Shown: positions 1-64,000 of the stretch, piece by piece | Position numbering within the stretch: the first letter of the stretch is position 1 | Layout: every line of letters begins with the position of its first letter | IMG/VR virus record: IMGVR_UViG_3300027917_000034 | Span: 1 to 64,000 of that record | Direction: 5' to 3' (one strand) | Source: a virus | Length of the DNA stretch: 64,000 nt | Translations under genes and position numbers: made by a program | The notes under the pieces: model-generated | Seen by the model: only the letters and a program-made list of their open reading frames with translations | Told to the model about the DNA's origin: nothing | Databases searched by the model: none

Positions 1-85
1 CTTGGAACAGCATCGTGACGGCCCTCTGCCAGGACACGATCCTGTGAGGCTGGTAGCCGAGGTCCAGAACCAGTGTCCTAGACAT
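1..85 (-). CDS. HNH endonuclease (McrA-like), N-terminal fragment; runs off the window edge
   Basis: ATG at 85 follows a GAAAGGAGG RBS. Translation MSRTLVLDLGYQPHRIVSWQRAVTMLFQ matches the typical 'vLvLn.sYeP..vv.w.rAv.ll' N-terminus of this HNH family. Confidence 0.7.
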   Translation of the reverse strand, partial: MSRTLVLDLGYQPHRIVSWQRAVTMLFQ

Positions 86-120
86 GACCGCCTCCTTTCG
101 TGGTCAGAAAACTCTACCAG

Positions 121-203
121 TGCGAGCGAGAGGAGTCGAACCTCCACGCCCTCTCGGGCACCTGGGTTTGAGCCAGGCGTGTCTGCCGTTTCACCACGCT
201 CGC
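121..203 (-). tRNA. tRNA-Leu(CAA)
   Basis: Cloverleaf with long variable arm; anticodon arm CCTGG-CT CAA AC-CCAGG. Confidence 0.93.
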
Positions 204-204
204 G

Positions 205-284
205 TACCCGCTGCGGGACTCGAACCCGCACGCACGAGGCGCCGGGGTTTAGGCCCGGTGTGTCTGCCGTTCCACCAAGCGGGC
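205..284 (-). tRNA. tRNA-Leu(TAA), with C33
   Basis: Cloverleaf with long variable arm; CCGGG-CC TAA AC-CCCGG. Confidence 0.88.
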
Positions 285-288
285 TCGG

Positions 289-373
289 TGCTACGGAGAG
301 GAGTCGAACCTCCACGGGGACTATGCCCCACCAGCCCCTCAAGCTGGCGTGTCTACCATTTCACCACCGTAGC
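289..373 (-). tRNA. tRNA-Leu(GAG)
   Basis: CCAGC-TT GAG GG-GCTGG; long variable arm. Confidence 0.93.
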
Positions 374-377
374 GTAG

Positions 378-460
378 TGCCAGGGAGAGGAGTCGAACCT
401 CCACGACCTTTCGGCCACTCGGTTCTGAGCCGAGCGCGTCTACCATTTCACCACCCTGGC
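378..460 (-). tRNA. tRNA-Leu(CAG)
   Basis: CTCGG-CT CAG AA-CCGAG; long variable arm. Confidence 0.93.
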
Positions 461-464
461 ATAG

Positions 465-535
465 TGGGCACAGAGGGACTCGAACCCCCGACTCTTGGGT
501 GTAGGCCAAGAATGATCCCATTTCACCATGCGCCC
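465..535 (-). tRNA. tRNA-Val(TAC), with C33
   Basis: CTTGG-CC TAC AC-CCAAG; T arm GGTTCGAGTCC. Confidence 0.85.
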
Positions 536-545
536 ATGAAAACTC

Positions 546-622
546 TGGTCGGGCAGAAGGGATTTGAACCCCCGACCTCCGCGTCCCGAACGCGGCGTGC
601 TCCCAGACTGCACCACTGCCCG
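546..622 (-). tRNA. tRNA-Pro(CGG)
   Basis: CCGCG-TT CGG GA-CGCGG; C1:G72; encoded CCA. Confidence 0.93.
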
Positions 623-683
623 ATGTTGATCGGCTGGTAGGGCGTGGCCCTCTCTACCGCCGCACTTTGGACCGGCCGATCGG

Positions 684-754
684 TGGCAACGGAGGGAATC
701 GAACCCTCTTGATCGCGGATATGAGCCGCGTCCCCTAGCCCGTAGGTCGCTGCC
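684..754 (-). tRNA. tRNA with CAT anticodon (Met or Ile2), atypical D arm
   Basis: CGCGG-CT CAT AT-CCGCG; good acceptor and T arms; D arm is non-canonical. Confidence 0.72.
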
Positions 755-755
755 G

Positions 756-831
756 AGGCGGGGGCTGGATTTGAACCAGCGATCTCTTGGTTATGAGCCA
801 AGTGGGGACGACCAGGCTCCCCTACCCCGCA
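756..831 (-). tRNA. tRNA-Met(CAT), initiator-like
   Basis: TGCGGGG...CCCCGCC with a 1:72 mismatch; CTTGG-CT CAT AA-CCAAG; overall fMet-like body. Confidence 0.85.
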
Positions 832-905
832 GGCGCGCTCGCCGGGACTCGAACCCGGATTCCTGGCTTCGGAGGCCAGTGCCCTATCCTTTGGACGACG
901 AGCGC
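832..905 (-). tRNA. tRNA-Arg(CCG)
   Basis: CTGGC-CT CCG AA-GCCAG. Confidence 0.92.
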
Positions 906-1111
906 TTGATCTGATCGGCCAACGCATCCGCCTCTCTCGCGGCCTTGCGGTAGTGCTCTACGCCACGGCGTAGACACTCCTCGCAGTTGACCTCTGCCAA
1001 GCGTTTCAGCCCGGCCAACTCGACTCCTTTCCGTGTGTAGATCTCGTGACCCTCCACCCCGCAGAAAGCTCCACGGTAAGGGCTCACGAGATGAACCACT
1101 GACGGTTCCAT
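884..1111 (-). CDS. small putative Zn-binding protein inside the tRNA array
   Basis: RBS GGGAGGG before ATG 1111; VH..CG...VNCEECL motif, similar to ORF 13025-13273; the stop codon lies inside tRNA-Arg(CCG). Confidence 0.55.
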   Translation of the reverse strand: MEPSVVHLVSPYRGAFCGVEGHEIYTRKGVELAGLKRLAEVNCEECLRRGVEHYRKAAREADALADQIKRSSSKG

Positions 1112-1125
1112 GACGCCCTCCCTTC

Positions 1126-1199
1126 GGAGACCCCGGCCGGACTCGAACCGGCATTCCAAGGTTCGTAGCCTTGTGCCCTATCCTTTGGACGACGGGGCC
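1126..1199 (-). tRNA. tRNA-Arg(ACG)
   Basis: CAAGG-CT ACG AA-CCTTG. Confidence 0.92.
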
Positions 1200-1201
1200 A
1201 G

Positions 1202-1273
1202 CGCTCCCACGAGGACTCGAACCCCGATCCACGGGTTAGAAGCCCGGTGCCCTATCCGTTGGACGATGGGAGC
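1202..1273 (-). tRNA. tRNA-Arg(TCT)
   Basis: CGGG-CT TCT AA-CCCG. Confidence 0.9.
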
Positions 1274-1274
1274 G

Positions 1275-1348
1275 TGGAGGCGCAGGGCGGAGTCGAACCG
1301 CCGACTGGAGGGTTGCAACCTCCCGTCTTTCCGTTTGACCACTGCGCC
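1275..1348 (-). tRNA. tRNA-Cys(GCA)
   Basis: GGAGG-TT GCA AC-CCTCC; U73; encoded CCA. Confidence 0.93.
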
Positions 1349-1351
1349 AGA

Positions 1352-1484
1352 GGCCGACAAGGGATTGCGAGAGACGTTTACGTGCTCTGCCACTGAGCTA
1401 CCGCCTCCATAGAGGGGAGGCGGACGGGGATCGAACCCGCGACCACGCGCTTACAAGGCGATGTACTCCCACGAGCATTCGGCC
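1352..1484 (-). ncRNA. Y RNA 1 (YrlA-like; T arm, closed acceptor, D arm order)
   Basis: GGCCGAATGC...CTTGTCGGCC terminal stem with GNCGAANG motif; internal T arm GGTTCGATCCC, acceptor hairpin CCGCCTCC/GGAGGCGG, D arm TAGCTCAGTGGCAGAGC; close to the TROVE gene. Confidence 0.88.
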
Positions 1485-1558
1485 GGAGCCGGCTACGGGA
1501 CTCGAACCCGTTTCTCGGGCTTGGGAAGCCCGCGCCTCACCTGTTTGGCCTAGCCGGC
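1485..1558 (-). tRNA. tRNA-Gly(CCC)
   Basis: CGGGC-TT CCC AA-GCCCG; U73; abuts Y RNA 1. Confidence 0.9.
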
Positions 1559-1605
1559 AGTTGGGCGCCCCCGGGGGACAGGGGCGCCCGTTCGATCAAG
1601 TGGGG

Positions 1606-3234
1606 TTAGTTGGTAGCCAGGTCGATGCCGTCGATGATCTCCAGCCACGACCCGGTGTCACCAGCGAGGAAGGAGCTTGCGACCTTGAACACCGCGTCAC
1701 TCCAGCCGGACACTTGCAGGATCTCCGGGTGGTTCCCGTCGATCTGATGCGTGCGCCCGGGGGTGATGTCGATGCACACCAGCTTCGCGTCCCGGTTGCG
1801 GTTCCGCAGCGTCTCCCACTCGTGCATGAGAGCCGTTCCGCTCCCGTAGCCCCAATAGCCCCTGTCGGCCCATGACTCGTAGTCCGAGATGACCACGACG
1901 TGATCGACCTTCAGGCGCCGCTGGTTCACGTGGTTGAACGCAGCGCTCAGAGCCGTTCCACCTCCACCGAATCGGGCGAGCCGATCGGCTTCGGTCAGAA
2001 GCGGGTTCCGAGGCTCCGGACGGTAGCCGGTGTGGACCGACGTATCGACCGGGAGAACGGCTGCGTCACGGTTCTGACGCAGGTACGACGCAGAGAACAG
2101 CGCCGCGACGTCCACGCACCGGACCTTGGTGGCCACCTGCTCCATGCGACCCGTCTTCCGGTTCCGCTTGAAGCCTGTGACCGGGCTCCGCATCGACCCG
2201 GAGACGTCCACGACGATCAGCGTCCGGCCCTCTGCGACCGGGGCGTTCTCGGTGGCAATCTCCATGGCGTCGTGGAGAGCGTCCACGATCTTGCGAGGCA
2301 CGTCCGGGTGGATGTGCTTGTAGGCCGCGAGCAACTGGTACGGCATGACCCGGGCCTTCTGGATCGACTCCCGGTCCCGCAAGCGGTCCGCGATGAAGTC
2401 CTCCATGCCGGGGTCGGCCTTCAGAACCCCGTGCCGCAGAGCGGTGTTGAGGTTCATCCGGATGAAGTGCCACTGCCCGTTGCGGAAGATCTGCGCCCAC
2501 TGCTCGCCCGTGAGGGGCTCTGCCGTGAGCAACTGGAAGTCCACCGGAGGCGATGGCAGGCTCTTGTCTGCCTTCCACTCCTCGTACTGCCGGACGAGCG
2601 GCGGGAGATTCTTCCAGCCCTTCTTCCGCCGATCCTTCTCGCCCTTTCCGATCATGTACCCGAACAGCGCCTCGTGCTCCGGAGAAGCCGGGCTCGGGTG
2701 GACCATCTTCACGATGTCCGCGCCGGATGGGTCTTGACCGACCGACAGTTGACGGAACAGCCAGTTGGGCTTGTTCCTGGAGAAGAAGCCCCGGACGAGG
2801 TTCCGTGGCCCGGTGCCCAGCGACTTCCGACCGAGCTTTCCACTCCGCATCATCTGGACGAAGTTGCGGAGCATCTTCCCGTTGTCGATGACCTGCGGGA
2901 ATGCGGCCTTCAGGGCTGCGCGTCCGTTGTCACCACGAGAGGCCAGGACCGCCATGAGCAAGGCCGGCATGTCCTTCATGTAGCCTTCCTTGCGCGTGAA
3001 GATCGCCAGCTTCGCGATGAAGTCGGAGTCGCACTCCTTCGCCAGAGCGAGCACGCGGTCCAGGTGGTCCTCGGCGTTCACGTAGAACGTGTCCGAGAGG
3101 CACCCTGTCATCGCGTACCGAGCCAGGGCTTGCTTGGAGCCGAGAGCGTATGCCTTGCCCCCGGCTGCGTTCACTGCGTCTGCTGCCTTGACCGTCCGCC
3201 CACGGGACGATCCGAAAAGAGACTTGTTCGCCAT
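1606..3234 (-). CDS. rsr: TROVE-domain Ro60/Rsr RNA-binding protein with C-terminal vWA domain
   Basis: N-terminal 'N.AGG.AY......L..Y..TG.L..TFY' and 'GYMKDMPALL' segments typical of bacterial Ro60; vWA MIDAS 'VDVSGSM', 'GGGT', 'ISDYESW'; RBS GGAAGGGAGG before ATG 3234. Confidence 0.93.
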   Translation of the reverse strand: MANKSLFGSSRGRTVKAADAVNAAGGKAYALGSKQALARYAMTGCLSDTFYVNAEDHLDRVLALAKECDSDFIAKLAIFTRKEGYMKDMPALLMAVLASRGDNGRAALKAAFPQVIDNGKMLRNFVQMMRSGKLGRKSLGTGPRNLVRGFFSRNKPNWLFRQLSVGQDPSGADIVKMVHPSPASPEHEALFGYMIGKGEKDRRKKGWKNLPPLVRQYEEWKADKSLPSPPVDFQLLTAEPLTGEQWAQIFRNGQWHFIRMNLNTALRHGVLKADPGMEDFIADRLRDRESIQKARVMPYQLLAAYKHIHPDVPRKIVDALHDAMEIATENAPVAEGRTLIVVDVSGSMRSPVTGFKRNRKTGRMEQVATKVRCVDVAALFSASYLRQNRDAAVLPVDTSVHTGYRPEPRNPLLTEADRLARFGGGGTALSAAFNHVNQRRLKVDHVVVISDYESWADRGYWGYGSGTALMHEWETLRNRNRDAKLVCIDITPGRTHQIDGNHPEILQVSGWSDAVFKVASSFLAGDTGSWLEIIDGIDLATN

Positions 3235-3347
3235 GATCGACCTCCCTTCCGCCAACAGTGCGGCGCTTTCATGGCTGCCTTCCCCACCTACAGGCGTGGG
3301 GTGGCAATCTCCTATCGCTACCAGGTAGCGATTGGATAGTCAAGAGT

Positions 3348-3500
3348 GCCCTGACAAGTGAGCGCGAGAGCGTTTTTTTCAGCTTCCGGCCCATGATTCA
3401 GGCTCCGAGGAGCCGGCGGGCCGGGACAGGATTTGAACCTGCAACCTTTGATTTAGGAGATCAATGCTGTACCGATGTACTCCCACTAGGCATTCAGGGC
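3348..3500 (-). ncRNA. Y RNA 2 (tRNA domain opened in the D-loop; intact Arg-CCT-like anticodon arm)
   Basis: GCCCTGAATGC...CTTGTCAGGGC; internal GGTA-CAGC, TTGAT-CTCCTAA-ATCAA, T arm, acceptor CCGGCCC/GGGCCGG, then GCTG. Confidence 0.85.
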
Positions 3501-3573
3501 GGTGCTGGTAGGGGGAGTCGAACCCCCATCTTCAGGGTGGAAACCTGACGTCCTGCCGTTGAACGACACCAGC
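3501..3573 (-). tRNA. tRNA-Gly(TCC)
   Basis: TCAGG-TT TCC AC-CCTGA. Confidence 0.88.
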
Positions 3574-3576
3574 AAA

Positions 3577-3699
3577 GGCCGACAAGAGATGGTCGAGATA
3601 AGCGCCCCCGAAGGGCACCCGCCACAGAGCGGCCCCCGAAGGGGCCTTGGCGGCGGGCAAAGGATTTGAACCAATGTAATCCCGTCCGAGCATTCGGCC
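3577..3699 (-). ncRNA. Y RNA 3 (T loop, acceptor-like stem and UUCG hairpins)
   Basis: GGCCGAATGC..GGGATTACAT..ATCTC..CTTGTCGGCC; GGTTCAAATCC; two TTCG-capped hairpins. Confidence 0.82.
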
Positions 3700-3774
3700 G
3701 GAGCCCCGAGCGGGAATCGAACCCGCCATCTCCGCCATACCAAGGCGGCGAATCACCGTTGATTCATCCGGGGC
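3700..3774 (-). tRNA. tRNA-Thr(GGT)
   Basis: CCGCC-TT GGT AT-GGCGG. Confidence 0.85.
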
Positions 3775-3777
3775 AGA

Positions 3778-3905
3778 GGATCGACAAGGTGGGCGCGAGG
3801 CTATGCCTTTACCAAGGTTAGGCTACCTGGCCATGGAAAGCTCCGAGGAGCGGTGGCCAGGGGTGGATTTGAACCATCAAAGTAGTCCCGCAAGGCATTC
3901 GATCC
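3778..3905 (-). ncRNA. Y RNA 4 (YrlA-like)
   Basis: GGATCGAATGC...CTTGTCGATCC (compensatory stem); T arm TGGTTCAAATCCA, acceptor CCTGGCCA/TGGCCAGG, D arm TAGCCT..AGGC. Confidence 0.86.
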
Positions 3906-3907
3906 AG

Positions 3908-3978
3908 TGGAGCCGGGGGGAATCGAACCCCCATCCCCTGGGTGCAAACCAGGTGCTCTCCCGTTGAGCTACGGTCCC
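3908..3978 (-). tRNA. tRNA-Ala(TGC)
   Basis: CCTGG-TT TGC AC-CCAGG; G3:U70. Confidence 0.92.
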
Positions 3979-3981
3979 ATT

Positions 3982-4124
3982 GCGGCGACAAGGGTTGCAG
4001 AGATCGTACCTCCGGGGGTGTTCGCCCCGGCGCTCTGATTGAGCTATAGGCGCAGGACTGCACGGTGTTACCCGCCGCCCCTGCTGGAGCACCTAACGAT
4101 GTATTCCCCGCCTGCATTCGCCGC
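3982..4124 (-). ncRNA. Y RNA 5 (tRNA domain opened in the T-loop)
   Basis: GCGGCGAATGC...CTTGTCGCCGC; ATCGT-TAGGTGC-TCCA...GCGCCTA-TAGCTCAATCAGAGC-G-CCGGGG/CCCCGG-AGGT-ACGAT. Confidence 0.85.
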
Positions 4125-4127
4125 GTA

Positions 4128-4204
4128 GGAGACTGACCAGGGGTCGAACCTGGAAGCGCACGAGCCGATCGGTCTCCCGCACGCCGTCCGTCTCTTCAAT
4201 CTCC
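4128..4204 (-). ncRNA. tRNA-like RNA lacking a D stem, with an extended anticodon-position helix
   Basis: GGAGATTGA/TCAGTCTCC acceptor-like stem, T arm CCAGG-TTCGACC-CCTGG, helix GCGTGCGGG/CTCGTGCGC; no 7-nt anticodon loop. Confidence 0.6.
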
Positions 4205-4206
4205 GG

Positions 4207-4280
4207 TGGATCGTGCCGGGGTCGAACCGGCGACCTCCGCGATGCGAACGCGGCGCTCTCCCACACTGAGCTAACGACCC
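4207..4280 (-). tRNA. tRNA-Ala(CGC)
   Basis: CCGCG-TT CGC AT-CGCGG; G3:U70. Confidence 0.92.
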
Positions 4281-4284
4281 ATGA

Positions 4285-4352
4285 GGCCGACAAGGAACGG
4301 TGAGACGACGGTTTTTCTCCAACGAAAATGTAGTCCCTCCAAGCATTCGGCC
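4285..4352 (-). ncRNA. Y RNA 6 (minimal, Ro-binding module only)
   Basis: GGCCGAATGC TTGGA GGGACTACAT...GTCTC...CTTGTCGGCC; 68 nt, no tRNA arms. Confidence 0.8.
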
Positions 4353-4354
4353 GG

Positions 4355-4427
4355 TGGAGTCGGAGGGGCTTGAACCCTCGGCCTTCGGTCTGCCAGACCG
4401 ACGCTCTCCCAACTGAGCTACGACCCC
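4355..4427 (-). tRNA. tRNA-Ala(GGC)
   Basis: TCGGT-CT GGC AG-ACCGA; G3:U70. Confidence 0.92.
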
Positions 4428-4495
4428 ATCCACAACCCGTCAGGGGGGCTGCGGCGTATGAGAATGCGACCGGGACAGAACCCTTGTCGTCGCGG

Positions 4496-4567
4496 TGGGC
4501 GTGGAGGGATTTGAACCCCCGATCTTCTGCGCGTCGAGCAGACGTCTTTCCACTTGACCACACGCCC
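4496..4567 (-). tRNA. tRNA-Val(GAC), with C33
   Basis: TCTGC-TC GAC GC-GCAGA. Confidence 0.85.
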
Positions 4568-4569
4568 TC

Positions 4570-4644
4570 TGGTACCCCGCCCCGGACTCGAACCGGGATT
4601 CGCCGGCTTATAAGGCCGGTGCAGTACCCTTGTGCTAGCGGGGC
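4570..4644 (-). tRNA. tRNA-Ile(TAT)
   Basis: CCGGC-CT TAT AA-GCCGG; encoded CCA. Confidence 0.87.
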
Positions 4645-4692
4645 TCCGAGTTTTCGGAGCCCGGTATTCGCCTCATCATTGGAACCCCCTTC

Positions 4693-4767
4693 TGGTGCCC
4701 AGGGACGGAATCGAACCGTCGTTCTCGCACTTATCAGGCGCGCGTCTTGCCACTCGACCACCCGGGC
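4693..4767 (-). tRNA. tRNA-Ile(GAT)
   Basis: CGCGC-CT GAT AA-GTGCG; encoded CCA. Confidence 0.92.
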
Positions 4768-4768
4768 A

Positions 4769-4844
4769 TGGAGCCCCCGGCCGGACTCGAACCGGCATCC
4801 TCTCGGGTAGGAGCCGAGCGCACGTCCTGTCGTGCTACGGGGGC
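4769..4844 (-). tRNA. tRNA-Arg(CCT)
   Basis: CTCGG-CT CCT AC-CCGAG; encoded CCA. Confidence 0.9.
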
Positions 4845-4845
4845 A

Positions 4846-4923
4846 TGGGGTGATCGATGGGACTCGAACCCACTAGGGCCGGGATCACAACCCGGTGCCG
4901 CGACCACTTTGGCTTCGACCACC
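4846..4923 (-). tRNA. tRNA-His(GTG)
   Basis: CCGGG-TT GTG AT-CCCGG; G-1:C73; encoded CCA. Confidence 0.92.
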
Positions 4924-4927
4924 ATGA

Positions 4928-5056
4928 GAGCCGACAAGGAACCGATGAGATCGTGAGTCATTCTATGGGCAGGACTCGAACCTGCTTCTCCGGGATTGCC
5001 CGGCGCTTTTCCTCATAAGCTACCTCAGAGATGTAATCCCGCCGTGCATTCGGCTC
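4928..5056 (-). ncRNA. Y RNA 7 (unpermuted cloverleaf attached through the acceptor stem; 4-nt loop in place of the anticodon)
   Basis: GAGCCGAATGC...CTTGTCGGCTC; D arm TAGCTT..AAGC, CCGGG-CAAT-CCCGG, T arm GCAGGTTCGAGTCCTGC. Confidence 0.85.
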
Positions 5057-5130
5057 GGTACCAGCGCCGGGACTTGAACCCGATCCTCTCGGTCCACAGC
5101 CGAGCGCGCCACCCGTTGCGCCTCGCTGGC
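5057..5130 (-). tRNA. tRNA with GTG anticodon lacking His identity elements
   Basis: CTCGG-CT GTG GA-CCGAG; A73 and no G-1. Confidence 0.75.
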
Positions 5131-5131
5131 A

Positions 5132-5217
5132 TGGTCCCCCGAGAAGGAATCGAACCTCCCTGGCCATACGACGACGGGGTTACAGCCCGCCCACCATCCA
5201 TAGGTGTCTATCGGGGG
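5132..5217 (-). tRNA. tRNA-Tyr(GTA) with C1:G72
   Basis: GCGGG-CT GTA AC-CCCGT; long variable region; acceptor CCCCCGA/TCGGGGG-A-CCA. Confidence 0.85.
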
Positions 5218-5226
5218 AAAACTCAG

Positions 5227-5300
5227 TCCGCGTGGAGGGATTTGAACCCCCGTCTTCCGGCTCCCAAAGCCGGCGCCCGACCAGGCTGGGCCACACGCGG
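5227..5300 (-). tRNA. tRNA-Pro(TGG)
   Basis: CCGGC-TT TGG GA-GCCGG. Confidence 0.92.
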
Positions 5301-5301
5301 A

Positions 5302-5376
5302 TGGTGGAGAGCCCCGGAATCGAACCGAGATTCGCGGATTTTCAGTCCGCTGCTCTACCGATTGAGCTAACTCTCC
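5302..5376 (-). tRNA. tRNA-Phe(GAA)
   Basis: GCGGA-CT GAA AA-TCCGC; encoded CCA. Confidence 0.94.
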
Positions 5377-5377
5377 A

Positions 5378-5455
5378 TGGCGGGGATGACGGGATTTGAA
5401 CCCGCGATCTTCTGCGTGACAGGCAGATGTCCTACCCAGGCTAGACCACATCCCC
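5378..5455 (-). tRNA. tRNA-Asp(GTC)
   Basis: TCTGC-CT GTC AC-GCAGA; G73; encoded CCA. Confidence 0.94.
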
Positions 5456-5459
5456 AAAA

Positions 5460-5568
5460 GGCCGACAAGATCGATGAGAGCTTTTACATGCCGGACTCGA
5501 ACCGGCTAGGTTTGGTTGATAGCCAAATTGTGAACCAATCACGATGTACTCCCACCCGGCATTCGGCC
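5460..5568 (-). ncRNA. Y RNA 8 (unpermuted cloverleaf attached through the acceptor stem; ATC anticodon loop)
   Basis: GGCCGAATGC...CTTGTCGGCC; TACAT/ATGTA stem, GTGA-TTGGT-TCAC, TTTGG-CTATCAA-CCAAA, GCCGGTTCGAGTCCGGC. Confidence 0.85.
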
Positions 5569-5643
5569 TGGCAGGTCACTGAGGAATCGAACCCCACAGA
5601 CGTCCGGGTTTGGAGCCCAGACCGCGTACCCAGCGCGTGACCC
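5569..5643 (-). tRNA. tRNA-Trp(CCA), short D arm
   Basis: CTGGG-CT CCA AA-CCCGG; G73; encoded CCA. Confidence 0.82.
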
Positions 5644-5723
5644 AGAGCGTCTCCGTCCAGGGCGTATCCATGGAACGAGTCGCTTCATGCGTCTCTCGGA
5701 GACGTGGCAGCATCCCGAAGGTC

Positions 5724-5780
5724 GCTGCCCCCACTGGTACCGTTGCTCCCTTTCGGGCCTGGCGGTCCTTGGTGGGCCAG
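5724..5780 (-). ncRNA. SRP RNA (4.5S/helix 8)-like element
   Basis: CCGCCAGGCCC-GAAA-GGGAGCAACGG has the CAGG/GNRA/AGCA signature of SRP domain IV; closed by CCCAC/GTGGG. Confidence 0.72.
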
Positions 5781-5853
5781 CATCGGAGGCAGGGATCGAA
5801 CCTGCACTGACGCGGGGTCAAAGCCCGCCGCTCTACCGTTGAGCTACTCCGAT
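5781..5853 (-). tRNA. tRNA-Gln(TTG)
   Basis: GCGGG-CT TTG AC-CCCGC. Confidence 0.88.
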
Positions 5854-5864
5854 ATGAAAACTGC

Positions 5865-5937
5865 GGCTCGGGCGCGAGGACTCGAACCTCGATTAGCGGG
5901 GCCAGAACCCGCCGTCCTGCCATTAGACGACGCCCGA
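5865..5937 (-). tRNA. tRNA-Gln(CTG)
   Basis: GCGGG-TT CTG GC-CCCGC; U1:A72. Confidence 0.92.
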
Positions 5938-5938
5938 A

Positions 5939-6014
5939 TGGTGGGTCCACCGGGACTCGAACCCAGATCGTCCGATTAAGAGTCGGAGGCGTTGCCAATT
6001 ACGCTCATGGACCC
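5939..6014 (-). tRNA. tRNA-Lys(CTT)
   Basis: TCCGA-CT CTT AA-TCGGA; encoded CCA. Confidence 0.92.
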
Positions 6015-6019
6015 GTGAA

Positions 6020-6094
6020 GGCTGGCCAGGTGGGACTCGAACCCACAACATCCCGGTTAACAGCCGGGCGCTCTACCAGGTGAGCTTCTGGCCA
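6020..6094 (-). tRNA. tRNA-Asn(GTT)
   Basis: CCCGG-CT GTT AA-CCGGG. Confidence 0.92.
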
Positions 6095-6199
6095 ATATGC
6101 CCCGGGGCCGGGTGAGCCCCGGGGCGAAGATGCTCGGTTGTCACAGACCGTTCGGCCGTCGCCGGCAGGTTCACAATCGGAACCTGCTTCTTCGATCGG

Positions 6200-6272
6200 T
6201 GGGGGCAACAGGGCTCGAACCTGCTCAGACCGGATTAAAAGTCCGGTGCCCGTCCTGTCGGGCGCTACCCCC
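6200..6272 (-). tRNA. tRNA-Lys(TTT)
   Basis: CCGGA-CT TTT AA-TCCGG. Confidence 0.88.
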
Positions 6273-6344
6273 GGAGATTGCTGTCTCCGGGTCATTGTTT
6301 GAATCGCCTGGGCATCGCTCCTCGTCTCCTCGAATCCGCCAACG

Positions 6345-6375
6345 AAAAAAGCCGCCTCGGTTTCCCGGGGCGGCT
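6345..6375 (-). terminator. intrinsic terminator/attenuator upstream of the tRNA-Y RNA operon
   Basis: AGCCGCCCCGG-GAAA-CCGAGGCGGCT followed by a U-tract on the minus strand, just before the first tRNA. Confidence 0.75.
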
Positions 6376-6732
6376 CTCGCGTACAGTGCGTGTGCTTTGC
6401 GAGAGCCTACCCGGGGCTACCCTCCTGAAGCGCGATGGCGGCATAAAACACGGTATTGCCGCTATCGGAGGGTAGACACGTCCATGAGGACGGTCGTTTG
6501 ACCTCCGTGCGCTTCAACCGGGTATGGGATTCTTGCCGTTGCATCGTGCTTCTCAGTAGCTCCCGGAAGGTGATGGACCTCCCGCTCGCACTTCTCAGCC
6601 TGTCAAGCGCAAACCATCCCGTCAAGGGAAAAATGCACGCCGAGGCAACTTTTTTGCGGCTCTTTGGAACGTACTGACTGGTACTCCGTTGAGGGGCGGA
6701 GTGATCTCCCTGACGCCCACGGCGACGGCCCC

Positions 6733-6747
6733 GCGACCAGTGGTCGC
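6733..6747. promoter_or_regulatory. palindrome GCGACCAGTGGTCGC, copy 1 of 4
   Basis: Identical intergenic 15-bp inverted repeat at 6733, 20092, 28077 and 37536. Confidence 0.7.
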
Positions 6748-6844
6748 AGAGATGGCTGTGAACGATTGCTCTTGACACCCGTGACAATCTCCTGCTATGT
6801 GGTATGAGTGAGTCGGGGAAGGTCTCCCCGAAGGAGAGCGATCG

Positions 6845-7053
6845 TGGCCCGTTTCAAGCACTCCTTACGCTCCGAGATGAGCGACGACCGCTACTCCGTA
6901 CTGGTGTTGGAGGATGAGCGCTCGACGCACATCCGATGTAGCGTCGATGGCGAGTGGGTCGTGCGCGTGACGGCGCCCCGAAGGCACGATGCGTTCTGCG
7001 CGGCCGAGAAGGCGCTGCTGCTTCTGCGGGAGCTTGTCGAGGAGAGGCCATGA
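6845..7053 (+). CDS. hypothetical protein
   Basis: AGGAG RBS before GTG; stop overlaps the next start (ATGA). Confidence 0.55.
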
Positions 7054-7718
7054 AGAAGCACCTGAAGTACCTGAGCTATGTCATCCGCCACCGCTGGTAC
7101 GTGTTCGTGGAGTGCCTGAAGATGGGCCTCGTCTGGCGCGGGCTCGTGCACGACCTGTCGAAATTTCTGCCCTCGGAGTGGTTCCCCTACGTCAACTACT
7201 TCAACGGCGAGTGGCGCTGCAAGGGGGACGTGCCGCCGGACTACAAGGCCCCGCAGGAGATCAAGGCCGCCTTCGATCTCGCGTGGCTGAAACACCAGCA
7301 CCGCAACCCGCACCACTGGCAATACTGGCGGCTCCGGGAGGACGACGGCGGAACCAAGGTGCTCCCCATGCCGCCCGTGTTCGTGAAGGAGATGCTGGCC
7401 GACTGGCGGGGCGCCGGGAAAGCTCAGGGGCAGACGTCCCTCGGTCCTTGGTATGCCAAGCACTACTGGAAGATCGAAGTGGCGAAGGAGACGCGCGACC
7501 TCTTGCACTCCCTCATGGAGCCCGACGAGCTACCGCCGACCGAGACGGTGACGGTGTTCGACAGGGTGTCGATCGAGAGTGTGTCCATGATGCCGGACGG
7601 CAGCATGCAGGCAGCCGGCAAGGTCGAGGAGTCGCACACCGAGGAGCGAGTCGTAGGCGGCCCGGGACAAGGCGTGTCCATCGGGTCGCGCGGGCGTGTG
7701 GGGGAGGTGAAGAGATGA
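7050..7718 (+). CDS. DUF5662-like HD-domain protein
   Basis: 'H..Y...HRW.V', 'HDLSKF', 'AWLKHQHRNPHHWQYW' and 'EMLADW' motifs. Confidence 0.75.
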   Translation: MKKHLKYLSYVIRHRWYVFVECLKMGLVWRGLVHDLSKFLPSEWFPYVNYFNGEWRCKGDVPPDYKAPQEIKAAFDLAWLKHQHRNPHHWQYWRLREDDGGTKVLPMPPVFVKEMLADWRGAGKAQGQTSLGPWYAKHYWKIEVAKETRDLLHSLMEPDELPPTETVTVFDRVSIESVSMMPDGSMQAAGKVEESHTEERVVGGPGQGVSIGSRGRVGEVKR

Positions 7719-7915
7719 GCAAGGAAGGGGTCGAGAAGCTGGAGGACGCAGCCTTCACCTTCCTGTGCGCGATCGAAGACCTGCGGACCGAGTTGCCTCG
7801 CGATCTGTACGACTGCGCCAAAGGAGTTGCTTGGGGCCTCCGAGGCACGCTCGGGAGCGAGTTGGAGAAGCACGGAGAGCCGCTCCGGCACCCGGGCGGG
7901 AGGAAGAAGAAATGA
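7715..7915 (+). CDS. hypothetical protein
   Basis: Translationally coupled ORF with RBS. Confidence 0.55.
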   Translation: MSKEGVEKLEDAAFTFLCAIEDLRTELPRDLYDCAKGVAWGLRGTLGSELEKHGEPLRHPGGRKKK

Positions 7916-8193
7916 ACCCCCTATGGGAGCGCTGGCAGCGTTGGATCATGTCGTTCGGGTGCACCGATCAGGGGCGGGCGGTGGCGTTGGAGCTTTCGCA
8001 CGACGAGATCGTCCGGCTCGAACCCCTTCTCACCTACGCTCTGATGAACACGATAGACCAGCTACGCATCGACTCCATCAACGGTGAGCCCCTGACCATG
8101 ATGGAGCTACGCAACTACGTGGAGGCGGGCGAGGGCGGGGACAGCCTCACCCTCTGGTACCGCGTCCCGTGGTGGCCGAAACCGGAGGCATGA
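7912..8193 (+). CDS. hypothetical protein
   Basis: Coupled ORF. Confidence 0.55.
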   Translation: MNPLWERWQRWIMSFGCTDQGRAVALELSHDEIVRLEPLLTYALMNTIDQLRIDSINGEPLTMMELRNYVEAGEGGDSLTLWYRVPWWPKPEA

Positions 8194-8194
8194 G

Positions 8195-8908
8195 ATGAGC
8201 ACACCTGGCACCCCCGCATGGCTTCGCGCGATGGCGGAGAGGGAAGAGAAGGCGGCTGACAACCTGCGAGAGATCATCCGGGAGCACCAGGATCTCAAAG
8301 CGCACCAAGAGGAGCTACAGAGTGGCGTGGACGCCCACGTGGCGCTCCGTGAGGGCTTGCTCCGCGCAGCCAACCGTATCGAGCGCCTTCAGGCCGAGCT
8401 AGCGAAGCAGAAGACCGGCGTGGACCCGACACACTGCCCGCCCCCGGCCCCGCGCCGCCCGGCCCCGTCGTTCCCCCGTCAGGTGGAAAGGCCGCAGGTG
8501 CCGATCTACCGTGTGCGGATGCCGGCGTCGGAGTTTGCGACGGACCAGCGCGACTACGAGCGCTTCTTCGATTGGATCAACGGCTCGGAGAACCTCGGGA
8601 TGGGCCTGCTCGACCCGTGCGAGGTATTCGTCCTCGGAGACCCGGACGTGGACGGAGGGACGTGGGATTTCGACACCGTGATCGGCGTGTCCACGCTCAT
8701 GAAAGACAAGCACCCGAAGGGGTTCGTTCGCATCTCCGGCACGAGCCGGAAGGGGCCGTTGAACCTTCTGGCGAAGTCTCTCGGGAGCATCGACCTGAAG
8801 GGGTGCATGGTCCTGGACGTGGAGGCATCGGACGACGAGACGATCATCGAATTCGTGGCGCAGTCTGCGGAGCCGGTGAAGGTGGAGGAAGACGATGAAG
8901 CCGAGTAG
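8195..8908 (+). CDS. hypothetical protein (coiled-coil N-terminus)
   Basis: 237-aa ORF with RBS GGAGG. Confidence 0.7.
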   Translation: MSTPGTPAWLRAMAEREEKAADNLREIIREHQDLKAHQEELQSGVDAHVALREGLLRAANRIERLQAELAKQKTGVDPTHCPPPAPRRPAPSFPRQVERPQVPIYRVRMPASEFATDQRDYERFFDWINGSENLGMGLLDPCEVFVLGDPDVDGGTWDFDTVIGVSTLMKDKHPKGFVRISGTSRKGPLNLLAKSLGSIDLKGCMVLDVEASDDETIIEFVAQSAEPVKVEEDDEAE

Positions 8909-10226
8909 AGAAGAGATCGCCCGTCTGGCCGAGGAGCGTGATCGGGCCATGGAGCGTTGGCGCATGGCAGTCGAGGGCGAAGCCGAAGAAGAGGCACCTC
9001 GCGAGTGCATGCACGGGTTCATGCACGGGTGGTGCCCCGACCCCCGGTGCAGCTACGCCATGAAGGCCGACGAGTACGACGCCGAGATGAAGCGCGACCC
9101 GCTCCACGGAGAGATGTGGGACCGCGACAAGCTCCTGTACCCGAAGGTCCGGATGATCCGAGCCCAGAGGGGTGACGAGTGGGGCTGGGAGGTCAAGTGC
9201 CTCGTGCGCCCGCGCGAGGGCGAGAACGGGGAGGTGGTGTGGGCCGAGGAGCAGCACAGCGCCGAGCACGCACCCTTCGGTCCGACCCGACGTATCCACT
9301 GCGCCTGCGGGATCTCCTACGACGTGACCACCGACATACCGCCAGAGCACGTGCCGGGGCTCTGCCCGCAGTGTGGCGGCGAGCGCTTCCGCTCCACACC
9401 GCTCGTGGAGGTCTACGAGGAGCCCATACCGAACGACGACGATGACGGCGTGGACGACCTCGACTTGCCGGGTTCCCCAGACCATGACGCGGACATCGCG
9501 GACAGCTACCACCGCGCCCGAGACGACGAGCTAGCCCGGCGCGCAGAGCACGCGACCAAGGCCGAGGAGAGGGCTCTCCAAGACTTCACGAGCGCCATGG
9601 AAGAGGTGCGCTGCAAACTCGTAGCGGCCGTGGGCGGCCCGGCGAACATGAAGTGGATGGACCTGGTTCCGGCCGTGGAGAAGCTGGCCACAGACCTGGC
9701 CAACACCAAGGCCAACAGCGCGAACGTCTTCCTGGCCGTCAACATCGTCCGAGAGCACCTGTGGAAGATCCGAGACGTGGCCGCCAAGGCGCTCGGAGAG
9801 GACGTGCCGGACTGGACGACCGGAGACGAGCACACGGCTACTGCCTACGTGGAGCGGATCATCGCTCGCCTGGAGGAGAACGCCGAGGAGCGGAGCCGCA
9901 TGGTCGGCACGATCAACCGCCTGGAAGAGGACGTCAAGGTGCTCCACGAGGGCGACGAGACCGAGGCCGGGACGTGGAAACTCCACTACGTCAGCCTGTG
10001 CCAAGAGATCGGCATTCCGCGTTCGGTCTACGGCGACGTGAAGGCCCCGAAGGTGGACGAGATCGCCCGCTACATGGGGCAGACGTACACGCCCCTGACG
10101 AAGCTGGCCGAGCGCGTGGCCGACATCGAGAACCGGCTTCCGAAGCAACAGGTCTGCGGCCAGTGCGGGGCTCGCTACCCGACCGGGGTGCAATTCTGCC
10201 CGTCCTGCGGAAAGGAGCCATCATGA
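8895..10226 (+). CDS. hypothetical protein with several Zn-ribbon motifs
   Basis: 443 aa; CxxC pairs including C-terminal CGQCG...FCPSCG. Confidence 0.75.
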   Translation: MKPSREEIARLAEERDRAMERWRMAVEGEAEEEAPRECMHGFMHGWCPDPRCSYAMKADEYDAEMKRDPLHGEMWDRDKLLYPKVRMIRAQRGDEWGWEVKCLVRPREGENGEVVWAEEQHSAEHAPFGPTRRIHCACGISYDVTTDIPPEHVPGLCPQCGGERFRSTPLVEVYEEPIPNDDDDGVDDLDLPGSPDHDADIADSYHRARDDELARRAEHATKAEERALQDFTSAMEEVRCKLVAAVGGPANMKWMDLVPAVEKLATDLANTKANSANVFLAVNIVREHLWKIRDVAAKALGEDVPDWTTGDEHTATAYVERIIARLEENAEERSRMVGTINRLEEDVKVLHEGDETEAGTWKLHYVSLCQEIGIPRSVYGDVKAPKVDEIARYMGQTYTPLTKLAERVADIENRLPKQQVCGQCGARYPTGVQFCPSCGKEPS

Positions 10227-10609
10227 GTCACACCTACGAGGACGAGACCGGGATCATCTTCCACTACAATTCGGACCTGTCGGGCGGGGTCACGATCGTC
10301 GTACCCCCGAACAACCCTCACGGGGACGGTACGGAGATTTCGATCGAGGCGGACGTCCTGAGCCGGTTCGTTTTCCACGCCATGATGGACCCCGAGGAGA
10401 CGCTGGCCTGGCTCGACAAGGTGAGGGAGTGGGTCAACCGGCACACGAACGCGGTGACTCAGTACCGGGAGGAGCGAGCGAGAGCCCTCTTCTCGCGGCC
10501 TCCGGAGCAGCGCTGCGAGAGTTGCGAGAACGCCCCGGACGACTGCTACCCGGACCCTCCCGACTCAGGCGGGTGCGACTCCCACAAGCCGAAGGTGCGT
10601 CTGGAGTAG
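10223..10609 (+). CDS. hypothetical protein
   Basis: Coupled ORF with AAGGAG RBS. Confidence 0.65.
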   Translation: MSHTYEDETGIIFHYNSDLSGGVTIVVPPNNPHGDGTEISIEADVLSRFVFHAMMDPEETLAWLDKVREWVNRHTNAVTQYREERARALFSRPPEQRCESCENAPDDCYPDPPDSGGCDSHKPKVRLE

Positions 10610-10611
10610 CC

Positions 10612-11007
10612 GTGGACTGGAGAGAGCTACGAGAGGAGCGGCTGGACCGGGTGAACGAATTCCTGGCGGTCATGGGCTCCCACGGGAGGAAGTTTTTCTG
10701 CCACGAGGGAGTGGTGTCCTGGCTCGAACAAGACGAGCGGGGACGCATCTGGTTCGTGGACTCTTGGCAGGGAACACGGGTCTACACGCACCGGGAAGGG
10801 CGCTGGCGGGGCTTCCACCACGGCGGGACTCTGAAGGGGCTCGTGAAGGCCCTGAAGAGGTACGTGATGGAAGGCACGATGCTGTCTCCCCGGGCCTTGT
10901 GGTGGCCGGAGTGGTACTGCGCTGGAGACCTCTGGGGGTACGGGGAGGCCATGCACCCGGTCCGCGAGGCCGCCTTGCGGCTTGGGCTTGTGGTGTCTGG
11001 AGAGTAA
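10612..11007 (+). CDS. hypothetical phage protein
   Basis: GGAG RBS before GTG; Trp-rich globular sequence. Confidence 0.65.
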   Translation: MDWRELREERLDRVNEFLAVMGSHGRKFFCHEGVVSWLEQDERGRIWFVDSWQGTRVYTHREGRWRGFHHGGTLKGLVKALKRYVMEGTMLSPRALWWPEWYCAGDLWGYGEAMHPVREAALRLGLVVSGE

Positions 11008-11680
11008 GATCGTCGGCATGGGGTGTATTACCGTGATCCGAGATGAAAAGATCGTCACGCTCGACGTGACGTGGACCGACGACGTGGTGGTCGAGTGGGC
11101 CGAGGACGATGGAGTTTGCATCGTGCGAGCCGCGCTGGACTACGCAGAGGCCGACGCGCGGATCATCCTCCGGCGTGGACCGAGCGAGATGGTCCTGGCT
11201 TCCGGGCTTGGCCGAGAGATGAGCTACTCCGGCAAGCACGCGGTTGCCAAGGGTGATGAGGTCGTGCTTCAGTGGCGCGCTCTCGTGCCCTCGGAGCCGG
11301 GTGTGTCCGAGGTGGCCGAGGTGACGCTGGAGGCCATGCAGGACCAATTCGAGGCCGAGGAGACGAAATCATGAGCTACGGCGCGGCGGTGAAGGCCGAA
11401 CGCAAGCTCGCAGTAGATGAAGATCAGATGTGCTCCTACTGCACCGGGTTCCTGCACATGGGGGACGCCTACGTGGAAGTCACTTCCGAGGTGGCTCCGG
11501 ACCCAGAGACAGGGAACGACGAGATGGTGTCGGTCATCTGCGAGACGTGCGCGAAGAAGATCGGGGCGGCGGTGAGGGGGAGATGAGGACGGTGTTGGAT
11601 GGCGGCGATGGTGGTGGTGATCGTCTTGGCCCTCGCGGTCTATGACGTGACGGAGTGGCTCAGAACCAGGGACGACAGGT

Positions 11681-12121
11681 GTGGATATGGACTGGCGAGA
11701 AAAGGCCGAAGAGATCGTCGGCGCCCGCCCAGCGGAGTTTGATCCTGAGTGGCATGAGGCGAAGATCCGCCTCATCGAAGGGCACCTACAGAGAGCCTAC
11801 GAGGAAGGCGTGAAGGTGGCCGAGGAAGGCGCCTACGAGATCGTGGAGTGGGAGGAATTGGTCGATGGCGAGACCATGACCCACTTCACGGAGGACGACA
11901 ACCGCAGCCGATTCGAGGTCCGAGGGCCTCTTGGCAACGTCATGGTCGTCGTCCCGGACTCGCGTGTCCTGGAAGAGGGCGGCCCGGTGGTCATGGCCGA
12001 GAAAGCCGAGGCCATCCTGAAGGCGTCCAAGCGGGTGCTGAAAGACACCGGCTGGGATGGAGAGGTCATCCTGGTCCCGTCCGACATCAAACTCATGCGA
12101 CTCCGAAGGCGGCCCTTCTGA
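11681..12121 (+). CDS. hypothetical protein
   Basis: ORF with host-like codon usage. Confidence 0.6.
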   Translation: MDMDWREKAEEIVGARPAEFDPEWHEAKIRLIEGHLQRAYEEGVKVAEEGAYEIVEWEELVDGETMTHFTEDDNRSRFEVRGPLGNVMVVVPDSRVLEEGGPVVMAEKAEAILKASKRVLKDTGWDGEVILVPSDIKLMRLRRRPF

Positions 12122-12387
12122 TGGGCTGGGCCTTCTGCGGCACGAACAACCACGGCCAAGAGATGGGCTACGGGGTGGAGGCGACCTGCGACGAGCCCGG
12201 CTGTGATGAGGTGATAGACAGAGGACTCGCGCACGTGTGCGGACGCATGCACGAGGACGACGAGACCTGCCACAAATACTACTGCGGGCGGCATCTGTTC
12301 GTGGCCAACGTCGGGCCTGGCGGCGGCCTGTGCTCACGGTGCCTGGACGAGTGGGAGAGGCGGGGACTGTTGGAGGACGCCGGATGA
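12121..12387 (+). CDS. Cys/His-rich small phage protein
   Basis: MGW..CG....GYGVEATCD.PGC...IDRGL..VCG. Confidence 0.7.
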   Translation: MGWAFCGTNNHGQEMGYGVEATCDEPGCDEVIDRGLAHVCGRMHEDDETCHKYYCGRHLFVANVGPGGGLCSRCLDEWERRGLLEDAG

Positions 12388-13028
12388 AGATGCCAACGCA
12401 GAAACAGATCGAAGAGATGGGCGCAAGCCTGGAAGAGATGGCCCGGGAGACGGAGGGACTCGGACCGCCGGAACCGGAGATGCTGAAAGACTGCGGTGAC
12501 GGTGAGGTCCGACCGATCCTGGTCTACCCGAGCCCGAGACTACGCGACGACACGGCGGACGTGCTGGACTTCGATGACCGGCTCCGCAAACTCGTGGCCG
12601 ACCTGACGACCACGATGTATACGGTCGGCGGCATCGGGCTCGCAGCGACACAGATCGGGGAGACGGACCGGGTGTTCGTGATCGACCTCATGAACGGGCA
12701 GCCACCACAGAAGGGGAGGCCGCCGAGCCAGCTACTCGTCGCGGTGAATCCGAAGGTGTGGTTCATCCCTGGCAAGACGAAACGGGACGCCGAGAGGTGC
12801 CTCTCCTTCCCTGACGCCGTGGAGAACATCACCCGGCCGCACCAGATCGTCATGAAGGCGTTCAACCACCGTGGCAAGCCCTACGCGCTAGGCTGCGCTG
12901 CCGACCTCGCACGCGCGATCCAGCACGAGTACGACCATCTGGAGGGGGTGCTGCTCATCGACCACATGCCGAAGAAGAAGGCCCGCGATCTCAGGGCTCG
13001 CATTCAGCGGAGCGGCAGGCGGCGGTGA
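12384..13028 (+). CDS. def: peptide deformylase
   Basis: Motifs GIGLAATQIG, E(R)CLS and QHEYDHLEG. Confidence 0.92.
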   Translation: MKMPTQKQIEEMGASLEEMARETEGLGPPEPEMLKDCGDGEVRPILVYPSPRLRDDTADVLDFDDRLRKLVADLTTTMYTVGGIGLAATQIGETDRVFVIDLMNGQPPQKGRPPSQLLVAVNPKVWFIPGKTKRDAERCLSFPDAVENITRPHQIVMKAFNHRGKPYALGCAADLARAIQHEYDHLEGVLLIDHMPKKKARDLRARIQRSGRRR

Positions 13029-13273
13029 GCGACTACTCGGACCGAAAGCTCCCCCGCGAGGGGGCCGAGCCCGAGCGCGTGGTCCACATCCTCGACAGCG
13101 GCTTCGCCCTGTGCGGGATGGGGGAGGGGCTGTTCCCGGGTGAGTGGCCGACAGGGCATCTCTGGACCTACGAGTGGGACCGCGACAACGTGACCTGCGA
13201 GGCGTGTCTCAGAGAAGCGGGTCGCCTTTCCCGCCGGGCAGCGGGGCCATCACGGCAGGGGCCGGACAGGTAG
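13025..13273 (+). CDS. small putative Zn-binding protein
   Basis: VH.....ALCG...VTCEACL. Confidence 0.55.
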   Translation: MSDYSDRKLPREGAEPERVVHILDSGFALCGMGEGLFPGEWPTGHLWTYEWDRDNVTCEACLREAGRLSRRAAGPSRQGPDR

Positions 13274-13754
13274 GGCACTGAGGGCAATTGCAGGCTGGAC
13301 ATTCACATGCCCCGTAGCGCTCCTCACACTCTTCGTGGGACCAGTCCTGGCAGGGGGGACAGACTTCGATGATCTCGATTCCGTTGTCGGTCTGGACCGG
13401 CATCTTCACCGGCTCTCGCGGCTTCTCCTCGCCAAAGAATTCACCGACCTCTTGCAGTGCTTCCGGGTCGGCTGAGAAGACCAGATAGAAGCACGTCGGG
13501 ACCATGATCACCAGCGCACAGATGAGGGTGCACAGGATGACCATGACCGAGCGATTCGTGCCTGGGAATTTCGCCTCGAACCCCGGGAATTTCAGATCGA
13601 CCAGGCCCTTGGACTCACCGCGTTCCAGGAACGGCTTCTTTGGAGTTTTCCCAGGATCGAGGGTCGGGCAGTCGTCGCACTTCGCCTTCTTCCGATCTTT
13701 CCTCGATTGGCGCTTCGGTGCCCCCTTCGGCGGCTTCTTCCGACCTCGGGCCAT
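13209..13754 (-). CDS. membrane protein with basic N-terminus and Cys/Pro-rich C-terminus
   Basis: One hydrophobic helix (VMVILCTLICALVIMV); CPxC repeats; the only clear minus-strand CDS after 6.6 kb. Confidence 0.6.
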   Translation of the reverse strand: MARGRKKPPKGAPKRQSRKDRKKAKCDDCPTLDPGKTPKKPFLERGESKGLVDLKFPGFEAKFPGTNRSVMVILCTLICALVIMVPTCFYLVFSADPEALQEVGEFFGEEKPREPVKMPVQTDNGIEIIEVCPPCQDWSHEECEERYGACECPACNCPQCPTCPAPAVMAPLPGGKGDPLL

Positions 13755-13776
13755 GAGGTATCCTACCACTTTCGGC

Positions 13777-13805
13777 TTGACATTTTCGCGTCAATAGCAT
13801 ACATT
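13777..13805 (+). promoter_or_regulatory. sigma70-like promoter
   Basis: TTGACA-17-TACATT. Confidence 0.65.
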
Positions 13806-13849
13806 AGCAGGGACGAGTGGGATGTGTCCCGCTAGGAGAGGATCGCACG

Positions 13850-14482
13850 ATGACACCAGCGGCCTACAACCTGTTCGAGAGCCTTGTCCGCGCGACGATC
13901 ACGATCGCGGAGAGTGCTCTTTCAAAAGACAAGGCTGACGATCTTCGCGGAGACCTAACCGGAAAGCTCACATCCTTGAAGGTCGTCATGCAACGCGAAG
14001 AGGCTGAATCCCTTATACAGCCGATGGCGCAGTTGGTCCTGGCCCTGGGGAAGCACGTTCTCGGCCGACCCGTCAAGGTGAGCGACGGCGACGTCAGCAA
14101 GCGCGACCTGGAAGGCATCGTCAACGACCTGGAGAGGCGCCACGAGCACGACAGCGCGGTCAGGGAGGCCACGCTTCACCCGACCGGCCGATGCACGTGC
14201 GCGGGTGAGGGCACGTGCGAGTGGTGCAAGACGCACTGTGCGGACTGCGGGGCGCCGATCCGAGAGGACGGGACGTGCCCGAGAAGCCATATGGAGCCCG
14301 GGGAAGAAGTCGAGGCCGACGCAGCGGGGCTCGACCCGCTACGGTGGCGCCTGCTCAAAGACGAGGCCGGCGACCCCGTTCTGGCGCTCTACTTCAACGG
14401 GCGCAAGGACTCCCTCTCGCAGGAGCAGGTGGAGGAGATTGAAGAGGCCGTGCTCCCGATCATTCGCGGGTGGGGCCGATGA
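13850..14482 (+). CDS. hypothetical protein with Cys cluster
   Basis: AGGAGAGG RBS. Confidence 0.65.
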   Translation: MTPAAYNLFESLVRATITIAESALSKDKADDLRGDLTGKLTSLKVVMQREEAESLIQPMAQLVLALGKHVLGRPVKVSDGDVSKRDLEGIVNDLERRHEHDSAVREATLHPTGRCTCAGEGTCEWCKTHCADCGAPIREDGTCPRSHMEPGEEVEADAAGLDPLRWRLLKDEAGDPVLALYFNGRKDSLSQEQVEEIEEAVLPIIRGWGR

Positions 14483-14605
14483 GAGACGACGAGAGGCCGT
14501 GGGATTGGATGCTGGACGGCGTGGCGCCCTTCCTTGGGTGGTACATCGCCATCGTGCTCTGGCTCGCGGTCACGGACTGCCTTGGGTAGGCAGTAGGAGA
14601 ACGAC

Positions 14606-15793
14606 ATGGCGAAGATCCTAGTCACGGGCGGCCCCGTGCACGCGAAGCTGGACGCAGTGAAGATCGTGACCAACCGCTTCCGGGGTGGGCGCATCGTGCG
14701 GATGGCACGGCTCCTGGCCCAGAAGGGGCACGACCTCACCTATCTGTGCTCCAAGGACGCCGCGCATCCGAATACCCTTGTTCCGAGAGTCAAGCACGTC
14801 GAGATGGGGCTGGTTCATCACGACGGGTTCATCGACTACATGGAGAAGGTGCCGGAGCTTGCCCGGGAGCACGACATGGTGATCCTGGGGGCAGCGGTGG
14901 CGAACCTCATCCCGGAGCCTCCGTGGGGCACGGACCAGAAATTCCCCTCGCACGACTACCAGGAAGGCGACAAGGTGATGGTGCCCTTCCGCGTGGCCCC
15001 GCGCGTGATCAACGAGGTGAAGCAGGCCAACCCGCGATGCACGCTCGTCGGGTTCAAGTTGCTCTCCGGCGTGAGTGACGAGGAGCTACTCCGGGCAGCC
15101 TACACGATCATCCTGGACGCGAAGGCGGACCTCGTGGTGGCGAACGACTCGACCAACCTCAACCGAAAGCTACTGGTTACGAAAGAGCGCTCGGTCATCG
15201 AAGCCTACGAGGAAGGCTACACCGGGCTCGACACTGAAGTCGGCTCGCTCCTGATCCTCGTGGACTTCCTCTCCGAGATGGCCAACGACGAGCACTACGC
15301 CACGGTGTGGAGGGACAGCGGTGTCCCTGGAGTCCCGGACGCGCTGGACAGCTACTTCGCCGTCATGCGGGAGCACGGACCGCGTATCGAGGAATTCGGC
15401 ACTGTCGGAGACCTCGTGTTCGGGTGCGTGGCTGTCCGCGTGCCCGGTGGTGGTTTCCTCTGCTCCCCGAGGGGCAAGAACACGATCCATGAAGACCCCG
15501 TGTACGTCCACACCGTCCATCACGGAGTGCGTCACGTCATGGTGGGGCGGTCCGCCTACCTGGACACCGATGAGTACCTGAAGGCCAGCCTCAACGCCCC
15601 GCTGCTCGCTCGCATGTTCGAGGCGGACCCCCGTATCCAGGCCATCGTCCACACGCACCAGACAGATACGGGCCTGTCGGTGCTCCCCTACGCTCCTCCA
15701 GGCACCGTGCGGGACTCCCAGCGCAAGCTCCTCGATGAGGACTTCGAGATCGAACACCACGGGACGTTCACCCGGGTCATGGAGGCATCATGA
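14606..15793 (+). CDS. CoaB/DFP-like (phosphopantothenate-cysteine ligase fold) domain fused to a class II aldolase/adducin-like domain
   Basis: N-terminus 'KILVTGGP....D.VK.VTNR', 'AAVAN', 'LVGFKL', 'DLVVAND'; C-terminus 'AIVHTH...HHG'. Confidence 0.75.
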   Translation: MAKILVTGGPVHAKLDAVKIVTNRFRGGRIVRMARLLAQKGHDLTYLCSKDAAHPNTLVPRVKHVEMGLVHHDGFIDYMEKVPELAREHDMVILGAAVANLIPEPPWGTDQKFPSHDYQEGDKVMVPFRVAPRVINEVKQANPRCTLVGFKLLSGVSDEELLRAAYTIILDAKADLVVANDSTNLNRKLLVTKERSVIEAYEEGYTGLDTEVGSLLILVDFLSEMANDEHYATVWRDSGVPGVPDALDSYFAVMREHGPRIEEFGTVGDLVFGCVAVRVPGGGFLCSPRGKNTIHEDPVYVHTVHHGVRHVMVGRSAYLDTDEYLKASLNAPLLARMFEADPRIQAIVHTHQTDTGLSVLPYAPPGTVRDSQRKLLDEDFEIEHHGTFTRVMEAS

Positions 15794-16491
15794 ACGACTA
15801 CAAGCATCTGATGGGAGAGGACTACGAGCGCCTGTACGCGAAGTACCTCATCCGGCCGAGCCGGCTCCTCGTCGCGCCGGACCCTGCCGTCGCCCTGGAC
15901 AAGGACACACGGCTTCTGGACCTGTGCTCAGGCTCCGGCGCCGTCGTGAAGGCTGCCATGGAGATGGGCGTGGCTCCGGCGAACATCGTGGCAGTCGAGG
16001 AGTCGCAGGCCATGTCGTTCGGATTGCACCGGCACGGACCGATCCACGTGGTCCACGGGCACCTGGAGTACCTGGGGCTCTACGACATGCTGGCCAAGCA
16101 TGGCCCCTACGACCTCATCACATGCAGGCAAGCGGTAAACTACTGGTGGCACCGGGACATCGTGGAGGCCATCGTCGGGCTCCTGGACGTGAGCGGCTGC
16201 CTCGTGTTCAACACGTTCAACACCAAGCCGGCCGAGGTGCCACAGGCGAAGCAGTACGTCCACGGTGAGGCCCAATTCGCTGAGATCGCCTACCTCGTCG
16301 GAGACGTCGTGCAGCACGTCCAGGCCCGAGAGGGCATGGGCATGCACATGACCACGTTCCGGTGGATCGAACCAGAGACGTTCGCTGGCGTGCTGGACGA
16401 GCTATCCGACGAGCACGCCTTCGCCACGTGGACGCGCATCCGGGAGGACACGACCGACACCTACGTCGTCCGGCAGATCGATCATCCTTGA
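15790..16491 (+). CDS. class I SAM-dependent methyltransferase
   Basis: Motif I LLDLCSGSG; acidic residue after strand 2 (VAVEES); YDLI. Confidence 0.85.
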   Translation: MNDYKHLMGEDYERLYAKYLIRPSRLLVAPDPAVALDKDTRLLDLCSGSGAVVKAAMEMGVAPANIVAVEESQAMSFGLHRHGPIHVVHGHLEYLGLYDMLAKHGPYDLITCRQAVNYWWHRDIVEAIVGLLDVSGCLVFNTFNTKPAEVPQAKQYVHGEAQFAEIAYLVGDVVQHVQAREGMGMHMTTFRWIEPETFAGVLDELSDEHAFATWTRIREDTTDTYVVRQIDHP

Positions 16492-16516
16492 CAATCGCCG
16501 GGCTATGTGGTACAAG
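16488..16516 (+). promoter_or_regulatory. sigma70-like promoter
   Basis: TTGACA-17-TACAAG with extended -10 TGG. Confidence 0.65.
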
Positions 16517-16979
16517 GGGGGAAGATTGAAGTTGGAGCGGGATGGTTTCTCGCTAGGAAGCAGGTTCCATGACCGATTCTGTCACCGACGCATTCGATCC
16601 TGAAGACTGTGCCGTACAGATCGCACAGGACTTCTTTCGAGGCTACGGCAACGACGCCGAGGACCGGGCGAACCTCGTTCGGAACCTTCGGCGCATGGCC
16701 GACTGGATAGAAGCGGGCGGTCGGCGCCCGGAGAACGTCGTTCTTGCGCTGCCGACCGGCTACCGCATCGGGTAGGGTCAACATGGCGAAGACAATCACG
16801 TGCGCGTGCGGGGAGACGGTGGAGTGCCACGCCTTCACCAATACCTGCGAGTGTGGGCGCGACTACAACTGGTCTGGGCAACTGCTCGCTCCTCGATCCC
16901 AATGGGGAGAGGAGACGGGTGAGCACTGGTCCGAGTGCATCGGGCCGTTCGACGCGGACGACCTGGAAGGAGATTGGTG

Positions 16980-18311
16980 ATGTTCGTACTTCCGATCAAG
17001 AGCACCTACGTTCCGAGTTGGGGCACGTTCGAGTGCCTACGAGAGGTGCTTCAGAACGCCAAGGATGAAGAGGACGAGCACGGCCACAAGATGGGCGTGA
17101 AGTACGATCGCGGGTGGCTTCGCGTGTCGAACCACGGGGCCACGATCACTCGCAAGGCGCTGCTCATCGGGGAGACCAGCAAGGCTCACCGGGGCGACCT
17201 TCGCGGTCAATTCGGAGAGGGGCTGGACCTGGCTCTCCTCGTCGGCGTGCGCGGCGGATACGAGATGCGCGTCTACACCCGCACGGAGGTCTGGACCCCG
17301 ACCATCGAGCACGTGGAGAAGTTTGATGCCGAGGTGCTGGTCGTTCGGACCCGAGCCCTGAAGGTGGAGACGTCCGGGGTCGAGGTGCGGATCAAGATGC
17401 CGCTGGAGGACTGGCTGGAGGCCCGGAAGCTGTTCCGCTTCCTCGTGGACGACGAGGATGAATTCCTGGTCAAGGTGCGGAAGGGCACCATCATGCTCCA
17501 CCCGGACCGGAAGGGTCACGTCTACGTGAAGGGGATCTACTGCACGACGATCCCAGACCTGGCCTACGGCTACGACCTCAACGACGTGAAGCTGGACCGC
17601 GATCGTCGCATGGTGGACATCTGGGATCTGCGCTGGGAATTGGCTGAGATGCTCCGCGAAGGCGTGCAGGTGGAGCCCGACAAGCTCGCTCCCCAGGTCT
17701 ACCGGATGCTGCGCTCCAAGGCCGAGGACGTGCAGAGCATGAAGTACGGCACGACTCCGGACGAATTCGCGGAGAAGATGGCCGAGCACTTCCGGGCCGA
17801 GCACGGTGCGGACGCGGTGCCTGTCGAGGGCATGGCCGAAAGCCAGCGACTCGACCACGTGGGGGCCAAGGGCGTCGTCGTCTCCGACACCCTGAAGAAG
17901 GTGCTGGAGAAGAAGGTCCGGAGCGCCCAAGAGGTGCATCAGGAGCTTGCCACGGCCGTCGATCGGGAGTGGTCCTGGCACGACCTGGAGGACGAGGAGC
18001 AGGCCACTCTGAGCGAGATGGTCACGCTCGTCCACGAGGCCACGACGGAGTGGCGCGGCATGTACGACGTCCCGATGCTTCTGGACAGGCTCGTCGTCGT
18101 GGACTTCAAGAAAGAGACCATGCTGGGGACGTGCGACCGGAAGACCGGGCAGGTGAAGATCACCAGACGCCTGCTCGTCTCCCCAGAGGACGCGCTCACG
18201 ACGCTCGTGCACGAGGAAGCGCACGCGCTCTCGGCCGCAAGCGACGGGGCGAAGCAGCACATAGCGATGATCGAAGCCATCTGGTCCCGGCTGTACTTCT
18301 CGAAAAGTTGA
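16980..18311 (+). CDS. GHKL/HATPase-domain protein with C-terminal HExxH motif
   Basis: 'LREVLQNAKDE' N-box, 'GQFGEGL' G-box, and 'LVHEEAH'. Confidence 0.8.
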   Translation: MFVLPIKSTYVPSWGTFECLREVLQNAKDEEDEHGHKMGVKYDRGWLRVSNHGATITRKALLIGETSKAHRGDLRGQFGEGLDLALLVGVRGGYEMRVYTRTEVWTPTIEHVEKFDAEVLVVRTRALKVETSGVEVRIKMPLEDWLEARKLFRFLVDDEDEFLVKVRKGTIMLHPDRKGHVYVKGIYCTTIPDLAYGYDLNDVKLDRDRRMVDIWDLRWELAEMLREGVQVEPDKLAPQVYRMLRSKAEDVQSMKYGTTPDEFAEKMAEHFRAEHGADAVPVEGMAESQRLDHVGAKGVVVSDTLKKVLEKKVRSAQEVHQELATAVDREWSWHDLEDEEQATLSEMVTLVHEATTEWRGMYDVPMLLDRLVVVDFKKETMLGTCDRKTGQVKITRRLLVSPEDALTTLVHEEAHALSAASDGAKQHIAMIEAIWSRLYFSKS

Positions 18312-18342
18312 CTATCGCCGGGCTTTATGGGAAGGGTGGTCC

Positions 18343-18594
18343 ATGGCTGACGAGAAGACCCTGCAAGACGAAGTGTCCGAGACCACGGACCAGGAGCGCC
18401 GCATGCGCGCCCTGAAGCTGATCCGCCTCATGAAGGGCGACATCGTGACGTGCATGCAGACCGGAGCCCCGCTCGTCGTGGAAGGGGAGGGTCCGCTGAA
18501 AGCTCTCATGACCGTGGTAGAGGTGGCCGAGCACGCGACCCTGAAGGAGATGGCCCCGGTTCTCGGAGCAGACGGGAAGGTCGTGAAGCTGTAA
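18343..18594 (+). CDS. hypothetical protein
   Basis: ORF downstream of a promoter-like TTGACT. Confidence 0.6.
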   Translation: MADEKTLQDEVSETTDQERRMRALKLIRLMKGDIVTCMQTGAPLVVEGEGPLKALMTVVEVAEHATLKEMAPVLGADGKVVKL

Positions 18595-19229
18595 TGGGCG
18601 ACGTGGTGGAGATGAAGAGGAAGGTCCGGGCGCAGGTGGCCCGGTTCGGCCATACGTTCCGTGCCGAGTACCAGGCCGGAGGGCACCCGTCACAGGCGGA
18701 CCCGCAGGCGGCCCTGTACGTGGACGGCGCCTTCTTCGCATGGCTCGCCGTGGGCTTCCACGTCCTCGACTGGAAGGCCCTGTACCTGGACCTGGACGAC
18801 GACCACGTGCTGGTCCCTCCGGACATGGTGGGCATGAGCCCGACGACCGAGGACACCAAGGACCACCGCTTCCTGTTGGAGGCCGAGGACTACATCCTGG
18901 CCCTACTCACAGAGGGGCTCGTGCGGGCGCTGGGAGCCTCCGAGACGGGCGGAGAGGAGCCCCAAGGAACGGTGGACCCCCGGAACCTTCACCCGCGCGA
19001 GAGGGCCTCCAGAGCCGTTGCCATCTGGCACGACCACGGCAAGGACGAGGAGCGGCTCCCGGACCTCATCGCCATAGAGATTTACGACGCGCTGGACGGG
19101 ATGGGCATGACCCTGGCCGACGCCGTGGACGAGCACATCGAAGAAGGCGGCGAGCGGACGGAGTGTGGCGACCTGATCCGCGCTCTCGTGGACGACACCC
19201 TTCAAGCGTGGCGTGGAGGTGAGTCATGA
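18594..19229 (+). CDS. hypothetical protein
   Basis: Coupled ORF. Confidence 0.65.
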   Translation: MGDVVEMKRKVRAQVARFGHTFRAEYQAGGHPSQADPQAALYVDGAFFAWLAVGFHVLDWKALYLDLDDDHVLVPPDMVGMSPTTEDTKDHRFLLEAEDYILALLTEGLVRALGASETGGEEPQGTVDPRNLHPRERASRAVAIWHDHGKDEERLPDLIAIEIYDALDGMGMTLADAVDEHIEEGGERTECGDLIRALVDDTLQAWRGGES

Positions 19230-19435
19230 AGCAGTGGACGACGGAGAATCTGATCGTCGCGGTCTTCTTCGCGGTCATCCTGTCGTTCGCCGTGTTCGGC
19301 GTCGTCGGGTCGTGTCGCGTGCGGGAGGCACAGGCGCAGGTCGGACAGACGCACGAGGAGAGGCAGACGATCGCGCTCGAAAAGATCGCGAACGAGCTAG
19401 GGAGGATGAGGCGAGATGGGATCAAGTGCCGATAG
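19226..19435 (+). CDS. small membrane protein
   Basis: One transmembrane helix; GGAGG RBS. Confidence 0.6.
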   Translation: MKQWTTENLIVAVFFAVILSFAVFGVVGSCRVREAQAQVGQTHEERQTIALEKIANELGRMRRDGIKCR

Positions 19436-19588
19436 GGAGAAGGCGATGACGGTGGCCGGGCGACTGGCCCCGCAATTCTTCGCGGAAGGTCACGAGCGCG
19501 TCTACGTGGCGTGGTGCTGCGGTCGCGTGATCGTCAAGCCCGCCGAGGTGAAGGCGTGCAAGACGTGTGAGAAGGTGCCGGAGGGAGA

Positions 19589-19933
19589 GTGGCTGACGCC
19601 CGACAATCTCCACTCGACGGTCGGGTAGTAGCTCGACCCTGTATCGGCTGCGGCTTCTGCTGCATGAAGGCCCCCTGCGCCATCTTCACAGAGGCGATGA
19701 AGAAAGCCACGCAGGACGGGTGGCCGAGCGGCTGCCCCGAGTTGGCTTTCGAGGAAGGGAGGCACTGGTGCGGCGTACTCAAGAGCATGAAGACGGCCAA
19801 GAGCCGGAACCTCGTGAAGGGGGTTCTGAGCATCGGGGAGGGGTGTTGCTCCGGCCTCAACAGTTGGCGCCGCGAGCCGATCAAGGACCGCAGGTCCGGC
19901 CAGAGCTACTCCTCCGATTCGTCCAAGCGCTGA
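19589..19933 (+). CDS. Cys-cluster (YkgJ-like Fe-S/Zn) protein; start uncertain
   Basis: C..CG.CC...PC...CP.L......C. Confidence 0.6.
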   Translation: MADARQSPLDGRVVARPCIGCGFCCMKAPCAIFTEAMKKATQDGWPSGCPELAFEEGRHWCGVLKSMKTAKSRNLVKGVLSIGEGCCSGLNSWRREPIKDRRSGQSYSSDSSKR

Positions 19934-20091
19934 TCCGGAACACGTTCAACGGCGATGCCATTCGGCTCGCTCTCATGTGGGCTCAGTCCGAGTCCGGGGC
20001 CTCCGATGAAGAGGTCCAGCTACTCGTCCAGGCTATCCGAAACGAGCACCCCGGCTGCAACGCCGGGGGCGGCATGTTCGAGCCCTTCTGA

Positions 20092-20106
20092 GCGACCAGT
20101 GGTCGC
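20092..20106. promoter_or_regulatory. palindrome GCGACCAGTGGTCGC, copy 2
   Basis: Identical intergenic palindrome. Confidence 0.7.
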
Positions 20107-20156
20107 AGGCGATCTGCCTGACATTCCGTGCTATTCTGGAAAACTCAGGAGGCACC

Positions 20157-21029
20157 ATGTACGACCTGGACAACACCAGCCTCGGGCTCTGGGTAGACCT
20201 GCCGAGGCGGATGGTTCTCACCCCTGACTTCTTCCGCTGGTTCGCTGAGACGCTCCGGTTCGACCTCATGTCGATCATGATCGATGACGCGGACCCAGCG
20301 GTGGAGTTTTCTTGGACTGAGAAGGATGTCGAGCGAGCCCTCAAGATGGCCGACCCTTACGCCATCGAGATCGCGCTCACGACCTGGCCGTACCCGGACG
20401 TGAACCTGCTTCGCCTCATGGAGCAGAAGATGGACGCGCTGCTCGGCGTTGGGCCGGTGGGCGAGTGGGAGACGGACCAGGAATTCAACTGGCAAGAGGA
20501 CGACGTGAACGGCTTCGCCAACCTCGACAAGGCGGGCGATGCGTTGGTCGATATCAAGGGCCGGCTCTGCGACAAGCACGGCTGCCGGAACACGATGACG
20601 ACCTTCACCTACCATCGGGAGAACAGCCCGAAGGCTGACACCGCGCAGCACATGGACCGTGTGATGGTCCAGGCGTATGCGACCGACGAGCGGGACGGCA
20701 AGCCGGTCACGTGGGACCACCGCTTCGGCCCTGGCCGTATGCAAACTCTCACCCTCAACCGCACGATGAAGGTGCCAGGTGTCGCGGCCGGCGTGGTCGA
20801 GCTAGGTGTGGGTCATGCGGCGTGGAATCAAGACGGCTTCCGGCGCCGGGTGGACGGAGAGTGGGTCGTCATGCCGGCCAACGACGCGATGGTGGCATCG
20901 TTCGAGGCATCGCTCCACTACAAGCCCGTGGCGCACAACTGGTGGAGCGCGAAATTCTGCTACCCACAGAGCCGCCGGTTCCTGTCCTACGCCGAGACCT
21001 TCCTCGTCGGGCTCCGGGAAGCCGCCTAG
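20157..21029 (+). CDS. hypothetical protein (possible TIM-barrel/glycoside hydrolase-like)
   Basis: AGGAGG RBS; 290 aa with alternating alpha/beta pattern; the fold is only a guess. Confidence 0.7.
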   Translation: MYDLDNTSLGLWVDLPRRMVLTPDFFRWFAETLRFDLMSIMIDDADPAVEFSWTEKDVERALKMADPYAIEIALTTWPYPDVNLLRLMEQKMDALLGVGPVGEWETDQEFNWQEDDVNGFANLDKAGDALVDIKGRLCDKHGCRNTMTTFTYHRENSPKADTAQHMDRVMVQAYATDERDGKPVTWDHRFGPGRMQTLTLNRTMKVPGVAAGVVELGVGHAAWNQDGFRRRVDGEWVVMPANDAMVASFEASLHYKPVAHNWWSAKFCYPQSRRFLSYAETFLVGLREAA

Positions 21030-21040
21030 ACCCTTTGCTC

Positions 21041-21069
21041 TTGACGTGAAGGCCCGTTTCTGCTAGGTT
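21041..21069 (+). promoter_or_regulatory. sigma70-like promoter
   Basis: TTGACG-17-TAGGTT with TG extension. Confidence 0.55.
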
Positions 21070-21112
21070 CTAGTCAGATGCGAGAAGTTTTCTCGCAGGG
21101 AGGAAGACGACC

Positions 21113-21781
21113 ATGGAACCGGAGCAGATCACCATCGAAGCCGCCGTGAAGGCCATGGACTGGCCCGTGGAGAAGTGGGAGGGCAACTGCTTCGCGGTCG
21201 CCACTCAACTTGTCAAGAGCGGGCTCGTGAAAGGCGAGGCGGTCTACGGCGCCTGGTACGGGGAGATCAACCCCCTCGGTTATTGGGGAGGCCGGGCCGG
21301 CGGGATGTTCGTCCGGCACGGTTGGGTGCTCCTGCCGGACGGACGCATCCTGGACCCGACGCGGTGGTCGTTCGAGGGTGTGGAGCCCTACATCTGGATC
21401 GGCTCTGGGGATGCCAAGGAGTACGACCACGGCAACAACCGGCTCCAAGAGATGGTGATCAACCGGACCCCGTGGCCGCACTTCGATGACGGTACCGGAG
21501 AGTACCTGTTCGAGCTACTCCCCGAGATCGTGGACGACCTGGAGAACGGCGGGGCGGTGCTCCGTGACCCGTTCGACCCGGAGCAGATGGAACGTGACCC
21601 GCTGGACTTCTCCCACTACCGGCTGACGCTCACGCGAGAGCAGGTGTTCTGGATCGCAAACTTCCCCCTGACGCGGTTCTCCACCAAGCAACACGCCCGG
21701 GAGGTCTACATTCAGATCGGGGAGCACAAGTTGGATGCGTACATCCCGATCGACAACCGACGAGCGGTGCTCGGCAAATGA
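21113..21781 (+). CDS. putative transglutaminase/papain-like Cys-His-Asp protein
   Basis: 'GNCFAVA', 'RHGWV' and 'ILDPT' in triad spacing. Confidence 0.6.
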   Translation: MEPEQITIEAAVKAMDWPVEKWEGNCFAVATQLVKSGLVKGEAVYGAWYGEINPLGYWGGRAGGMFVRHGWVLLPDGRILDPTRWSFEGVEPYIWIGSGDAKEYDHGNNRLQEMVINRTPWPHFDDGTGEYLFELLPEIVDDLENGGAVLRDPFDPEQMERDPLDFSHYRLTLTREQVFWIANFPLTRFSTKQHAREVYIQIGEHKLDAYIPIDNRRAVLGK

Positions 21782-22458
21782 GGTGGGAGTGGATATGGTC
21801 GTGTCCCTACCCGGATGAGGTCTGGAGGCAGTGGATGGATGAGAACATCGGCAAGGTGGCCCTACAGACGACCTGGGAGCAGAAGGTCAAGGACTGCACC
21901 CGCTGTCGTCTCCACGAGGGCCGGAACCAGATCGTCTACGGCATCGGGAACGCCGAGGCCCCGGACTTCCTATTCATCGGAGAGGGGCCAGGAGCCCACG
22001 AGGACCAGGAAGGGGAGCCGTTCGTCGGCCCGGCCGGGAAACTCCTGGACACGATCCTGAAGCACATGGGCTACACTCGGGAGGACGTCTACATCTGCAA
22101 CGTGGTCTCCTGCCGGCCACCGGGCAACCGTGACCCGAAGCCCGACGAGCTAGAGGCGTGCATGCCGGTCTGGACGTCTCAGGTCGTCGCCGTCCGGCCG
22201 AAGATGATCATCGCGCTCGGCAAGATCGCTGGGAACGTGCTTCTGGGCACCAAGGGACAGGCCATCGTCCAGATGCGGAAGAAGATCCACACGTGGAACA
22301 AGACACCCGTGCAGATCACCTACCACCCGGCCGGGATGCTGCGGAACGAGCAGTACAAGCAACCGGCATGGGACGACCTGCGGAAGGCCATGGCGCACGT
22401 GAAGGCGATGAAGGAGCGCGCACAGGACGCCGGGCCGCTGTTCGGAGGTGAGGCATGA
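21778..22458 (+). CDS. uracil-DNA glycosylase family 4
   Basis: C..C.L; GEGPG..ED..G.PFVG.AG; N.V.CRPP.NR.P; YHPA. Confidence 0.93.
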   Translation: MRWEWIWSCPYPDEVWRQWMDENIGKVALQTTWEQKVKDCTRCRLHEGRNQIVYGIGNAEAPDFLFIGEGPGAHEDQEGEPFVGPAGKLLDTILKHMGYTREDVYICNVVSCRPPGNRDPKPDELEACMPVWTSQVVAVRPKMIIALGKIAGNVLLGTKGQAIVQMRKKIHTWNKTPVQITYHPAGMLRNEQYKQPAWDDLRKAMAHVKAMKERAQDAGPLFGGEA

Positions 22459-23132
22459 ACGAGGTGGAACCCATCCTCATGGACGCGGACGGGAACCGGG
22501 TGCTGCCCAAGGATCGCGTGATGGTGCTCCGTGGGAAGCACAAGGGGGAGCTTGCGATCGTCACACGCATCGGCCTGAAAGACTGGAAGGGCCAGAGTGG
22601 ACGAACGCCACGGACCTGCGCCGTCGTAGACGTTGTTGGGAACAGATGGGGGCCGTTCGGCATCCTCGGGGATGGCGTCCGGCTCCTAGAAAGACACGAG
22701 GACAACATGGTCAAGGCGAACACGGTGCCGGCGTGGCTCCACGTCTACAGGTTCAACCTGCGTTTCTACTTCACGAGCGCGATGAGCCATCTGGACTACG
22801 ACACCAAGGATGTGGGCGCGATGGTCGCGGCAGTCACGTCGCGCGGGTTCGAGTTGTGGCGCGGCATCGTGCCGGGCAAGAACCTGCTTCAAGAGATCGG
22901 GGAGGCGGACAAGGTGACGGCGACCCTGATGGACCAGGAAGGCGAAGCCGGTCGCTGTGTCGTCATGAAGATCGCGGACCCGGACTACCTGCCTTTCGGC
23001 ATCGGCATCGAGCTAGGTGGGCAGCGTGTCGGCAGGCTAGACGCCACGGACTCGGAGATTGCGCTGGAGGGCGTCGTCTTCCGCACCTGCGAGGTGATCG
23101 GAGTCGAGGACGACGTGCCCGGCGATGACTGA
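22455..23132 (+). CDS. hypothetical protein (KOW-like N-terminus)
   Basis: 'DRVMVLRGKHKG'. Confidence 0.6.
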   Translation: MNEVEPILMDADGNRVLPKDRVMVLRGKHKGELAIVTRIGLKDWKGQSGRTPRTCAVVDVVGNRWGPFGILGDGVRLLERHEDNMVKANTVPAWLHVYRFNLRFYFTSAMSHLDYDTKDVGAMVAAVTSRGFELWRGIVPGKNLLQEIGEADKVTATLMDQEGEAGRCVVMKIADPDYLPFGIGIELGGQRVGRLDATDSEIALEGVVFRTCEVIGVEDDVPGDD

Positions 23133-23825
23133 CGACGGGAAAGACCTCGGCCCTTTCGACCGAAAGGCGATGCTGGCCAAGTTGCCTTCGGATGCGAAGG
23201 TGATCGACCGGGCGAACGTGGAGCAGGTAGCGCGCATCTGCGGTCCGTCCTCGCACGCGGCTCAGGCGCTCGCACGCGCGGACGCACACGGCGGACCTGT
23301 CCGGTTCTGGCACTCGGCCGAGTTGGGCATGCTGTGGTTGGAATTGCCCGAGGACAAGAGGCATTAGTTGTGACTACCAGCAAACTTCTCTATAGTCAGG
23401 AGCGTGAACGCGAAAGACCAGAGCCGCTGCGTCGTCTGCGGCAAGCCCATCGAAGGCAAGGGAGTCCGCATCGCGAAGGGCACGCTCCGCAACGGCGAGT
23501 GGCGGCAACGCTCCGTCTTCGGAGACGCCCACGAGACGTGCTTCGCCTCGGCAGTCGAGTCCCCCAAGATGGTGGTGGACGAGTTGCGGAGGGCCGCTCG
23601 TGAGCCGTGTACTGGACAACCTGCGCGTTGAGCTAGAGGCCGCTGGCCTGAAACCGGGATCGCCTCCGTTCGAGAAGGAGTTTCGATCCCGGAAGGTACA
23701 GCTATGCAAAGAGGCCAAGCGGATCGGCTCATGTTGGGACTGCGACTACTTCGACCACTGCGAATTGGTGAAGGCACACCTTCGCGATCTCTACAAGGTC
23801 GAGCAGGGGGAGAAAGGAGGGCCAG

Positions 23826-24092
23826 GTGGAGGCTCGACCTCAACACGCTCTTGAGGACCGGGCGCTCCTGGCGGAGATTGCCAGGGCGCTCGTAGATGCG
23901 CCCATTCACGTTCGCGTGGAGGAAGAAGACCAGGGATCGAAGCTGGTCCTCTACCTCTACGTGCTCCCTTCCGACCGGGGGCGGATCATCGGCAAGCGAG
24001 GCCGCACCATCCGCGCCCTGCGTCAACTGTTCTCAGCCATCGGCATGGCAGACGGCCGGCAGGTCGTTGTCGAGGTAGACGAATCCGATTGA
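23826..24092 (+). CDS. KH-domain RNA-binding protein (KhpA-like)
   Basis: 'ALVD.P..V.V', 'DRGRIIGKRGRTIRALR' GxxG loop. Confidence 0.88.
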   Translation: MEARPQHALEDRALLAEIARALVDAPIHVRVEEEDQGSKLVLYLYVLPSDRGRIIGKRGRTIRALRQLFSAIGMADGRQVVVEVDESD

Positions 24093-24117
24093 CAATCGCA
24101 CCCCTTTATGGTACAAA
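24089..24117 (+). promoter_or_regulatory. sigma70-like promoter
   Basis: TTGACA-17-TACAAA with TGG extension. Confidence 0.65.
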
Positions 24118-24187
24118 AGGGATGTGAATCGGGCATTGTGGCCGGGGCACGGTTGCCCCCGCCCGCTGCTAGAAGGAGAGGAAGACC

Positions 24188-24763
24188 ATGACGTTCGATG
24201 AAGCGATCCACACGTATGTCGAGTCCCTGTTGACGGGCGACCTCATGACCGCCGACGCGGAGACGGCCAACGTCGAGTCCGTGGTCCAGGCATGGGTTCT
24301 CCTGAAGTACACCCAGGACCGTATCGAGGCTCGCCTGAAGGGCCTGCGGAACGTGCTTCTGGACCGCGCCGAGGAATTCGGCAAGTCCACCGAGAAGGGA
24401 GGGAACAAGCTCTCGGTCGATGGCACCGTCGTCCTGCGGGAGAAGCGGGTCGCGGCGCTCCCCGAGGAGAAGGGGCTCCGGGCTCTCCTAGAGGACCGAG
24501 GGATCAAGCCGACTGAGGCGTTCTCCAAGGTCACGAAAGTCGTCCTGGACGCCTCCAAGGTCCAGGCGCTCGTGGACCTGGGGAAGTTGCCCGAGGACAA
24601 GGTGCAGGCGCTCAAGAAGGTCACGTGGGCTCTCCGCGTGAAGGAGTCGTTCGAGTTGGCCGAAGCCCTCGACGCGATCGTCGGTGAAGCCGGCGAAGAG
24701 ATCGTGGAGAAGGCCCCCCGCGCCAAGCGCTCCAAGCCGTCCGGCTCTCGAAAGGGGGAGTGA
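24188..24763 (+). CDS. hypothetical phage protein
   Basis: Strong RBS; 191 aa. Confidence 0.7.
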   Translation: MTFDEAIHTYVESLLTGDLMTADAETANVESVVQAWVLLKYTQDRIEARLKGLRNVLLDRAEEFGKSTEKGGNKLSVDGTVVLREKRVAALPEEKGLRALLEDRGIKPTEAFSKVTKVVLDASKVQALVDLGKLPEDKVQALKKVTWALRVKESFELAEALDAIVGEAGEEIVEKAPRAKRSKPSGSRKGE

Positions 24764-24764
24764 C

Positions 24765-25604
24765 ATGGGCGACATGACCGTCGAGAGGCTTCCGAGCAGC
24801 GCGTTCGCACCGAAGACCGACCTCGTGTACGAGGATGTGAACAAGCTCCTCCCACTGTTCGACCAGATCGCCTTCAAGGCCAACCTCATCCTCGTCGGTC
24901 CGAAGGGCGTGGCGAAGACGCTCTCGATCGCCTCGTGGGCCGCGTCCAACGACTGCCCCATCGTCACGTTCGACTGCTCCGAGGACGTGCGCCGGGCACA
25001 CCTGCTCGGCATGTTCACGCTCCGGGGCGACGAGTCGCCATTCGTGCTCGGCCCGCTGCCGACCGCCATCGAAGTCGCGAACGAGGTGGGCCGGTGTGTC
25101 CTCTGCCTGGAGGAGATCAACGCGCTCACTCCCAGCGTCCAGAAGATGCTGAATGCGATCGGAGATTACCGGCGGCGCATCGAGGTGCCCGAGTGCCAGC
25201 GCGTGTTCGAGTTGGACCCGAAGGCGAAACTGTGGCTCTGCGGGACCATGAACACGAGCGTCTACGGCGGCGTCTACGAGTTGAACGAGGACTTGAAGTC
25301 CCGGTTCCGCATGCTGCCGGTCGGCTACCCGGGCAAGGGCGAAGAGACGCGCATCCTGAAGGCGTGCGTCGGCAACGGGGTGAAGAAGGAGACGGTCAAG
25401 GACATCCTCACCCTCGCGCACGAGACGCGCCAGAAGTCGCTGGCCTACTCGCTCTCGCCTCGTGACACGGTGCAGATCTTGGAGGACGTCGGCCACTGCG
25501 GTCTGGAGAGCGCTCTGTTGCTCGCCAGCGGCAAATTCGAGGGCCAGGACAGGGACTTCTTCCTGACCCGCGTGTCGTCGGTCTTCGGCATCACACTGAA
25601 GTAG
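24765..25604 (+). CDS. MoxR/CbbQ/NirQ-family AAA+ ATPase
   Basis: Walker A GPKGVAKT, Walker B LCLEEIN, 'GTMN', 'EDLKSRF', 'SPR'. Confidence 0.88.
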   Translation: MGDMTVERLPSSAFAPKTDLVYEDVNKLLPLFDQIAFKANLILVGPKGVAKTLSIASWAASNDCPIVTFDCSEDVRRAHLLGMFTLRGDESPFVLGPLPTAIEVANEVGRCVLCLEEINALTPSVQKMLNAIGDYRRRIEVPECQRVFELDPKAKLWLCGTMNTSVYGGVYELNEDLKSRFRMLPVGYPGKGEETRILKACVGNGVKKETVKDILTLAHETRQKSLAYSLSPRDTVQILEDVGHCGLESALLLASGKFEGQDRDFFLTRVSSVFGITLK

Positions 25605-25614
25605 CGGGGGCGCC

Positions 25615-27585
25615 ATGTCTGAGATCGACGTTGACGCCCTCATGGGCGCAGAAGTGGAGACCTCTACCAAGGCGCTCTGCTACAAGACGGTTGACGTGTT
25701 CGCCGGGATAGTGGACCGCAAGCTCTGGCTCAAGGACGCCCCGCACGGCCAACCCCAGACGAACGGCTTCCTGATCGAAGTGCCTTTCTCGCACCCCCGC
25801 GCGTACCAGTACACGGAGCACGAGATCAGCCACATCCTCTTCCAGTCCGATTTCCTGGCGAAGCAGAAATTCATCGAAGAGTACAGCCAGAAGATCGGGC
25901 AGGTCGCGAAGAAGGCCGGGGCTCCGATCAACGAACGGATGCTTCGCGCCGGGCTGGACGGGATCATCGGTGTGCTGGACGACGAGCGGGTCATCTCGCT
26001 CTGGGGGCTGCTCTATCGAGGCTCCGAGGCCATCATGCGCCACATGAAGGCCGAGGAAGCAGTGCCCCACATGGGCCGGGCTCACGAGGACTTCATCACC
26101 CTGCTCCTGTGCGTGGCGAGCGGCAACGACGTGCCTCCGGGAAAGCTCGACCGATTCGTCCCGTACATGCTGGAGGCGCTGCGGAAGGTGCACCTGCGGG
26201 ACTACTTCGGCTGCCTCGTGACCGCGAAGTGGCTCATCGTCCAACTGGTCTCCGAGATCATCCGGAAGTCGAGGGGCGAAGACCCTCCCCCGCTGCCCTC
26301 ATTCCAGCCCGGAGCCGGACAGGGCGGGGCCTTCGGGTCTCAGGGTGCCCCTGGGGGCCTCCAGGACGGCTCTGGAGACGAGGAGCCGCCATCTATGCCC
26401 TGGGAGGCGGACGGAGCCTCAGAGGGCTCTGAGGCCCCTTCTGGGGGCCACGGAGAGGCTGCCTGGGAGCCGCCCGAGGTCCAGGCCGGTCTGGAGGACC
26501 GCTCCAAGGCCATGCAGGACGTGATCGATGGGCTCGGCAAGGCACCCTCGAACATCACGAGCGAGGTGGTCGAGGGCAAATTCAAGCGGCGGGGTGAAGA
26601 GGCCGCAGCCAACCGCCGGGCTCGTGCGGCGATCAACGCGGACGTGAAGGATTCGAGCAAGTTGGAGGACGCGCTGGAGATTTCGGCCGGGCAGATGTTC
26701 CGCATCGTGGACAAGGCCCGCCACGCGACCAAGAACGCGCCGAATCACGACGACCGCATCCGGCACGAGAGCTACGCCAAGGTCGTCTTCAAGGACGTGA
26801 ACCCTTCGGAGCACCGCGACCCTCACGCGAAGCTGGACGATGGGAGGGACGACGACACCGTGGCCCGGCTCCGCGCTCTGTTCCACCGGGTCATGGGCCG
26901 GCGTGTCAACGCGCTGGAGGAAGCTGGTTCGCAGATCGACATTCCGGCCTACATCGAACGCCGGATGACGAACGAGCCGCTGCCCGTCTTCCGCGTGGAC
27001 CGCTTCGGCCGTGGGTTCCGCACCCTCATCCTCGTGGACCGCTCCTCGTCCATGTCCGGCCGCCGCACGGCGCAAGCGGAGAGAGCTTGCAGGGTCATCA
27101 CCCGGGCGCTGGACTTCCCGTTCGTCACGCGCTCCGTCTGGGGCTTCCAGTCCTGGAAGGAAGGGCAGGTGGACATCACGCGGTTCCGGGCCGGGCAAGA
27201 GGTGTTCGAGTCGGAGTCGGCAGCAGTCGGCGGCGTCACTCCTCTCCACACGGCCATCCGAGTCGCCCTGAAAGAGTTGGAGGACGGCACGGACCGGAAG
27301 CACCTGTTCGTGATCAGCGATGGCTTCCCCGTCTTCGCTCGAAAGGACGGCGCGCACTTCGGGACCAAGACGCTCATGGGGTTCGTCCGAGGCAACGTCA
27401 TGAGCGCCCGCGCGAAGGGCATGGGCGTCACCGGGGTCATGATTGGACGCGACCTGCCGGCCAAGTCCATGTCGTTCATGTTCGGCCCGTCGAAATACTG
27501 GCGCATCATGGGTGAGGACTCTTTCGGCAACGACCTCGTTCAACTGGTGACGGGCGCCTTTGTCGAGTACCTGAAGTCGAGGTGA
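25615..27585 (+). CDS. vWA-domain partner of the AAA+ ATPase (CobT/NorD-like) with N-terminal HExxH
   Basis: MIDAS DRSSSMS, 'GGVTP', 'ISDG'; 'HEISH'. Confidence 0.85.
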   Translation: MSEIDVDALMGAEVETSTKALCYKTVDVFAGIVDRKLWLKDAPHGQPQTNGFLIEVPFSHPRAYQYTEHEISHILFQSDFLAKQKFIEEYSQKIGQVAKKAGAPINERMLRAGLDGIIGVLDDERVISLWGLLYRGSEAIMRHMKAEEAVPHMGRAHEDFITLLLCVASGNDVPPGKLDRFVPYMLEALRKVHLRDYFGCLVTAKWLIVQLVSEIIRKSRGEDPPPLPSFQPGAGQGGAFGSQGAPGGLQDGSGDEEPPSMPWEADGASEGSEAPSGGHGEAAWEPPEVQAGLEDRSKAMQDVIDGLGKAPSNITSEVVEGKFKRRGEEAAANRRARAAINADVKDSSKLEDALEISAGQMFRIVDKARHATKNAPNHDDRIRHESYAKVVFKDVNPSEHRDPHAKLDDGRDDDTVARLRALFHRVMGRRVNALEEAGSQIDIPAYIERRMTNEPLPVFRVDRFGRGFRTLILVDRSSSMSGRRTAQAERACRVITRALDFPFVTRSVWGFQSWKEGQVDITRFRAGQEVFESESAAVGGVTPLHTAIRVALKELEDGTDRKHLFVISDGFPVFARKDGAHFGTKTLMGFVRGNVMSARAKGMGVTGVMIGRDLPAKSMSFMFGPSKYWRIMGEDSFGNDLVQLVTGAFVEYLKSR

Positions 27586-28073
27586 CGATGGGGCGGGCGA
27601 GGAAAGGGAAGAAACAAGCTCCGGCCAAGGGGCGGACCGTCTACGAGGGGCCTGTGGGCCGCTGTCCGTGCTGCGACAAGCCGACAGAGGTGCGTCTGGG
27701 GAGCACGCTCGGCATGCCGGAGCCGGCAGGCTGGACGGTCCCTGCCGACGTCCTGGCAAGGCTCTACAGGGCCGTGGCGACCCGTATCCAGGAGAAGGGT
27801 GGGAAGCTGTACGTGACCGACCCTTCGGAGTACGACGCCACGCGCCGGGCGAAGCTGTTCTTTGTGGACGGCGACGACGGCATCGCTGGCCCCTTCGGGC
27901 AACTCGGTCTGAAGGTCTTCCTCGGCTCGCACTTCGGGGAGGACCACGCCGACAACATCCATGTCTACGTCGTGACGACGACGCACCGGGCACTGGCTCG
28001 CATCCGAGAGTCGCCCTACGCGAAAGAGCAGGACGACCCCGGTGATCTCGACGGCTCGGCCGACCTGTTCTAG
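27582..28073 (+). CDS. hypothetical protein
   Basis: Coupled ORF with CPCC. Confidence 0.6.
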   Translation: MTMGRARKGKKQAPAKGRTVYEGPVGRCPCCDKPTEVRLGSTLGMPEPAGWTVPADVLARLYRAVATRIQEKGGKLYVTDPSEYDATRRAKLFFVDGDDGIAGPFGQLGLKVFLGSHFGEDHADNIHVYVVTTTHRALARIRESPYAKEQDDPGDLDGSADLF

Positions 28074-28076
28074 GCT

Positions 28077-28091
28077 GCGACCAGTGGTCGC
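28077..28091. promoter_or_regulatory. palindrome GCGACCAGTGGTCGC, copy 3
   Basis: Identical intergenic palindrome, extending to TGCGACCAGTGGTCGCA. Confidence 0.7.
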
Positions 28092-28093
28092 AA

Positions 28094-28810
28094 ATGGAGG
28101 TAGGCATGTCTTGGTTCAAGAAACCGATCAACATCGGCATCACCATCGGAGCAGCCATCCTGGCCGTGGTCGCCATCGTCCTGATCGTCTGGGGAGTGAC
28201 ACATCACACCGAAGGCGGCATGCTAGAAGTTTGCTGGTCCGCCGATGGGCGGGCTCAGTATGTGGCAGGCTCGGAGGATGACGATGGCCCATGTGAGGGG
28301 GCTCAAGAATTTCGTTGGCCGCAGGAGCAGATACCGCTCACCCTCGCGCCCGTCACGTCTGAGGGACAACTGCTGGGAGCGGACGCGCCTCAAGTCCGCG
28401 TGCTCGGACAGGCCGTCACCGACCTCAATCGTCAAGTCGGATTTGAGTTGTTTCGGGTGGGAACCGGACTACAGCCCTCCGACGCGGAAGTCCGATTTGG
28501 TGGAGCGTTTCTTGGCGGTCCGGAGAGAGCCGACTCCCCGCCGCCCGGACACGTCACCCACTTCCGGCTGGGCGGAACATCCACATACCGAGGCCACGTG
28601 TGGATACGGGCAGACGTGGGGTCCGTCGATCGTCTTCTATACCTTGTCCTCGAACACGAATTGCTCCATCTCGCCGGGCTAGCCCACGACGACTTCACAG
28701 CGTCGATCATGTACCCCCTCACGCGCGAGGATTGGGACCAGGAAGTCATGTCCACCGCGCACGTAACCGACCAGGATCGCAGTAATCTCCAACGACTCTA
28801 CCGCCGGTAG
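28094..28810 (+). CDS. membrane-anchored metzincin (matrixin-like) metallopeptidase
   Basis: HELLHLAGLAH zinc motif plus Met-turn SIMYP; N-terminal transmembrane helix. Confidence 0.88.
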   Translation: MEVGMSWFKKPINIGITIGAAILAVVAIVLIVWGVTHHTEGGMLEVCWSADGRAQYVAGSEDDDGPCEGAQEFRWPQEQIPLTLAPVTSEGQLLGADAPQVRVLGQAVTDLNRQVGFELFRVGTGLQPSDAEVRFGGAFLGGPERADSPPPGHVTHFRLGGTSTYRGHVWIRADVGSVDRLLYLVLEHELLHLAGLAHDDFTASIMYPLTREDWDQEVMSTAHVTDQDRSNLQRLYRR

Positions 28811-28857
28811 TGAGTGATCTTGACTAGACACCCGTTAGCTGGTATGGAGGACACCAG

Positions 28858-29184
28858 ATGAAGGCTCTGAGAGGCATGAGCAAGGCCGACACCTTGCGGC
28901 TGGCCGAGATCGAACACTACGTCGCGACGGGCAAGCGCCCGGACGACTTGCACGTGACCGACGAGTGGGTAGACGAGGCCATGAAATTCCTCGCAGGCGA
29001 GCTACGCCCGACCATCGACGCATGGGGTGAGGCCGCCGACGAGCAGGAGCGGGAGGCCATGGTCGCCATGGAGGCTCGGAAGCTGTGCCGGCTGTGGAGA
29101 AAGGGCGTGAACGGGGAGCAACGGGAGGCCGCTTTCAAGAGCCTCGACAAGGCAATCCAGAACGCAGAGGCCGCCCGGAAGTAG
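28858..29184 (+). CDS. hypothetical protein
   Basis: GGAGG RBS. Confidence 0.6.
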   Translation: MKALRGMSKADTLRLAEIEHYVATGKRPDDLHVTDEWVDEAMKFLAGELRPTIDAWGEAADEQEREAMVAMEARKLCRLWRKGVNGEQREAAFKSLDKAIQNAEAARK

Positions 29185-29308
29185 CAAGATCGGCTATCCC
29201 TGTGCTATGTTCTGCGACCGTGATTGAAGCCTTGCACACCGATCTTTCCCCAGACATCGAGTAGCGACGACTGACCCCGGTGTGCCGGGCTCAGAAGGGA
29301 GGTAGCCA

Positions 29309-30394
29309 ATGGCTACGTGGAGCGGCTTGTCGAGAAAACTCAGGGGGGCGGCGGTGATCGGAGCCATCCTGGTCGCTGTTGCGGCTGGGGCGTCCGTGAC
29401 CCCTTTCCTCATCTCCTGCGAAGACACTGCGGAGGCTGGGGAGACCACCTGGGAGGAGCGGCGCCAGAAGGTGAGGGAGAGGCGAGCGAAAGAGGCCGCC
29501 GACTTCCGCCTGCGATGGGAGCAACGCGAACAGGCGTGGGAGGAGCGCCGGGCGAAGCAACTGGCCGAGGACGAGGCGCGGAGAGCGCGGTGGGAGAGGG
29601 AGCTTGCGAAGGCGCCGCCCCAAAAGCGTGTCCGCCGTGTCCGCCGGTTCCGGTGGGAGAGCCCAGCCGAGACGCGGGGCAAGGTCTGGAATGTGCCTGT
29701 CGAGGAGACCGTGGAGTCGCTGGAGACGGCCCTGCTCCGGGTGTGCATAGCCGAGGCCGATGGCAACCCGCAGGACTGCGCCGGCATCTGGCAGGTGATC
29801 AAGAGCAACCGTCGCCGGTCGTGCGACCGAGGGATGATCCGCCGAATCACGGAGTGCGTGGACGGCGAGGGCGAGACCTACCTCTCCGCCATCCGTCGCC
29901 ACCAGCGCCACGTGCTCGGGATGATCAAGGCCCGCAACCAACGCGCGACGTGGGTGAGAAATCTCACCACGGACTGTGAGATGCCAGAGGGGTGGCCCGC
30001 CAGCCGAGAGCGGTGGGACTCGCAGTACGGCACCAAGACCTGCCCGCAGACCGTGGCCGACGTTCGCCGGCTACTCGCCGGGAAGTTGCCCGAGTCGAGG
30101 CCGGGAGCCCGCGTCCGATGGCTGCCAGGCCGCCCCGTGACGTGGGGAGGTCGCTGCGAGACCGGCAGAGGGGCCTGTGACGACCGGATCGCCTGTGCCA
30201 GGGGTCTGGCTCGCATCCCGGGCACGGACACTCTGAATGCCTTCTGGTGCCGTCCAGGACGTGCCGGTTGCCCGGAGGATATCGACCCGATCTGCATTCA
30301 GATGGGGTATCCGAGCCGCCTGAAGGCGCCCGAGCCGGCCGAGACGGTGACGGCGATCGATCCCGTGGAGGAGCCCTCAGACGAAAACTCTTGA
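29309..30394 (+). CDS. secreted/membrane protein with possible SleB-like cell-wall hydrolase domain
   Basis: N-terminal hydrophobic segment; 'LLRVCIAEA.G......IWQVI..NR'; Cys-rich. Confidence 0.55.
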   Translation: MATWSGLSRKLRGAAVIGAILVAVAAGASVTPFLISCEDTAEAGETTWEERRQKVRERRAKEAADFRLRWEQREQAWEERRAKQLAEDEARRARWERELAKAPPQKRVRRVRRFRWESPAETRGKVWNVPVEETVESLETALLRVCIAEADGNPQDCAGIWQVIKSNRRRSCDRGMIRRITECVDGEGETYLSAIRRHQRHVLGMIKARNQRATWVRNLTTDCEMPEGWPASRERWDSQYGTKTCPQTVADVRRLLAGKLPESRPGARVRWLPGRPVTWGGRCETGRGACDDRIACARGLARIPGTDTLNAFWCRPGRAGCPEDIDPICIQMGYPSRLKAPEPAETVTAIDPVEEPSDENS

Positions 30395-30672
30395 CCTCGT
30401 GCTCCGAGGGGAGCAGTATCGTCCTCCGGTCTTGTGGAGGCCCACCACTAGACCGGGGAAAAAGGCATAGCTATGAAGCCTCTATGTGATATAGTCCGTT
30501 TCTGCACGAGCCCGCTTGGAGTACGGGTTCGGGGATTGGCGTTGGCGTAAGCCACGCCCAACGGCGCTCCAAGCGCCGACGTCACAATAGCTATGCGGTC
30601 CCCGTTCTCCGTTGGGCCTCCAAGTGGGCTCGTGCTTTTTTATGTGCGAGCCACAAGGGAGGAAGGTGGTTC

Positions 30673-32067
30673 GTGCGAGTCGGTCCCGAGCAATTCATCT
30701 ACCGCGACTTCGCGTTCATCGACGCGATGATCCTGCCCGTCGTCGGTCCCAAGACCGTCGCCATCTACGACGTCCTCCGTCGCTACATCTGGCGCGCATC
30801 CGACAAGGGGGCGAAGAGGTCGAGAGACGCCTTCAAGAAGGGAAAGCTCTCTGCCTCCATCACCCGTAGCAAGTTGGCCGAGATGTCTGGCGTCTCCGTC
30901 CGAACCGTCCAGCGCCATCTCAACCGGCTCCGGGATATCTCGTGGGTGCGCTGGGAGAGCGGGAACGGGACCGGGGAAACGGTCGTCTACGAGCTAGGCT
31001 TCCGCACCCCGGACGGGGCCGAGGTGTTCTACGCCGACGCCAGCGCCAGGAAGCTGTGGCTCGGCCTGGAAGAGTTGGCCGTGCAGAGTGAGGTGGAGCG
31101 GGTGAACGACCTGCCCTGCGATGTGCGCCTGGCATTCACCCGGGGGTGGTTCGACCCAGAGGGGGGTGGTGACAAAAATGTCACCAGGGAGGTGTCATCG
31201 GTGTCACCAGGGGTGGTGACAGAAATGGCACCTAGTAATAGAGAACCCTTCGGGGAAGAAATAGAGAAGGGTTCCGAATATGCTGGGCGCTCCGCGCCAA
31301 CACAGCCAACCGGCCCCGGACCAAAGCATTGGGACCAGCCCGCCGGACAAGAACGTAGAAGAAGGTCTCGGAAGAAGAAGGATCGAGAAACAAGTGGCGC
31401 CGAGTTTGCTATTGACTCTGCTCTTGACTCCAGGCAGGATGAAGAGGACAGGCTCGAACGCGCGGCGGCGGCCGGGAAGATCGGCAAGTCCAAGGCCGAC
31501 AAGCAACACGAGGCTGACGTGCGGCGGGCGCAGAGGCGGTTGGAGGAGAAGCGGACGGAGCAGGTGGAGAAGGGTCAGGCGAACGAGCAGCGAGCCAAGA
31601 ACCTGAAGGGCGGGACCAAGTACACGCACGCGGTACTGAAGGCGGCTCGTCGTGCGTGGGACGTCTACTCCGACCTGATCAGAAGTGACTTCCCCGGCAT
31701 GCCGGTGGTGAGGTGGAACGCGGATGGCAATGCGAAGGCGCGTGGTCAGATGTGTCGCCTCGTGGATATGTATGGTGGCGATGCCACGGTGCAAGCGATA
31801 CGCTATGTGGTAGGAAATTGGGACGCGATCAACAAGCGCTTCTTCAAAAAAGGGCCGGGGAGCGTTCCAAACTTCGGGCTGCTCCTGTCCATGCACGAGT
31901 CTCTGTTCCGAGAGTCGGCGCTGTGGGGGCAACACCGGGAGGTCGTGGAGGAGTGGGAGGCGTGGCAGCACGAGCACGAGGACGACGACGAGACGCCTCC
32001 CTCCGAGTTGCAGGGGCGCTATGAGCAGGCAAGGACAGCGTTGGAGTCTCTCGGGCTCGGGGGTTGA
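30673..32067 (+). CDS. replication initiator (N-terminal winged HTH)
   Basis: 'ITRSKLAEMSGVSVRTVQRHLNRL'; followed by DnaC-like and DnaB genes; internal iterons. Confidence 0.8.
   Translation: MRVGPEQFIYRDFAFIDAMILPVVGPKTVAIYDVLRRYIWRASDKGAKRSRDAFKKGKLSASITRSKLAEMSGVSVRTVQRHLNRLRDISWVRWESGNGTGETVVYELGFRTPDGAEVFYADASARKLWLGLEELAVQSEVERVNDLPCDVRLAFTRGWFDPEGGGDKNVTREVSSVSPGVVTEMAPSNREPFGEEIEKGSEYAGRSAPTQPTGPGPKHWDQPAGQERRRRSRKKKDRETSGAEFAIDSALDSRQDEEDRLERAAAAGKIGKSKADKQHEADVRRAQRRLEEKRTEQVEKGQANEQRAKNLKGGTKYTHAVLKAARRAWDVYSDLIRSDFPGMPVVRWNADGNAKARGQMCRLVDMYGGDATVQAIRYVVGNWDAINKRFFKKGPGSVPNFGLLLSMHESLFRESALWGQHREVVEEWEAWQHEHEDDDETPPSELQGRYEQARTALESLGLGG
31168..31232. repeat. three 18-bp palindromic iterons (putative origin of replication)
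   Basis: GGTGACAAAAATGTCACC, GGTGTCATCGGTGTCACC and GGTGACAGAAATGGCACC at 23-24 bp spacing, followed by an A-rich tract. Confidence 0.7.
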
Positions 32068-32085
32068 CGATGCCGGGAGGCCAGC

Positions 32086-32694
32086 ATGAGCGGCACCGCG
32101 CAATTCAGACGAAAGCTCGGTCGTGTAGACCTGGAGCGCATGAACCTGCCGGAAGACCTCTGGACGGCCAAGGTGCAGAACGTCAGCGAGGCGGTCCGGG
32201 AGAAGGTCGAGACGTACCTCCGGAACGTGGACGAGGCGGTGGCCAACGGTGCCGGGCTCGTCATCTACGGATCGAAGGGGGTTGGCAAGACGGCTATCGC
32301 TGCTCTCGCAGCGAAAGAGGCCCGGTCCCGGGGTTACACGGCCCTGTTCGTCCGCATCTGGGAGCTACGGGAGATGATCCGCTCCCGCATGGAATTCGAC
32401 ATGGACTCGTCCATGGCCGAGCGTGCCCGGGAGGTGGACGTGCTTGTCCTGGACGACCTTCGGCCGGAAGACGCTGGCGAGAAGTTTTTCACCCTCTCCG
32501 AGATCACAGAGATGGTCCGGTACAGGGCTTCTCGGAGGCGAGTGACGATCATCACGACACGGCTCGACAAGGGGGCGCTCACTGTGCCTCCCATGAATGG
32601 GCTGTTGGACGTCTTGCTCCTGTTCAAGGTGTCAGGCCCCGACCTGCACGACAGCCGGAAGCGAGCACTGAAAGAAGCGGTCCTGGGCAACTGA
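32086..32694 (+). CDS. DnaC/IstB-like ATPase (helicase loader)
   Basis: Walker A GSKGVGKT, Walker B VLVLDDL, 'TIITT'. Confidence 0.85.
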   Translation: MSGTAQFRRKLGRVDLERMNLPEDLWTAKVQNVSEAVREKVETYLRNVDEAVANGAGLVIYGSKGVGKTAIAALAAKEARSRGYTALFVRIWELREMIRSRMEFDMDSSMAERAREVDVLVLDDLRPEDAGEKFFTLSEITEMVRYRASRRRVTIITTRLDKGALTVPPMNGLLDVLLLFKVSGPDLHDSRKRALKEAVLGN

Positions 32695-32715
32695 GATCGT
32701 AGGCGGGGGTAGGGC

Positions 32716-34113
32716 GTGGACCTGGACACCATCTTTGTCGCTAGTGCGCTGAAAGGCGGGCGAGCGGCTGTCAGACTGGCCATCGACAAGGGCGTGGATG
32801 AGGACTGCCTGGCTGGGCAGGGCCTCAAAGCCTGGCGGTTCGTTCTCGACTACCTGAAGCAGTACCACGACGTCCCCGATCCAGCGATGGTACAGGGGAA
32901 GACCGGCGTGAAGCTGGACGACCCTCCCCCCGGCACGCCACCGGAGTTTTACATAGACGAGGTGCTCAACCGCCGGCTCCACAATGCCATCGGGGCGCAA
33001 CTCTCAGAGATCGTCAAGCACTTCAAGGCTCGCGACCCACAGGCGGCCTACGCGGAGTACGAGGATGGGCTCCGGGAGCTACGGAAGCTGGGCACCCACG
33101 CCGCGAGGACGGTGAGCCTCCCCTCACTCGGGTCGGAATTCCTGGACTACTACGACAAACTCAAGGCCGGGTACCGGGGCATCCTCACCCCGTGGCCAAC
33201 GATCAATGAGGCGACTCTCGGCTTCTGGCCCGAGGATTTCGTCCTGTACGTCGCTCGCCTCGGGGTCGGCAAGACGTGGGCGCTGGCGATCATCGCGGAC
33301 AACGTGTGGACGGTACAGAAGAAGCGCGTTCTGTTCGCCACGACAGAGATGGCGCAACTGAAGATCATGCAGCGGTGGGTCGCCATCCACTTCAAGTACC
33401 CGTACAACGATCTTCGGAAGGGCCTTCTCTCCGCGTTCGCGGAACAGAAGATGCGCGACCGTCTGGGAGAGATGGCGAAAGAGGAAGGGCTCTATATCAT
33501 CGGCGGCGATTTCGACTTCAGGATCGAATCCCTGGAGGCGGCGATCGAAGAGGCCGAGCCCGACGTGGTGTTCATGGACGGTGCCTACCTCTTGAAGGTC
33601 AAGGGAGAGGGCCGGACCGAGAAGGCGGCCAACTCGTTCGATGAATTGAAGCGTGTGGCCAAGCGCAACCACCTCCCGCTCGTCGCCTCGACGCAATTCA
33701 ACCGCGAGGTGAAGGGGAACAAACTCTCCTCGGCAGGCCCCGAGAAGATCGCCCTCTCCGACGCGGCCGGATGGAACGCTGATCTCATCTTCGGGCTGGT
33801 GCGGACAGACGACATGAAGCGCGACAAGCGCATGGTCCAGCTACCCCTGAAATTCCGAGAGGGGGAGGGTGAAGAAATCGAGACGCATTGGGACTTCGAT
33901 ACGATGAATTTCGATGAGCTACCAAAGGGCGCTGCGGCGGCCGTAGCGGGCTCTGGAGGCGCCGGAGGCTCTGGGGGTGCCGGAGGCGGTCAGGCGGGCT
34001 CTGGAGGCGGCTCAGGGGCCTCTACGGGCGGTTCTGGACCGGACCCGGACCCCTATGGAACCGGGCTCCTGTTCGGGGACGATGACGATACGAAAGACCA
34101 GGTGCCTTTCTGA
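32716..34113 (+). CDS. dnaB: DnaB-like replicative helicase
   Basis: ARLGVGKT, 'TEM', 'STQFNR', 'ADLI', 'KFREG'. Confidence 0.9.
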   Translation: MDLDTIFVASALKGGRAAVRLAIDKGVDEDCLAGQGLKAWRFVLDYLKQYHDVPDPAMVQGKTGVKLDDPPPGTPPEFYIDEVLNRRLHNAIGAQLSEIVKHFKARDPQAAYAEYEDGLRELRKLGTHAARTVSLPSLGSEFLDYYDKLKAGYRGILTPWPTINEATLGFWPEDFVLYVARLGVGKTWALAIIADNVWTVQKKRVLFATTEMAQLKIMQRWVAIHFKYPYNDLRKGLLSAFAEQKMRDRLGEMAKEEGLYIIGGDFDFRIESLEAAIEEAEPDVVFMDGAYLLKVKGEGRTEKAANSFDELKRVAKRNHLPLVASTQFNREVKGNKLSSAGPEKIALSDAAGWNADLIFGLVRTDDMKRDKRMVQLPLKFREGEGEEIETHWDFDTMNFDELPKGAAAAVAGSGGAGGSGGAGGGQAGSGGGSGASTGGSGPDPDPYGTGLLFGDDDDTKDQVPF

Positions 34114-34574
34114 TGGCCAAAGCCGACATGCCGGTCCTGGTCAAGCACTGTGCGCTGGCGATCTACAAGTCGGGCTACTGCTCTGGCACCAAGGTCGAGA
34201 AGGTCCAGCAAGCGCTCCGAATCGCGGTGAGCCGGCTCGTGGAGTACGGCTTCCTCTGGAAGAATGCCGGCAAGGTGGCACCGGAGAAGATCAAACTCCG
34301 AGCCAAGGGCCAGAAGGCCGAGAGCCGGCACCGCCGAGAGAAGGGCGGGAAGGTCAAGACTGCGGAGTGGGACGCGCTCTACAAGTTGACGCAGGAAGAG
34401 GCAGAAGAGGACGAGGGTGCGGGGGCCACGTCGGACGACGCCGAGCCGGTAGCGGCGGAGCGGTACGAGAGCCGGCCCCAACAGAGACGACGCCGCCTGG
34501 CAAAGGCGGCCCGCTCGTCGGCACGCCGCATGCCCAAGAGGGTGAAGCGAGCCAAGCGAGCAAAGCGACGGTGA
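34113..34574 (+). CDS. basic hypothetical protein
   Basis: Coupled ORF. Confidence 0.65.
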   Translation: MAKADMPVLVKHCALAIYKSGYCSGTKVEKVQQALRIAVSRLVEYGFLWKNAGKVAPEKIKLRAKGQKAESRHRREKGGKVKTAEWDALYKLTQEEAEEDEGAGATSDDAEPVAAERYESRPQQRRRRLAKAARSSARRMPKRVKRAKRAKRR

Positions 34575-34578
34575 GGAC

Positions 34579-35643
34579 ATGGACGTTGGCGAGATCCGAC
34601 AATTCCTGCATGCGCTGGGATGCCAGAAGATTTCGGTCGGGACCAAGTGGGTGCGCTCCACATGCCCTATGGGGCACCTTCACGCGGGCGGAAAAGATCG
34701 GCAGCCCTCGTTCGCCATCTGCATAGACCCTGGCGACGAGAGCAACTGTCGGTGCCAGGCGTGCGGCATTTACGGCGGGCTCATCCCCCTCGTGTGGCGC
34801 ATCTCAGCCGATGGAAGGCGGCCACGGCCTGACCTGTTCGACTTCCTGGTCAAGCACAATCAGATGGACGTGGAGAAGCTGGACCTGGACCCACCGGAGC
34901 CGGCCCCGGACGACCTGGAGGGGCAGATACGAGCGGCGCGGAAGTACGTGCCCAACCCCAAGCGCAAGAGCAAATTCGTCCACCCGGACGACGAGCCCCA
35001 AGCCGAGGTTCCCGAGGACGTCCTACGGCAGATGATCGCGGACATGCCGGACTACGTGCTCGACTACCTGACCAGGAAGCCGGACCCGATCATGGGGGTC
35101 GATGGGAGGGGGTTGGAGCCGCTGACGATCGCGGAGTGGGAATTGGGGTGGCACAAGGTCAACCGGCGCGTCTGCATTCCCATCCGAGATGAGGACGGCA
35201 AACTCGTGGCGATCAGCGGGAGGGCATTCGAGGATCAACAGCCGAAGTACCTCCACAGCCGATTCAAGCGGGACCGCGTACTATTCGGGGAGCACAAGCA
35301 CGATGCGACCGTTCGCTCTGGCTCCCTGTTCGAGGGCTTCTTCCAGACCATCTACACGTGGCAGTACGGCTACGTGAACACCCTTGCTCGGATGGGCACG
35401 CACCTGAGTCGGCAGCAGTCCGAGAAGCTGGTCCGATGGTTCGATCACCTGCTCATCGTACCGGACGGAGATGCGGCCGGACGCAACTCGGCCGAGCAGA
35501 TACGGGACACCCTGGCAGCCCTCGAAATCGACGGTCACAGGATAGAGCAGATCGACATCGCTCCGATGCCGAACAAGAAAGACGCCGACACCCTGAAACC
35601 TGAGAAGTTGATAGAGGTTATGGGGCCTCGAAATAGCGCTTGA
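34579..35643 (+). CDS. dnaG: DNA primase (Zn finger plus TOPRIM)
   Basis: CP..H...PSF...C.AC; 'PKYL', 'EG', 'DGD.AG', 'KD'. Confidence 0.88.
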   Translation: MDVGEIRQFLHALGCQKISVGTKWVRSTCPMGHLHAGGKDRQPSFAICIDPGDESNCRCQACGIYGGLIPLVWRISADGRRPRPDLFDFLVKHNQMDVEKLDLDPPEPAPDDLEGQIRAARKYVPNPKRKSKFVHPDDEPQAEVPEDVLRQMIADMPDYVLDYLTRKPDPIMGVDGRGLEPLTIAEWELGWHKVNRRVCIPIRDEDGKLVAISGRAFEDQQPKYLHSRFKRDRVLFGEHKHDATVRSGSLFEGFFQTIYTWQYGYVNTLARMGTHLSRQQSEKLVRWFDHLLIVPDGDAAGRNSAEQIRDTLAALEIDGHRIEQIDIAPMPNKKDADTLKPEKLIEVMGPRNSA

Positions 35644-35668
35644 CAATCCCGGGGCTACCGGGTAGTTT
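35640..35668 (+). promoter_or_regulatory. sigma70-like promoter
   Basis: TTGACA-17-TAGTTT. Confidence 0.65.
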
Positions 35669-35716
35669 GCAAGATGCCGTGTAGGCAATGAGCGGCCTTG
35701 GGCCGGGAGGTGACAG

Positions 35717-36385
35717 ATGACGATCCGAACGAATTCCGTCCAGCAGTGCGACCGCTGCCTGAAACCATTCAAGGAAGCACACCTGAAAGCAGGGGACGCA
35801 GTGCCCGCTTTCAAACAGAAGGGCCTTGTCGTCACGGAGACGACTGGCACGAACAAGGAAGAGGAGCCGAAGTACACGGTCCTGTTCTCGTTCGATGACC
35901 TGTGCCCTGCCTGTGAGAAGGCGGTGGACGGGCTTCTCAAGAAGCTCCGTCTCGACGGCGCCACCGCGAAGAAGTCTCGGAAGCGACGATCGAAGAAGAA
36001 GACGGAAGAGACTCCGCCCAAGCCGCCGGAGTACACCGAAGATCCTCCGGCCGAGGCCGAGGCCGAGCCTGCCGAGGAGCCCCCGGCGGAGAAGCCGGGA
36101 CCGGATGGCGAGCCTGCCGCCTCCGAGGGCGAGCCCCAGGAGAGCCAGGAGTCCAAGGACACCACGGACGAGGATTTCGAGGAAGCCGCGAAGCAGACCG
36201 ACGCGGATGTGGCGGATGCCGAGGCGACGGAAAGCTCCGATGGTGGCAACGGAGCGGAAGCAGGTTCCGACGACAACCTCGTGGAAGACCCCGCTACCGG
36301 CGACAAGTACGACCCCGAGACCGGGGAAGTCGTGGTGCGAGGAGACAAGGGACAGAACGGGGCGCCGGAAAAGCACCCCTTCTAG
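35717..36385 (+). CDS. hypothetical protein (Zn finger plus acidic tail)
   Basis: CDRC...CPAC; Glu/Pro-rich C-terminal half. Confidence 0.7.
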   Translation: MTIRTNSVQQCDRCLKPFKEAHLKAGDAVPAFKQKGLVVTETTGTNKEEEPKYTVLFSFDDLCPACEKAVDGLLKKLRLDGATAKKSRKRRSKKKTEETPPKPPEYTEDPPAEAEAEPAEEPPAEKPGPDGEPAASEGEPQESQESKDTTDEDFEEAAKQTDADVADAEATESSDGGNGAEAGSDDNLVEDPATGDKYDPETGEVVVRGDKGQNGAPEKHPF

Positions 36386-36429
36386 GCCGGGTGGCCACAT
36401 AGCGATCACTGGATCGAGAGGAGAGAACC

Positions 36430-37233
36430 ATGGGTGACGGATCTTGGTACGAGACTGGTTTCGATGGGATCGGTGACGAGGAGCGGCGTCTGGACGAGGC
36501 GCAAGGCCCGCACCGGCTCTGGATTCCAGGCGGAGCGTCGAAAGACATCGTGTGGTGCGACGACGAGCCCGTGTGCATCCACGAGCACAACCCGAAGATG
36601 AACGGCAACTACCGCAACTGGCTCACCTGCCAGCAGGGAGTTTACGACGAGGTGGTGTGCTGCCAGAAGATCGGTCCGAAGGGCCGCTACTACGTCGGCT
36701 ACCTGACCGGCGTGGACTGCTCCGAGTGGAAGGATCAGCGAGGCAACACGCACCAGTACGAGATGCGGCTGGTTCCGATGAAGCTGCGCTCGCTCAAGAA
36801 ATTCCGCCGGAAGAAGGACGACCGGGGCTCCATGGTCGGGACCATGTGGTCCATGCACCGCGAGGACGACAACGCGGCGTCCATCGGAGACGATTGGGAC
36901 TTCCAGCGCGACGTGGACATGGAGAAGATGTTCGATTACGTCAACTATCGGGGGTCGCTCCTGTCCGAGATGTGGGAGCAGGCCGAAGGCGACCCCGAGC
37001 AGATGGCCCGCGTGCTGCGGATCTTCCAGATCAAGCCGGATGAGGAGGGCAAGCTCCCTCGCATCATCCCGCCGTTCAACTACATGGAGGTCTTGAAGCC
37101 GAAGACCCCGAAGGAGATGCGACTGCTTCTCGGCGCCGTCCAGGACGACGACGAGGACACGGGCAGCCGGCGCTCCTCGGGCTCGTCGGGTGGCGGGGGT
37201 GGGGCCGCGAAGCAGGACGACGTTCCCTTCTAG
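36430..37233 (+). CDS. phage single-stranded DNA-binding protein (gp32-like)
   Basis: Located in the replication block; Gly/Ser linker and acidic C-terminus DDVPF. Confidence 0.65.
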   Translation: MGDGSWYETGFDGIGDEERRLDEAQGPHRLWIPGGASKDIVWCDDEPVCIHEHNPKMNGNYRNWLTCQQGVYDEVVCCQKIGPKGRYYVGYLTGVDCSEWKDQRGNTHQYEMRLVPMKLRSLKKFRRKKDDRGSMVGTMWSMHREDDNAASIGDDWDFQRDVDMEKMFDYVNYRGSLLSEMWEQAEGDPEQMARVLRIFQIKPDEEGKLPRIIPPFNYMEVLKPKTPKEMRLLLGAVQDDDEDTGSRRSSGSSGGGGGAAKQDDVPF

Positions 37234-37266
37234 GCTCCCAAGGACGATGGTGATAGGGGCGTGTCT

Positions 37267-37374
37267 CCCGCGCCTTCCTCGGGTTGGCCATCCGAGGAGA
37301 AGCCGGTTGGCAGGGGGTAGCACAAAGGGCGCAAGCCCCCGCGCCTTCCACGGGTCGGCCAGCCGGGGAGAAGC
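37267..37374 (+). repeat. tandem 37-nt structured direct repeat
   Basis: CCCGCGCCTTCCTCGGGTTGGCCATCCGAGGAGAAGC and CCCGCGCCTTCCACGGGTCGGCCAGCCGGGGAGAAGC, 71 nt apart. Confidence 0.7.
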
Positions 37375-37535
37375 GGGATGCCGCAGGGGGCACTGGATTT
37401 GAAAATCGGGTAGGAGTCGAGGGCGAGGATCAGTGGTGGAGCAACCGCGCCATGGAGCGGCCACTCGGCCACCTCGCTAGCGGGGATTGCTGGGCGACTC
37501 CAGCGGTGGGTCCGGGTGGAGGCACCGCACTCATA

Positions 37536-37550
37536 GCGACCAGTGGTCGC
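37536..37550. promoter_or_regulatory. palindrome GCGACCAGTGGTCGC, copy 4
   Basis: Identical intergenic palindrome. Confidence 0.7.
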
Positions 37551-37561
37551 AGGTGAGAGGC

Positions 37562-37801
37562 ATGGACAAGACACCCAAACTCCAATTCGTTCGCGTGTAC
37601 CTCGGTGAGCAGCGTATGGACGTGGGACTCCACGATCCGACGCTGGACGACCCGCGCAGGCTCGTGAGGTACGAGTGGCACGAGAAGGATGCCACGGACA
37701 CCCCTCCGGAGGACTGGTACGCAACCGTTCTCGGGGAGGTGCAGTACCAACGGGGCCAGGAATTGAAGGCGGCGACGGGGCGTCTGGTACCGAGGGGGTA
37801 G
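37562..37801 (+). CDS. hypothetical protein
   Basis: GAGG RBS. Confidence 0.55.
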   Translation: MDKTPKLQFVRVYLGEQRMDVGLHDPTLDDPRRLVRYEWHEKDATDTPPEDWYATVLGEVQYQRGQELKAATGRLVPRG

Positions 37802-37804
37802 GGA

Positions 37805-39145
37805 GTGGACGTCACTATTGACGGGTGGGCTTGGCTGCCCAAGACCGATCTCACACCAGACCAGATCGTGAACATGGAGCGTATGCTCACGGTCCATCCT
37901 CAGAAGGTCGGGGACTATCCGGGCGACGAGCCCAAGCCGATCCCTCTCTACCAGCACGACGGGAAGCATCGGTTTGGTGTCCCTCGTGAATTCTTCTTCG
38001 CCAACAGGCGCCACGTTCATGATGTGGACCTCCAGGTGACGGAGGGCTCCAAGGACTGGTGGCCGGCGGAGTTTGTCGGCACCCTCCGGCCGGAGCAGAA
38101 GGTCGCCACGAACGAGGTGGTGTCCATGTTCCGGGCCGGGCGTCTCGGCGGCATCGTCCAGGCGAAGCCCGGGTGGGGCAAGACGGTGGCCGCGCTCGCC
38201 ATCGCTGCCGAGTTGGGGTTGCCCACGCTCGTCGTGGTCCACAAGGAATTCCTCATGGACCAGTGGACGGAGCGAATCGAGAAATTCCTTCCGGCGGCGA
38301 AGATCGGGCGTGTCCAACAGAACGAGTGCGACTTCCGAGGTAAGACGGTGGTGATGGGCATGGTTCACTCCCTCGGCGGAGACCAGCCCTACCCGGACGA
38401 CCTGTGGGAGTGGCCGGGACTGCTCATCGTGGACGAGTGCCACCGGATAGGGGCTCGCACGTGGGCGCCCGTGCCTCCGAGGTTCATGTCCAAGTACCGT
38501 CTCGGGTTCACGGCGACCCCGCGCCGCAAGGACGGCGCCGATGACGTCTTCTGGCAGCACATCGGGCCGATCGTGTTCGCCGGAAAAGAGGAGCGGCTAC
38601 GCCCCGTGATCAAGCGGGTGTGGACGAAATTCCGCCTCGTGAAGACGGACAGGTTCAACCCCCACCTGGCCCCGAAAGCTCTCATCACGCGGTTCCTGGT
38701 CAAGAGCCGGCACCGCAATGACCTGATCATCGACCAACTGATCGCTGCTCTGGAAGCCGGAAGGAAGATCCTGGTCCTGAGCGAACGCCTTCAACACCTG
38801 ACGGACCTGGAGGCCCAGCTTCGCAAGATGTGGCCAGCGGTGGCTGGGGCCATCTCAATCGGGCAGTACGTTGGCGGCCGGTCCAAGGCGCAACTCGAAC
38901 GGTCGGCCGAGGCCAAGGTCATCTTCGCGACGATCCAATACGCTGCCGAGGGGCTGGACATTCCGGCCCTGGACACGCTGTTCCTTACAACCCCCATGAG
39001 CGACGTGGAGCAGGCAGTCGGGCGCATACAGCGTCCCTTCCACGGCAAGAAAGACCCGATCGTGGTGGACTTCAGGGACGACGCTATCCCGATGTTCGAG
39101 GCGATGGGTCGGAAGCGGGATCGCTTCTACGTGAGGGTGACTTGA
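37805..39145 (+). CDS. superfamily 2 DEAD/DEAH helicase (UvsW-like)
   Basis: PGWGKT, DECH, TATP, EGLDIP and QAVGRIQR motifs. Confidence 0.92.
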   Translation: MDVTIDGWAWLPKTDLTPDQIVNMERMLTVHPQKVGDYPGDEPKPIPLYQHDGKHRFGVPREFFFANRRHVHDVDLQVTEGSKDWWPAEFVGTLRPEQKVATNEVVSMFRAGRLGGIVQAKPGWGKTVAALAIAAELGLPTLVVVHKEFLMDQWTERIEKFLPAAKIGRVQQNECDFRGKTVVMGMVHSLGGDQPYPDDLWEWPGLLIVDECHRIGARTWAPVPPRFMSKYRLGFTATPRRKDGADDVFWQHIGPIVFAGKEERLRPVIKRVWTKFRLVKTDRFNPHLAPKALITRFLVKSRHRNDLIIDQLIAALEAGRKILVLSERLQHLTDLEAQLRKMWPAVAGAISIGQYVGGRSKAQLERSAEAKVIFATIQYAAEGLDIPALDTLFLTTPMSDVEQAVGRIQRPFHGKKDPIVVDFRDDAIPMFEAMGRKRDRFYVRVT

Positions 39146-39176
39146 CAATCGGGGCCTATTTGGTAGAGGTTGGGGC

Positions 39177-39977
39177 ATGCCGCGCGCCCCGAAAGCTCAG
39201 GACTATTTCCAGGAGTGGTACGACGACAACCGCGAGGACTTGAACGAGCGGCGCCGGGCTCGCTACGCGACGGACCCGGAGTACAGAAGGAAGGTCCAGA
39301 AGTGGAATCGGGAGGCCCGGGAGCGGCGCAGGAAGGAATCCGAGAAAGAGGATCGGAAGGCGAAGCGAGCGGTGAAGATCAAGACGGCAGGGTCATGGAA
39401 GACGGTCGAAATCGAGGTGGATGGCGTCATGGTACGCATGTTCACCATCGGGGCTCTCGCGCGTGCGATAGGCAAGGGCATCTCGACCATCCGCGTCTGG
39501 GAGCGCAACGGCACCCTGCCGGAGACACCGTACCGATCGAAGAAGGGAGACCGTCTCTACACGCTGGAGATGGTCGAGTCGATCCAGAGCGCGCTCCGCA
39601 AGGCAGGAAAACTCGACATCGGTGTCCTCAAAGAGAGGAAGCGACCGGCCTACGTGGAGAAAGACGTCCGGTTCAAGGGGCGGAAGAAGCTGGTCCGGAT
39701 GCGGCTCTACAAGATCGGCACGCTGGCCAGGGCGGTCAACAGGACGGTGGTAGCTCTCACGCAGATGGAGAAGCGTGGTGTGCTGCCGAAGACGCCACTC
39801 GCGGCGTCCTCGCTGGAGTACCGGCTCTACACGCTCGACATGATAGAGGTCGTGCAGTCCGCGTTCGACAAGCGGGGAGGAGTGATCCGAGGGCAGTCCG
39901 AGTGGGAAGATTTCCACGATGAGATCGTGGATGGATGGACGAGGCTAGGAATCATGGACGCGAGGTTGGAAGAATGA
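39177..39977 (+). CDS. MerR-like HTH protein with two HTH repeats
   Basis: 'FTIGALARAIGKGISTIRVWERNG.LP...RLYT' is duplicated. Confidence 0.8.
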   Translation: MPRAPKAQDYFQEWYDDNREDLNERRRARYATDPEYRRKVQKWNREARERRRKESEKEDRKAKRAVKIKTAGSWKTVEIEVDGVMVRMFTIGALARAIGKGISTIRVWERNGTLPETPYRSKKGDRLYTLEMVESIQSALRKAGKLDIGVLKERKRPAYVEKDVRFKGRKKLVRMRLYKIGTLARAVNRTVVALTQMEKRGVLPKTPLAASSLEYRLYTLDMIEVVQSAFDKRGGVIRGQSEWEDFHDEIVDGWTRLGIMDARLEE

Positions 39978-40423
39978 AGGCAAAGCCGGTGAAAGACGAC
40001 CACCCGACCGCTGAAAAGCAGGTCGAACAGGACATGGCCGAGGTCGAGGAAGCGTTGGCCGACGCGGTGAGCGGGACGGTCGAGATGCGGCCGATCGTGC
40101 TTCGCGTGCGCCGCCAGTACAAGCACAGCGGCGATCTCGTCATCGACCCGGAGGAAGAGGTCGAGGAGATCCAGGTGCAGGACTTCCACGTGGACCCGGC
40201 GCATGCTGGCCTGCGTGTGAACCACACCTTGAACCTTGGCAACTTCTGGTCCCTGTCGGTCCAGGTATCGCTCGACGTGCCGTGCTACCGGGAGGAGTAC
40301 GCCGAGGCCATGAAGTTTGTGGCCAAGACGGTCGCGGACCGCCTGGGAACGGAAATCGAGAAGGGTCAGGAACGTGCTTCCGAGCTTCGCAAGTCGCGCG
40401 GCACCGGATCGAAGCTGTTCTAG
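39974..40423 (+). CDS. hypothetical protein
   Basis: Coupled ORF. Confidence 0.65.
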   Translation: MKAKPVKDDHPTAEKQVEQDMAEVEEALADAVSGTVEMRPIVLRVRRQYKHSGDLVIDPEEEVEEIQVQDFHVDPAHAGLRVNHTLNLGNFWSLSVQVSLDVPCYREEYAEAMKFVAKTVADRLGTEIEKGQERASELRKSRGTGSKLF

Positions 40424-40432
40424 GGAGGCACC

Positions 40433-41539
40433 ATGGCCAAGCAAGAGGACCGATTCAAGGCGCTCATGGCGAGCGACCTGATCGCGAAGATCCAGAAGAA
40501 GCACGGCAAGAGCATCCTGACGCCGGCCAGTGACTTCCACATCCGGCACATCCCACGCATCCCCACTGGCGTCTTCTTCCTGGACTACGCGCTCGGAGGT
40601 GGGGGGTTCCCTGCCGGACGCACGAACATCGTCTGGGGCCACAAGAGCACGGGCAAGACGGTCATCTGCCTGCGGGCTATGGGCAATGCTCAGAAGCTCT
40701 GCGCCAACTGCTACACGTTCCCCGACGAGGAGACGGGGAAGTGCCAGTGTGGGGACTTCCGCGAGACCATCTGCTCGTTCCTGGACGTCGAGGGCTCGTG
40801 GGATCAGGAGTGGGCGCAGCTACACGGGGTCAACACGGAGCGAGTGCTGCTCTCCGTCCCCGAGTACGCCGAGCAAACTCTGGACATCGCAGAGGCGCTG
40901 CTCCGGTCCGGAGACGTGGACTTCCTGGTCATCGACTCTCTGGCCTTCATGACCCCGGCGAAGGAGATCGAAGAGAGTGCCGGCAAGGCTCTCCAGGCCG
41001 AACAGGCGCGTGTCCTCGGGAGAGGCATCCGCAAATTCGGCGCCGCCTTGAACCACATGGGCAACGTGACGGGGAGGCGTCCGACGCTCCTGTTCACGAA
41101 CCAGATTCGGATGAAGGTTGGGCTCCTCTTCGGCAACCCGGAGACGCAGCCCGGGGGGTACGCGCCCGGGTTCTCCGCGACGACGGAGACCAAGACCTAC
41201 GGCGGCAAGTACGAGATGGACGACGTGACCGGGCGGCCGATCCATGTGGACATGAGCTACAGGGTCGAGAAAAACAAGTCGTCCGGCGCTAAGATCGAAG
41301 GCGAATGGCGGCTCATGCTCGCGGACACCTCGATCAAGAAGAAGGGCGAGGTCTACGAGGAGCCCGCCATGATAGAGATGGGGATCAAGATCGGGCTCGT
41401 GGAGAAGCAGGGGAATGGCTGGGTATGCCTCGGAGAGAAGTACAAGTCGAAATCTCTCCTGGTCAAGACGATGGTGGAGAACGCGGGCCTGAAGAAGCAG
41501 TACGGGGACACTCTGATGAGCGTCCTGACGGCGGGGTAG
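40433..41539 (+). CDS. recA: RecA/UvsX recombinase with Cys4 insertion
   Basis: IPTG...LD.ALG.GG.P.GR, GHKSTGKT, VIDSLA, NQIRMKVG..FGNPET.PGG, VEKNK. Confidence 0.93.
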   Translation: MAKQEDRFKALMASDLIAKIQKKHGKSILTPASDFHIRHIPRIPTGVFFLDYALGGGGFPAGRTNIVWGHKSTGKTVICLRAMGNAQKLCANCYTFPDEETGKCQCGDFRETICSFLDVEGSWDQEWAQLHGVNTERVLLSVPEYAEQTLDIAEALLRSGDVDFLVIDSLAFMTPAKEIEESAGKALQAEQARVLGRGIRKFGAALNHMGNVTGRRPTLLFTNQIRMKVGLLFGNPETQPGGYAPGFSATTETKTYGGKYEMDDVTGRPIHVDMSYRVEKNKSSGAKIEGEWRLMLADTSIKKKGEVYEEPAMIEMGIKIGLVEKQGNGWVCLGEKYKSKSLLVKTMVENAGLKKQYGDTLMSVLTAG

Positions 41540-41925
41540 ACGGCCCACGGCCGAAGGCGTTCGATCCCAACTATGACCGGGCGAAGAAGTCCACGCGAGA
41601 GGAGCGCAAGGTCGCGAAGCGTCTTGGCGGGCGCACCCACAAGCGATCTGGTGGTCTCCCATGGTCGAGGCACGACCCCACGACGGCGTGCGGCGACGTC
41701 ACTACTCCGGATCTTCACATAGAGCACAAGCGGGCCGAGCCCGACACCAAGTCGATAGGTGTGACTCGGGCCTGGCTCGCCAAGGTGAGCGAGGGAGCCC
41801 GGAGGCGCATGAAGACCCCGGCCATGGTGCTCCACTATGAGGGTGCCAAGGGGCACGCCGAGGACTGGCTCATGATGCCTTTGGACGTGGCGGAGCGGCT
41901 CCTGGCCGTCCTGAAAGAGGACTAG
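41536..41925 (+). CDS. PD-(D/E)XK Holliday-junction resolvase-like protein; start codon uncertain (possibly ATG 41425)
   Basis: 'ERKVAK.LGG....SG.......GDV......IEHK'. Confidence 0.7.
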   Translation, partial: VDGPRPKAFDPNYDRAKKSTREERKVAKRLGGRTHKRSGGLPWSRHDPTTACGDVTTPDLHIEHKRAEPDTKSIGVTRAWLAKVSEGARRRMKTPAMVLHYEGAKGHAEDWLMMPLDVAERLLAVLKED

Positions 41926-42279
41926 ATGACTGGCAAGCCGATGCTCCTGAGAGACCTTGAACGCCTGCGCCCGCACCTGCATGTGCCGGCCTTCGATCGG
42001 GTCCGAGTCCTCATCGCGGGGGACTCCGGCAATCTCCGTCTGGACCTGGAGTGCATTGCGTGTGAGGACTTGCTAGAATGGGACGCCTCCAAGGGATGGT
42101 GGGTCTGTCCAGGCTGTCAACAAGAGACGACAGACCGAGAAGGCGCGGCCCTACTCCGAGCCTGCTACAAGGGCCTCGGAGAGGTGCTGGGCGAGACGAC
42201 GGACGACGGCGAGACCGAGGATGAAGGGAAGGGTATCGGACGATGGGTACAGAAATTCATGGGGATCTCAAACCGCTGA
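41926..42279 (+). CDS. Zn-ribbon protein
   Basis: CIAC...CPGC. Confidence 0.6.
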   Translation: MTGKPMLLRDLERLRPHLHVPAFDRVRVLIAGDSGNLRLDLECIACEDLLEWDASKGWWVCPGCQQETTDREGAALLRACYKGLGEVLGETTDDGETEDEGKGIGRWVQKFMGISNR

Positions 42280-43085
42280 TCCGTAGCGCCATTCCAGAGC
42301 AACGGAAGAAGCCCCCACTCACCAAAGACGACTGGATTCGGGTCTCGGGACTGGCGATGCTCTGCGCCCGGGAGGAAGTGCTCGCCTCTCGTCTCGGGGT
42401 CGTGAGAGACGACAACATCGACGCCGATCTCATGCTCATTTTCGAGCACGGGCACGGGCTCCACTGGGACTTGCAGAACCGTGTTCTCCCGCTGACGAAA
42501 ACTCTCCTCGGTCGCTGGCTCTGCGGGGCCTGTGGGACGTACCACGGCGGGGAGGACACGTGGGAGACGCCGATGGCCGGGTTCGAGGAGTCACAGATCC
42601 TTCGCCCCCTCACCTGCCCCAACTGCGGGGCTCCCATGACGTCGGACAACAGCCTCTACCACGAGCAGTGGATCAAAGACCCTCAGTACCGCCTGGCTGG
42701 CCACCCTGACGGCTTTCTGCGCCTGGAAGGCATGCCAGGGCTCGGAGTCCTGGAGGTGAAGTCGATCAGCCCGAGAGGGGCCTACGAGGTCCGCAACTGC
42801 GCGAAGCTGGACCACGTGACGCAGGCGCAGTGCTATATGTGGATGACCGGCTGCCAGTGGGGCAAGGTGCTCTATTGGGACAAGGGCACGGTCGGCATGA
42901 AGGGCCTCATCGAACACACCATCGAGTACGACGAGGACCACGTGGAGGCCATGCAGAACCTCGTGAGGGACATCTGGTCCGGCATCGAGGGCGGCAAGCT
43001 CCCGGAGCGCATCTGTGCCTCTCCGGACTGCAACCGCGCCGACCTGTGCGCCTGCTCCGAGCCGTGCTTCAAAGAGGCTGCGTGA
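42243..43085 (+). CDS. Cas4-like PD-(D/E)XK exonuclease
   Basis: C at the N-terminus, G..LH, GHPDG, LEVKS, Q.Q.YM, and a C-terminal Cys cluster. Confidence 0.82.
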   Translation: MGTEIHGDLKPLIRSAIPEQRKKPPLTKDDWIRVSGLAMLCAREEVLASRLGVVRDDNIDADLMLIFEHGHGLHWDLQNRVLPLTKTLLGRWLCGACGTYHGGEDTWETPMAGFEESQILRPLTCPNCGAPMTSDNSLYHEQWIKDPQYRLAGHPDGFLRLEGMPGLGVLEVKSISPRGAYEVRNCAKLDHVTQAQCYMWMTGCQWGKVLYWDKGTVGMKGLIEHTIEYDEDHVEAMQNLVRDIWSGIEGGKLPERICASPDCNRADLCACSEPCFKEAA

Positions 43086-43522
43086 TGGACGAGCGCCACA
43101 AGGCTATCGTGGACCACCCGGCCTTCCTGCAACCTGTCCCGAAGGCGGTGTTCTTGGAGCCGAGGTTGCTCCGGCCGCTCCCCCAGGCGCTCTGGGGCAT
43201 GTCCTGTTCGCACTGCGACAAGCGGCAGTCGGTCTGGGAGCACTGGCGTCCGGAAGCACCTTCCAACGCGAAGAAGGGCGACCCCATGTGCTCGCTGTGC
43301 TGGCTCTACGAGTCGGCGTGGGGGAAGGAGAGGCGTGAGGACATAGACGGAATGATCCGCGCCGTGGAGGTGCACACGGGCGAGATCTTCCGCAAGATGG
43401 ACGACGGACGGCTCTGGTCATGCCGAGACGCAGATCGTATTCTGGGCGCTATCGCTGTGACGTCCAGGATCATAGCCCAGAGGGCGACGTTGCAGCGGCT
43501 CGGAGGGGGCGGTGGGACGTGA
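43085..43522 (+). CDS. hypothetical protein
   Basis: Coupled ORF with CxxC pairs. Confidence 0.6.
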   Translation: MDERHKAIVDHPAFLQPVPKAVFLEPRLLRPLPQALWGMSCSHCDKRQSVWEHWRPEAPSNAKKGDPMCSLCWLYESAWGKERREDIDGMIRAVEVHTGEIFRKMDDGRLWSCRDADRILGAIAVTSRIIAQRATLQRLGGGGGT

Positions 43523-44072
43523 AGTTTTCATACTCGGGACGGACCCCGGCTTCGCCTCTTTCGGTCTGAGCGTCGTGCAGTTGTCCCCGACGTCCGAGAT
43601 GGTGATGCACACTGACGTCATCCGGACAAAGAAGTCCCCGAAGAAGCTGAATGTGAAGGCCGCCGACGACAACTTTCGGCGGTCTCAGGCCATCTCGGCG
43701 GTGCTCCACGAGACGGTGAAGAAGTGGCAACCCGTGGCCATCACAGCCGAGGCCATGTCGTTCCCTCGCAACGCGAGTGCGGCGGCCAAGGTCGCCATGA
43801 CGTGGGGTATCCTCTCGGACCTCTGCTACATCTACCAATTGCCGATGGTCCAGGCGACCCCGCAGGAGATCAAGAAAACTCTCTGCGGGAACAAGTCGGC
43901 CACCAAGGCGGATATCCAGAAGGTGCTTGAACACCGCTACCCTAACCAATTCCTGCGGTTCACGCAGACCCTCCCGGCCGGGCAGTGGGAGCACGGGTTC
44001 GACGCGGCGGGCTCCGTTGTGACCTGCCTGGACAGCGACGTCATCCGCATGGCAAGAGGGATGGCAGCATGA
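43512..44072 (+). CDS. ruvC: RuvC Holliday-junction resolvase
   Basis: ILGTDPG...FG, catalytic E, 'P.EIKK...G...ATK' and 'H..DA'. Confidence 0.88.
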   Translation: MGREVFILGTDPGFASFGLSVVQLSPTSEMVMHTDVIRTKKSPKKLNVKAADDNFRRSQAISAVLHETVKKWQPVAITAEAMSFPRNASAAAKVAMTWGILSDLCYIYQLPMVQATPQEIKKTLCGNKSATKADIQKVLEHRYPNQFLRFTQTLPAGQWEHGFDAAGSVVTCLDSDVIRMARGMAA

Positions 44073-44380
44073 GGGGTATCAACAGGACGGTCCTCTCTGG
44101 CAACGTGTCCAGGGAGATCAACTACGACAAGATGCCGGATGGCTCGCCCGTCTTGTCGTTCACGATGGCTTCGGATCGTCCAGCGAACGGAACCGTCGTC
44201 ACAGCGTGGGTGAAGGTGAACGTCTACATCGACACCCTGGTCGAGCAGTGCCGGATGCACCTTGGGTGTGGCGGGTACGTCATCGTGGAAGGTGAGTTGA
44301 TGAACCGCGACGGTCGCCACGGAAAACTGACGGAGGTACGGGCGAAGGAAATCATCTTCGTGAAGGAGGGTCGGAAGTGA
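44069..44380 (+). CDS. ssb: bacterial-type SSB OB-fold, lacking the acidic tail
   Basis: 'MRGINRTVLSGN', 'W..V', 'V.VEGEL', 'TEV.A..I.F'. Confidence 0.82.
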   Translation: MRGINRTVLSGNVSREINYDKMPDGSPVLSFTMASDRPANGTVVTAWVKVNVYIDTLVEQCRMHLGCGGYVIVEGELMNRDGRHGKLTEVRAKEIIFVKEGRK

Positions 44381-45246
44381 ATAGTGCCGCAGCAATCGCT
44401 GAGTTGCCGGGCTCGGAGGCGTGGGGAGCGAAGATCCGGAAGCGGGCTCGGAACCTCGTCAAGTCGATCAACCAAGGCTACATGGAATTGGCCGAGATCA
44501 TCCACACGGTCTGGGCCACCCCGATCAACGGCGAAGCCCACAACGCCTGCGTGACGGTGGCGTGGGGCTACGAGAATTATAAGCAATGGGCCGAAGAGGA
44601 GCTTGGACTCCACGTGCGGAAGGCCGAGCGCCTGAAGGCCATCTGGCACCACCTCCATGTTACGCTGGAGGGGAAGCTGGACCGTCGCATCCGGAAGAAG
44701 ATCATCGCTCTCGGCTGGACCAAGGTGCGAGAGTTGATCCGGGTGATCGACGCGGACAACGCGGAGCAGTGGGTGGAAGTGGCAGAGCACCTCAACTACA
44801 ACGAATTGTGCGAGGTCATCCGTCGAGCCCTGGAGGACCAGGAGAAGCAGGAGCAGGCCAAGGCGGTCGGCACTGCGGATGACGACGATGACGATGAGGA
44901 CTTCCGGGGCACCGCGCCGCCCGACGACATGGACCGCTTCAAGGAATTGAGCTTCCTACTCACTCCGGAGCAGAAGGCCAACGTCGAGATGGCCATCGAG
45001 CGCGCGAAGCAACTGGCAAACTCCGAGAAGCGTGGGCACTGCCTGGACCTCATCTGCACCGACTTCCTCTCGACCAACGACTTCCGCAAGGCTGACGACC
45101 CGACGACCCCGCTACGCTTCCTGGCGAAATTCGAGCGCCTCATGGGCAAGCGGCTCGTCGTCATCGACGCGACGACGTGGGTGATCGAATATGGCATGGA
45201 CGCCCTGTCGAAAGCCGCCGAGGCGCTGGAGGCGAACGATGAGTGA
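44377..45246 (+). CDS. hypothetical protein
   Basis: 289-aa coupled ORF. Confidence 0.7.
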   Translation: MNSAAAIAELPGSEAWGAKIRKRARNLVKSINQGYMELAEIIHTVWATPINGEAHNACVTVAWGYENYKQWAEEELGLHVRKAERLKAIWHHLHVTLEGKLDRRIRKKIIALGWTKVRELIRVIDADNAEQWVEVAEHLNYNELCEVIRRALEDQEKQEQAKAVGTADDDDDDEDFRGTAPPDDMDRFKELSFLLTPEQKANVEMAIERAKQLANSEKRGHCLDLICTDFLSTNDFRKADDPTTPLRFLAKFERLMGKRLVVIDATTWVIEYGMDALSKAAEALEANDE

Positions 45247-45477
45247 CCTGAGCATGACCCTTCCGATCACACCGGACAACCTGCACACCGAATTGGAGCA
45301 CGTCGAGGCCATCGTGAGGAAGTGGCGCGAATTCATCGGCAACAAGGGTATCCCCGGGATCGACGCCCCGGCCCAAGATGCCGAGGCGAAGCTGGACGCC
45401 TTCATTCGGCAATTCACGGGCGAGATGTTCTACGTCGCCGGCAAGTGCCAGAACGTCGCCGTGGTGATGTCCGAGCG

Positions 45478-46284
45478 ATGACGAAGAAGAAGGCCAGGAC
45501 CAAGTTGGAGAGGCTGTCTCCGACTCTCATGGACCCGAATCCATGGAACCCAAACACCATGGACCAGGACGACTACGATCGTCTCGTGAAGGAGATTGAT
45601 GAGGTCGGATTCATAGAGGCTGTCCAAGTCATCCCTCTCGAAGACGGACGGTACAGGATCATAGGGGGAGAGCATCGGGTGGCAGCGGCATGCGACCTGC
45701 GCCTGAAGACGATCCCGGCCATGGTGCTGGACGGGCCGCGCTGGAAGGACGAGGAGCTACAACAGCTTGTCACGGTCCGTCTGAATGTCCTGTCCGGGCG
45801 TATCAACCCAGAGAAGATGGCGATCCTCTACAACCGCTACGCGAAGAAGTACGGTGAGGACGCCCTTCAAAACCTGTTCGCGTTCACCAATCAGGATGCG
45901 TGGAAGAAGCTGGTCAGCGGGGTCAAGCAAGGGCTCTCCAAGGCCGCCATCCCGAAGGAGAAGCAGCAAGAGTTTGCCGACAAGGCGAAGGAAGCCAAGA
46001 CCCTCAAAGACCTCGAACGAATCCTGAACGAGCTATGGTCCAGCTACGGCGACACGGTGCAACTCTCGTTCATGATCTTCACCTACGGCAAGAGGGAGCA
46101 CTTCTACGTGGCCATGGACAGCAAGACCCGCAAGGCCGTCAAGCGCATCGGGGAGCACTGCAAGGGCCACGCGAAGGATATCAACACCGTCCTCGGGCCG
46201 GCTCTCCAGGCCCTCGCAGACGTCCTCGACAAAGAGGACAAGCCCACCAAGCAAGCGCCCCGTCAAGATGACGTTGGCTTCTGA
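45478..46284 (+). CDS. ParB/Srx N-terminal domain protein
   Basis: 'PNPWNPN.M......L...I...GF', 'IIGGEHR'. Confidence 0.85.
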   Translation: MTKKKARTKLERLSPTLMDPNPWNPNTMDQDDYDRLVKEIDEVGFIEAVQVIPLEDGRYRIIGGEHRVAAACDLRLKTIPAMVLDGPRWKDEELQQLVTVRLNVLSGRINPEKMAILYNRYAKKYGEDALQNLFAFTNQDAWKKLVSGVKQGLSKAAIPKEKQQEFADKAKEAKTLKDLERILNELWSSYGDTVQLSFMIFTYGKREHFYVAMDSKTRKAVKRIGEHCKGHAKDINTVLGPALQALADVLDKEDKPTKQAPRQDDVGF

Positions 46285-46333
46285 CCTGTGGTACTCATAG
46301 ACTCGACCGAGAGATCGGTAGAGGTAGGGAACC

Positions 46334-49300
46334 ATGGGCATGATGAGCGCGACCGTTCCGACCGAGGCTCGGCCCTCCCTCATGGAGGCGAAAGGGCAGC
46401 CGAACCCGGAGAATTTCGTGCCGGTGTTCGATTGGGACGCCAAGCGGGTGTGGGTGTGGGTGAAGAAGGCTGGTGGGAAGGTCATCGGCCCGACAGAGAT
46501 CCCCCACTCTCAGGTCAAGAAGTACAAGGGAAAGCTCGGCTGGATCGCGAAGAAGGTCCAGATCATCGCGCTCCTCGACCCCTCCACCTACGACGACCCG
46601 GCCTACCTCTACCCGCCGACCTGGAAGCCGGGTGACTCGCTGGACCCAGAACAGTCCCTCGGGAAGCCGATCAAGGCGAAGTTTGAACCCTTCAAGATCG
46701 AGCCCGCAAAGCCGGCGCCGATGGAGCCCCCGGAAGGGTTCGAGCTACCACCCAACTACACGATCAAGAACGTCACCCCGTCCCACGTGATAGCCACCAC
46801 CCCGGAAGGGACGGACGTGAAGTGGATCAAGGTCACGGACCATTGGGTCCACGCGGACGACCCGACCAAGGACCACGAGCCACTCCAGGCTTCCGTTCCG
46901 AAGAAGGCCAAGCCGAAGGCCAAGGCCAAGCCGAAGAAGAAGCCGGCCAAGTCAACCGCAGCGGCGGCGAAGGCGGCGAAGGCTGCGGCCACGGGAACGG
47001 AAGCACCTTCCACACCGAAGGCGAAACCATCCACCGGGAAGCCGAAGGGAAAGAAGGTCGTCTCGAAAGACCCGGAGAAGGCCCCGCACCTGACCAAGTA
47101 CATCGGCCAGGTAGACCCGAACGGGCTACCCCTGGTGGACGAGCAGCCGGAGGGAGATTTCGAGGAAGAGGAAGCGGCCAAGGGGCTGACGCTCCTGCCA
47201 GACGATCGCGTGGCCAGGTGGCGCCCCAAGCACGGGTACTACCTCATCTACGACTACGACCCGCACTACGGATTCATGTTCTCCAAGAGCGGGGAGATGG
47301 TCTACCCCGAAGACGCCAAGCAACTCATGGACGCCCTACACCTGACGGTGAAGAATGGGCGCTACCACAAGTACGACGTGGCCGGAGACGAGAAGGAGCA
47401 GCCCGGCACGTACTCCGCCCCGCTTCCGCCGAATTGCGAGCCCATCGAGGACAAGGACACGAACGGGCTCCCGATGGTGAAGTCGATCCCGTCCGACGAG
47501 TGGGACGACCCGCAAGTCCTGACCCTGCTCCCGAACAGCCGGCTCGGTCGTTGGGATGAGGTCGCGGAGAAGTACCTCTATTTCGAGTGGCGGGACATCC
47601 TGGGGGACTACAACTACTACCCGACGCAGCCTGAGCAATTCGTGGGCCTCAAAGAGGTCCAGAAGATGCAAGCTCAGGGGGCTGCCCCAGCCGTCACCCC
47701 GAAGGCCCCGCCTCCCACCAAGCCGAAGGGCAAGCCGGCGCCGGTCCCTTCAAAGGCGACGACAGCACCGATCCCGGCGAAGAAGCCGGCCTCCCCGCCC
47801 GTGCTCGCGGGCCAGTTGAAGCCCACCGGGGACAAAGACCCGAAGGGGTACGACATCGGCTCCTACAAGGGCAACACCTACTCCATGCTGCCGGACAAGA
47901 AGGTCGGCGTGTGGTCGGCCTCGAACGGGGGCTACATCCTCTACAAGTACGAACCTGTTGGGGATGCGTTCTACAACACTGCGACGGTGTGGACGCCTCC
48001 AGGCCACCACAAGGCGCTCTCCTACGTGCCCATAAGCGGTGTGGATCACGCCCAACTGTCGGACAGCGAGGGAACGGACGTTGTTGTCCTCTCGAACGGG
48101 AAGTTTGCTCGCTACGAGAAGGGCGGCTGGTGGGCCTACAAGGTGGACCCGACGCAGGGCAAGAAATTCGTTCCGACAGGCGAAGAGATCGACACGGACA
48201 CAATGATCGATCTCTCCGAAGACCCTGCTTACAACACGCTCAGTCCGGCTGGCACTGTCGATGAGAACAGCCTCCCGCAGTACAAGGTCACGAGCGGCGC
48301 ATCGAAGGGCAAGGTCTTCACGATGCTCCCCAATGGGGAGATGGCCCACTACAACCCGAAGTCCAAATTCTACCGGCTCATGACGTTCGACCCGGACATC
48401 CAAGGGTGGGAAATCTCCTGGCCGAAGGAGACGTTCACTCTCCAGGATATCGACGCCATGTACCTGAAGGCGGGGGCCACGCCGATCAAACACCCGGAGG
48501 CCCCACCGAAGGCCAAGCCGAAGACGGCCCCGAAGTCCAAGCCGGACACCGGACCTGAGCCGGAGCCGGCGTTCGTCACTCCAGAGGGCACGCTCCCGGA
48601 CCCGAACACCTTGGACGACATGGGTGCCAAGGGCCTGAAGGGCACGACCCCGGGCCGGACGGTCCTGCAAGACCCGAAGACGGGCCAGCGGTACCTGTTC
48701 AAGCCGGCGATCCAGAAATTCGGAGCCGGCAAGTTGCAGCCGTACAAGGCGAAGTCGCAGGAAGGGTTCGCCGCCATCGCGGCCATCGCCCGCCCGGACG
48801 CCCACGTGCCCGTCGAGACGGTGGAGTACAAGGGTCAACTCGGGACGATCCAGCCCATGATGGACGTGGACCCGAACCAGCCAGATCTGAATGGCGTCTC
48901 TCCGAACGACCTCACCGATCAGCAGAAGGTGGACATCGCCTCGGAGCACATGCTCGACTGGCTCATGTCGCAGCACGATTCCTTCGCGTCAAACTTCATC
49001 ATCACCAAGGAAGGGCGCGTCGTCGGCATCGACAAGGAACAGGGCTGGCGATACGTCAACGACAAAGAGCACCCTGATCGGCTGGCGACGGACTACAAGC
49101 CGAACACGGAGATCTACGGCGAGCAGGAGCCGTACTACAACAAATTCTGGCGGGCGTTCGCGCAGGGGAAGATGGACTTCAACCCCGAGCAGATGGCCCC
49201 AGCGCTGGCGAAGCTGGAGGCCATGGACGCGACTAAGCTGGAAGGTGTGCTGGAGGACTACGCGGCCACCGTCACGCGCATGAAGGGGCCGGCGAAGGCA

Positions 49301-51157
49301 TACGAGCGCTACGCATTCGTGAAGCAGATGCTCTCCCGCCGCGCCACGCTCCGCGCGGATTTCGAGAAATTCATCACGCGCCAGTACGAGAAGCGGGAGG
49401 GGACTCCTGGGAAATTCACGTTCGACCAGGGGTGGATTCCGGAGGGAGCGGAGGCACGGGAGAAGACCCACGAGACCTTGACGCTCACGGCTCGCGATTG
49501 GGCGCTCCGGGAGTTTGGATCTTCGGCACTGAAGCCGCACAAGGACTACCCCGAGTACATCCTCGTCCGGGTGACGCGCGACGAGCCCGTCACCAAGGTC
49601 CAGGAATTTCTCGCCAAGATGGGCGTGGAGCCGGTGCAGACGGCTCCCGGTGGAGGCCCGCTGCCGACCACGAACCCAATCATGGGTACCAACTACAACA
49701 GCGTCATCGTGCGTGTGTCGGACCTCGAAAAGACGGTCACGCGCAAGGTGGAGATCAAGCAAGAGAAGGGGCAGAAATTCGCGAACCACAAGGGCGCCCC
49801 GACCTACTTCTCGGCCGCGCTCGCTCCGCCGGCTGCTCCTGGGGACGTCAAGGCGTTGGCCACGGCGCACACGGAGAAGCTGGGCTCCCTCGGCAAGAAT
49901 TTCACCCTGGACGCCGACGCTGTGGAGCAGCAGACGGCCTCGGTCCAGCGGGTCATCTCTCCGGAGGGGGAGACCTACTACACCGTCCATTTCAAGCTCC
50001 GCAAGCCCTACTGGAAGCCGCTCATGAACGCGGGCAAGTCCGGGGCGTACACGTGGCCCCTCGGAGCCTACGACGAGACGCAGGACGCCCTCGTCGCGTC
50101 GTCCTACCAGGGCGGCGCTCACTCGGAGTCGGGGCGAGTGTTCACGTCCGGCAAGCACAAGATGGTCATCCTCGGGGACTCCTCTCAGTGGGCATTCCGT
50201 GGTTCCGTCTACGCGGACATCCACGTCAAGGGGAGCACCAGCGTTCTGTCGGCTCTGACGACGCTCATGAAGATGGCCGGGCTGGACAAGAAGGTGATCA
50301 AAGATCCGACGCCCGAGGACATCGAAGTTTACAACATGACCCAGGCGCTCTGGTCGCTGTCCCCGAAGAAGCACAAGGCCCTGACCGATAGCGACTTGAA
50401 CGTGGAGACGCTGCGGAAGAAGCTGAAAGGCGTCCTCACCAAGGATCAGATCGCGTCCATCCGGCAGGTCAAGGGCACGGTCGGACGCGGTGCTCCGATC
50501 ATTCCGGGGCTGTGGAAGACCCTCGGCGGCGGGACACCGGACAAGCCGGTCGTTCGCTTCCTCTTCTGGACGGTCAACACGACGAGCCCGGCGCGGATTA
50601 TCAAGTCGGCTGCTACGGGCATCCATGAGCGTCTGCGCCTCGGCGTCGGCGTCGGCAAGGGCACCTCGGAGTCGTCAGACATGGCGTCCGGCGGCGCAGA
50701 CGCGACGACGGTGCGGATCGCCACGGTCGGCGGCAAGCATCATGGAGTCAGCAACGTCGGGAGCGTGAGCCGTCCAGTCAAACTCATCATCGCCCCGGAG
50801 ATCCTGGACAGGCTGGACATCCACATCGCCAGCAATGACTCCTACGGGTGCACGAACCCGAACAACTCGAACGCTTCCTACTTCACCGGGCGCAAGGGCC
50901 TGAGCCAGGCGGTGAAGCACTTCAACGATCAGGGCAACTACGGAGGGAGCACGGAGGTCGTCATCCGTCGCGGGGTTCCGCCGGAGATGATCAAGCGTAT
51001 CTGCTGCTCGAACGAGAGCGACCGGAAAGACATTCTGGAGCGCATGGAGAAGGCCGGCGTGACGGAGTGGAACGGCTGCCCCATCGAGGATTTCGTCGTG
51101 GTGGAGAACAACCAGGATGCAATCTATAATAAGTACCTGAAGCCGCTGGGGTACTGA
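46334..51157 (+). CDS. 1607-aa multidomain protein: repeated modules, PI3/PI4-kinase/HipA-like domain, and putative ADP-ribosyltransferase-like C-terminus
   Basis: 'YLFKP', 'LDWLMSQHDSFASNF', 'GIDKEQ'; C-terminal 'SSDMASGGAD...TEVVIRRGVP'. Confidence 0.7.
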   Translation: MGMMSATVPTEARPSLMEAKGQPNPENFVPVFDWDAKRVWVWVKKAGGKVIGPTEIPHSQVKKYKGKLGWIAKKVQIIALLDPSTYDDPAYLYPPTWKPGDSLDPEQSLGKPIKAKFEPFKIEPAKPAPMEPPEGFELPPNYTIKNVTPSHVIATTPEGTDVKWIKVTDHWVHADDPTKDHEPLQASVPKKAKPKAKAKPKKKPAKSTAAAAKAAKAAATGTEAPSTPKAKPSTGKPKGKKVVSKDPEKAPHLTKYIGQVDPNGLPLVDEQPEGDFEEEEAAKGLTLLPDDRVARWRPKHGYYLIYDYDPHYGFMFSKSGEMVYPEDAKQLMDALHLTVKNGRYHKYDVAGDEKEQPGTYSAPLPPNCEPIEDKDTNGLPMVKSIPSDEWDDPQVLTLLPNSRLGRWDEVAEKYLYFEWRDILGDYNYYPTQPEQFVGLKEVQKMQAQGAAPAVTPKAPPPTKPKGKPAPVPSKATTAPIPAKKPASPPVLAGQLKPTGDKDPKGYDIGSYKGNTYSMLPDKKVGVWSASNGGYILYKYEPVGDAFYNTATVWTPPGHHKALSYVPISGVDHAQLSDSEGTDVVVLSNGKFARYEKGGWWAYKVDPTQGKKFVPTGEEIDTDTMIDLSEDPAYNTLSPAGTVDENSLPQYKVTSGASKGKVFTMLPNGEMAHYNPKSKFYRLMTFDPDIQGWEISWPKETFTLQDIDAMYLKAGATPIKHPEAPPKAKPKTAPKSKPDTGPEPEPAFVTPEGTLPDPNTLDDMGAKGLKGTTPGRTVLQDPKTGQRYLFKPAIQKFGAGKLQPYKAKSQEGFAAIAAIARPDAHVPVETVEYKGQLGTIQPMMDVDPNQPDLNGVSPNDLTDQQKVDIASEHMLDWLMSQHDSFASNFIITKEGRVVGIDKEQGWRYVNDKEHPDRLATDYKPNTEIYGEQEPYYNKFWRAFAQGKMDFNPEQMAPALAKLEAMDATKLEGVLEDYAATVTRMKGPAKAYERYAFVKQMLSRRATLRADFEKFITRQYEKREGTPGKFTFDQGWIPEGAEAREKTHETLTLTARDWALREFGSSALKPHKDYPEYILVRVTRDEPVTKVQEFLAKMGVEPVQTAPGGGPLPTTNPIMGTNYNSVIVRVSDLEKTVTRKVEIKQEKGQKFANHKGAPTYFSAALAPPAAPGDVKALATAHTEKLGSLGKNFTLDADAVEQQTASVQRVISPEGETYYTVHFKLRKPYWKPLMNAGKSGAYTWPLGAYDETQDALVASSYQGGAHSESGRVFTSGKHKMVILGDSSQWAFRGSVYADIHVKGSTSVLSALTTLMKMAGLDKKVIKDPTPEDIEVYNMTQALWSLSPKKHKALTDSDLNVETLRKKLKGVLTKDQIASIRQVKGTVGRGAPIIPGLWKTLGGGTPDKPVVRFLFWTVNTTSPARIIKSAATGIHERLRLGVGVGKGTSESSDMASGGADATTVRIATVGGKHHGVSNVGSVSRPVKLIIAPEILDRLDIHIASNDSYGCTNPNNSNASYFTGRKGLSQAVKHFNDQGNYGGSTEVVIRRGVPPEMIKRICCSNESDRKDILERMEKAGVTEWNGCPIEDFVVVENNQDAIYNKYLKPLGY

Positions 51158-51158
51158 G

Positions 51159-51581
51159 ATGGGAATTCCGTTCGAGAGAGTCTACAGGTCAAAGCGGGAT
51201 GGAGACCCGCACTGGTCCATCGTCATGGGCTTGACGCCACTGCCCGGCAGGAAGGGCGTGTGGATGTGGAGGGCGAGCGAGACTCACCCCGAGATCGCCC
51301 TTCGCGGGGAGGTGTTCGAGGGTGAGGACGGCAAACTCGTCCTCGTCGGTCCCGATGGACGCCACACGTTCGAGCCCCTCACGATCGAGACGTGGGAAGA
51401 CATGCGCGATGACGTGGGAGGGTTCGAGGAAATCCGGAAGGCGATCAACACCGACACCTTCCTCCAGTCCTGGTATTGGGACGAATTCGCGCACGACGGG
51501 GCAGGCAATGAGATAGGCCAGGCCGAAGTGCTCGCCCGGCTGACAGAGCGCGAACGTCCCGACGAGCGCGCCGAATCGTGA
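51159..51581 (+). CDS. hypothetical acidic protein
   Basis: Directly coupled to the giant gene. Confidence 0.65.
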   Translation: MGIPFERVYRSKRDGDPHWSIVMGLTPLPGRKGVWMWRASETHPEIALRGEVFEGEDGKLVLVGPDGRHTFEPLTIETWEDMRDDVGGFEEIRKAINTDTFLQSWYWDEFAHDGAGNEIGQAEVLARLTERERPDERAES

Positions 51582-51908
51582 CCCGCACGCTGATCGTCAT
51601 CGTTCCTTCCACGCGCGTCCCGGCGTCGGAGTTTGTGACCATCCTGTCTGCCAACGGCATCGACACTATCAGCCTCGGCACGGGGACTGCGAAGGTACGG
51701 ACAGCGCAGGGCCGTGAGAACAGGGTTGCGGGCGCGCTCGTAGCTGCTATCCTGTCGGCCGATCTGAGGCGTGCCAGAGCGCACGCGAAGCTGTGCGGTG
51801 TGCATCTCTCGACCCTCGAAATAAACGGGTGCCCTTCAAGAGCAAACGTGGTATAGTCCCCCCATGGATGTTGGGAGTGATCGCTCCCATGGATAAGGAG
51901 ATCGGACG

Positions 51909-52379
51909 ATGGCAAACGAGACGTCCCAAGTCGCAGGTGTGGCCGAAGCCGTGAAGAAGGCGAAGGGGAAGCCGGCGAAGAAGCGCAGCAAGGCCAAGGC
52001 GAAGCCCCCGAAGGCGACCAAGGCGCGGAAGAAGAAGGGCGCCACCCCCAGGAAGAAGGCCCCGAAGATGACCTCCGAGAAGACAGCCCCGACGAGCGGG
52101 CAGAGCGGGCCGCCCATAGAGCTTTCCGTGGAGGGCCTCAACACGAAAGAGGCCAAGATCTTCTCCGCGCTCAATGGCTCGGGCTCCGGCGTTCGGACGA
52201 TCATGACGATCACCGAATTGGCGGCGGAGTGCTTCAAGTCGCGCGGGAAGAAGCAGGCCAACTCGTGGACGCGGAATTCGCTTCGGCGCCTCGTGCAGTC
52301 TGGCCTCGTGGAGAAGGTGGAGCGCGGCAAGTACCGCGTGTCGGACGCCGGCCGGAAGAAGCTGGCCCGCGCCGCGTAG
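51909..52379 (+). CDS. Lys/Ala-rich histone-like protein with winged HTH
   Basis: AKKK-rich N-terminus; 'ITELA...RNSLRRLV..GLVEKVERGKY'. Confidence 0.75.
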   Translation: MANETSQVAGVAEAVKKAKGKPAKKRSKAKAKPPKATKARKKKGATPRKKAPKMTSEKTAPTSGQSGPPIELSVEGLNTKEAKIFSALNGSGSGVRTIMTITELAAECFKSRGKKQANSWTRNSLRRLVQSGLVEKVERGKYRVSDAGRKKLARAA

Positions 52380-52385
52380 TCCCAC

Positions 52386-54185
52386 GTGTTGGACTACGAC
52401 TTCATCACGCGGGCGGACGACCTCGACCGCATCGCGCAGGACGTCCTACAGGCGGACGTCGTAGGGCTCGATATCGAGACGACGGCCCTGGACCCGCGCT
52501 TCGGTGACATACGTTTAGTCCAGTTGATCGTGCCTGGCGTGGAGAACGACAGCCGGGGACGCATCTACGTCATCGACCTCTTCCAGACCAAGACGCTCGG
52601 CCCGGTCCTTGCGGCCATGCGGGAGACGAGCGCAATCTTCGTCATCCACAACGCGAAATTCGAGCAGAAGTGGATGTGGTGGAAATTCCGCTTCCGCATG
52701 TGGCCGGTGTTCTGCACCTTCCGGGCGTCGGCCATGACGTACAATGGGAAGAAGGGGATCAAGCACGACCTGGACTCCGTGATCATCCGCGAGTTGGGGG
52801 AGCACCCGGTCAACACCGGGCAGGGAGCCTCTGACTGGTCGAAACCCAACCTCACGCAGGAGCAGAAAGACTACGCGGCCGAGGACGTGCTGCGGCTGCT
52901 CCGCCTCCGTGTCGCCTTGAAGGGCAAGTTGACCGAGTACGGCTTGCTCACAACGGCCCTCGTGGAGTTTGGCGTGGTGTTCGCGGAGGGCCGGACCGAG
53001 TTGAACGGCTTCGCGCTCAATCAGGAGAAGTGGAAGGCGCTGGCCGAGACGAACATAGAGGCCCGCACACGTGCGCGGGAGGAGCTACTCTACGAGCTAC
53101 CTCACCCCAAGGATCAACTCGCCCTGCCCGGGTTCGGCGGACAGTGGAACGTGGACTCTCCACAGCAGATGCTCGCCTCCCTGCAACGGCTCGGCCTCAA
53201 GATCGAGAACACGCCCGAGATCGTGCTGGCGCAGCACGCGGGCAAGTACCCCCTCGTGAAGAAGGTGCTGGACTACCGGCACATCGCCCAGCGCGTCAAG
53301 ACGTTCGGAATGACGTTCCTGCGGCACATCGACGCGGACGGGCGCATCCACCCCGAGTATTTCGGGCTGCTCGTCACAGGGCGCTACAGCGCCAACAAGA
53401 GCATGCAGCAGATACCCCGGGGCGCGGAATTCCGGGACTGTTTCGAGCCCCTGGAGGGGAGGCGCCTGGTAGGTGCGGACTACTCCGGGATCGAGATGCG
53501 CCTGTGCGCGGAAATCTCCGGGGACAAGGCGCTCACGCTGGTCTTCGTGAACGGGGAGGACGCGCACCGGGCGACGGCTGCGGTCATCATGGATATCGAC
53601 CCATCGCAGGTGTCGAAAGGCGACCGCCAGAACGCCAAGCCCGTCAACTTCGGGTTCATCTACGGCATGATGCCCGACAAACTCATCCTCTACGCCATGA
53701 GCAACTACGGCGTGACCCTGACCCCACACCAAGCGAAGACCTATCGGAAGCGCTATTTCGAGCGCTACGAGGGAATCGGCCACTGGCACAAGAGGGTGCT
53801 TCGGGACGGGCAGCGGAACGGCTTCTCCAGGACTCTCTGCGGGCGTATCCGCTACCTGGACCCGAACGAGGCGTTCAACGAATTCTACAACACCCCTGTC
53901 CAGGGTTCCGGGGCGGACGCTCTGAAGACCTCGCTGGCCATCGTGCAGGACGCACTGGACGCGCGGTACGGCATCACCCCAGCCGAGACACCGGATGGCC
54001 CGGTCCAGATCGTCCACCACGTGCACGACGAGATCATCCTGGAGGCGGACGACGACCACGAGATGGTGGCGGACACGGAGCGGTTGCTCCACGACGGGAT
54101 GAAGGAAGGCATGGAGAAATTCGTCAAGACCGTGCCTGTTGTGGTAGACCCGTCCAACGGGCGATCGTGGGCTGAGATACATTGA
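52386..54185 (+). CDS. polA: DNA polymerase family A (3'-5' exonuclease plus polymerase; no 5' nuclease)
   Basis: ExoI DIET, HNAKF, YAAED; motif A DYSGIEMR, motif B R..AK..NFG.IYG, motif C VHDEI. Confidence 0.95.
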   Translation: MLDYDFITRADDLDRIAQDVLQADVVGLDIETTALDPRFGDIRLVQLIVPGVENDSRGRIYVIDLFQTKTLGPVLAAMRETSAIFVIHNAKFEQKWMWWKFRFRMWPVFCTFRASAMTYNGKKGIKHDLDSVIIRELGEHPVNTGQGASDWSKPNLTQEQKDYAAEDVLRLLRLRVALKGKLTEYGLLTTALVEFGVVFAEGRTELNGFALNQEKWKALAETNIEARTRAREELLYELPHPKDQLALPGFGGQWNVDSPQQMLASLQRLGLKIENTPEIVLAQHAGKYPLVKKVLDYRHIAQRVKTFGMTFLRHIDADGRIHPEYFGLLVTGRYSANKSMQQIPRGAEFRDCFEPLEGRRLVGADYSGIEMRLCAEISGDKALTLVFVNGEDAHRATAAVIMDIDPSQVSKGDRQNAKPVNFGFIYGMMPDKLILYAMSNYGVTLTPHQAKTYRKRYFERYEGIGHWHKRVLRDGQRNGFSRTLCGRIRYLDPNEAFNEFYNTPVQGSGADALKTSLAIVQDALDARYGITPAETPDGPVQIVHHVHDEIILEADDDHEMVADTERLLHDGMKEGMEKFVKTVPVVVDPSNGRSWAEIH

Positions 54186-54193
54186 GTTTGCCA

Positions 54194-54222
54194 TTGACTA
54201 TCCCCCGCCTTGCTGGTAGTGT
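54194..54222 (+). promoter_or_regulatory. sigma70-like promoter
   Basis: TTGACT-17-TAGTGT with TGG extension. Confidence 0.6.
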
Positions 54223-54243
54223 GGCGGCTCTGGGAGGGGAACC

Positions 54244-54891
54244 ATGCCAGAGTTGATAGCGCCGCAGTACGTCATCCTGGAGTGCCCAGACAACGCCGCC
54301 CTCAGTATCGAGCGCGCGGCCCGGACCTGCTACAAGAGCGAGGACAAGATCACGGAGGGGTCGGCCGAGAAGCTGACCAAGGGCCTCATCGAACGCGGCC
54401 ACCACGCGATGGTCGAATTCGGCGGATGGATCGTGGTCAAATTCTTCTCCAACCGGGGCTTCACGCACGAGTTGGTCCGGCACCGCATCGCCAGCTTCGC
54501 GCAGGAGAGCACCCGCTACTGCAACTACGGCAAGGGGAAGTTTGGCGGGGCGATCACGTGCATCGACCCTTCGGCTATGCTGGAGGCCAAGATCAAAGAC
54601 CCGGAGAAGCGTGCCGAATACAAGGCACACCTCATCGAAACGTGGGCCATCTGCGAGGAGCGCTACATGGACCTCGTGGGTCGTGGCTGCCCGGCTGAGA
54701 TCGCCCGCGAGGGGCTGCCCATCGGCGTGAAGGCCGAGATCGTGATCGGGGCGACCGTCCGGGAGTGGCGCCACATCTTCTCTCTTCGGTGCTCAAAGAA
54801 GGCCCATCCCCGCATGCGTGAATTGATGATCCCGCTCCGCGATGAGCTACGCGATCGGCTTCCGGTCGTGTTCGATGACCTCGGAGAGTAG
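54244..54891 (+). CDS. thyX: FAD-dependent thymidylate synthase
   Basis: IE.AARTCY.S; ThyX motif RHRIASFAQESTRY; 'LR....AHP'. Confidence 0.95.
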   Translation: MPELIAPQYVILECPDNAALSIERAARTCYKSEDKITEGSAEKLTKGLIERGHHAMVEFGGWIVVKFFSNRGFTHELVRHRIASFAQESTRYCNYGKGKFGGAITCIDPSAMLEAKIKDPEKRAEYKAHLIETWAICEERYMDLVGRGCPAEIAREGLPIGVKAEIVIGATVREWRHIFSLRCSKKAHPRMRELMIPLRDELRDRLPVVFDDLGE

Positions 54892-55170
54892 ATGGACCAG
54901 TACCCGCCGCCCCCTATCGAGCCCGGAGAGCCCTACCGCCGGGAGCACGACACTGTTGTCCTGAAGCCGCTGGAAGTGGTGGTCGTAGATGGTCGGCTGG
55001 ACAAGGCGATCCGAAAACTCAAGAAAAAGATGTCCACCGAGGGCGTCCTGAAGGAATTGAAGCGGCGCCGCCGGGCCACCAAGCCCAGCGATGCAAAGCG
55101 CCGGAAACGGATCGACGCAGCACGTAGACGGCGGAAGCGAGAGCGAGCCGCCGCGAAGAGGAAGGCATGA
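54892..55170 (+). CDS. rpsU: ribosomal protein bS21
   Basis: 'V.V....LDKAIRKLKKK...EGVLKELKRRR...KPS..KRRKR..A.RR'. Confidence 0.85.
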   Translation: MDQYPPPPIEPGEPYRREHDTVVLKPLEVVVVDGRLDKAIRKLKKKMSTEGVLKELKRRRRATKPSDAKRRKRIDAARRRRKRERAAAKRKA

Positions 55171-55652
55171 AAGGGAACGGCAGGAAGGGCAACGACAAGC
55201 GGACTCCCATCGACCATTGGGAGACCTTGAAGGTGCTCCACAGCGACTCCAAGCCGGTCGGCAGGGACGGCGACCTTGGGGTTGTGATCGAAGTCCAGCG
55301 GCCCGTGTTCGAGGGAGGCAGAACAGGGCGCTCCACGATGGGCGTGATCATCCGGCGCGGTGAGCGGATGCTGCGACTGTTCTGCCGCAACGGGGACACG
55401 CACGAAATCTCCGCGCTCCGGGACATGCTGGCGGACCTCCCGGACACGGTGCTGGACGAGTACGCCTCGGAGTACGACACGCTCCGGGCCGAGAACGACC
55501 CTCCCCCGCGCGAGAGGGGCGGTGGTGGTCGGGAACGAGGTTCCGGACCGCGCCCCGGTGAGGTGGGCGGGGGCCTGAGCCGGTTCTCCGGCGAATCCAA
55601 GCGGGACCGCAAGCGGCGGAAGCGCCAGGAGCGGGAGCAGGACCACGGATGA
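55167..55652 (+). CDS. hypothetical protein
   Basis: Coupled ORF. Confidence 0.6.
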   Translation: MKGNGRKGNDKRTPIDHWETLKVLHSDSKPVGRDGDLGVVIEVQRPVFEGGRTGRSTMGVIIRRGERMLRLFCRNGDTHEISALRDMLADLPDTVLDEYASEYDTLRAENDPPPRERGGGGRERGSGPRPGEVGGGLSRFSGESKRDRKRRKRQEREQDHG

Positions 55653-55924
55653 AAGAGCACGACCTCAAGACCTGGCCCAATGAGTTTTCCGCCGTCGCGG
55701 ATGGCAGCAAGCGATTCGAGTGGCGGAGAGACGATGGGCGCGGGTTCGAGGTCGGGGACGTGCTCATCCTGCACGAGTGGGAGCCGACGCCCGGGAAGTA
55801 CACCGGCCGCGTGCTTCGGGCCACGGTGACGTACCTGCTCCGGGGGCCAGCCTTCGATGCGCCGAGCGGCTACGTGATCATGTCCATCCTGCCCGACCCT
55901 CTGGGGGAGCCGTGGAACGTGTGA
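55649..55924 (+). CDS. DUF3850/ASCH (PUA-like) domain protein
   Basis: 'HDLKTWP..F.AV.DG.K.FE.R.DD.R.F.VGD.L.L.EW'. Confidence 0.85.
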   Translation: MKEHDLKTWPNEFSAVADGSKRFEWRRDDGRGFEVGDVLILHEWEPTPGKYTGRVLRATVTYLLRGPAFDAPSGYVIMSILPDPLGEPWNV

Positions 55925-56254
55925 CGCTGGACGTCTCCCCCGAGGAAGCGGCCCGACTCATAGCGGAGCTACGGGAGCGAGTGGAGAAGGCCGAGCGCCG
56001 CGCCGACCGCTGCAAAGAGTTGGCTGAATCCTCGCTCGCCATCGTGCGCCGATACCAGGACGAGCGAGAGAGTTTTCTCGCCCGCGTAGAGGCCGCGCTG
56101 CTCGGAATCGCCTCCACCTCCCAGGACTGACATGCACCTACACTATCCGACAAAAATGCACGGGGGCCAACGTTTGCTCTTGACAGCCCCCGCCGGGGTG
56201 TGCCATGCTGGTCTCATCGGGTCGCGGATGGGTTCCGCGAAGGAAGGAAAGGCC

Positions 56255-56722
56255 ATGACGACCAAGGCGCAACTCAAGAAGCTGGACGACGCAGTGCTCA
56301 CGGGCATGCAGGCGCACGACTGCCACGGCGCGGTGAAGTGGATTCGCTACGCCGCGAACGAGACCGTCACGGGCGAACGATTCGGACGCACGCCTTACTC
56401 GGAGGCGCAGGTGCGCGGCTCCCTGAAGCGCCTGGAGAAGGCCGACAAGGTGGAGAACCACGGTTGGTCCAAGGCGCGCTGGCGCGTCATCACCGACGAG
56501 ATGCGCGCGAAGCGAGAGGCAGCCCGGCAGGAGCGCGCCCGGTGGAACGCAGAGGCGGCGGCGATCCAGAAGGCGCTCGGCCTCGGTATGGGCGGCTTCG
56601 ATGCGGACGGCGACCCGGACGGCGACGAGCACGTGACGCCGACCAAGCACGGCGGGTTGGAATTGTCCCCCCGCGCGGTGGCGGCGCTGGCCGAGATCCT
56701 CAACGTCAACGTGAGCAACTAA
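56255..56722 (+). CDS. hypothetical protein (wHTH-like)
   Basis: ORF downstream of a promoter-like TTGACA at 56180. Confidence 0.6.
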   Translation: MTTKAQLKKLDDAVLTGMQAHDCHGAVKWIRYAANETVTGERFGRTPYSEAQVRGSLKRLEKADKVENHGWSKARWRVITDEMRAKREAARQERARWNAEAAAIQKALGLGMGGFDADGDPDGDEHVTPTKHGGLELSPRAVAALAEILNVNVSN

Positions 56723-56733
56723 GGGGGCGAGTC

Positions 56734-57036
56734 ATGGCATACGAGGCAGAAGGCGAGCGCGTGTGGAACGTGGAGCGACAGGCGGACGGATGGCCGAAGG
56801 GCATGAGCGACGAGAACAAGGCCCGGCTCACGGCGGCGGTCCAGCGCGTCCTGGAGGCGAACCCGGACGGTCTCTCGACCATGCAGATCTACGAGACGAT
56901 CAAGCGCGGTGACAAGGACGGGCGCAAGGCGTTCGTGAGCCCCCTGTGGTCGTGGCTGCTCTGCGCGACCGAGCGCGCCTGTCGTGAAGTGAACGGCACC
57001 CTGCAAGTGTGGGTCGTTCGACCGAATGCGTACTAG
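56734..57036 (+). CDS. hypothetical protein
   Basis: RBS and ORF. Confidence 0.55.
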   Translation: MAYEAEGERVWNVERQADGWPKGMSDENKARLTAAVQRVLEANPDGLSTMQIYETIKRGDKDGRKAFVSPLWSWLLCATERACREVNGTLQVWVVRPNAY

Positions 57037-57072
57037 ATCGGGCACGTCTGCCCGAAGGATAGGAGAGAGGAC

Positions 57073-57732
57073 ATGCCGAGAGTCAACACAGTGAACAAGG
57101 CGCGGAAGGCGCAGGGGACGTGCGGACGGTGCGGGGCCGAGATCAACGTGGGCGACGGCTACCGCTGGATCAAATTCCGGCACGGCGGCAAGCGCATCCG
57201 GTGTCTCGCCTCGGAGTGCAGGTTCCGCGCGTCGGACCTCACGCAGTCCAAGATGAGCGGCGTCTACTCCGCGCAGGAGAACGCCGAGGACAGCATCGGG
57301 GACTGCGAGTCGATCGCAGACCTGAAGGCGCTGGCCGAGGAGACGGCCGAGTCGGTCCGAGAGGTGGCGCAGGAGTACCAGGACAGCGCCGACGCCATCC
57401 ACGAGCACTTCGATACGAGCGACACCGCCGACGAGTGCGAGGAGAAGGCCCAAGAGTTGGAGGGGTGGGCCGACGAGATCGAGAACGCCCTGGACGAATT
57501 CGGGGACGAATTCGAGCCGACCCAGGTGGACGACCCCGAGTGTCCCGAGTGCGGTGGCCCGATGACCGAGCGCGAAGGCGACGACGGGACGTGGGACTGC
57601 AACGACGCGGAGTGCGGCAAGCGCGGCATCACGTTCGAGAACGACCGCGACGACGAGGGACGGACCGAGGACGAGTACCTGGACGCGGCCCGCGAAGCCC
57701 TGGAGAGCGTCATCTCCGAGTGCCCCGTCTAG
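57073..57732 (+). CDS. hypothetical acidic Zn-finger protein
   Basis: AGGAGAG RBS; CGRC and CPEC motifs. Confidence 0.7.
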   Translation: MPRVNTVNKARKAQGTCGRCGAEINVGDGYRWIKFRHGGKRIRCLASECRFRASDLTQSKMSGVYSAQENAEDSIGDCESIADLKALAEETAESVREVAQEYQDSADAIHEHFDTSDTADECEEKAQELEGWADEIENALDEFGDEFEPTQVDDPECPECGGPMTEREGDDGTWDCNDAECGKRGITFENDRDDEGRTEDEYLDAAREALESVISECPV

Positions 57733-57903
57733 CCCCTTCTCCCGCGCGCCCGAGCGACCCCTTCTCCCGAGCCCCCTGACAGCCCCTCAGAGCCCCGAAG
57801 CCCACGGCGGCCCCCAGGTGCCTCCCGAGCCCTACGCGCCCTCAGAGGCCCCTCAGAGCCCCGGGACGGTGCCTCTGGCTGGCCACGCCTGCCAGGTTGC
57901 TCT

Positions 57904-58572
57904 ATGATGGTCAAGATGGGTAGGAAACGATCCAACGGGAAGCCCCCCGGCCGGAGCACCCGGTTCAAGAAGCTGAGAGCCCTCACCTGCTACCAAGAGG
58001 TCTACGAGCGCATCTGCGCGGGCTGGCCGCTGGCGCAGGTGGCGCGCTTCATCCAAGAGGAGCGCCGCGAGTACACCACAATCTCCCGCCACGGGCTCGA
58101 ACAGCAGTTGGCCGACTTCCGGAAGCAGATGCCTCCGGGCGATCTGGTCCAGAAGCGGTTTCCGGATGTGTTCGACAAGGCCAAGGAAGCGGTGGAGCAC
58201 GGCATTGACGAGCTAGCTGAGTTGGAAGAGTTGTACCGAATCCAGATGCACCGCATCGGCGTGGACTTCGCCACGGAGAAGGGGATCGGAAAACTCATGC
58301 CGTCGATGACGGCCGAAATTCGGGAGGCTCGGAACCTGCTCAAGGACATGGCCGAGTTGAAGATGGAGATGGGTGTGCTCGGTCGAGCGCCCAAGGGCGT
58401 GGACGTGAGCGTAGGTGTCGAGGTGGAGGCCACGCTGTCCGAGGACATGATGGCCCGGTTCGGGGACGGCGCGGTCAAGGAAGTGCTCCAAGACCCCGAG
58501 TCACGCCGGAAGGTCATGGGGGTGGTGGAGCGGTTCCTGAAGCTACCGGCGGCCTCCGAGGAAGTCCACTAG
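57904..58572 (+). CDS. putative terminase small subunit
   Basis: Helical protein immediately upstream of the large terminase; the call rests on position. Confidence 0.55.
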   Translation: MMVKMGRKRSNGKPPGRSTRFKKLRALTCYQEVYERICAGWPLAQVARFIQEERREYTTISRHGLEQQLADFRKQMPPGDLVQKRFPDVFDKAKEAVEHGIDELAELEELYRIQMHRIGVDFATEKGIGKLMPSMTAEIREARNLLKDMAELKMEMGVLGRAPKGVDVSVGVEVEATLSEDMMARFGDGAVKEVLQDPESRRKVMGVVERFLKLPAASEEVH

Positions 58573-58579
58573 GCCCGAG

Positions 58580-60598
58580 ATGATCGAATACGAGAACGGC
58601 CACTGGCGGTCAGTACGGACGCCGAAGGAGAGCACCGGGCTTCTGGAGAAAGACCTGGAGACGCTCTCCCCGGCCGAGCGCGAGACGATCGAATTGATCG
58701 TGGCCGAGCTATCGGACCCCTCGGCATCGGCCGGGCTCCTCACGACGATCGGGAACCTGGAATGGATTCGGACTCCGGTGGACATGGAGACGTTCTGCAT
58801 GGACCCCCACTACCTTGGGAACACATGCGACAACCTGTACCCGAAGCTGATGGAAGACCTCACGACCCTCTTCGATGAGGGGTACCGAGAGGCAGTTTTC
58901 ACGGGGGCCATCGGTTGGGGAAAGACGTTCGCCGCGTCCATCGGTATCTGCCGGCTGCTCTACATCCTGTCGTGCATGAGAGACCCGCACCGCTCCTTCG
59001 GCATCGCGGCCAACTCGAACATCTCTATCGTCTGTCTCTCCGTGAACGAGATCCTGGCCACCAAGGTCGCCTACGAGAACATCGCGACCAAGATCGAAGC
59101 CAGCCCGTATTTCCAGGAAAACTTCCCATTCGAGAAGACCAAGAAAGAGCTACGGTTCCCCCGCAAGGTGTGGGTGGCGGCGCGGGCCTCGAACGACGGC
59201 TCCGTCCTCGGTCTCAACGTGATCGGCGGGCTCCTGGACGAGACCAACTTCATGCCCAAGGCCAGCAAGGGGCAAGACCCTCGGTTCAACCTTCAGGATC
59301 GCGCCGAGGTGCTCTACAACGCCATGCAGCGCCGGATGAAGTCCAGGTTCGAGCGCAAGGGGAGGCTGCCGGGCATCCTGTTCGTCGTCTCATCGAAGCA
59401 GACCAACGACGATTTCACGGCCAAGCGGATCAAGGAATCGACGCTCGACCCCACGGTGTTCGTCCGGGACTACGCCCTGTGGGACGTCAAGCCGGACATC
59501 TACTACTCCGGCGACTGGTTCCATGTCGTGGTTGGGAACGAGCAAGCTCCTAGCCGGATCATCGAGTCGGATGAAGACCTGGACGAGGTGAAGGTCACGC
59601 TCCCAGAGGACTGCGTGGTCATCGAAGTGCCGGAGGACTTCCGGGGCGATTTCGAGAACGACCTGGAGGGAGCCATCCGAGACCTGGCAGGGGTGGCCAC
59701 GGTGTCGGTGAGCCCGTACATCCAACGGCGCACCAAGATCATCGACGCCATCCGCCCGGACATGCGGCACCCATTCAGCGTGGAGATTTACGACCCCTCG
59801 CAGCCGGGCAGGTTCTACTGGCACAAGATGTTGCGACCGGCGGCCGACGCCGAGGGAGGAAACAGGCCGATCCTGAGCCCCTACGCTCCACGACACATCC
59901 ACATCGACCCTTCCATGACCGGGGACTCGACCGGCTTTGCCATGGGTCACATCTCGGGCTGGAGGGAGGTGGTGCGCCGCGACGACGATGGGAACAAGTA
60001 CCCTGAGCGTGCTCCGGAAGTTACTTTCGACCTGCTCCTGAAGATCGTCCCGCCCATCGGCGGGGAGATCATCCTGGGAGACGTCCGCAAGCTCGTCTAC
60101 CAGCTATCGAAGCACGGGTACATGATCACCTGCGTCTCCATCGACTCGTGGAATTCGGCCGACGCGATCCAGAAGTTGAACCAGCGCGGGTTCAACGCCA
60201 TCCAACTGTCAGTGGACCGCACGATGGGTCCATACGACCTGCTCAAGACCGGGCTCTACGAGGATCGGGTGTACTACTACGAGTACGAGCCTTTCCTTCA
60301 GGAGCTACGCGAGCTAGAGCACGATCGCGTGAAGCGGAAGGTAGACCACCCCCTTCGGGGCTCCAAGGATGTGGCGGACGCGGCGGCTGGCGTCATGTGG
60401 ACGCTCACTGAAAACTCATCGGCCCTCCCCCTGGCTATCCTCCGCAGCATGCCCGATCACGGGGATGCGTGGATGCTAGAGCACCAGCAAGCGGCGCTGG
60501 CTCGGAGCTACGGGAGCGAGGACGTATCGGATATGTCCGAAGACCTTACGGCTTTGCCTCCATTTCTGGTAGGCTCTGGAAGCGGCTGGGGAGACTGA
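58580..60598 (+). CDS. terminase large subunit
   Basis: Walker A GAIGWGKT, Walker B GLLDE, nuclease 'HIDPS..GD', 'VDH...SKDVADA'. Confidence 0.9.
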   Translation: MIEYENGHWRSVRTPKESTGLLEKDLETLSPAERETIELIVAELSDPSASAGLLTTIGNLEWIRTPVDMETFCMDPHYLGNTCDNLYPKLMEDLTTLFDEGYREAVFTGAIGWGKTFAASIGICRLLYILSCMRDPHRSFGIAANSNISIVCLSVNEILATKVAYENIATKIEASPYFQENFPFEKTKKELRFPRKVWVAARASNDGSVLGLNVIGGLLDETNFMPKASKGQDPRFNLQDRAEVLYNAMQRRMKSRFERKGRLPGILFVVSSKQTNDDFTAKRIKESTLDPTVFVRDYALWDVKPDIYYSGDWFHVVVGNEQAPSRIIESDEDLDEVKVTLPEDCVVIEVPEDFRGDFENDLEGAIRDLAGVATVSVSPYIQRRTKIIDAIRPDMRHPFSVEIYDPSQPGRFYWHKMLRPAADAEGGNRPILSPYAPRHIHIDPSMTGDSTGFAMGHISGWREVVRRDDDGNKYPERAPEVTFDLLLKIVPPIGGEIILGDVRKLVYQLSKHGYMITCVSIDSWNSADAIQKLNQRGFNAIQLSVDRTMGPYDLLKTGLYEDRVYYYEYEPFLQELRELEHDRVKRKVDHPLRGSKDVADAAAGVMWTLTENSSALPLAILRSMPDHGDAWMLEHQQAALARSYGSEDVSDMSEDLTALPPFLVGSGSGWGD

Positions 60599-60637
60599 TC
60601 GGTTTCCACGGTCGGTCGCACGTGGTATTAGAACAGC

Positions 60638-60979
60638 ATGGACAGCGCACTCAAAGAGCAACTCACAGAGGTCTTCGGAGGCGACATGAACGTCGCGCCC
60701 GGGGGCACGGGGGCGGTGCTCACGCGCCCGTCCAAGCTGTCCTTGGAGGTGGCACAGCAAGCCGTCCGGTCCATGCCAATCGACGGCTTGTACCGGGACG
60801 TTGGAGCGGTGGCAGCGCGGGTCTTGGCGGATGAATTGGAGAGCCGATCTCTCCGGCCGGCGGACTACGCTAACCTCCCCGATCTTCCGAAGGTGGTGGC
60901 GAAGAGGATCGTCGGCTACCTTCTGAGGTCTGAGGAGTTTGCTCGGTCGTTCTCCGAGCACCTGGCCGCGAGGGGATAG
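60638..60979 (+). CDS. hypothetical protein
   Basis: ORF between terminase and portal. Confidence 0.6.
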   Translation: MDSALKEQLTEVFGGDMNVAPGGTGAVLTRPSKLSLEVAQQAVRSMPIDGLYRDVGAVAARVLADELESRSLRPADYANLPDLPKVVAKRIVGYLLRSEEFARSFSEHLAARG

Positions 60980-62772
60980 TGGGCGCCGTACAGAACGTCA
61001 TCGACCGCCTCCGTGGCGCGTTCATTGCCGACAAGGAACGAGGGGGACAGCTACTCGCCAAGGGCAGCACATCCCCAACCTATCCGGACTCCGGGTACGA
61101 CCTGCTTCAAGCCTACGGGTACGACGCTCTGTCGGACTACCTTCGGTTGGAGCACGATCTCCTGTCCCGCTACGTGGACTACGAGGAGATGGACGACTAC
61201 CCGGAAATAGCTTCTGCGATTGACATCTACGCCGACGACGCCTCGCAGCCGGACACTCAGCTACAGCGGACGGTCTGGGTATCGAGCCCGGACAAGACCC
61301 TTCAGGGCGTCCTGGACGACCTGTTCCACAAGCGCCTGCGCCTGGACGAGGAGATCTGGGAGATTGTCCGATCGCTGGTGAAGTACGGCAACGACTACGA
61401 GGAGCTACTGGTCAATCAGGACGGCGTGGTCGGCCTGAATTTCCTTCCGGCGCCGACCGTGCGCCGGGTGGAAGGCCCGCGTGGCGAGTTGTACGGGTTC
61501 GTCCAGGACTTCAAGGGACGATTCGGCTACTCCCCACAGGAATTCCAGAAGATCCTGGCCCAGCGGACAGACGCCATCCGCCAGGCCATGCAGCCCGGCT
61601 CGGCCCGGCCCCCTGGGAACATCCTCCAGCGTGTCTCCGCCTTGGAGCCCTGGGAGGTGGCCCACTTCCGGCTGCGTGGGAAGCATCGCCGGAGCGTGTA
61701 CGGCTACTCCGTCCTCGAACCAGCGCGATGGATATGGAAGCGGCTCATGCTCCTGGAAGATGCCGCGATGATCTACCGTCTCCAGCGCGCCCCGGAGCGC
61801 TACGCCTTCTACGTGGATGTGGGCGACCTGCCTCCGGCCGAAGCGTTGGCGTTCGTCAACAAGATCCGGCAGCAGCACAAGAAGAAGCGGTTCGTCAACC
61901 CTTCCACTGGAAAACTCGATCTGAAATTCGAGCCCCTCTCCCAGGACGACGACTTCTGGGTTCCCGTCCGCAAGGGCGTGGAGGGGACTCGGATCGAAGT
62001 GCTCGGCGGCCCGTCCTGGCAGCACATGGAGGACGTAGAGTATTTCCAGACCAAGTTGTTTACCGCAGTGAAGGTGCCCAAGGCGTACCTCGCTCAAGAC
62101 GAGAACACGGCACGGGCGGTTCTATCCAGCGAGGACGTCCGATTCGCTCGCTCGGTCCTCCGTGTCCAGCGTGAGGTCCGGAACGGTCTCCGCAAGGTAG
62201 CGCGCACGCACCTGGCAGCGCTCAACATCGACCCCTACGCGAACGAGTACACCATCCACATGACCGTGCCTTCGGCCATATTCGAGTTGGCCCAACTGGA
62301 GGTGCGGAACGCGAGAGCCGACCTGGCTGCTCGAATGAAAGAGCACGTCTCGCTTCGGTGGGTGCTGGAGAACGTCTACCTGCTCTCGGATGAGGATATC
62401 AAGATCATCATTCAGGAGCGGTCGGAGGACGTCATCCGGGAGGGGAAAGCTCAGGCCGAGGTCGAGAAGATGAGCGCCCAGGCACAGGCGGACGTGGAAC
62501 AGGCGTCGGCTGCGGCCCAAGGTGGCGGCGGCATGGAGTCGCTCGGGCCTCCGTCTGGCATGAAGATCCTCGAACGGAAGCTGGCTGCCTTGCCCCGGCA
62601 GTTGCGGGGAGCCATCACAGAGCGAGAGCTTCTGAGTGGGAGCCGCGAGGCTGAGAAGAGGGCCGAAGGGAAGCTGGACAGCATCATGCGATCCAACGAT
62701 GCCAACACCCGCCGTCTGAGGGAAAGCGTGGCCCTACTCCGAGAGGTCGTGGCGGCGGGCCGGGGGCGGTAG
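60979..62772 (+). CDS. portal protein (T4 gp20-like)
   Basis: 'YEEMD.YPEI..A.DIYADD', 'L.LLEDA..IYR..RAPER..FYVDVG.LP...A', 'DDFW.P.R.G...T.I..L.G'. Confidence 0.92.
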   Translation: MGAVQNVIDRLRGAFIADKERGGQLLAKGSTSPTYPDSGYDLLQAYGYDALSDYLRLEHDLLSRYVDYEEMDDYPEIASAIDIYADDASQPDTQLQRTVWVSSPDKTLQGVLDDLFHKRLRLDEEIWEIVRSLVKYGNDYEELLVNQDGVVGLNFLPAPTVRRVEGPRGELYGFVQDFKGRFGYSPQEFQKILAQRTDAIRQAMQPGSARPPGNILQRVSALEPWEVAHFRLRGKHRRSVYGYSVLEPARWIWKRLMLLEDAAMIYRLQRAPERYAFYVDVGDLPPAEALAFVNKIRQQHKKKRFVNPSTGKLDLKFEPLSQDDDFWVPVRKGVEGTRIEVLGGPSWQHMEDVEYFQTKLFTAVKVPKAYLAQDENTARAVLSSEDVRFARSVLRVQREVRNGLRKVARTHLAALNIDPYANEYTIHMTVPSAIFELAQLEVRNARADLAARMKEHVSLRWVLENVYLLSDEDIKIIIQERSEDVIREGKAQAEVEKMSAQAQADVEQASAAAQGGGGMESLGPPSGMKILERKLAALPRQLRGAITERELLSGSREAEKRAEGKLDSIMRSNDANTRRLRESVALLREVVAAGRGR

Positions 62773-62799
62773 TGCTGACTTTCGTTTGACAGAGGGTTT

Positions 62800-63705
62800 G
62801 TGGAGCAGCTAGTGTCGGCCAAGATGATCGAGAGTCAAAACAAACTCCTCCCAGGCGCCGAGTTGAGGCGGCTGCGTATGGGGAGCTACGAGGCTCGGAT
62901 CGAAGAGATGAGCAGGGTCGTCCACGCGAGCCTTGGTGATGAGCCGTTCGAGATCGTGGCGACACAGGACAGCGGGGCCGTCGTGTACGCAGACGGCCGG
63001 TTCCTTCGGCTGGAATTGACCGAGGACGGTCCGTCGCTCACAGACCTCGACGTGGAGACTTTCGACGCGGCCAGTCTGTACGCTTTCATGGAGCGCGAGG
63101 CTGGTGTAGTGGCCGATCTCTTTCTCCGTGGCTCCGTGAAGTCGGCGGTAGCGCGGTTGGAGAACCTGGTTCCGGCAGTCCCGCTCCCGAGCGGGGCCAC
63201 CGCGAAGATCGAAGCCTTGATTGCTGCTCCGCGACCGTGGAGACGACTGTTCGAGGCTCGCAGAGACTACATCGTCGGCTTCATCGGAGAGGACGCAGAG
63301 GCCCTGGAAGAGGGTCGGTTGCGCCCCAACTTCGGTAAGTTGTATGATGGGTCGATCGAAGAAGGCAAACTCGACAACTACGAGGATCGGGTATCAGAAG
63401 GTCTGGGGATCGTGCTTGACAGGTTGGGACAGATTCGGGACGAGGTTGGGTCTGCGCTCGCGTCAGCGACCGACGCGCTCTCCGAGTCCACAGAGCCTAT
63501 CGCAGCGCTGTTCTCCCGGTTCGCGGATGATCTGTACGCCGATCTTTTCGCCCTCCACGAGTCGGCTTCCCACGCAACAGAAGCAGTAGACGATATCGGG
63601 ACTCGTGGTAAACTCTGCGACACGCTTGCCGAAGGGCTGTACGATCGTGAGGTCGCCAGCCGCTTCGTCGTCGTGGTGGCCGACAAAATGGTCGAGGCCA
63701 GCTAG
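62800..63705 (+). CDS. hypothetical (head module) protein
   Basis: 301-aa ORF after the portal gene. Confidence 0.65.
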   Translation: MEQLVSAKMIESQNKLLPGAELRRLRMGSYEARIEEMSRVVHASLGDEPFEIVATQDSGAVVYADGRFLRLELTEDGPSLTDLDVETFDAASLYAFMEREAGVVADLFLRGSVKSAVARLENLVPAVPLPSGATAKIEALIAAPRPWRRLFEARRDYIVGFIGEDAEALEEGRLRPNFGKLYDGSIEEGKLDNYEDRVSEGLGIVLDRLGQIRDEVGSALASATDALSESTEPIAALFSRFADDLYADLFALHESASHATEAVDDIGTRGKLCDTLAEGLYDREVASRFVVVVADKMVEAS

Positions 63706-63711
63706 GGAGGA

Positions 63712-64000
63712 ATGAAAATGGGTCTGCTACTGAGACACCCGGTTGTGATCACTTCCTTGGAGGAAGACTTCCGGCGCATTGGCCTCATCAAGACCGAAGA
63801 GGCCCGCGACGAGGGAGACGACCTGCAAGAGCACCTCATGGAGTCCACCGAGGACTTCGATGCCGAGGACGAGCCCGAAGAGGGTGAGGACGAGGCCACC
63901 GAGGATGCGGACGAGGACGACGAGGCCATGGCCGAAGCCGTCGCCTTCCACGAGGACGCCATGTCCATGTGGCAGGAGTTTGGCGAGTCTGGCGTCGAGA
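63712..64000 (+). CDS. acidic protein, partial (possible scaffold)
   Basis: GGGAGG RBS; Glu/Asp-rich; runs off the window edge. Confidence 0.6.
   Translation, partial: MKMGLLLRHPVVITSLEEDFRRIGLIKTEEARDEGDDLQEHLMESTEDFDAEDEPEEGEDEATEDADEDDEAMAEAVAFHEDAMSMWQEFGESGVE

What the first reader, a model, noticed from the sequence alone, without database searches (positions are those of the whole stretch)
1352..5568. Phage Ro60 with eight Y RNAs that present a tRNA in all four circular permutations
Seen: eight minus-strand elements (1352, 3348, 3577, 3778, 3982, 4285, 4928, 5460) lie between tRNAs around a TROVE gene. They share stem-GAAUGC-N4-6-GGGA-N-UAC...YCUC-N6-8-CUUGUC-stem. The terminal stems differ but always pair (GGCCGA/UCGGCC, GCCCUGA/UCAGGGC, GGAUCGA/UCGAUCC, GCGGCGA/UCGCCGC, GAGCCGA/UCGGCUC). 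The cargo between the conserved halves is a tRNA-like domain opened at a different place: anticodon arm (Y1, Y4, probably Y3), D-loop (Y2), T-loop (Y5), acceptor end (Y7, Y8), or absent (Y6). Established: Ro60 binds Y RNAs through a GNCGAAN(0-1)G stem, and YrlA-type Y RNAs carry one fixed permutation with the Ro stem at the anticodon position; loci usually carry only a few Y RNAs. Inference: this is a modular RNP kit in which one Ro ring is loaded with adaptors exposing different tRNA faces. They could be decoys for host tRNA-cleaving defence nucleases or toxins, or tethers that recruit different tRNA-handling enzymes. I know of no described case with all four permutations.
Basis: partly seen in the sequence, partly recalled or inferred. 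Interest (0 to 1): 0.96.

Follow-up and report, generated by a model that had tools for sequence, protein, structure and literature searches.

The report
Phage Ro60 with eight Y RNAs
An uncultivated tailed phage from marine sediment encodes a Ro60 RNA-binding ring and, between its tRNA genes, eight partner "Y RNAs" with one shared handle but differently wired tRNA-like bodies; similar arrays occur in many related phages and I found no description of them in print.

Summary
The 5' motif occurs exactly eight times in 64 kb, all on the minus strand at the stated places. A covariance model built from 46 foreign short elements finds seven of the eight at 39-55 bits, Y2 partially, and nothing else.

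The shared module is not new. It is the Ro60-binding module of known YrlA-type Y RNAs, as the Rfam RF02553 consensus shows. Its two helices covary strongly across phages. The gene is a true Ro60/Rsr orthologue.

The different wirings are real in silico:
- Y1 and Y4 are canonical YrlA; Y3 is a degenerate one; Y6 is module only.
- Y7 and Y8 join through the acceptor stem.
- Y2 joins through the D stem and Y5 through the T stem.

These folds are the MFE or within 0.6 kcal/mol of it, and 0 of 1000 shuffles of Y2 or Y5 give their type. Y5 is a singleton without comparative support. Y2's type recurs, and Y7 has a homologue in another phage with different wiring.

The claim that loci carry only a few Y RNAs does not hold here. 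Ro60 relatives carry arrays of about 3-9. This scan has also seen similar arrays on other DNA.

Decoy or tether functions are untested. Verdict: new variant of a known kind.

The parts
1352..1484 (-). Y1, 133 nt. Canonical YrlA-type Y RNA. Order: handle, small hairpin with a 7-nt anticodon-like loop (CUUGUAA), 3-bp anticodon-stem remnant, T arm, 8-bp closed acceptor stem, D arm. Abuts tRNA-Gly (1485) and lies 3 nt from tRNA-Cys (1348).
   Evidence: Rfam YrlA 57.1/51.1 bits with full-length alignment. R1 42.5 bits. Strict AC-open cloverleaf. Homologues L051 2236, L137 4413 and L118 4276.
1606..3234 (-). Ro60/Rsr orthologue (TROVE HEAT-repeat ring plus vWA domain). The ATG at 3234 is preceded by GGAAGGGAGG. 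The mechanical ORF runs to 3255.
   Evidence: Pfam vWA_Ro60 30 bits and TROVE 25.3 bits, both above cut-off. phmmer hits to 2NVO 1.2e-15, 9KOP/9L5Y 1e-10 and 1YVP 6e-4. phrog_850 2.5e-33. 43% identity to the Myxococcus phage Mx1 TROVE protein.
3348..3500 (-). Y2, 153 nt. The handle joins the cargo through a 4-bp D stem (CAGC/GCUG). The cargo has an anticodon arm (5 bp, loop CUCCUAA), a 5-nt variable loop, a T arm and a 7-8-bp acceptor stem closed by an inserted hairpin. The D-loop-like ACAUCGGUA follows the handle.
   Evidence: Rfam tRNA 32 bits, above GA 29, with a broken D stem in the linear reading. Strict D-open match; 0/1000 shuffles of Y2 give D-open. The tRNA-like fold is 0.6 kcal/mol above the MFE. 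Analogues L034 9731 and L120 6688.
3577..3699 (-). Y3, 123 nt. Degenerate YrlA-type. It keeps a perfect T loop (UUCAAAU) on a weak stem and an 8-bp closed acceptor stem with an inserted hairpin. The D arm is replaced by a GC hairpin with a UUCG loop.
   Evidence: R1 44 bits. MFE. Shares a 12-nt T-arm stretch with Y4. No Rfam YrlA hit.
3778..3905 (-). Y4, 128 nt. Canonical YrlA-type: T arm, 8-bp closed acceptor stem with an inserted hairpin, and a D arm with an 11-nt GG loop. It has UACUU instead of UACAU.
   Evidence: Rfam YrlA 37.7 bits. R1 39.1 bits. Strict AC-open match.
3982..4124 (-). Y5, 143 nt. The handle joins the cargo through a 3-4-bp stem in the T-stem position. Order: 7-bp closed acceptor stem with a long insert, UA, D arm GCUC-AAUCA-GAGC (no GG), G, a 6-bp hairpin with a 7-nt loop, AGGUA. 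It has no T loop.
   Evidence: The unconstrained MFE is this cloverleaf. Only strict T-open match among 76 cargo elements; 0/1000 shuffles of Y5 match any type. Only element with a tRNA-type D arm and no T arm. Against: no Rfam hit, no nhmmer hit, no homologue.
4285..4352 (-). Y6, 68 nt. Handle only, plus one small hairpin. This is the commonest form of the family elsewhere (57-82 nt).
   Evidence: R1 55.2 bits. Aligns with 45 foreign short elements.
4928..5056 (-). Y7, 129 nt. The handle joins a complete cloverleaf through the acceptor stem (7 bp with one A-A mismatch). The D arm has GG, the T arm is canonical, and the anticodon loop is only 4 nt.
   Evidence: Rfam tRNA 45.9 bits at 4961-5029. 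ARAGORN calls it tRNA-???. The MFE is this fold. The homologous body in L011 11494 has different wiring and a 7-nt loop.
5459..5569 (-). Y8, 111 nt. The handle joins the cargo through a 4-bp acceptor-position stem (ACAU/AUGU). It has a mini D arm (loop UUGGU), an anticodon arm (5 bp, loop CUAUCAA) and a T arm identical over 17 nt to those of two tRNA-Arg genes.
   Evidence: R1 48.8 bits. nhmmer against the window's tRNA profile E 6.8e-6. The MFE is this fold. blastn.
120..6272 (-). The tRNA array, 34 tRNA genes called. The Ro60 gene and the Y RNAs are embedded in it. The tRNA ends punctuate the Y RNAs.
   Evidence: ARAGORN and Rfam. No terminator-like site on the minus strand inside the array.

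Best explanation
The eight elements are Y RNAs of the YrlA family, the non-coding partners of the phage's own Ro60 ring protein.

How they are probably made (inferred). They are transcribed with the tRNAs as one long minus-strand precursor. The enzymes that trim the neighbouring tRNAs (RNase P at tRNA 5' ends, RNase Z or exonucleases at 3' ends) release them, so each ends at the base of its terminal stem.

How they probably work (inferred by homology). The constant handle is terminal stem P1, the internal loop GAAUGC/CUUG, helix P2 (NNNGGGAN/N'UCUCNNN) and UACAU. It docks on Ro60 as in characterised Rsr-YrlA particles. The variable body projects from P2 and serves as the tether or recognition surface for tRNA-binding factors, such as host PNPase or tRNA-processing and tRNA-modifying enzymes. 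One Ro60 would then form several RNPs with different specificities during infection. The tRNA-like body is grafted to the handle through any of its four arms.

Shown here: the sequences, the covarying handle, co-localisation with Ro60 genes on the same strand, and the predicted folds.

Inferred: expression, processing, Ro60 binding, and any role of the different wirings.
For: Handle:
- Eight copies on one strand.
- It matches the Rfam YrlA consensus CgaAUGC..GgaaCUAc...cUuGucG.
- P1 and P2 covary across 46 elements from unrelated phage contigs: 95.4% of cells paired, covariation score 0.569 against 0.138 for shuffles and at most 0.095 for slid partners.

Protein: a Ro60 orthologue.

Linkage: all 95 model hits in 43 metagenome loci chosen only by their Ro60 relative lie on the Ro60 strand. 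They sit within about 2.5 kb of the gene, 3-7 per locus in the richer loci.

Processing: spacers of 0-4 nt to flanking tRNAs, no encoded CCA at the tRNA-Y1 junction read, and no internal terminator found.

Bodies:
- The tRNA junction signature (linkers 0-1/2/1/4-5, 7-8-bp closed acceptor stem) is kept in the closed-acceptor wirings Y1, Y2, Y4 and Y5. Their own type appears in at most 1 of 1000 shuffles.
- The proposed folds are the MFE or near it.
- The cargos are not recent copies of neighbouring tRNAs.
- Y5 lacks both the T loop and the D-loop GG, which pair with each other in tRNA.
- A GG motif after UACA is enriched where the D arm is missing (Fisher p = 1.7e-4).
- Distinct cargo classes (A, B, C and short) recur together in related loci.

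Precedent:
- Rsr-YrlA-PNPase, and RNase P and CCA-adding enzyme acting on M. smegmatis YrlA (PMC4201824).
- Thermus phage phiLo Ro60 binds two Yrl RNAs and host PNPase (PMC12135203).
Against: - There are no expression, end-mapping or binding data. No RNA run holds the stretch.
- No element reaches the Rfam YrlA gathering score.
- Y5 and Y8 have no homologue in about 120 cargo-bearing elements, so their folds lack covariation support.
- Many cargos elsewhere are not tRNA-like at all. The body may therefore matter little.
- No RNA-repair or tRNA-handling enzyme was found among the neighbouring ORFs tested.
Confidence: 0.72

Rival explanations
1. The wiring carries no specific function. Only the handle matters, and the body is a stable fold that protects the RNA from exonucleases. 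The different connectivities would be by-products of recombination between handle halves and the densely packed tRNA genes of the array. Reading from any point in one tRNA to the same point in the next gives a permuted tRNA with a closed acceptor stem, as Wang 2018 proposed for the origin of YrlA.
For: - Cargos across the family are very heterogeneous. They include plain hairpins and non-tRNA bodies.
- The commonest form has no body.
- Y3 is visibly degenerate.
- Y5 and Y8 are singletons.
- The same body is wired differently in Y7 and L011 11494.
- Chen 2014 lists nuclease protection as one possibility (PMC4201824).
Against: - The cargos are not recent copies of nearby tRNAs.
- The tRNA junction geometry and 7-8-bp acceptor stems are kept in every closed-acceptor wiring.
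- The T loop and the D-loop GG are lost together in Y5, and a compensating GG motif appears where the D arm is absent.
- Classes A, B and C recur as a set in loci whose Ro60 proteins are only about 45% identical to the window's.
Confidence: 0.3
2. The bodies are decoys for host tRNA-targeting defence nucleases or toxins. They would titrate or trap these enzymes on Ro60, and each wiring would expose the face a given enzyme recognises.
For: - The elements sit in a phage tRNA array, a context linked to tRNA-targeting host defences. That link is from my own knowledge and I checked no paper for it.
- Several bodies and many short elements carry 7-nt loops with U at position 2 and A at positions 6-7, as anticodon loops do: Y1 CUUGUAA, Y2 CUCCUAA, Y8 CUAUCAA, and many.
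- Y2's loop matches the window's tRNA-Arg(CCU) loop at 6 of 7 positions.
Against: - Y4, Y3, Y6 and Y7 have no anticodon-like loop, and Y5's loop lacks U33.
- No nuclease target is known.
- Nothing here tests this idea.
Confidence: 0.15
3. Some elements are permuted or interrupted pre-tRNAs that mature into working tRNAs. The handle would be excised and the ends joined, as for the permuted tRNA genes of red algae.
For: - Y2 and Y8 keep a full anticodon arm.
- Y7 scores 45.9 bits as tRNA.
- M. smegmatis YrlA is cut by RNase P and receives CCA (PMC4201824).
Against: - Y1, Y3, Y4 and Y6 have no anticodon arm, Y7 has a 4-nt loop, and Y5 has no T loop.
- No splicing-type endonuclease or RNA ligase was found among the ORFs tested.
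- The handle is conserved as a Ro60-type module.
Confidence: 0.03

Closest known systems
YrlA-type bacterial and mycobacteriophage Y RNAs (Rfam RF02553; Chen et al. 2014, PMC4201824; Wang et al. 2018, 10.1101/312249)
   Same: - The same Ro-binding module (CGAAUGC..GGGANUAC...CUUGUCG).
- The same position beside the Ro60 gene and on its strand.
- Y1 and Y4 have the same T arm, closed acceptor stem and D arm order ('circularly permuted tRNA').
   Different: - There are eight copies in one operon, punctuated by tRNAs.
- Six of the eight do not have the YrlA body topology.
- None reaches the Rfam gathering score.
- Y1 carries an extra hairpin with an anticodon-like loop.
D. radiodurans Yrn1
   Same: In Chen 2014's model the T and D arms face the other way relative to the RNA ends, and the stem-loop between them takes the anticodon-arm position. 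The Ro stem therefore sits at the acceptor side, as in Y7 and Y8.
   Different: - Yrn1's Ro module resembles animal Y RNAs and its tRNA likeness is weak (PMC4201824).
- Y7 is a near-complete cloverleaf with the YrlA-type handle.
- Homology between them was not tested.
Short Y RNAs without a tRNA-like body (Salmonella and M. smegmatis YrlB, D. radiodurans Yrn2)
   Same: Y6 and the many 57-82-nt elements are a handle plus a small hairpin. Chen 2014 notes that each studied species has at least one such hairpin-type Y RNA.
   Different: No sequence homology was tested. The phage short forms often end in a 7-nt anticodon-like loop.
Thermus phage phiLo Ro60 with Yrl1 and Yrl2 (NAR 2025, PMC12135203)
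   Same: A phage-encoded Ro60 with Y RNA-like partners encoded beside the gene. Binding to Ro60 and to host PNPase has been shown experimentally there.
   Different: phiLo has two RNAs, found through a CGAA motif. That paper describes no tRNA-array context and no permuted tRNA bodies. Its Ro60 is only distantly similar (E 1e-10).
Circularly permuted tRNA genes (Cyanidioschyzon merolae and others, as cited in 10.1101/312249)
   Same: The gene order is 3' half before 5' half, with the acceptor stem initially closed.
   Different: Those mature into working tRNAs by splicing-type excision. Here most bodies lack an anticodon arm or a T loop, and the intervening sequence is a conserved protein-binding module.

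Membership tests
YrlA-type Y RNA (RF02553) | Encoded within a few kb of a Ro60/Rsr gene and on its strand | tested here: met
   All eight lie within 2.4 kb of the TROVE gene on the minus strand. The same holds for all 95 model hits beside Ro60 relatives.
YrlA-type Y RNA (RF02553) | GNCGAAN0-1G motif in the 5' strand of the terminal helix | tested here: met
   Seven of eight have G-N-CGAA-U-G. Y2 has UGAA with a compensating A opposite. The same C-G to U-A change is seen in 4 of 46 foreign elements.
YrlA-type Y RNA (RF02553) | Body ordered T arm, closed acceptor stem, D arm, with the Ro stem at the anticodon position | tested here: inconclusive
   Met by Y1 and Y4. Degenerate in Y3. Not met by Y2, Y5, Y6, Y7 and Y8.
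YrlA-type Y RNA (RF02553) | Score at or above Rfam's gathering threshold (69 bits) | tested here: not met
   Y1 57.1 bits and Y4 37.7 bits. The other six have no YrlA hit at E <= 1. Y5 has no Rfam hit at all.
YrlA-type Y RNA (RF02553) | Bound and stabilised by Ro60/Rsr; carries tRNA-type modifications (TruB, DusA) | not testable with these tools
   Needs RIP, EMSA and modification mapping.
Ro60/Rsr protein | TROVE HEAT-repeat ring followed by a vWA domain, with full-length similarity to solved Ro60 structures | tested here: met
   Pfam TROVE and vWA_Ro60 are above cut-off. 2NVO aligns over residues 18-524 at E 1.2e-15; 9KOP and 1YVP also match.
Yrn1-type orientation (Ro stem at the acceptor side) | D arm before T arm, with an anticodon-position hairpin between them | tested here: met
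   Y7 has D, AC, T at 45.9 tRNA bits. For Y8. The type recurs in L046 4111, L041 720, L005 4079 and L060 1311. This tests orientation only, not homology to Yrn1.
Permuted pre-tRNA genes that mature into tRNAs | Complete set of tRNA parts (7-nt anticodon loop, T loop, D loop) able to form a working tRNA after processing | tested here: not met
   Y1, Y3, Y4 and Y6 have no anticodon arm. Y7 has a 4-nt loop. Y5 has no T loop and no D-loop GG.

The most novel reading that the evidence does not exclude
Phage Ro60 proteins work with libraries of Y RNAs. One constant handle is grafted onto every possible entry point of the tRNA cloverleaf: the four arms, and in relatives also the junctions. Each RNP would then display a different tRNA face. 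The phage would use this set to capture, mislead or recruit distinct tRNA-handling enzymes, including host tRNA-targeting defence nucleases. That would make Ro60 and Y RNA a programmable counter-defence or RNA-surveillance platform of large phages.
Probability: 0.15. Interest if true: 0.9.

Novelty: new variant of a known kind. Interest (0 to 1): 0.7.

Why it matters
What the tRNA-like domain of bacterial Y RNAs does is an open question (PMC4201824). Here a single phage Ro60 has eight natural variants of that domain. Handle-only, acceptor-joined, anticodon-side-joined, D-joined and T-joined forms sit side by side.

Related phages and metagenome contigs carry comparable arrays of about 3-9. This gives a ready-made set of natural variants for asking which tRNA face matters and which partner each form recruits.

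It also shows that Y RNA repertoires are much larger and more modular in phages than the one to four RNAs described for bacteria, and that the current Rfam model misses most of them. If the bodies target host tRNA enzymes or defence nucleases, this would be a new layer of phage-host conflict.

Tried and rejected
- Megablast of 1300-5600 against GenBank phages: no match.
- Myxococcus phage Mx1, the nearest Ro60 at 43% identity: the module motif is absent from its 13.6-kb locus and R1 has no hit there. The same holds for L101 and L102; L100 has one weak hit.
- RNA evidence: no RNA holder was listed for the stretch. Read laying was not used, because DNA contigs cannot show RNA ends.
- Rfam on Y5 alone found nothing. 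nhmmer with a profile of the window's tRNAs also found nothing in Y5.
- My first loose scan for permuted cloverleaves called 'T-open' in almost every element, so it had no discriminating power. I discarded it and replaced it with a strict version plus shuffles.
- A regex hairpin classifier was noisy. I used it only to pick elements for inspection.
- Only 14 of 91 pattern-derived IMG/VR loci hold a Ro60 relative within the fetched stretch. Many stretches are short, and some pattern hits are chance matches in coding sequence. I therefore based the linkage claim on the Ro60-anchored loci instead.
- Ten neighbouring ORFs had no informative Pfam hit. No RNA ligase, kinase-phosphatase or CCA enzyme was seen among the ORFs tested.
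- The reviews PMC10870794 and PMC6047535 are not held.
- The idea that the cargos are recent copies of adjacent tRNAs is rejected.

Full report
**Observation**

On the minus strand the window begins with an array of 34 tRNA genes, at 120-6272. The motif GAATGC-N3-8-GGGA-N-TAC occurs exactly eight times in the 64 kb. All copies are on the minus strand between 1463 and 5564.

Each copy is followed 40-130 nt later by CTTGTC and by the complement of the bases before GAATGC. Extending these terminal stems gives the eight elements:

| Element | Coordinates |
|---|---|
| Y1 | 1484-1352 |
| Y2 | 3500-3348 |
| Y3 | 3699-3577 |
| Y4 | 3905-3778 |
| Y5 | 4124-3982 |
| Y6 | 4352-4285 |
| Y7 | 5056-4928 |
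| Y8 | 5569-5459 |

Every unconstrained MFE fold closes the terminal stem.

The gene between Y1 and Y2 (1606-3234) passes the Pfam cut-offs for TROVE and vWA_Ro60. It aligns over its full length with D. radiodurans Rsr (2NVO, E 1.2e-15) and with the Ro60 of Thermus phage phiLo. It also matches Xenopus Ro60 over residues 20-356. It belongs to phrog_850.

The window is from an IMG/VR virus record of 81.9 kb. It encodes a portal protein, DNA polymerase, UvsX-like recombinase, DnaB helicase and primase. Its DNA is held by marine sediment metagenomes.

**The shared module**

The module is not a new motif. When Y1 is aligned to Rfam's YrlA model (RF02553), the consensus reads CgaAUGCuuggGgaaCUAc ... 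cUuGucG. CUUGUC.

A pattern scan of IMG/VR found the module in 91 stretches. Some of these are chance matches in coding DNA.

I aligned 46 short elements of 57-82 nt, which are module plus a small hairpin; 45 came from unrelated contigs and one was Y6. Two helices covary strongly:
- P1 is the terminal stem.
- P2 is NNNGGGAN pairing with N'UCUCNNN. The N after GGGA covaries with its partner as C-G, G-C and U-A.
- 95.4% of cells are paired. The covariation score is 0.569, against 0.138 in shuffles and at most 0.095 when partners are slid.

The covariance model R1 built from this alignment finds Y1 and Y3-Y8 at 39-55 bits. It finds Y2 only partially, because of its long insert. It finds nothing else on either strand of the window. 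The eight are therefore real members of a widespread, structurally constrained RNA family whose handle is that of known Y RNAs.

**How common are arrays**

R1 gave 160 hits in the IMG/VR stretches. Several contigs carry 6-9 copies within a few kb (L072, L037, L021, L079, L045).

I then searched independently for relatives of the Ro60 protein in metagenome contigs and obtained 43 loci at 41-55% identity. R1 found 95 hits in these loci. All 95 are on the Ro60 strand and lie within about 2.5 kb of the gene. Counts per locus range from none or one up to seven, with 3-7 in the richer loci.

So eight is at the upper end but not exceptional. The strict same-strand adjacency is the best available indirect evidence that these RNAs work with Ro60.

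This scan's notebook also records similar phage Ro60 and handle-RNA arrays on other DNA. I treated those notes as leads only.

**The bodies**

*Y1 and Y4* are canonical YrlA: T arm, 8-bp closed acceptor stem, D arm. They score 57.1 and 37.7 bits against Rfam YrlA, below the gathering score of 69. Y1 also has a small hairpin with a 7-nt anticodon-like loop. This feature is common in the phage family.

*Y3* is a degenerate version. It has a perfect T loop on a weak stem, and its D arm is replaced by a GC hairpin.

*Y6* is the handle only.

*Y7* is a nearly complete cloverleaf joined through its acceptor stem. Rfam scores it at 45.9 bits as tRNA, and ARAGORN calls it tRNA-???. Its anticodon loop is only 4 nt.

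*Y8* is joined through a 4-bp stem in the acceptor position. It has a mini D arm, a 5-bp anticodon arm with a 7-nt loop, and a T arm.

*Y2* has an anticodon arm, a 5-nt variable loop, a T arm and a closed 7-8-bp acceptor stem. After the acceptor stem come AA and then GCUG, which pairs with a CAGC just before the anticodon arm. The handle therefore enters through the D stem. Rfam's tRNA model scores the linear reading at 32 bits and marks the D stem as broken.

*Y5* has a closed 7-bp acceptor stem, then UA, then a D arm GCUC-AAUCA-GAGC, then G, then a 6-bp hairpin with a 7-nt loop, then AGGUA. A 3-4-bp closing stem sits in the T-stem position. There is no T loop.

**Are the D-stem and T-stem wirings more than chance?**

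My first loose scan called 'T-open' almost everywhere, so I discarded it.

The strict scan required the tRNA junction signature:
- linkers of 0-1, 2, 1 and 4-5 nt in cyclic order;
- a 7-8-bp acceptor closure;
- a 4-bp D stem followed by A14;
- a 5-6-bp anticodon stem with a 7-nt loop;
- a T-loop motif where a T arm is expected.

It classifies Y1 and Y4 as anticodon-side open, Y2 as D-open and Y5 as T-open. Among 69 cargo-bearing elements from other phages it finds ten anticodon-side forms, one weak D-open and no T-open. It finds the observed type in 0 of 1000 dinucleotide shuffles of Y2 and of Y5.

The proposed cloverleaves are identical to the unconstrained MFE for Y5, Y7 and Y8. For Y2 the proposed fold is 0.6 kcal/mol above the MFE.

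Against Y5:
- no Rfam family matches it at all;
- a profile of the window's tRNAs finds nothing in it;
- it has no homologue in about 120 cargo-bearing elements.

Its reading therefore rests on a single sequence.

**Comparative support for the other wirings**

Acceptor-side forms, with the T arm last and directly followed by P2, recur in L046 4111, L041 720, L005 4079 and L060 1311.

Y7 has a clear homologue, L011 11494, with the same acceptor, D, anticodon and T sequences. In L011 the acceptor 5' strand pairs with an upstream segment instead of a downstream one, and the anticodon loop has 7 nt. The same body has thus been rewired between phages.

For the D-side wiring, L034 9731 and L120 6688 resemble Y2. 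A recurrent class in the Ro60 relatives, 'class C', has a T arm plus a closed acceptor stem and no D arm. In it the acceptor stem is followed by a few A-rich nucleotides (UAA in L110, GAA or longer elsewhere) and then directly by P2, so P2 sits where the D stem would be.

In these D-arm-less forms a D-loop-like A-N1-4-GG-U/A-A follows the conserved UAC. The motif is present in 13 of 22 T-arm-bearing elements without a D hairpin, against 8 of 55 with one (Fisher p = 1.7e-4). These sequences are related to each other, so the p-value is indicative only.

Classes A (hairpin, T, acceptor, D), B (T, acceptor, D), C and short forms occur together in many loci whose Ro60 proteins are only about 45% identical to the window's. 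This argues that the classes are maintained rather than decaying. The family also holds five-way junctions and bodies that are not tRNA-like, so 'four permutations' understates the variety.

**Mechanism**

Shown:
- a conserved, covarying handle;
- same-strand linkage to Ro60 genes;
- tRNA-like bodies that keep tRNA junction geometry;
- tight punctuation by tRNAs, with 0-4 nt spacers, no encoded CCA at the junction I read (tRNA-Gly to Y1), and no terminator-like site on the minus strand inside the array.

Inferred:
- The array is one precursor.
- RNase P, together with RNase Z or exonucleases, frees the Y RNAs while maturing the tRNAs.
- The handle binds Ro60 as in Rsr-YrlA.
- The bodies tether Ro60 to tRNA-binding factors.

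Published precedent exists for several of these steps. Rsr, YrlA and PNPase form a complex. TruB and DusA modify YrlA. RNase P and the CCA enzyme act on M. smegmatis YrlA because it has a 7-bp acceptor stem (PMC4201824). The phage phiLo Ro60 binds two Yrl RNAs and host PNPase (PMC12135203).

Geometrically, each wiring hides one end or the elbow of the tRNA L-shape and leaves the rest exposed.

The main rival is that only the handle matters and the wirings are by-products of recombination in a tRNA array. Three observations weaken it without excluding it: the cargos are not recent copies of neighbouring tRNAs, the T loop and the D-loop GG are lost together in Y5, and the classes recur together. 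The decoy idea has only circumstantial support, namely the anticodon-like loops in some elements.

**Novelty**

The following are already in print:
- YrlA as a circularly permuted tRNA mimic with a closed acceptor stem (10.1101/312249);
- the opposite orientation in Yrn1 (PMC4201824);
- a second, hairpin-type Y RNA in each of the three bacterial species characterised (PMC4201824);
- Ro60 with Y RNA-like partners in phages (PMC4201824, PMC12135203, PMC7824862).

Four full-text searches found no description of Y RNAs joined through the D or T stem, of Y RNA arrays, or of modular bodies on one handle. Two key reviews are not held, so the check is incomplete.

I rate this as a new variant of a known kind. 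It is of real interest to the Ro60/Y RNA and phage-tRNA fields, but it is computational only and has one weakly supported member (Y5).

Noticed in passing
window 4125-4204 (minus strand): An 80-nt tRNA-like element that ARAGORN does not call. It has a 7-bp acceptor-type stem (GGAGAUU/AGUCUCC) and a canonical T arm (CCAGG-UUCGACC-CCUGG), but no normal D or anticodon arm. It fills the gap between tRNA-Ala(CGC) and Y5. Another note on this window (e1-6108920) also flags it.
   Followed up: no
window 4451-4493 (plus strand): The plus strand reads GAATGC...GGGAC...CTTGTC, a miniature handle-like string antisense to the operon. Model R1 gives no hit there on either strand at E <= 1.
   Followed up: partly
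window 5709-5789 (minus strand): A weak match to the bacterial small SRP (4.5S) RNA model: 30.4 bits against a gathering score of 40, E 0.004. It lies between tRNA-Trp and tRNA-Gln. It could be another structured RNA in the array.
   Followed up: no
L072, L037, L021, L079, L045 (IMG/VR) and L103, L117 (metagenome): Other contigs carry 6-9 handle-bearing RNAs within a few kb. Some bodies are not tRNA-like, for example repeated GC hairpins in L021 1908 and a long perfect hairpin in L045 4752.
   Followed up: partly
A2 (class C elements from L110, L143, L121, L126 and others): In the segment before the T arm, CUGGUAAUCUG in one sequence corresponds to CAGGUAACCAG in others. Two positions change to the same base (U,U versus A,A) rather than to complementary bases. 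This is unexplained and reflects only one event.
   Followed up: no
window 4928-5056 versus L011 11494-11624: The same tRNA-like body is wired differently in two phages. In Y7 the acceptor 5' strand pairs with a downstream strand. In L011 it pairs with an upstream strand, and the T arm runs straight into P2. L011 keeps a 7-nt anticodon loop where Y7 has 4 nt.
   Followed up: partly
window 3348-3500 and 3778-3905: The hairpins inserted in the closed acceptor stems of Y2 and Y4 share the 12-nt string GCUCCUCGGAGC. Y3 and Y5 also carry a hairpin at this place. It may block RNase P or be a further binding site.
   Followed up: no
window about 920-1120 (minus strand): A small ORF sits inside the tRNA array between tRNA-Arg(ACG) and tRNA-Arg(CCG). 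It was read from the sequence and was not searched.
   Followed up: no

What the first reader, a model, noticed from the sequence alone, without database searches (positions are those of the whole stretch)
3348..3500. Y RNA 2: opened in the D-loop and keeping a complete Arg(CCU) anticodon arm
Seen: GGTA-CAGC-A, TTGAT-CTCCTAA-ATCAA, AGGTT, T arm GCAGG-TTCAAAT-CCTGT, acceptor CCGGCCC...GGGCCGG, AA, GCTG. The D stem GCTG/CAGC is split around the Ro module. Its anticodon loop (CU CCU AA) is canonical, whereas the real tRNA-Arg(CCT) at 4769 has CU CCU AC. Inference: the Y RNA displays a nuclease-sensitive, host-like loop as bait while the working tRNA is altered. The acceptor-capping hairpin GCTCCTCGGAGC is shared with Y4, which suggests module shuffling.
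Basis: partly seen in the sequence, partly recalled or inferred. Interest (0 to 1): 0.78.

Follow-up and report, generated by a model that had tools for sequence, protein, structure and literature searches.

The report
Phage Y RNA with D-loop-opened tRNA body
A phage small RNA that should bind the Ro60 protein carries an almost complete tRNA-Arg(CCU) look-alike joined to its Ro-binding stem through the D-loop, a layout also present, undetected by the Rfam YrlA model, next to Ro60 genes in many bacteria.

Summary
When the two halves are rejoined at the D-loop, ARAGORN calls tRNA-Arg(cct).

The RNA sits 90-110 nt upstream of a Ro60/TROVE gene, inside a 35-tRNA array. It is one of eight Y-RNA-like modules that share one Ro-binding stem.

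The D-loop-opened layout is not a one-off. A covariance model built only from 14 bacterial and metagenomic examples, without Y2, hits Y2 at 65.5 bits (E 5e-19). About 37 members lie in 166 Ro60 loci from at least six phyla. 31 of 33 pairs show compensatory changes. Rfam's YrlA model misses them.

Y2 is the only member with a true 5-bp/7-nt anticodon arm (CUCCUAA); most others have 5-7 bp stems closed by short (2-5 nt) loops, a few have longer non-anticodon loops. Contigs from two other metagenomes carry a compensatory A-U to G-C change in this stem and an unchanged loop.

The phage's real tRNA-Arg(CCU) has CUCCUAC, as claimed. The "nuclease bait" reading is untested and unsupported.

Verdict: a real Y RNA and a new structural variant of the YrlA kind. 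Whether the loop has a function is open.

The parts
3348..3500 (-). Y2, the whole Y RNA (153 nt). It begins directly after tRNA-Gly(UCC), which ends at 3501.
   Evidence: Model R1 hits 3349-3499 at 65.5 bits. A block at 3342-3505 is conserved in contigs of other metagenomes, while the neighbouring spacer is replaced.
3494..3500 (-). Helix 1, 5' strand GCCCUGA. The Ro motif YGAAUGC follows (GAAUGC at 3495-3490).
   Evidence: It pairs with 3348-3354. In the class these pairs covary: column 4/195 is CG 18, UA 18, GC 4.
3348..3358 (-). CUUGUC motif and helix 1, 3' strand UCAGGGC
3474..3484 (-). Helix 2, 5' strand GGGAG, followed by the conserved GUACAUC (the YUAY motif of YrlA)
   Evidence: The motif is described in PMC4201824.
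3366..3379 (-). A7-CG linker (the D-loop 5' part, A14 A15 onward) and helix 2, 3' strand CUCUC
   Evidence: The A-rich linker is conserved across the class. One A is missing in the natural variants.
3466..3473 (-). GGUA (G18 G19 U20 A21) and the D-stem 3' strand CAGC
3380..3385 (-). AA (positions 8-9) and the D-stem 5' strand GCUG
   Evidence: Pair 13:22 is G:C here and C:G in all 14 other members parsed strand by strand.
3448..3464 (-). Anticodon arm UUGAU-CUCCUAA-AUCAA (5 bp, 7-nt loop: C32 U33 CCU A37 A38)
   Evidence: The natural variants carry 3461 A>G together with 3451 U>C on the RNA strand, which turns an A-U pair into G-C. The loop is unchanged.
3443..3447 (-). Variable loop AGGUU. 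U48 can pair with A15 (Levitt pair).
   Evidence: G15:C48 in 12 of the 15 parsed members, A15:U48 in Y2 and L210
3426..3442 (-). T arm GCAGG-UUCAAAU-CCUGU
3386..3425 (-). Closed acceptor: an extra C, then CCGGCCC, then GCC, then the cap hairpin GGCUCCUCGGAGCC, then UGAAUCAU, then GGGCCGG (a 7-bp stem)
   Evidence: The variants differ only in the unpaired linker, at 3399 and by an insertion at 3397.
1606..3255 (-). Ro60/TROVE + vWA gene. The likely start is the ATG at 3234, giving 542 aa.
   Evidence: P0001 is 542 aa
4769..4844 (-). The phage's working tRNA-Arg(CCU), loop CUCCUAC
3840..3851 (-).

Best explanation
Y2 is a genuine phage Y RNA. It belongs to a structural subclass of YrlA-like RNAs that is missed by Rfam and that I did not find described in the papers I could read.

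How it is built (shown):
- Its 5' and 3' ends form the Ro60-binding stem. This consists of helix 1, the YGAAUGC/CUUGUC bulge and helix 2.
- The stem is inserted into the D-loop of an otherwise complete tRNA body.
- The D stem forms between the two ends of the cargo.
- The anticodon arm, variable loop and T arm are in normal order.
- The acceptor stem is closed by a capped hairpin.

How it most likely works (inferred):
- It is cut out of the long tRNA/Y RNA transcript by the tRNA-processing enzymes.
- It is bound by the phage Ro60 encoded just downstream.
- As in other Y RNAs, it acts as an adaptor or gate. It would tether Ro60, probably together with host PNPase, to a factor that recognises tRNA shape.
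- In canonical YrlA, Ro60 sits at the anticodon end. In this layout Ro60 sits near the elbow and the anticodon arm is left free.

In Y2 alone that arm is a true anticodon stem-loop of the Arg(CCU) type. This may add specificity for a factor that reads this loop. That last step is unproven.
For: Context:
- The Ro60/TROVE gene lies on the same strand about 90-110 nt downstream.
- Eight modules share one Ro stem.

Topology:
- The Rfam tRNA model gives a partial hit.
- ARAGORN calls tRNA-Arg(cct) after re-permutation.

Independent class model:
- R1 was built from 14 non-phage sequences without Y2. It hits Y2 over its full length at 65.5 bits, E 5e-19. The other window Y RNAs score 42 bits or less.
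- The class has about 37 members at 62 bits or more, in 166 Ro loci.
- 97.6% of cells are paired against 71.5% in shuffles. 31 of 33 pairs carry compensatory changes. Slid controls reach 47% or less.
- RNAalifold found the same fold on its own.

Tertiary-pair logic is kept:
- G18 G19 is invariant in the 14 model seeds and in Y2.
- The 15:48 pair covaries: A:U in Y2 and L210, G:C in most others.

Selection on the hairpin:
- Contigs from two other metagenomes carry a compensatory A-U to G-C change at pair 30:40. The loop is unchanged. The spacer next to Y2 is replaced.

Precedent:
- Y RNAs tether Ro60 to PNPase in D. radiodurans and S. Typhimurium, and in vitro for Thermus phage phiLo (PMC4201824, PMC12135203).
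- YrlA is a structural tRNA mimic (10.1101/312249).
Against: - No expression, Ro-binding or end-mapping data exist. No RNA run holding this DNA was listed.
- The mimicry is imperfect. Position 8 is A, not U. There is an extra C between the T stem and the acceptor stem. Position 20 is U; by my recollection, not checked here, A20 is the main ArgRS identity element in E. coli. The phage's own tRNA-Arg(CCU) has A after G18 G19 (sequence printed).
- The Ro motif is CUGAAUG, not the published GNCGAA. The U variant is, however, present in 18 of 40 class members.
- Thermodynamics alone does not single out the D stem: the MFE uses a slightly different pairing.
- The A4 alignment was fitted to the model, which favours the structure.
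- The partner of any tRNA-like Y RNA module is unknown, so the tether step is by analogy.
Confidence: 0.72

Rival explanations
1. Decoy. Y2 displays a host-type tRNA-Arg(CCU) anticodon loop, CUCCUAA, to soak up or mislead a host anticodon nuclease. The phage's working tRNA-Arg(CCU) escapes through C38.
For: - Y2 has A38 and the phage tRNA has C38.
- A38 is the form in Mx1, in another phage and in Massilia horti. It is also the form in the tRNA-like matches of 76 of 81 genomes of one sampled phylum.
- The window's tRNAs carry C38 in 12 of 34 cases, against 58 of 662 in the other loci (Fisher p 4e-5).
- Phage tRNAs that evade anticodon nucleases through loop changes are documented (PMC10264068).
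- Y2 is the only one of about 37 class members with a true anticodon loop.
- The loop is unchanged in the natural variants.
Against: - The host and any nuclease are unknown.
- No colicin D-like domain lies in the record. This says nothing about the host.
- At about 5% divergence, an unchanged 7-nt loop is expected about 70% of the time by chance.
- C38 enrichment may reflect host or GC style rather than escape.
- The anticodon stem UUGAU/AUCAA is shared with the Y RNA of L244, whose loop is GAAA. The arm therefore descends from a Y RNA lineage, not from a freshly copied host tRNA.
- A stoichiometric decoy would have to be very abundant.
Confidence: 0.1
2. Y2 is processed like M. smegmatis YrlA. 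RNase P cuts 5' of GGGCCGG (between 3393 and 3392). The cap is trimmed back to ..CCGGCCC-GCC and an A is added. The result is a two-piece, Ro-bound tRNA-like RNA with a free NCCA end and a real CCU anticodon.
For: - M. smegmatis YrlA is cut by RNase P in vivo and in vitro and receives CCA. This was attributed to its 7-bp acceptor stem (PMC4201824).
- Y2 also has a 7-bp acceptor stem.
- G-C-C follows the 3' strand directly.
- A 25-nt cap could serve as a joined trailer and leader.
Against: - An extra C lies between the T stem and the acceptor stem, which may disturb coaxial stacking.
- A 'CC' after the stem has a 1 in 16 chance of occurring at random.
- Other class members cap the acceptor with a bare tetraloop.
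- There are no end-mapping data.
- No CCA-adding enzyme gene lies in the 82-kb record, although the host would supply one.
Confidence: 0.2
3. The loop is a neutral accident. Y2 is a normal member of the D-loop-opened class, and its 7-nt CUCCUAA loop has no role of its own. Any stable closure of the arm would do.
For: - Loop size and sequence vary freely across the class (2 to 13 nt as aligned; many tetraloops).
- L244 has the same stem with a GAAA loop.
- The chance that a random 7-nt loop reads Y32-U33-NNN-R37 is about 1 in 16.
Against: - Y2 is the only one of about 37 members with the exact tRNA geometry of 5 bp plus 7 nt and U33/A37.
- A second Y RNA of the same phage, Yh at 5456-5568, also has a canonical 7-nt loop, CUAUCAA.
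Confidence: 0.35
4. Y2 is a decayed or permuted tRNA gene, or a chance pattern, and has nothing to do with Ro60.
For: - The order '3' half first, 5' half second' is that of permuted tRNA genes (Cyanidioschyzon merolae; from my own knowledge).
- The Rfam tRNA model gives a partial hit.
Against: - The ends of Y2 carry the same Ro-binding module as seven other RNAs in the window.
- The same module is present in the class members in bacteria, which lie beside Ro60 genes on the same strand in the loci checked.
Confidence: 0.02

Closest known systems
YrlA (Rfam RF02553; Chen et al. 2014, PMC4201824; crystal structure in Wang et al. 2018, 10.1101/312249)
   Same: - It is encoded beside Ro60 on the same strand.
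- It has a 5'/3' stem with the (Y/C)GAAUG motif and the YUAY motif.
- It has a T arm with a tRNA-type T loop.
- It has a closed acceptor-like stem.
- It shows Levitt-pair covariation.
- It occurs in phages as well as bacteria.
   Different: - In YrlA the Ro stem continues from the anticodon stem, there is no anticodon loop, and there is a complete D hairpin.
- In Y2 the Ro stem sits inside the D-loop, there is no D hairpin, and the anticodon arm is complete.
- The Rfam YrlA model gives no hit on Y2 even at E<=10. It scores other members of the layout at 28-35 bits or not at all, against a gathering score of 69.
M. smegmatis YrlA (cut by RNase P, CCA added)
   Same: A 7-bp acceptor stem in a closed loop, with a C-rich sequence after the 3' strand.
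   Different: Processing of Y2 is untested. M. smegmatis YrlA has the canonical topology.
D. radiodurans Yrn1
   Same: It can be drawn with an anticodon-like arm of 5 bp.
   Different: - In Yrn1 the Ro stem takes the place of the acceptor stem.
- Its loop has 6 nt.
- D-arm features are weak.
- In the window, Yh (5456-5568) resembles this layout, not Y2.
Permuted tRNA genes (Cyanidioschyzon merolae; from my own knowledge) and two-piece/permuted tmRNA
   Same: The gene order is circularly permuted relative to the folded tRNA-like body.
   Different: Those mature by circularisation or cleavage into working tRNA or tmRNA. Y2 keeps a Ro-binding stem at the permutation point and a closed acceptor.
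Phage tRNAs with altered anticodon loops that escape anticodon nucleases (PMC10264068)
   Same: The phage's own tRNA-Arg(CCU) differs from the common form at position 38. The phage carries a near-complete tRNA set.
   Different: That work concerns working tRNAs. No decoy RNA carried on a Y RNA scaffold appears in the paper titles and abstracts I searched.

Membership tests
Y RNA / YrlA (RF02553) | Encoded within about 4 kb of a Ro60/TROVE gene on the same strand | tested here: met
   The Ro60 ORF is at 1606-3255(-), with Pfam TROVE and vWA_Ro60 domains. Y2 is at 3348-3500(-).
Y RNA / YrlA (RF02553) | A stem formed by the 5' and 3' ends, with the GNCGAAN0-1G motif near the 5' end | tested here: inconclusive
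   The stem is present and covaries. The motif reads CUGAAUG, with U in place of C. The U-A variant of that pair is found in 18 of 40 class members. Ro binding itself was not tested.
Y RNA / YrlA (RF02553) | T arm and closed acceptor-like stem-loop | tested here: met
Y RNA / YrlA (RF02553) | A complete D stem-loop 3' of the acceptor stem, with the anticodon-like stem leading into the Ro stem and no anticodon loop | tested here: not met
   There is no D hairpin. The D stem forms across the Ro module, and a full anticodon hairpin is present.
Y RNA / YrlA (RF02553) | Reaches the Rfam gathering score of 69 bits | tested here: not met
   No YrlA match on 3330-3510 even at E<=10
Y RNA / YrlA (RF02553) | Bound and stabilised by Ro60 in vivo | not testable with these tools
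   This needs immunoprecipitation.
D-loop-opened Y RNA class (defined here by model R1) | Full-length match to a model trained without the candidate | tested here: met
   65.5 bits, E 5e-19, model positions 1-122. Other Y RNA types score 58 bits or less.
D-loop-opened Y RNA class (defined here by model R1) | The order GG-N-A / D-stem 3' strand / anticodon hairpin / 4-5 nt V loop / T arm / closed acceptor / 2 nt / D-stem 5' strand / A-rich linker | tested here: met
   Grammar scan and parse
D-loop-opened Y RNA class (defined here by model R1) | Anticodon arm closed by a short stable loop (the typical form of the class) | tested here: not met
   Y2 has 5 bp plus a 7-nt loop, CUCCUAA. It is an atypical member.
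tRNA (RF00005) | A contiguous cloverleaf with an open acceptor end | tested here: not met
   ARAGORN makes no call in the native order. The Rfam hit covers only the D-loop 3' part through the T arm, with the acceptor deleted.
tRNA (RF00005) | Anticodon arm of 5 bp with a 7-nt loop carrying U33 and a purine at 37 | tested here: met
Permuted tRNA gene | Matures into a working, aminoacylated tRNA | not testable with these tools
   The 3'-half-first order is present, but the Ro module at the junction argues for a Y RNA.

The most novel reading that the evidence does not exclude
Y2 is opened by RNase P and receives its terminal A, as M. smegmatis YrlA does. The result is a Ro60-bound, two-piece tRNA-Arg(CCU) replica with a free CCA end and a readable anticodon loop. 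The phage uses it to engage a factor that reads this loop. That factor could be a host Arg-specific anticodon nuclease, with Y2 as a decoy. It could also be a tRNA to be handed to a Ro60/PNPase degradation complex, or an anticodon-loop modification enzyme. Meanwhile the phage's own tRNA-Arg(CCU) carries C38.
Probability: 0.1. Interest if true: 0.85.

Novelty: new variant of a known kind. Interest (0 to 1): 0.66.

Why it matters
Y RNAs with tRNA-like modules are known, but what the tRNA-like part binds is an open question.

A second, widespread topology places Ro60 at the elbow instead of the anticodon end. It usually sits next to a canonical YrlA in the same locus. This gives a natural pair of adaptors that expose different faces of the tRNA shape. 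That narrows the search for partners.

The class is missed by the current Rfam model, so many Ro60 loci are under-annotated.

The phage member is the only one with a true anticodon loop. It offers a concrete test of whether anticodon display on a Y RNA scaffold matters in the contest between phages and tRNA-targeting host defences.

Cultured carriers of the bacterial class exist, for example Massilia horti ONC3, Paracidovorax valerianellae DSM 16619 and Acidovorax strains. Experiments are therefore feasible.

Tried and rejected
- blastn of Y2 against 50,697 phage records: no match.
- Two exact-pattern scans of IMG/VR for Y2-like junctions gave only chance hits in coding DNA.
- Ro-based scans of IMG/VR, metagenome contigs and genome contigs returned only relatives at 50% Ro identity or less.
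- Closer Ro relatives exist in the protein collection (P0002 86%, P0003 81%, P0004 77%, others down to 60%). Orthologue-level conservation of the loop therefore could not be tested.
- No RNA holder was listed among the sequencing runs.
- The two Wolin-lab reviews (PMC10870794, PMC6047535) and the supplements of Chen et al. 2014 are not held. I cannot rule out that this topology is drawn somewhere in them.
- No RtcB, RNA ligase, CCA-adding enzyme, colicin D domain or PNPase/RNase PH domain lies in the 82-kb record, which is about 48% complete.
- No class member was found near Ro in Mycobacterium phage Phabba, Streptomyces phage Yaboi, Gordonia phage Rabbitrun or Myxococcus phage Mx1.
- No sigma-70-like promoter or intrinsic terminator lies around Y2.
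- The host could not be identified. The closest named phage by Ro60 (43.5% identity) is Myxococcus phage Mx1.
- The phylum sampled is that of one Ro-bearing MAG, not necessarily the host's.

Full report
**What the window is.** The window is the first 64 kb of an 81.9-kb IMG/VR virus record that is about 48% complete. Its GC content is about 63%. By Ro60 protein similarity, the closest named phage is Myxococcus phage Mx1, at 43.5% identity. The minus strand from 120 to 6272 carries 35 tRNA genes. An ORF at 1606-3255(-) matches Pfam TROVE and the Ro60 vWA domain.

**Check of the observation.** I read 3500->3348 on the minus strand.
- The tRNA-like cargo runs GGUA, CAGC, A, UUGAU-CUCCUAA-AUCAA, AGGUU, GCAGG-UUCAAAU-CCUGU, CCGGCCC ... 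GGGCCGG, AA, GCUG.
- It is flanked by GCCCUGA-AUGC..GGGAG-UACAUC on the 5' side.
- It is flanked by A7-CG-CUCUC..CUUGUCAGGGC on the 3' side.
- The Rfam tRNA model aligns the stretch from GGUA through the T arm at 32 bits, above its gathering score of 29. It deletes the acceptor.
- ARAGORN sees no tRNA in the native order.
- I rejoined the two halves at the D-loop by slicing in a script: acceptor 5' strand, AA, GCUG and 2-5 A, then GGUA onward. I added poly-A flanks and ACCA. ARAGORN then calls tRNA-Arg(cct) in all four versions.
- The fold is more stable than shuffles, with z = -3.35.
- The tRNA-like structure with the D stem formed across the Ro module lies within 0.6 kcal/mol of the MFE.
- The working tRNA-Arg(CCU) at 4769-4844 has the loop CUCCUAC.
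- The 12-mer GCTCCTCGGAGC occurs exactly twice in the window. Both copies cap an acceptor-like stem.

**Context in the window.** The motifs GAAUGC and CUUGUC pair up eight times on the minus strand between 1349 and 5568. This defines eight Y-RNA-like modules with a common frame: GGCCGAAUGC..GGGA(N)UACAU ... CUCUC..CUUGUCGGCC. Their cargoes differ.

| Module | Coordinates | Cargo |
|---|---|---|
| Ya | 1349-1484 | Canonical YrlA. Rfam scores it 57 bits, below the gathering score. |
| Yd | 3775-3906 | Canonical YrlA, 37.7 bits. |
| Yh | 5456-5568 | The Ro helix continues into the acceptor stem. It has a full 7-nt loop, CUAUCAA. |
| Yg | 4923-5056 | Holds ARAGORN's "tRNA-???" with a 4-nt anticodon loop. 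|
| Ye | 3979-4130 | A closed acceptor, a D arm and an anticodon-like arm, but no T arm. |
| Yf | 4281-4352 | Minimal. |

Y2 starts directly after tRNA-Gly(UCC), which ends at 3501. It ends about 90-110 nt before the Ro60 start. No sigma-70-like promoter or terminator interrupts the array. Co-transcription and release by tRNA-processing enzymes are therefore likely, though inferred.

**The layout is a class, not a one-off.**
- Ro-based searches gave 5 viral, 80 metagenomic and 80 genomic loci with Ro60 41-50% identical to the query.
- A regular-expression search found 152 Y modules in the viral and metagenomic loci and the window.
- I ran ARAGORN on the circularised cargoes. Most break in the anticodon region, which is the canonical YrlA form. 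Y2 and three metagenomic RNAs break at positions 11-17, which is the D-loop.
- A strict grammar scan then found many more, each beside the Ro module.
- I aligned 14 of them, leaving Y2 out. RNAalifold predicted the same six helices, and 27 of 33 pairs carried compensatory changes.
- The covariance model R1 built from this alignment hits Y2 over its full length at 65.5 bits (E 5e-19). This is the best hit in the window. The other seven Y RNAs score 42 bits or less.
- Across 166 Ro loci, about 37 RNAs score 62 bits or more, and other Y RNA types score 58 or less.
- By record title they come from Oxalobacteraceae and Comamonadaceae (Massilia, Undibacterium, Noviherbaspirillum, Acidovorax, Paracidovorax), Verrucomicrobiota, Planctomycetota, Armatimonadota, Bacteroidota and Acidobacteriota.
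- On the 40-row alignment, 97.6% of cells pair, against 71.5% in shuffles. 31 of 33 pairs have changes on both sides. Slid controls reach at most 47%. That alignment is fitted to the model, which favours the structure, but the margin is large.
- The two lowest rows, L251 and L214:5774, are not class members.
- In the loci scanned with Rfam, these RNAs lie next to canonical YrlA copies that pass Rfam's threshold. They themselves score 28-35 bits or nothing with the YrlA model.
- No member was found near Ro in three actinophages or in Mx1.

**tRNA logic in the class and in Y2.**
- GG (G18 G19), A21, the T loop and the D stem GCUC/GAGC are nearly invariant.
- Y2 differs at D-stem pair 13:22 by a double change, from C:G to G:C.
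- The Levitt pair covaries. It is G15:C48 in 12 of the 15 parsed members and A15:U48 in Y2 and L210.
- Y2 departs from a perfect tRNA in three ways. It has A8 instead of U8. It has an extra C between the T stem and the acceptor stem. It has U, not A, at position 20.

**What is special about Y2.**
- In the class, the arm in the anticodon position is usually a 5-7 bp stem closed by a short loop, most often a tetraloop such as GAAA, GCAA, UUCG or CUUG. A few have other lengths.
- Y2 is the only member with the exact tRNA form. It has 5 bp, a C32/A38 mismatch that prevents extension, and a 7-nt loop with U33, CCU and A37.
- The stem UUGAU/AUCAA is shared with the class member in L244. That RNA lies on a 152-kb contig with a large tRNA array upstream of Ro, and its loop is GAAA. 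The arm therefore seems to descend within a Y RNA lineage and not from a freshly copied tRNA.

**Natural variation.** Contigs of four other sequencing runs were laid on 3230-3720.
- One run carries the same sequence.
- Contigs from a sediment run and a mangrove run cover 3342-3483 and 3342-3505 at about 95% identity.
- On the RNA strand they carry 3461 A>G together with 3451 U>C. These are the two sides of anticodon-stem pair 30:40, so an A-U pair becomes G-C.
- No change is listed between them, so the loop is unchanged.
- The other listed changes are one A fewer in the A run, and a substitution plus a 1-nt insertion in the unpaired cap linker.
- In the mangrove contig, the spacer between Y2 and the Ro start (3278-3341) is replaced by 74 unrelated letters. 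Y2 and the Ro N-terminus are kept.
- This shows that Y2 is a discrete conserved unit and that the anticodon hairpin is under selection to pair.
- At this low divergence, the unchanged loop is only weak evidence for selection on the loop.

**The bait idea.**
- The facts behind it hold. Y2 has A38 and the phage tRNA has C38.
- Other tRNA-Arg(CCU) genes I could read have A38. These are Mx1, another phage, Massilia horti, and the tRNA-like matches in 76 of 81 genomes of one sampled phylum.
- The phage's tRNAs carry C38 unusually often: 12 of 34 against 58 of 662, p 4e-5.
- Phage tRNAs that escape anticodon nucleases through loop changes are documented (PMC10264068).
- Against it: the host is unknown, no nuclease is in view, and the rest of the class does not display anticodon loops.
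- The C38 excess may also reflect lineage or composition.
- I rate the decoy reading at about 0.1.

**A second lead.** M. smegmatis YrlA is cut by RNase P inside its closed acceptor loop in vivo and gains CCA. This was ascribed to its 7-bp acceptor stem (PMC4201824). Y2 also has a 7-bp stem. G-C-C follows its 3' strand, and a 25-nt cap could act as a joined trailer and leader. Processing to a two-piece RNA with a free CCA end is therefore plausible, at about 0.2, but untested.

**Most likely mechanism.**
- Shown: the sequence anatomy, membership of a covarying class beside Ro60 genes, and selection on the anticodon stem.
- Inferred by analogy with studied Y RNAs (PMC4201824, 10.1101/312249, PMC12135203): Ro60 binds the terminal stem, and the tRNA-like module serves as the effector or gate module.
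- The new point is geometric. Canonical YrlA puts Ro60 at the anticodon end and exposes the elbow and acceptor. The D-loop-opened form puts Ro60 at the elbow and exposes the anticodon arm.
- In the loci scanned with Rfam the two forms sit side by side, which suggests complementary partners.

**Limits.**
- There are no expression or binding data.
- Two reviews and the supplements of the 2014 paper are not held. "Not described" therefore means not found in the papers and the Rfam release I could search.

Noticed in passing
window 1349-5568, minus strand: Eight Y-RNA-like modules share one Ro-binding frame but carry at least four different tRNA-like topologies. Ya and Yd are canonical YrlA. Y2 is D-loop-opened. 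Yh and Yg are fused at the acceptor. Ye lacks a T arm. There is also a minimal 68-72 nt form, Yf. No other Ro locus examined had as many by the regex count.
   Followed up: partly
L007:6816-6938 (IMG/VR 3300042731_006792): This is a tRNA-like RNA with an open 7-bp acceptor stem and ACCA. Its anticodon loop is replaced by a closed Ro-binding module, with the 3'-strand motif first and then GGAUGC..GGAGUACAUC. It is the inverse permutation of YrlA. The Rfam tRNA model scores it 50.7 bits with a large insertion.
   Followed up: no
window 120-6272 (tRNA array): The phage tRNAs have C at position 38 in 12 of 34 cases. C32/C38 and U32/C38 combinations are both over-represented.
   Followed up: partly
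window 5456-5568, minus strand (Yh): A second Y RNA has a canonical 5-bp/7-nt anticodon arm, UUUGG-CUAUCAA-CCAAA. ARAGORN reads it as Asp(auc) after circularisation. The phage's real tRNA-Asp(GUC) loop is CUGUCAC, again with C38.
   Followed up: no
L244 (MWYZ01000088.1, 152-kb contig of an 'Acidobacteria bacterium 28-1' MAG): More than 20 tRNA genes and several Y RNAs lie upstream of Ro60, as in this phage. The contig may be a large phage binned into a MAG. Its D-loop-opened Y RNA at 1279-1407 has the same anticodon stem as Y2.
   Followed up: no
window 3234-3255: The mechanical ORF starts at a TTG at 3255. An ATG at 3234 is preceded by GGGAGG, and a 542-aa database protein identical to the query (P0001) matches this start. 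It is the more likely start of Ro60.
   Followed up: partly
window 3278-3341: The spacer between Y2 and the Ro60 start holds two hairpins. In a related mangrove-metagenome contig it is replaced by 74 unrelated letters, while both flanks are kept.
   Followed up: no
L180:6274-7375 (903-kb metagenome contig): Six Y RNAs lie in tandem downstream of Ro60. They mostly alternate between canonical YrlA (81, 75, 61 and 63 bits in Rfam) and D-loop-opened forms (6496-6619 and 6838-6966).
   Followed up: partly
L003:9138-9266 (Myxococcus phage Mx1): Model R1 gives a weak hit of 28 bits. It overlaps an unannotated ARAGORN call, tRNA-Ile(aat) at 9144-9218, about 1.5 kb downstream of the Mx1 Ro gene. This may be a Y RNA with a tRNA-like insert.
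   Followed up: no

What the first reader, a model, noticed from the sequence alone, without database searches (positions are those of the whole stretch)
3982..4124. Y RNA 5: Ro-binding stem replaces the T-loop, with an internal discriminator and CCA
Seen, in 5'-3' order: T-stem 3' strand ATCGT, acceptor 3' strand TAGGTGC, T-CCA, a structured linker, acceptor 5' strand GCGCCTA (7 bp including one G:U), TA, D arm GCTC-AATCA-GAGC, G, anticodon-position hairpin CCGGGG-CGAACA-CCCCGG, AGGT, T-stem 5' strand ACGAT. This is the layout of a circularly permuted tRNA gene. Inference: RNase P plus 3' trimming could remove the linker and give a two-piece RNA with a free CCA end. It lacks the T-loop/D-loop elbow typical of YrlA RNAs, so its partner is probably different.
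Basis: partly seen in the sequence, partly recalled or inferred. Interest (0 to 1): 0.82.

Follow-up and report, generated by a model that had tools for sequence, protein, structure and literature searches.

The report
Phage Y RNA with T-loop-less tRNA-Ala mimic
A marine-sediment phage encodes, beside its Ro60 gene, a small RNA that joins the usual Ro60 docking stem to a tRNA-alanine look-alike at the point where a tRNA's T-loop would be; the design is kept in a related phage and is a new variant of the known tRNA-mimicking Y RNAs.

Summary
On the minus strand, 4124-3979 reads Y-RNA stem, 5-bp stem, acceptor 3' strand, U-CCA, 31-nt linker, acceptor 5' strand, UA, D arm, G, 6-bp hairpin, AGGU, return strand, Y-RNA stem. 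One correction: the hairpin loop is CGAACAC, 7 nt.

A related phage contig (L149, Rsr 77% identical) has the same element in the same slot. Of 44 pairs, 6 changed on both sides and kept pairing. RNAalifold predicts the same fold on its own.

It is one of seven RNAs with the Rsr-type handle next to a phage Ro60/Rsr gene inside a 35-tRNA operon. It is a Y RNA, but not a canonical YrlA: there is no T arm and no G18/G19, and it scores 18.9 bits against a 69-bit threshold.

New here: the acceptor arm has G3:U70, which in this array is otherwise found only in the three tRNA-Ala genes that surround the element. That pair and the UCCA are the same in both phages.

Cutting by RNase P into a two-piece, CCA-ended RNA has a precedent in M. 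smegmatis YrlA. It is untested here, and the covarying linker hairpin argues partly against it. No RNA data exist.

Earlier notes of this scan describe phage Y handles at the anticodon loop, acceptor end and D-loop on other DNA. None of those retrieved has it at the T-loop.

The parts
3979..4124 (-). The whole Y RNA (146 nt). Its 5' end lies 3 nt after the upstream tRNA-like element. Its 3' end abuts G1 of tRNA-Ala(UGC).
4118..4124 (-). Handle stem 1, 5' strand GCGGCGA. It overlaps the Rsr-type motif GNCGAAN0-1G (GGCGAAUG, 4115-4122).
   Evidence: Sequence. Motif as defined in PMC4201824. One compensatory change in L149.
3982..3988 (-). Handle stem 1, 3' strand UCGCCGC, preceded by the conserved CCUUG (3989-3993).
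4106..4111 (-). Handle stem 2, 5' strand GCGGGG(A), followed by the conserved bulge AAUAC (4101-4105). This is the shared GGGANUAC motif.
   Evidence: Pattern has 7 matches in the window against 0 expected
3997..4002 (-). Handle stem 2, 3' strand CUCUGC.
4096..4100 (-). Stem 3 at the T-stem position, 3'-side strand AUCGU.
   Evidence: Two compensatory changes in L149 (AUUGC/GCAAU)
4003..4007 (-). Stem 3 at the T-stem position, 5'-side strand ACGAU.
4089..4095 (-). Acceptor-like stem, 3' strand UAGGUGC (tRNA positions 66-72).
   Evidence: 7 bp with GCGCCUA. G3:U70 is kept in L149. One compensatory and two one-sided changes.
4085..4088 (-). Discriminator U73 plus CCA. Identical in L149.
4054..4084 (-). 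31-nt linker. Three unpaired nt (GCA) are followed by a two-part hairpin, RNA positions 44/45-48 with 67-70/71 and 50-53 with 60-63. The hairpin ends next to acceptor G1.
   Evidence: Two compensatory and two one-sided changes in L149
4047..4053 (-). Acceptor-like stem, 5' strand GCGCCUA (tRNA positions 1-7). The predicted RNase P site lies between 4054 and 4053.
   Evidence: The cleavage itself is inferred.
4032..4046 (-). U8-A9 and the D arm GCUC-AAUCA-GAGC. The loop is 5 nt and has no G18/G19.
   Evidence: The loop is also 5 nt in L149 (AACAA).
4012..4031 (-). G26 and the anticodon-position hairpin CCGGGG-CGAACAC-CCCCGG.
   Evidence: The stem is invariant and the loop sequence is not conserved (UAUGCAA in L149).
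4008..4011 (-). Variable-region linker AGGU (A44, G45, G46, U48).
   Evidence: Identical in L149
4125..4204 (-). Neighbouring tRNA-like element that travels with this Y RNA as one cassette.
   Evidence: Present with it in L149, absent with it in L152, replaced with it in the X4/X5 relative. 97.5% identical to L149.
1606..3255 (-). Phage Ro60/Rsr gene, same strand, 724 nt downstream. The database protein P0001 has 542 aa, which suggests the start is the ATG at 3234.
   Evidence: TROVE and vWA_Ro60 domains. 7814 relatives, many named 60 kDa SS-A/Ro.

Best explanation
This is a genuine Y RNA of the phage's Ro60 (Rsr) operon, and selection has kept its fold. It has two parts. The first is the handle shared by all seven Y RNAs of the array: stem 1 with GGCGAAUG, an internal loop, stem 2, an AAUAC bulge and stem 3. 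This is the part that docks Rsr. The second is a cargo that forms, with stem 3, a tRNA-type four-way junction. In that junction stem 3 takes the place of the T-stem, so the handle with Rsr sits where the T-loop/D-loop elbow of a tRNA would be. The other three arms are a 7-bp acceptor arm with the tRNA-Ala identity pair G3:U70 followed by U73-CCA, a D arm shortened to a 5-nt loop, and an anticodon-position hairpin. The RNA is cut out of the polycistronic transcript by the tRNA-processing enzymes that act on its neighbours. My committed reading of the next step is that, as in M. smegmatis YrlA, RNase P cuts 5' of acceptor G1 (between 4054 and 4053) and 3' trimming stops at the encoded CCA. That would give a two-piece RNA of about 40 nt and 75 nt, held together by about 25 bp, which presents a free tRNA-Ala-like acceptor end tethered to Rsr. 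This end would engage proteins that read the acceptor end, AlaRS first among them, and not proteins that read the elbow. Shown: the sequence, the conserved fold, the context and the G3:U70/UCCA conservation. Inferred: Rsr binding, all processing steps and any charging.
For: Context: there are 35 tRNAs. A TROVE/vWA_Ro60 gene is on the same strand. Seven copies of CGAAUGC-N-GGGANUAC occur against 0 expected. The Rfam YrlA model aligns the handle with high posterior probability, and two sister elements score 57 and 38 bits. Fold: the MFE structure, RNAalifold and pair counts on the window/L149 alignment agree. The counts are 44 pairs, 98.9% of cells paired, 6 compensatory and 6 one-sided changes, and slid controls with 0 compensatory changes. 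Overall, 18 of 19 substitutions at paired positions keep the pair, although only 110 of 146 columns are identical. tRNA likeness: the junction linkers are 0/2/1/4 nt and the core nucleotides are kept (sequence). The descriptor is nearly unique in 2.2 Mb. Alanine identity: G3:U70 occurs only in the three tRNA-Ala genes among the 34 array tRNAs checked. The element lies between tRNA-Ala(CGC) and tRNA-Ala(UGC) in both phages. G3:U70 is the same in both copies, and the L149 loop UAUGCAA carries UGC in anticodon register. Processing: the acceptor arm is 7 bp and stacks on a 5-bp stem, and UCCA is identical in both copies. In the array, 10 of the 34 tRNAs checked encode NCCA and most others NCC. M. 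smegmatis YrlA is cut by RNase P and bears CCA in vivo, and the authors attribute this to its 7-bp acceptor stem (PMC4201824).
Against: There is no RNA evidence of any kind, and the host is unknown. Only two sequences carry the design, so the covariation rests on a single comparison. The linker is a covarying hairpin that pairs up to position -2 (or -1) of the proposed cut site. That would hinder RNase P and suggests the linker is kept. The T-loop/D-loop elbow that bacterial RNase P uses for substrate binding is missing. S. Typhimurium YrlA and D. radiodurans Yrn1 are not cut (PMC4201824). The discriminator is U, whereas the array's tRNA-Ala genes all have A73. The identical UCCA is weak evidence when 75% of all columns are identical. 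The body does not resemble tRNA-Ala more than tRNA-Phe or tRNA-Gln. Rfam scores it at 18.9 bits against a 69-bit threshold. The single-sequence energy z-score is -1.43.
Confidence: 0.45

Rival explanations
1. It is the same conserved Y RNA, but it stays in one piece. The 'acceptor' is a capped arm as in Salmonella YrlA. The linker hairpin stacks on it, and UCCAGCA is a 7-nt bulge in a long rod made of the linker hairpin, acceptor arm, stem 3 and handle. Rsr binds the handle. The D/anticodon branch and the bulge form a binding surface for an unknown partner, or simply make a nuclease-resistant body.
For: The linker hairpin has 2 compensatory and 2 one-sided changes. It is joined to acceptor G1 by 0-1 nt, which favours coaxial stacking and disfavours leader access for RNase P. 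The elbow is missing. Most YrlAs that have been studied are not cut (PMC4201824). Other capped YrlAs also carry NCCA in the cap: L004, L057 and Sagittula L258. So an encoded CCA need not mean a free end.
Against: The exact 7-bp + 5-bp tRNA geometry, G1, UCCA and G3:U70 are all kept. There is no obvious reason for that if the end is never exposed. The one YrlA with a 7-bp acceptor arm that has been tested is cut. The hairpin could be kept only to prevent misfolding of a GC-rich precursor.
Confidence: 0.35
2. It is a structured RNA of the tRNA operon that does not work through Rsr. For example, it could be a decoy or sponge for a host enzyme or defence toxin that acts on tRNA-Ala or on acceptor ends. 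In that case the handle would be only an inherited scaffold.
For: The cassette (this RNA plus the neighbouring tRNA-like element) is gained, lost or swapped independently of Rsr. It is absent in L152 and replaced by 127 other letters in the X4/X5 relative.
Against: The handle is the best-conserved part. The Rsr motif is intact, and stem 1 shows a compensatory change. All seven sister RNAs keep the handle beside rsr.
Confidence: 0.1
3. It is a split or permuted tRNA-Ala gene whose product decodes on the ribosome after processing.
For: The layout has the 3' half before the 5' half, with an intervening sequence at the acceptor end, as in permuted tRNA genes (PMC3978253). It also has G3:U70 and CCA.
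Against: There are no T-loop nucleotides at all. The anticodon stem is 6 bp, U33 is missing (G in the window, A in L149), and the loop sequence differs between homologs. ARAGORN and the Rfam tRNA model do not call it. No joining mechanism based on the bulge-helix-bulge (BHB) splicing motif is known in bacteria. The array already has three tRNA-Ala genes.
Confidence: 0.03
4. It is a decaying recombination relic between a tRNA gene and a Y RNA, with no function.
For: The array is modular and recombines. The energy z-score is unremarkable.
Against: 18 of 19 substitutions at paired positions preserve pairing in sequences that are only 75% identical. A relic would not do this.
Confidence: 0.04

Closest known systems
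YrlA Y RNAs of bacteria and actinophages (Rfam RF02553; Chen et al. 2014, PMC4201824; Wang et al. 2018, 10.1101/312249), especially M. smegmatis YrlA
   Same: It is encoded beside Ro60/Rsr on the same strand. It has a 5' GNCGAAN0-1G motif in a bulged terminal stem and a tRNA-like effector module with a capped acceptor arm and a D arm. M. smegmatis YrlA has a 7-bp acceptor arm, is cut by RNase P, and ends in CCA as a two-piece Rsr-bound RNA.
   Different: In YrlA the handle continues from the anticodon stem, and the T arm/D arm elbow is the conserved hallmark. Here the handle continues from the T-stem position. There is no T arm or V arm and no G18/G19, and an anticodon-position hairpin is present. 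The whole NCCA is encoded, and the acceptor arm has G3:U70. It scores 18.9 bits against the 69-bit gathering threshold.
D. radiodurans Yrn1, and the sister RNA at window 4923-5056
   Same: These are Y RNAs whose tRNA-like part is wired to the handle in a different order from YrlA. The literature already notes that the orientation of the arms differs between Yrn1 and YrlA.
   Different: In those RNAs the handle joins at the acceptor end and a T arm is kept. Here it joins at the T-stem and the acceptor end is internal.
Two-piece tmRNA from circularly permuted ssrA genes (reviewed in PMC3985003 and PMC3978253)
   Same: The gene order is acceptor 3' strand-CCA, intervening segment, acceptor 5' strand. 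It has G3:U70, and its maturation is tRNA-like. tmRNA is a non-decoding RNA that presents an alanine-type acceptor end.
   Different: This RNA has no T arm, no pseudoknots and no tag reading frame. ARAGORN does not call it. Its partner is Ro60/Rsr, not SmpB or the ribosome. Its processing is unproven.
Circularly permuted tRNA genes of red and green algae and one archaeon (PMC3978253)
   Same: The 3' half lies upstream of the 5' half, with an intervening sequence at the acceptor end that RNase P and RNase Z remove.
   Different: Those genes encode complete tRNAs that are re-joined through a circular intermediate at a BHB motif. Here the T-loop is not encoded and the two halves are bridged permanently by the Y handle.

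Membership tests
Y RNA (Ro60/Rsr partner RNA) | Encoded next to a Ro60/Rsr gene on the same strand | tested here: met
   The Rsr gene at 1606-3255(-) has TROVE and vWA_Ro60 domains. It lies 724 nt downstream in the same operon.
Y RNA (Ro60/Rsr partner RNA) | The 5' and 3' ends pair in a bulged stem that carries GNCGAAN0-1G on the 5' strand | tested here: met
   GGCGAAUG lies at 4115-4122. Stems 1 and 2 are conserved, with one compensatory change.
Y RNA (Ro60/Rsr partner RNA) | Bound by Ro60/Rsr | not testable with these tools
   This needs co-immunoprecipitation or a gel shift.
YrlA (Rfam RF02553) | Score at or above the family's gathering threshold | tested here: not met
   18.9 bits against 69. 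Only the handle and the D stem align.
YrlA (Rfam RF02553) | A T arm and a D arm that form a tRNA elbow, with the handle continuing from the anticodon stem | tested here: not met
   The T-arm columns of the model are deleted. The D loop is 5 nt without GG. The handle joins at the T-stem position.
YrlA (Rfam RF02553) | Capped acceptor-like arm | tested here: met
   A 7-bp arm closed by a 35-nt segment of UCCA plus linker.
Circularly permuted tRNA gene | 3' half upstream of the 5' half, with an intervening sequence at the acceptor end | tested here: met
   The order was read directly from the sequence and is the same in L149.
Circularly permuted tRNA gene | Encodes all parts of a tRNA, which are re-joined into a cloverleaf | tested here: not met
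   No T-loop is encoded. ARAGORN and the Rfam tRNA model make no call.
tRNA-Ala / alanine acceptor identity | G3:U70 wobble pair in the acceptor stem | tested here: met
   G3:U70 is present in the window and in L149. Within the array it is otherwise exclusive to the three tRNA-Ala genes.
tRNA-Ala / alanine acceptor identity | Discriminator A73 and an NGC anticodon in a canonical 7-nt loop with U33 | tested here: not met
   The discriminator is U73 in both copies. The loops are CGAACAC and UAUGCAA, with no U33. Only L149 has UGC in register.
tRNA-Ala / alanine acceptor identity | Charged by AlaRS | not testable with these tools
   This needs an aminoacylation assay.
Two-piece (permuted) tmRNA | tRNA-like domain with a T arm, plus pseudoknots and a tag reading frame | tested here: not met
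   ARAGORN finds no tmRNA in the window. The only tmRNA_permuted match, at 3625-3932 with 21.9 bits, lies elsewhere and is below threshold.

The most novel reading that the evidence does not exclude
The RNA is opened by RNase P and charged with alanine by the host AlaRS. The result would be a Ro60 particle that carries an aminoacylated, or at least CCA-ended, tRNA-Ala acceptor arm without an elbow. Such a particle could recruit or titrate proteins that read tRNA acceptor ends, such as AlaRS, EF-Tu, the CCA-adding enzyme, or host defence toxins that modify or cut tRNA 3' ends. It could bring them to Rsr and its nuclease partners, or keep them away from the phage's own tRNAs.
Probability: 0.1. 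Interest if true: 0.85.

Novelty: new variant of a known kind. Interest (0 to 1): 0.55.

Why it matters
What the tRNA-like domain of bacterial and phage Y RNAs binds is still open. The YrlA structure paper points to the conserved D/T elbow as the likely contact site (10.1101/312249). This RNA is a natural counter-example. It has the same Rsr handle in the same operon, but the elbow is deleted while an acceptor arm with alanine identity and an encoded CCA is kept. Comparing it with its canonical sisters in one phage would separate elbow-dependent functions of Ro-tethered tRNA mimics from functions that depend on the acceptor end. It also shows that the Y handle can be grafted onto a tRNA body at yet another position. 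That supports the view that these RNAs are built by modular recombination between tRNA genes and a constant Rsr-docking stem.

Tried and rejected
Expression data: no RNA holder is listed for this stretch. The runs that could be laid are DNA contigs only, so nothing can be said about ends or processing.

More homologs. These searches found nothing of this type:
- Megablast and blastn against 50,697 cultured-phage records gave no match.
- nhmmer of the element against 108 Y-handle loci gave nothing.
- IMG/VR pattern scans for handle+CCA found only chance hits. The scan for the D/anticodon block found two ordinary tRNAs. The scan for the conserved neighbour element found nothing.
- A GTDB genome scan for handle+CCA gave 31 hits: two canonical YrlAs and chance matches.
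- Covariance model R1 was run over about 1.9 Mb of Rsr and Y-handle loci and over three related phage records. Only the two training sequences score above 40 bits, and the rest match through the handle alone.

Relatives that were no help:
- The five closest phage records by DNA polymerase (72-85% identical, L138-L141 and L143) have no Rsr gene and no Y handle.
- Rsr proteins 74-86% identical exist (P0002, P0003, P0008).
- The 127 letters that replace the cassette in the X4/X5 relative are not printed by read laying.

Other checks:
- No CCA-adding enzyme (PF01743) and no RtcB (PF01139) were found in the 82-kb record. The record is only 48% complete, so this is uninformative.
- Pfam scans of 20 further window ORFs showed no RNA-processing partner.
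- A loose, handle-anchored structural scan was too noisy to use.

Readings considered and rejected:
- The extra hairpin is not a displaced T arm. Neither loop has the U54/A58 pattern, and the two loops differ.
- A cryptic canonical YrlA fold is not present. The Rfam alignment deletes the T arm.

Full report
WHAT THE WINDOW IS. The window is the first 64 kb of an 82-kb IMG/VR phage record that CheckV rates 48% complete. Sequencing runs that hold it come from marine sediment. It encodes a DnaB-like helicase, a primase, a UvsX-like recombinase, a DNA polymerase and a portal protein. On the minus strand, 120-6272 holds 35 tRNA genes. The same strand carries a 549-codon ORF (1606-3255) with TROVE and Ro60-vWA domains. 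That ORF has thousands of Ro60/Rsr relatives.

Between the tRNAs lie seven RNAs that share the module CGAAUGC-N3-9-GGGANUAC on the 5' side. There are 7 matches against 0 expected. On the 3' side they share NUCUC...CUUGUCG. The Rfam YrlA model scores two of them at 57.1 and 37.7 bits, and scores the finding at 18.9 bits, against a threshold of 69. The shared 5' motif is the GNCGAAN0-1G that Chen et al. proposed as the Rsr contact (PMC4201824). Phage-encoded Ro60 proteins with Y RNAs are known from mycobacteriophages, CcrColossus, Bacillus phage G and Thermus phage phiLo (PMC12135203).

THE OBSERVATION. Read 5' to 3' on the minus strand from 4124 to 3979, the RNA has these parts:
- GCGGCGA (stem 1), AUGCAG, GCGGGG (stem 2), AAUAC
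- AUCGU (stem 3)
- UAGGUGC, then U-CCA, then a 31-nt linker
- GCGCCUA, UA, GCUC-AAUCA-GAGC, G
- CCGGGG-CGAACAC-CCCCGG, AGGU
- ACGAU (stem 3), CUCUGC (stem 2), AACCCUUG, UCGCCGC (stem 1), AAU

The MFE fold gives the claimed four-way junction, although its energy is not unusual for this composition (z = -1.43).

The linkers around the junction are 0 nt (stem 3 to acceptor), 2 nt (UA), 1 nt (G) and 4 nt (AGGU). That is the pattern of a class I tRNA if stem 3 is read as the T-stem. The tRNA core nucleotides U8, A9, A14, A15:U48, A21, G26:A44, G45 and G46 are all present. The elbow nucleotides are all missing: G18, G19 and the whole T-loop. The D loop equals that of the array's tRNA-Phe (AAUCGGUA) without GGU.

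A strict descriptor of the layout hit only this element in about 1 Mb of window plus loci, both strands. A relaxed descriptor over 2.2 Mb, both strands, hit this element, its homolog, and two chance hits on ordinary tRNA 5' halves.

A HOMOLOG AND COVARIATION. An alignment of the closest Rsr proteins was used to scan JGI metagenome contigs. Contig Ga0316577_10001865 (L149) has an Rsr 77% identical to the window's and the same array order. At L149 5326-5470, between the same tRNA-like element and tRNA-Ala(UGC), it carries the same RNA.

Only 110 of 146 columns are identical. Even so, 98.9% of the cells in my 44 pairs are standard pairs. Six pairs changed on both sides: stem 1 once, stem 3 twice, the acceptor arm once and the linker hairpin twice. 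Six more pairs changed on one side to or from G:U. When the 3' partners are slid by 1-3 columns, no pair is compensatory and 32-55% of cells pair. RNAalifold, given only the alignment, returns the same helices.

These features are identical in both copies: UCCA, the G:U at acceptor position 3:70, AGGU, UA, G26, the 5-nt length of the D loop and the 7-nt length of the hairpin loop. The hairpin loop sequence differs (CGAACAC against UAUGCAA). This is one pairwise comparison, so the evidence is good but thin.

DISTRIBUTION. The element is rare and behaves as a cassette together with the 80-nt tRNA-like element upstream of it (4125-4204).
- Both are present in the window and in L149.
- Both are absent in L152 (Rsr 73% identical), where tRNA-Ala(CGC) and tRNA-Ala(UGC) lie 6 nt apart.
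- In a roughly 93%-identical array in two other marine-sediment studies, window 3993-4203 is replaced by 127 other letters. Only the last 14 nt of the Y RNA are kept.
- Phages that are 72-85% identical in DNA polymerase have neither Rsr nor Y handles.
- A covariance model of the two copies found no third copy in about 1.9 Mb of Rsr and Y-handle loci or in three related phage records. Pattern scans of IMG/VR and of one genome per prokaryote species found none either.

WHAT IT IS. It is a Y RNA, not a tRNA gene and not a canonical YrlA. In the Rfam consensus, stem 3 opens into a multiloop with a T arm, a capped acceptor arm and a D arm, so the handle stands for the anticodon stem. YrlAs also carry a V arm (PMC4201824). 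In this RNA the model's T-arm columns are deleted. The same handle stem 3 stacks directly on the acceptor arm, and a hairpin follows the D arm.

The sister RNA at 4923-5056 joins its handle to a whole tRNA-like body through the acceptor end. Chen et al. already noted that Yrn1 and YrlA differ in arm order. So the handle is constant and the cargo is wired to it in different ways, and the T-stem junction is one more way. Earlier notes of this scan describe handles at the anticodon loop, at the acceptor end and in the D-loop of phage RNAs on other DNA. These are unchecked leads. None of those retrieved has the T-loop version.

THE ALANINE CONNECTION (new here). The single G:U of the acceptor arm is G3:U70. 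Among the 34 array tRNAs checked, that pair is exclusive to the three tRNA-Ala genes. In both phages the element sits between tRNA-Ala(CGC) and tRNA-Ala(UGC). Both copies have the pair although three other acceptor pairs changed. The L149 loop has UGC in anticodon register.

It is established knowledge that G3:U70 is the main AlaRS identity element. It works in minihelices without an anticodon or elbow, and it is why tmRNA is alanylated (PMC3985003). Three points count against this reading. The discriminator is U, not the A73 of the array's tRNA-Ala genes. Positions 2:71 are C:G. The rest of the body is no closer to tRNA-Ala than to tRNA-Phe or tRNA-Gln.

HOW IT PROBABLY WORKS. The following is inferred from the tight packing and from standard tRNA processing. 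RNase P cleavage at G1 of tRNA-Ala(UGC) (3978) would make the RNA's 3' end. 3' processing of the upstream tRNA-like element would make its 5' end. In this array 10 of the 34 tRNAs checked encode NCCA. Most of the others encode NCC followed by the G1 of the next unit.

Rsr binding to the handle is inferred from homology.

The open question is the acceptor arm.
- For cutting: the arm has exactly 7 bp stacked on 5 bp, then G1 and UCCA. The only YrlA with a 7-bp arm that has been tested (M. smegmatis) is cut by RNase P at that place. It is found in Rsr immunoprecipitates as two halves, one ending in CCA.
- Against cutting: there is no elbow for the RNase P specificity domain. The linker is a covarying hairpin joined to G1 by 0-1 nt, which should stack on the acceptor arm and leave UCCAGCA as a bulge. 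Some canonical, presumably uncut YrlAs also have NCCA in their caps.

I put the two-piece form at about 45% and the one-piece form at about 35%. In either form the module cannot engage factors that read the T/D elbow, which is the conserved feature of YrlAs (10.1101/312249). It does display an acceptor end and an anticodon-position hairpin next to Rsr.

VERDICT. The structural reading, that a Ro-binding stem stands in place of the T-loop and that a discriminator and CCA lie inside the RNA, is supported by a conserved and covarying homolog. The 'permuted tRNA gene' label holds for the layout only. Processing and the partner are untested. This is a new variant of a known kind (Y RNAs that mimic tRNA). 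It is of moderate interest because it gives a natural, elbow-less and alanine-flavoured contrast to canonical YrlAs within one operon.

Noticed in passing
window 4125-4204 (-); L149 5247-5325: The tRNA-like element just upstream has an acceptor-like stem and a T arm but no normal D or anticodon arm. ARAGORN and the Rfam tRNA model do not call it. It is 97.5% identical between the two phages, while the flanking tRNAs and Y RNAs are 69-93% identical. It is gained, lost or replaced together with the finding's Y RNA.
   Followed up: partly
window 3993-4203, in runs X4/X5: A roughly 93%-identical array in other marine-sediment metagenomes has 127 unrelated letters in place of this cassette. It also skips several other units: 4316 to 4493 and 4579 to 4919. 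The array is a set of swappable units.
   Followed up: partly
records G001-G005, which hold loci L138-L141 and L143: Phages whose DNA polymerase is 72-85% identical to the window's have no Rsr gene and no Y handle, including one 185-kb record rated 88% complete. The Rsr/Y RNA block appears to be an accessory module.
   Followed up: partly
window 4923-5056 (-); L149 4392-4460: This sister Y RNA contains a whole tRNA-like body (4961-5029, which ARAGORN calls 'tRNA-???' with a 5-nt loop). The body is joined to the handle through its acceptor end. It is conserved in L149.
   Followed up: partly
L004 11627-11762; L057 5975 (-); L258 (Sagittula sp.) 2181 (-): Canonical YrlA-type RNAs in other phages and in a bacterium also have ACCA directly after the 7-bp acceptor 3' strand, inside the cap. 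So encoded NCCA recurs in the family.
   Followed up: partly
window 120-6272 (-): The units are packed so that the G1 of the next tRNA or Y RNA follows NCC of the previous tRNA. Of the 34 tRNAs checked, 10 encode NCCA and most of the others NCC. One RNase P cut could therefore make both ends.
   Followed up: partly
window 5709-5789 (-): There is a weak match to bacterial small SRP RNA (30.4 bits against a threshold of 40, E = 0.0025). It lies in the strongly folding 136-nt spacer 5644-5779.
   Followed up: no
window 4428-4493: The Y-handle motifs occur in inverted orientation: CGACAAGG reads on the minus strand. I did not examine it.
   Followed up: no
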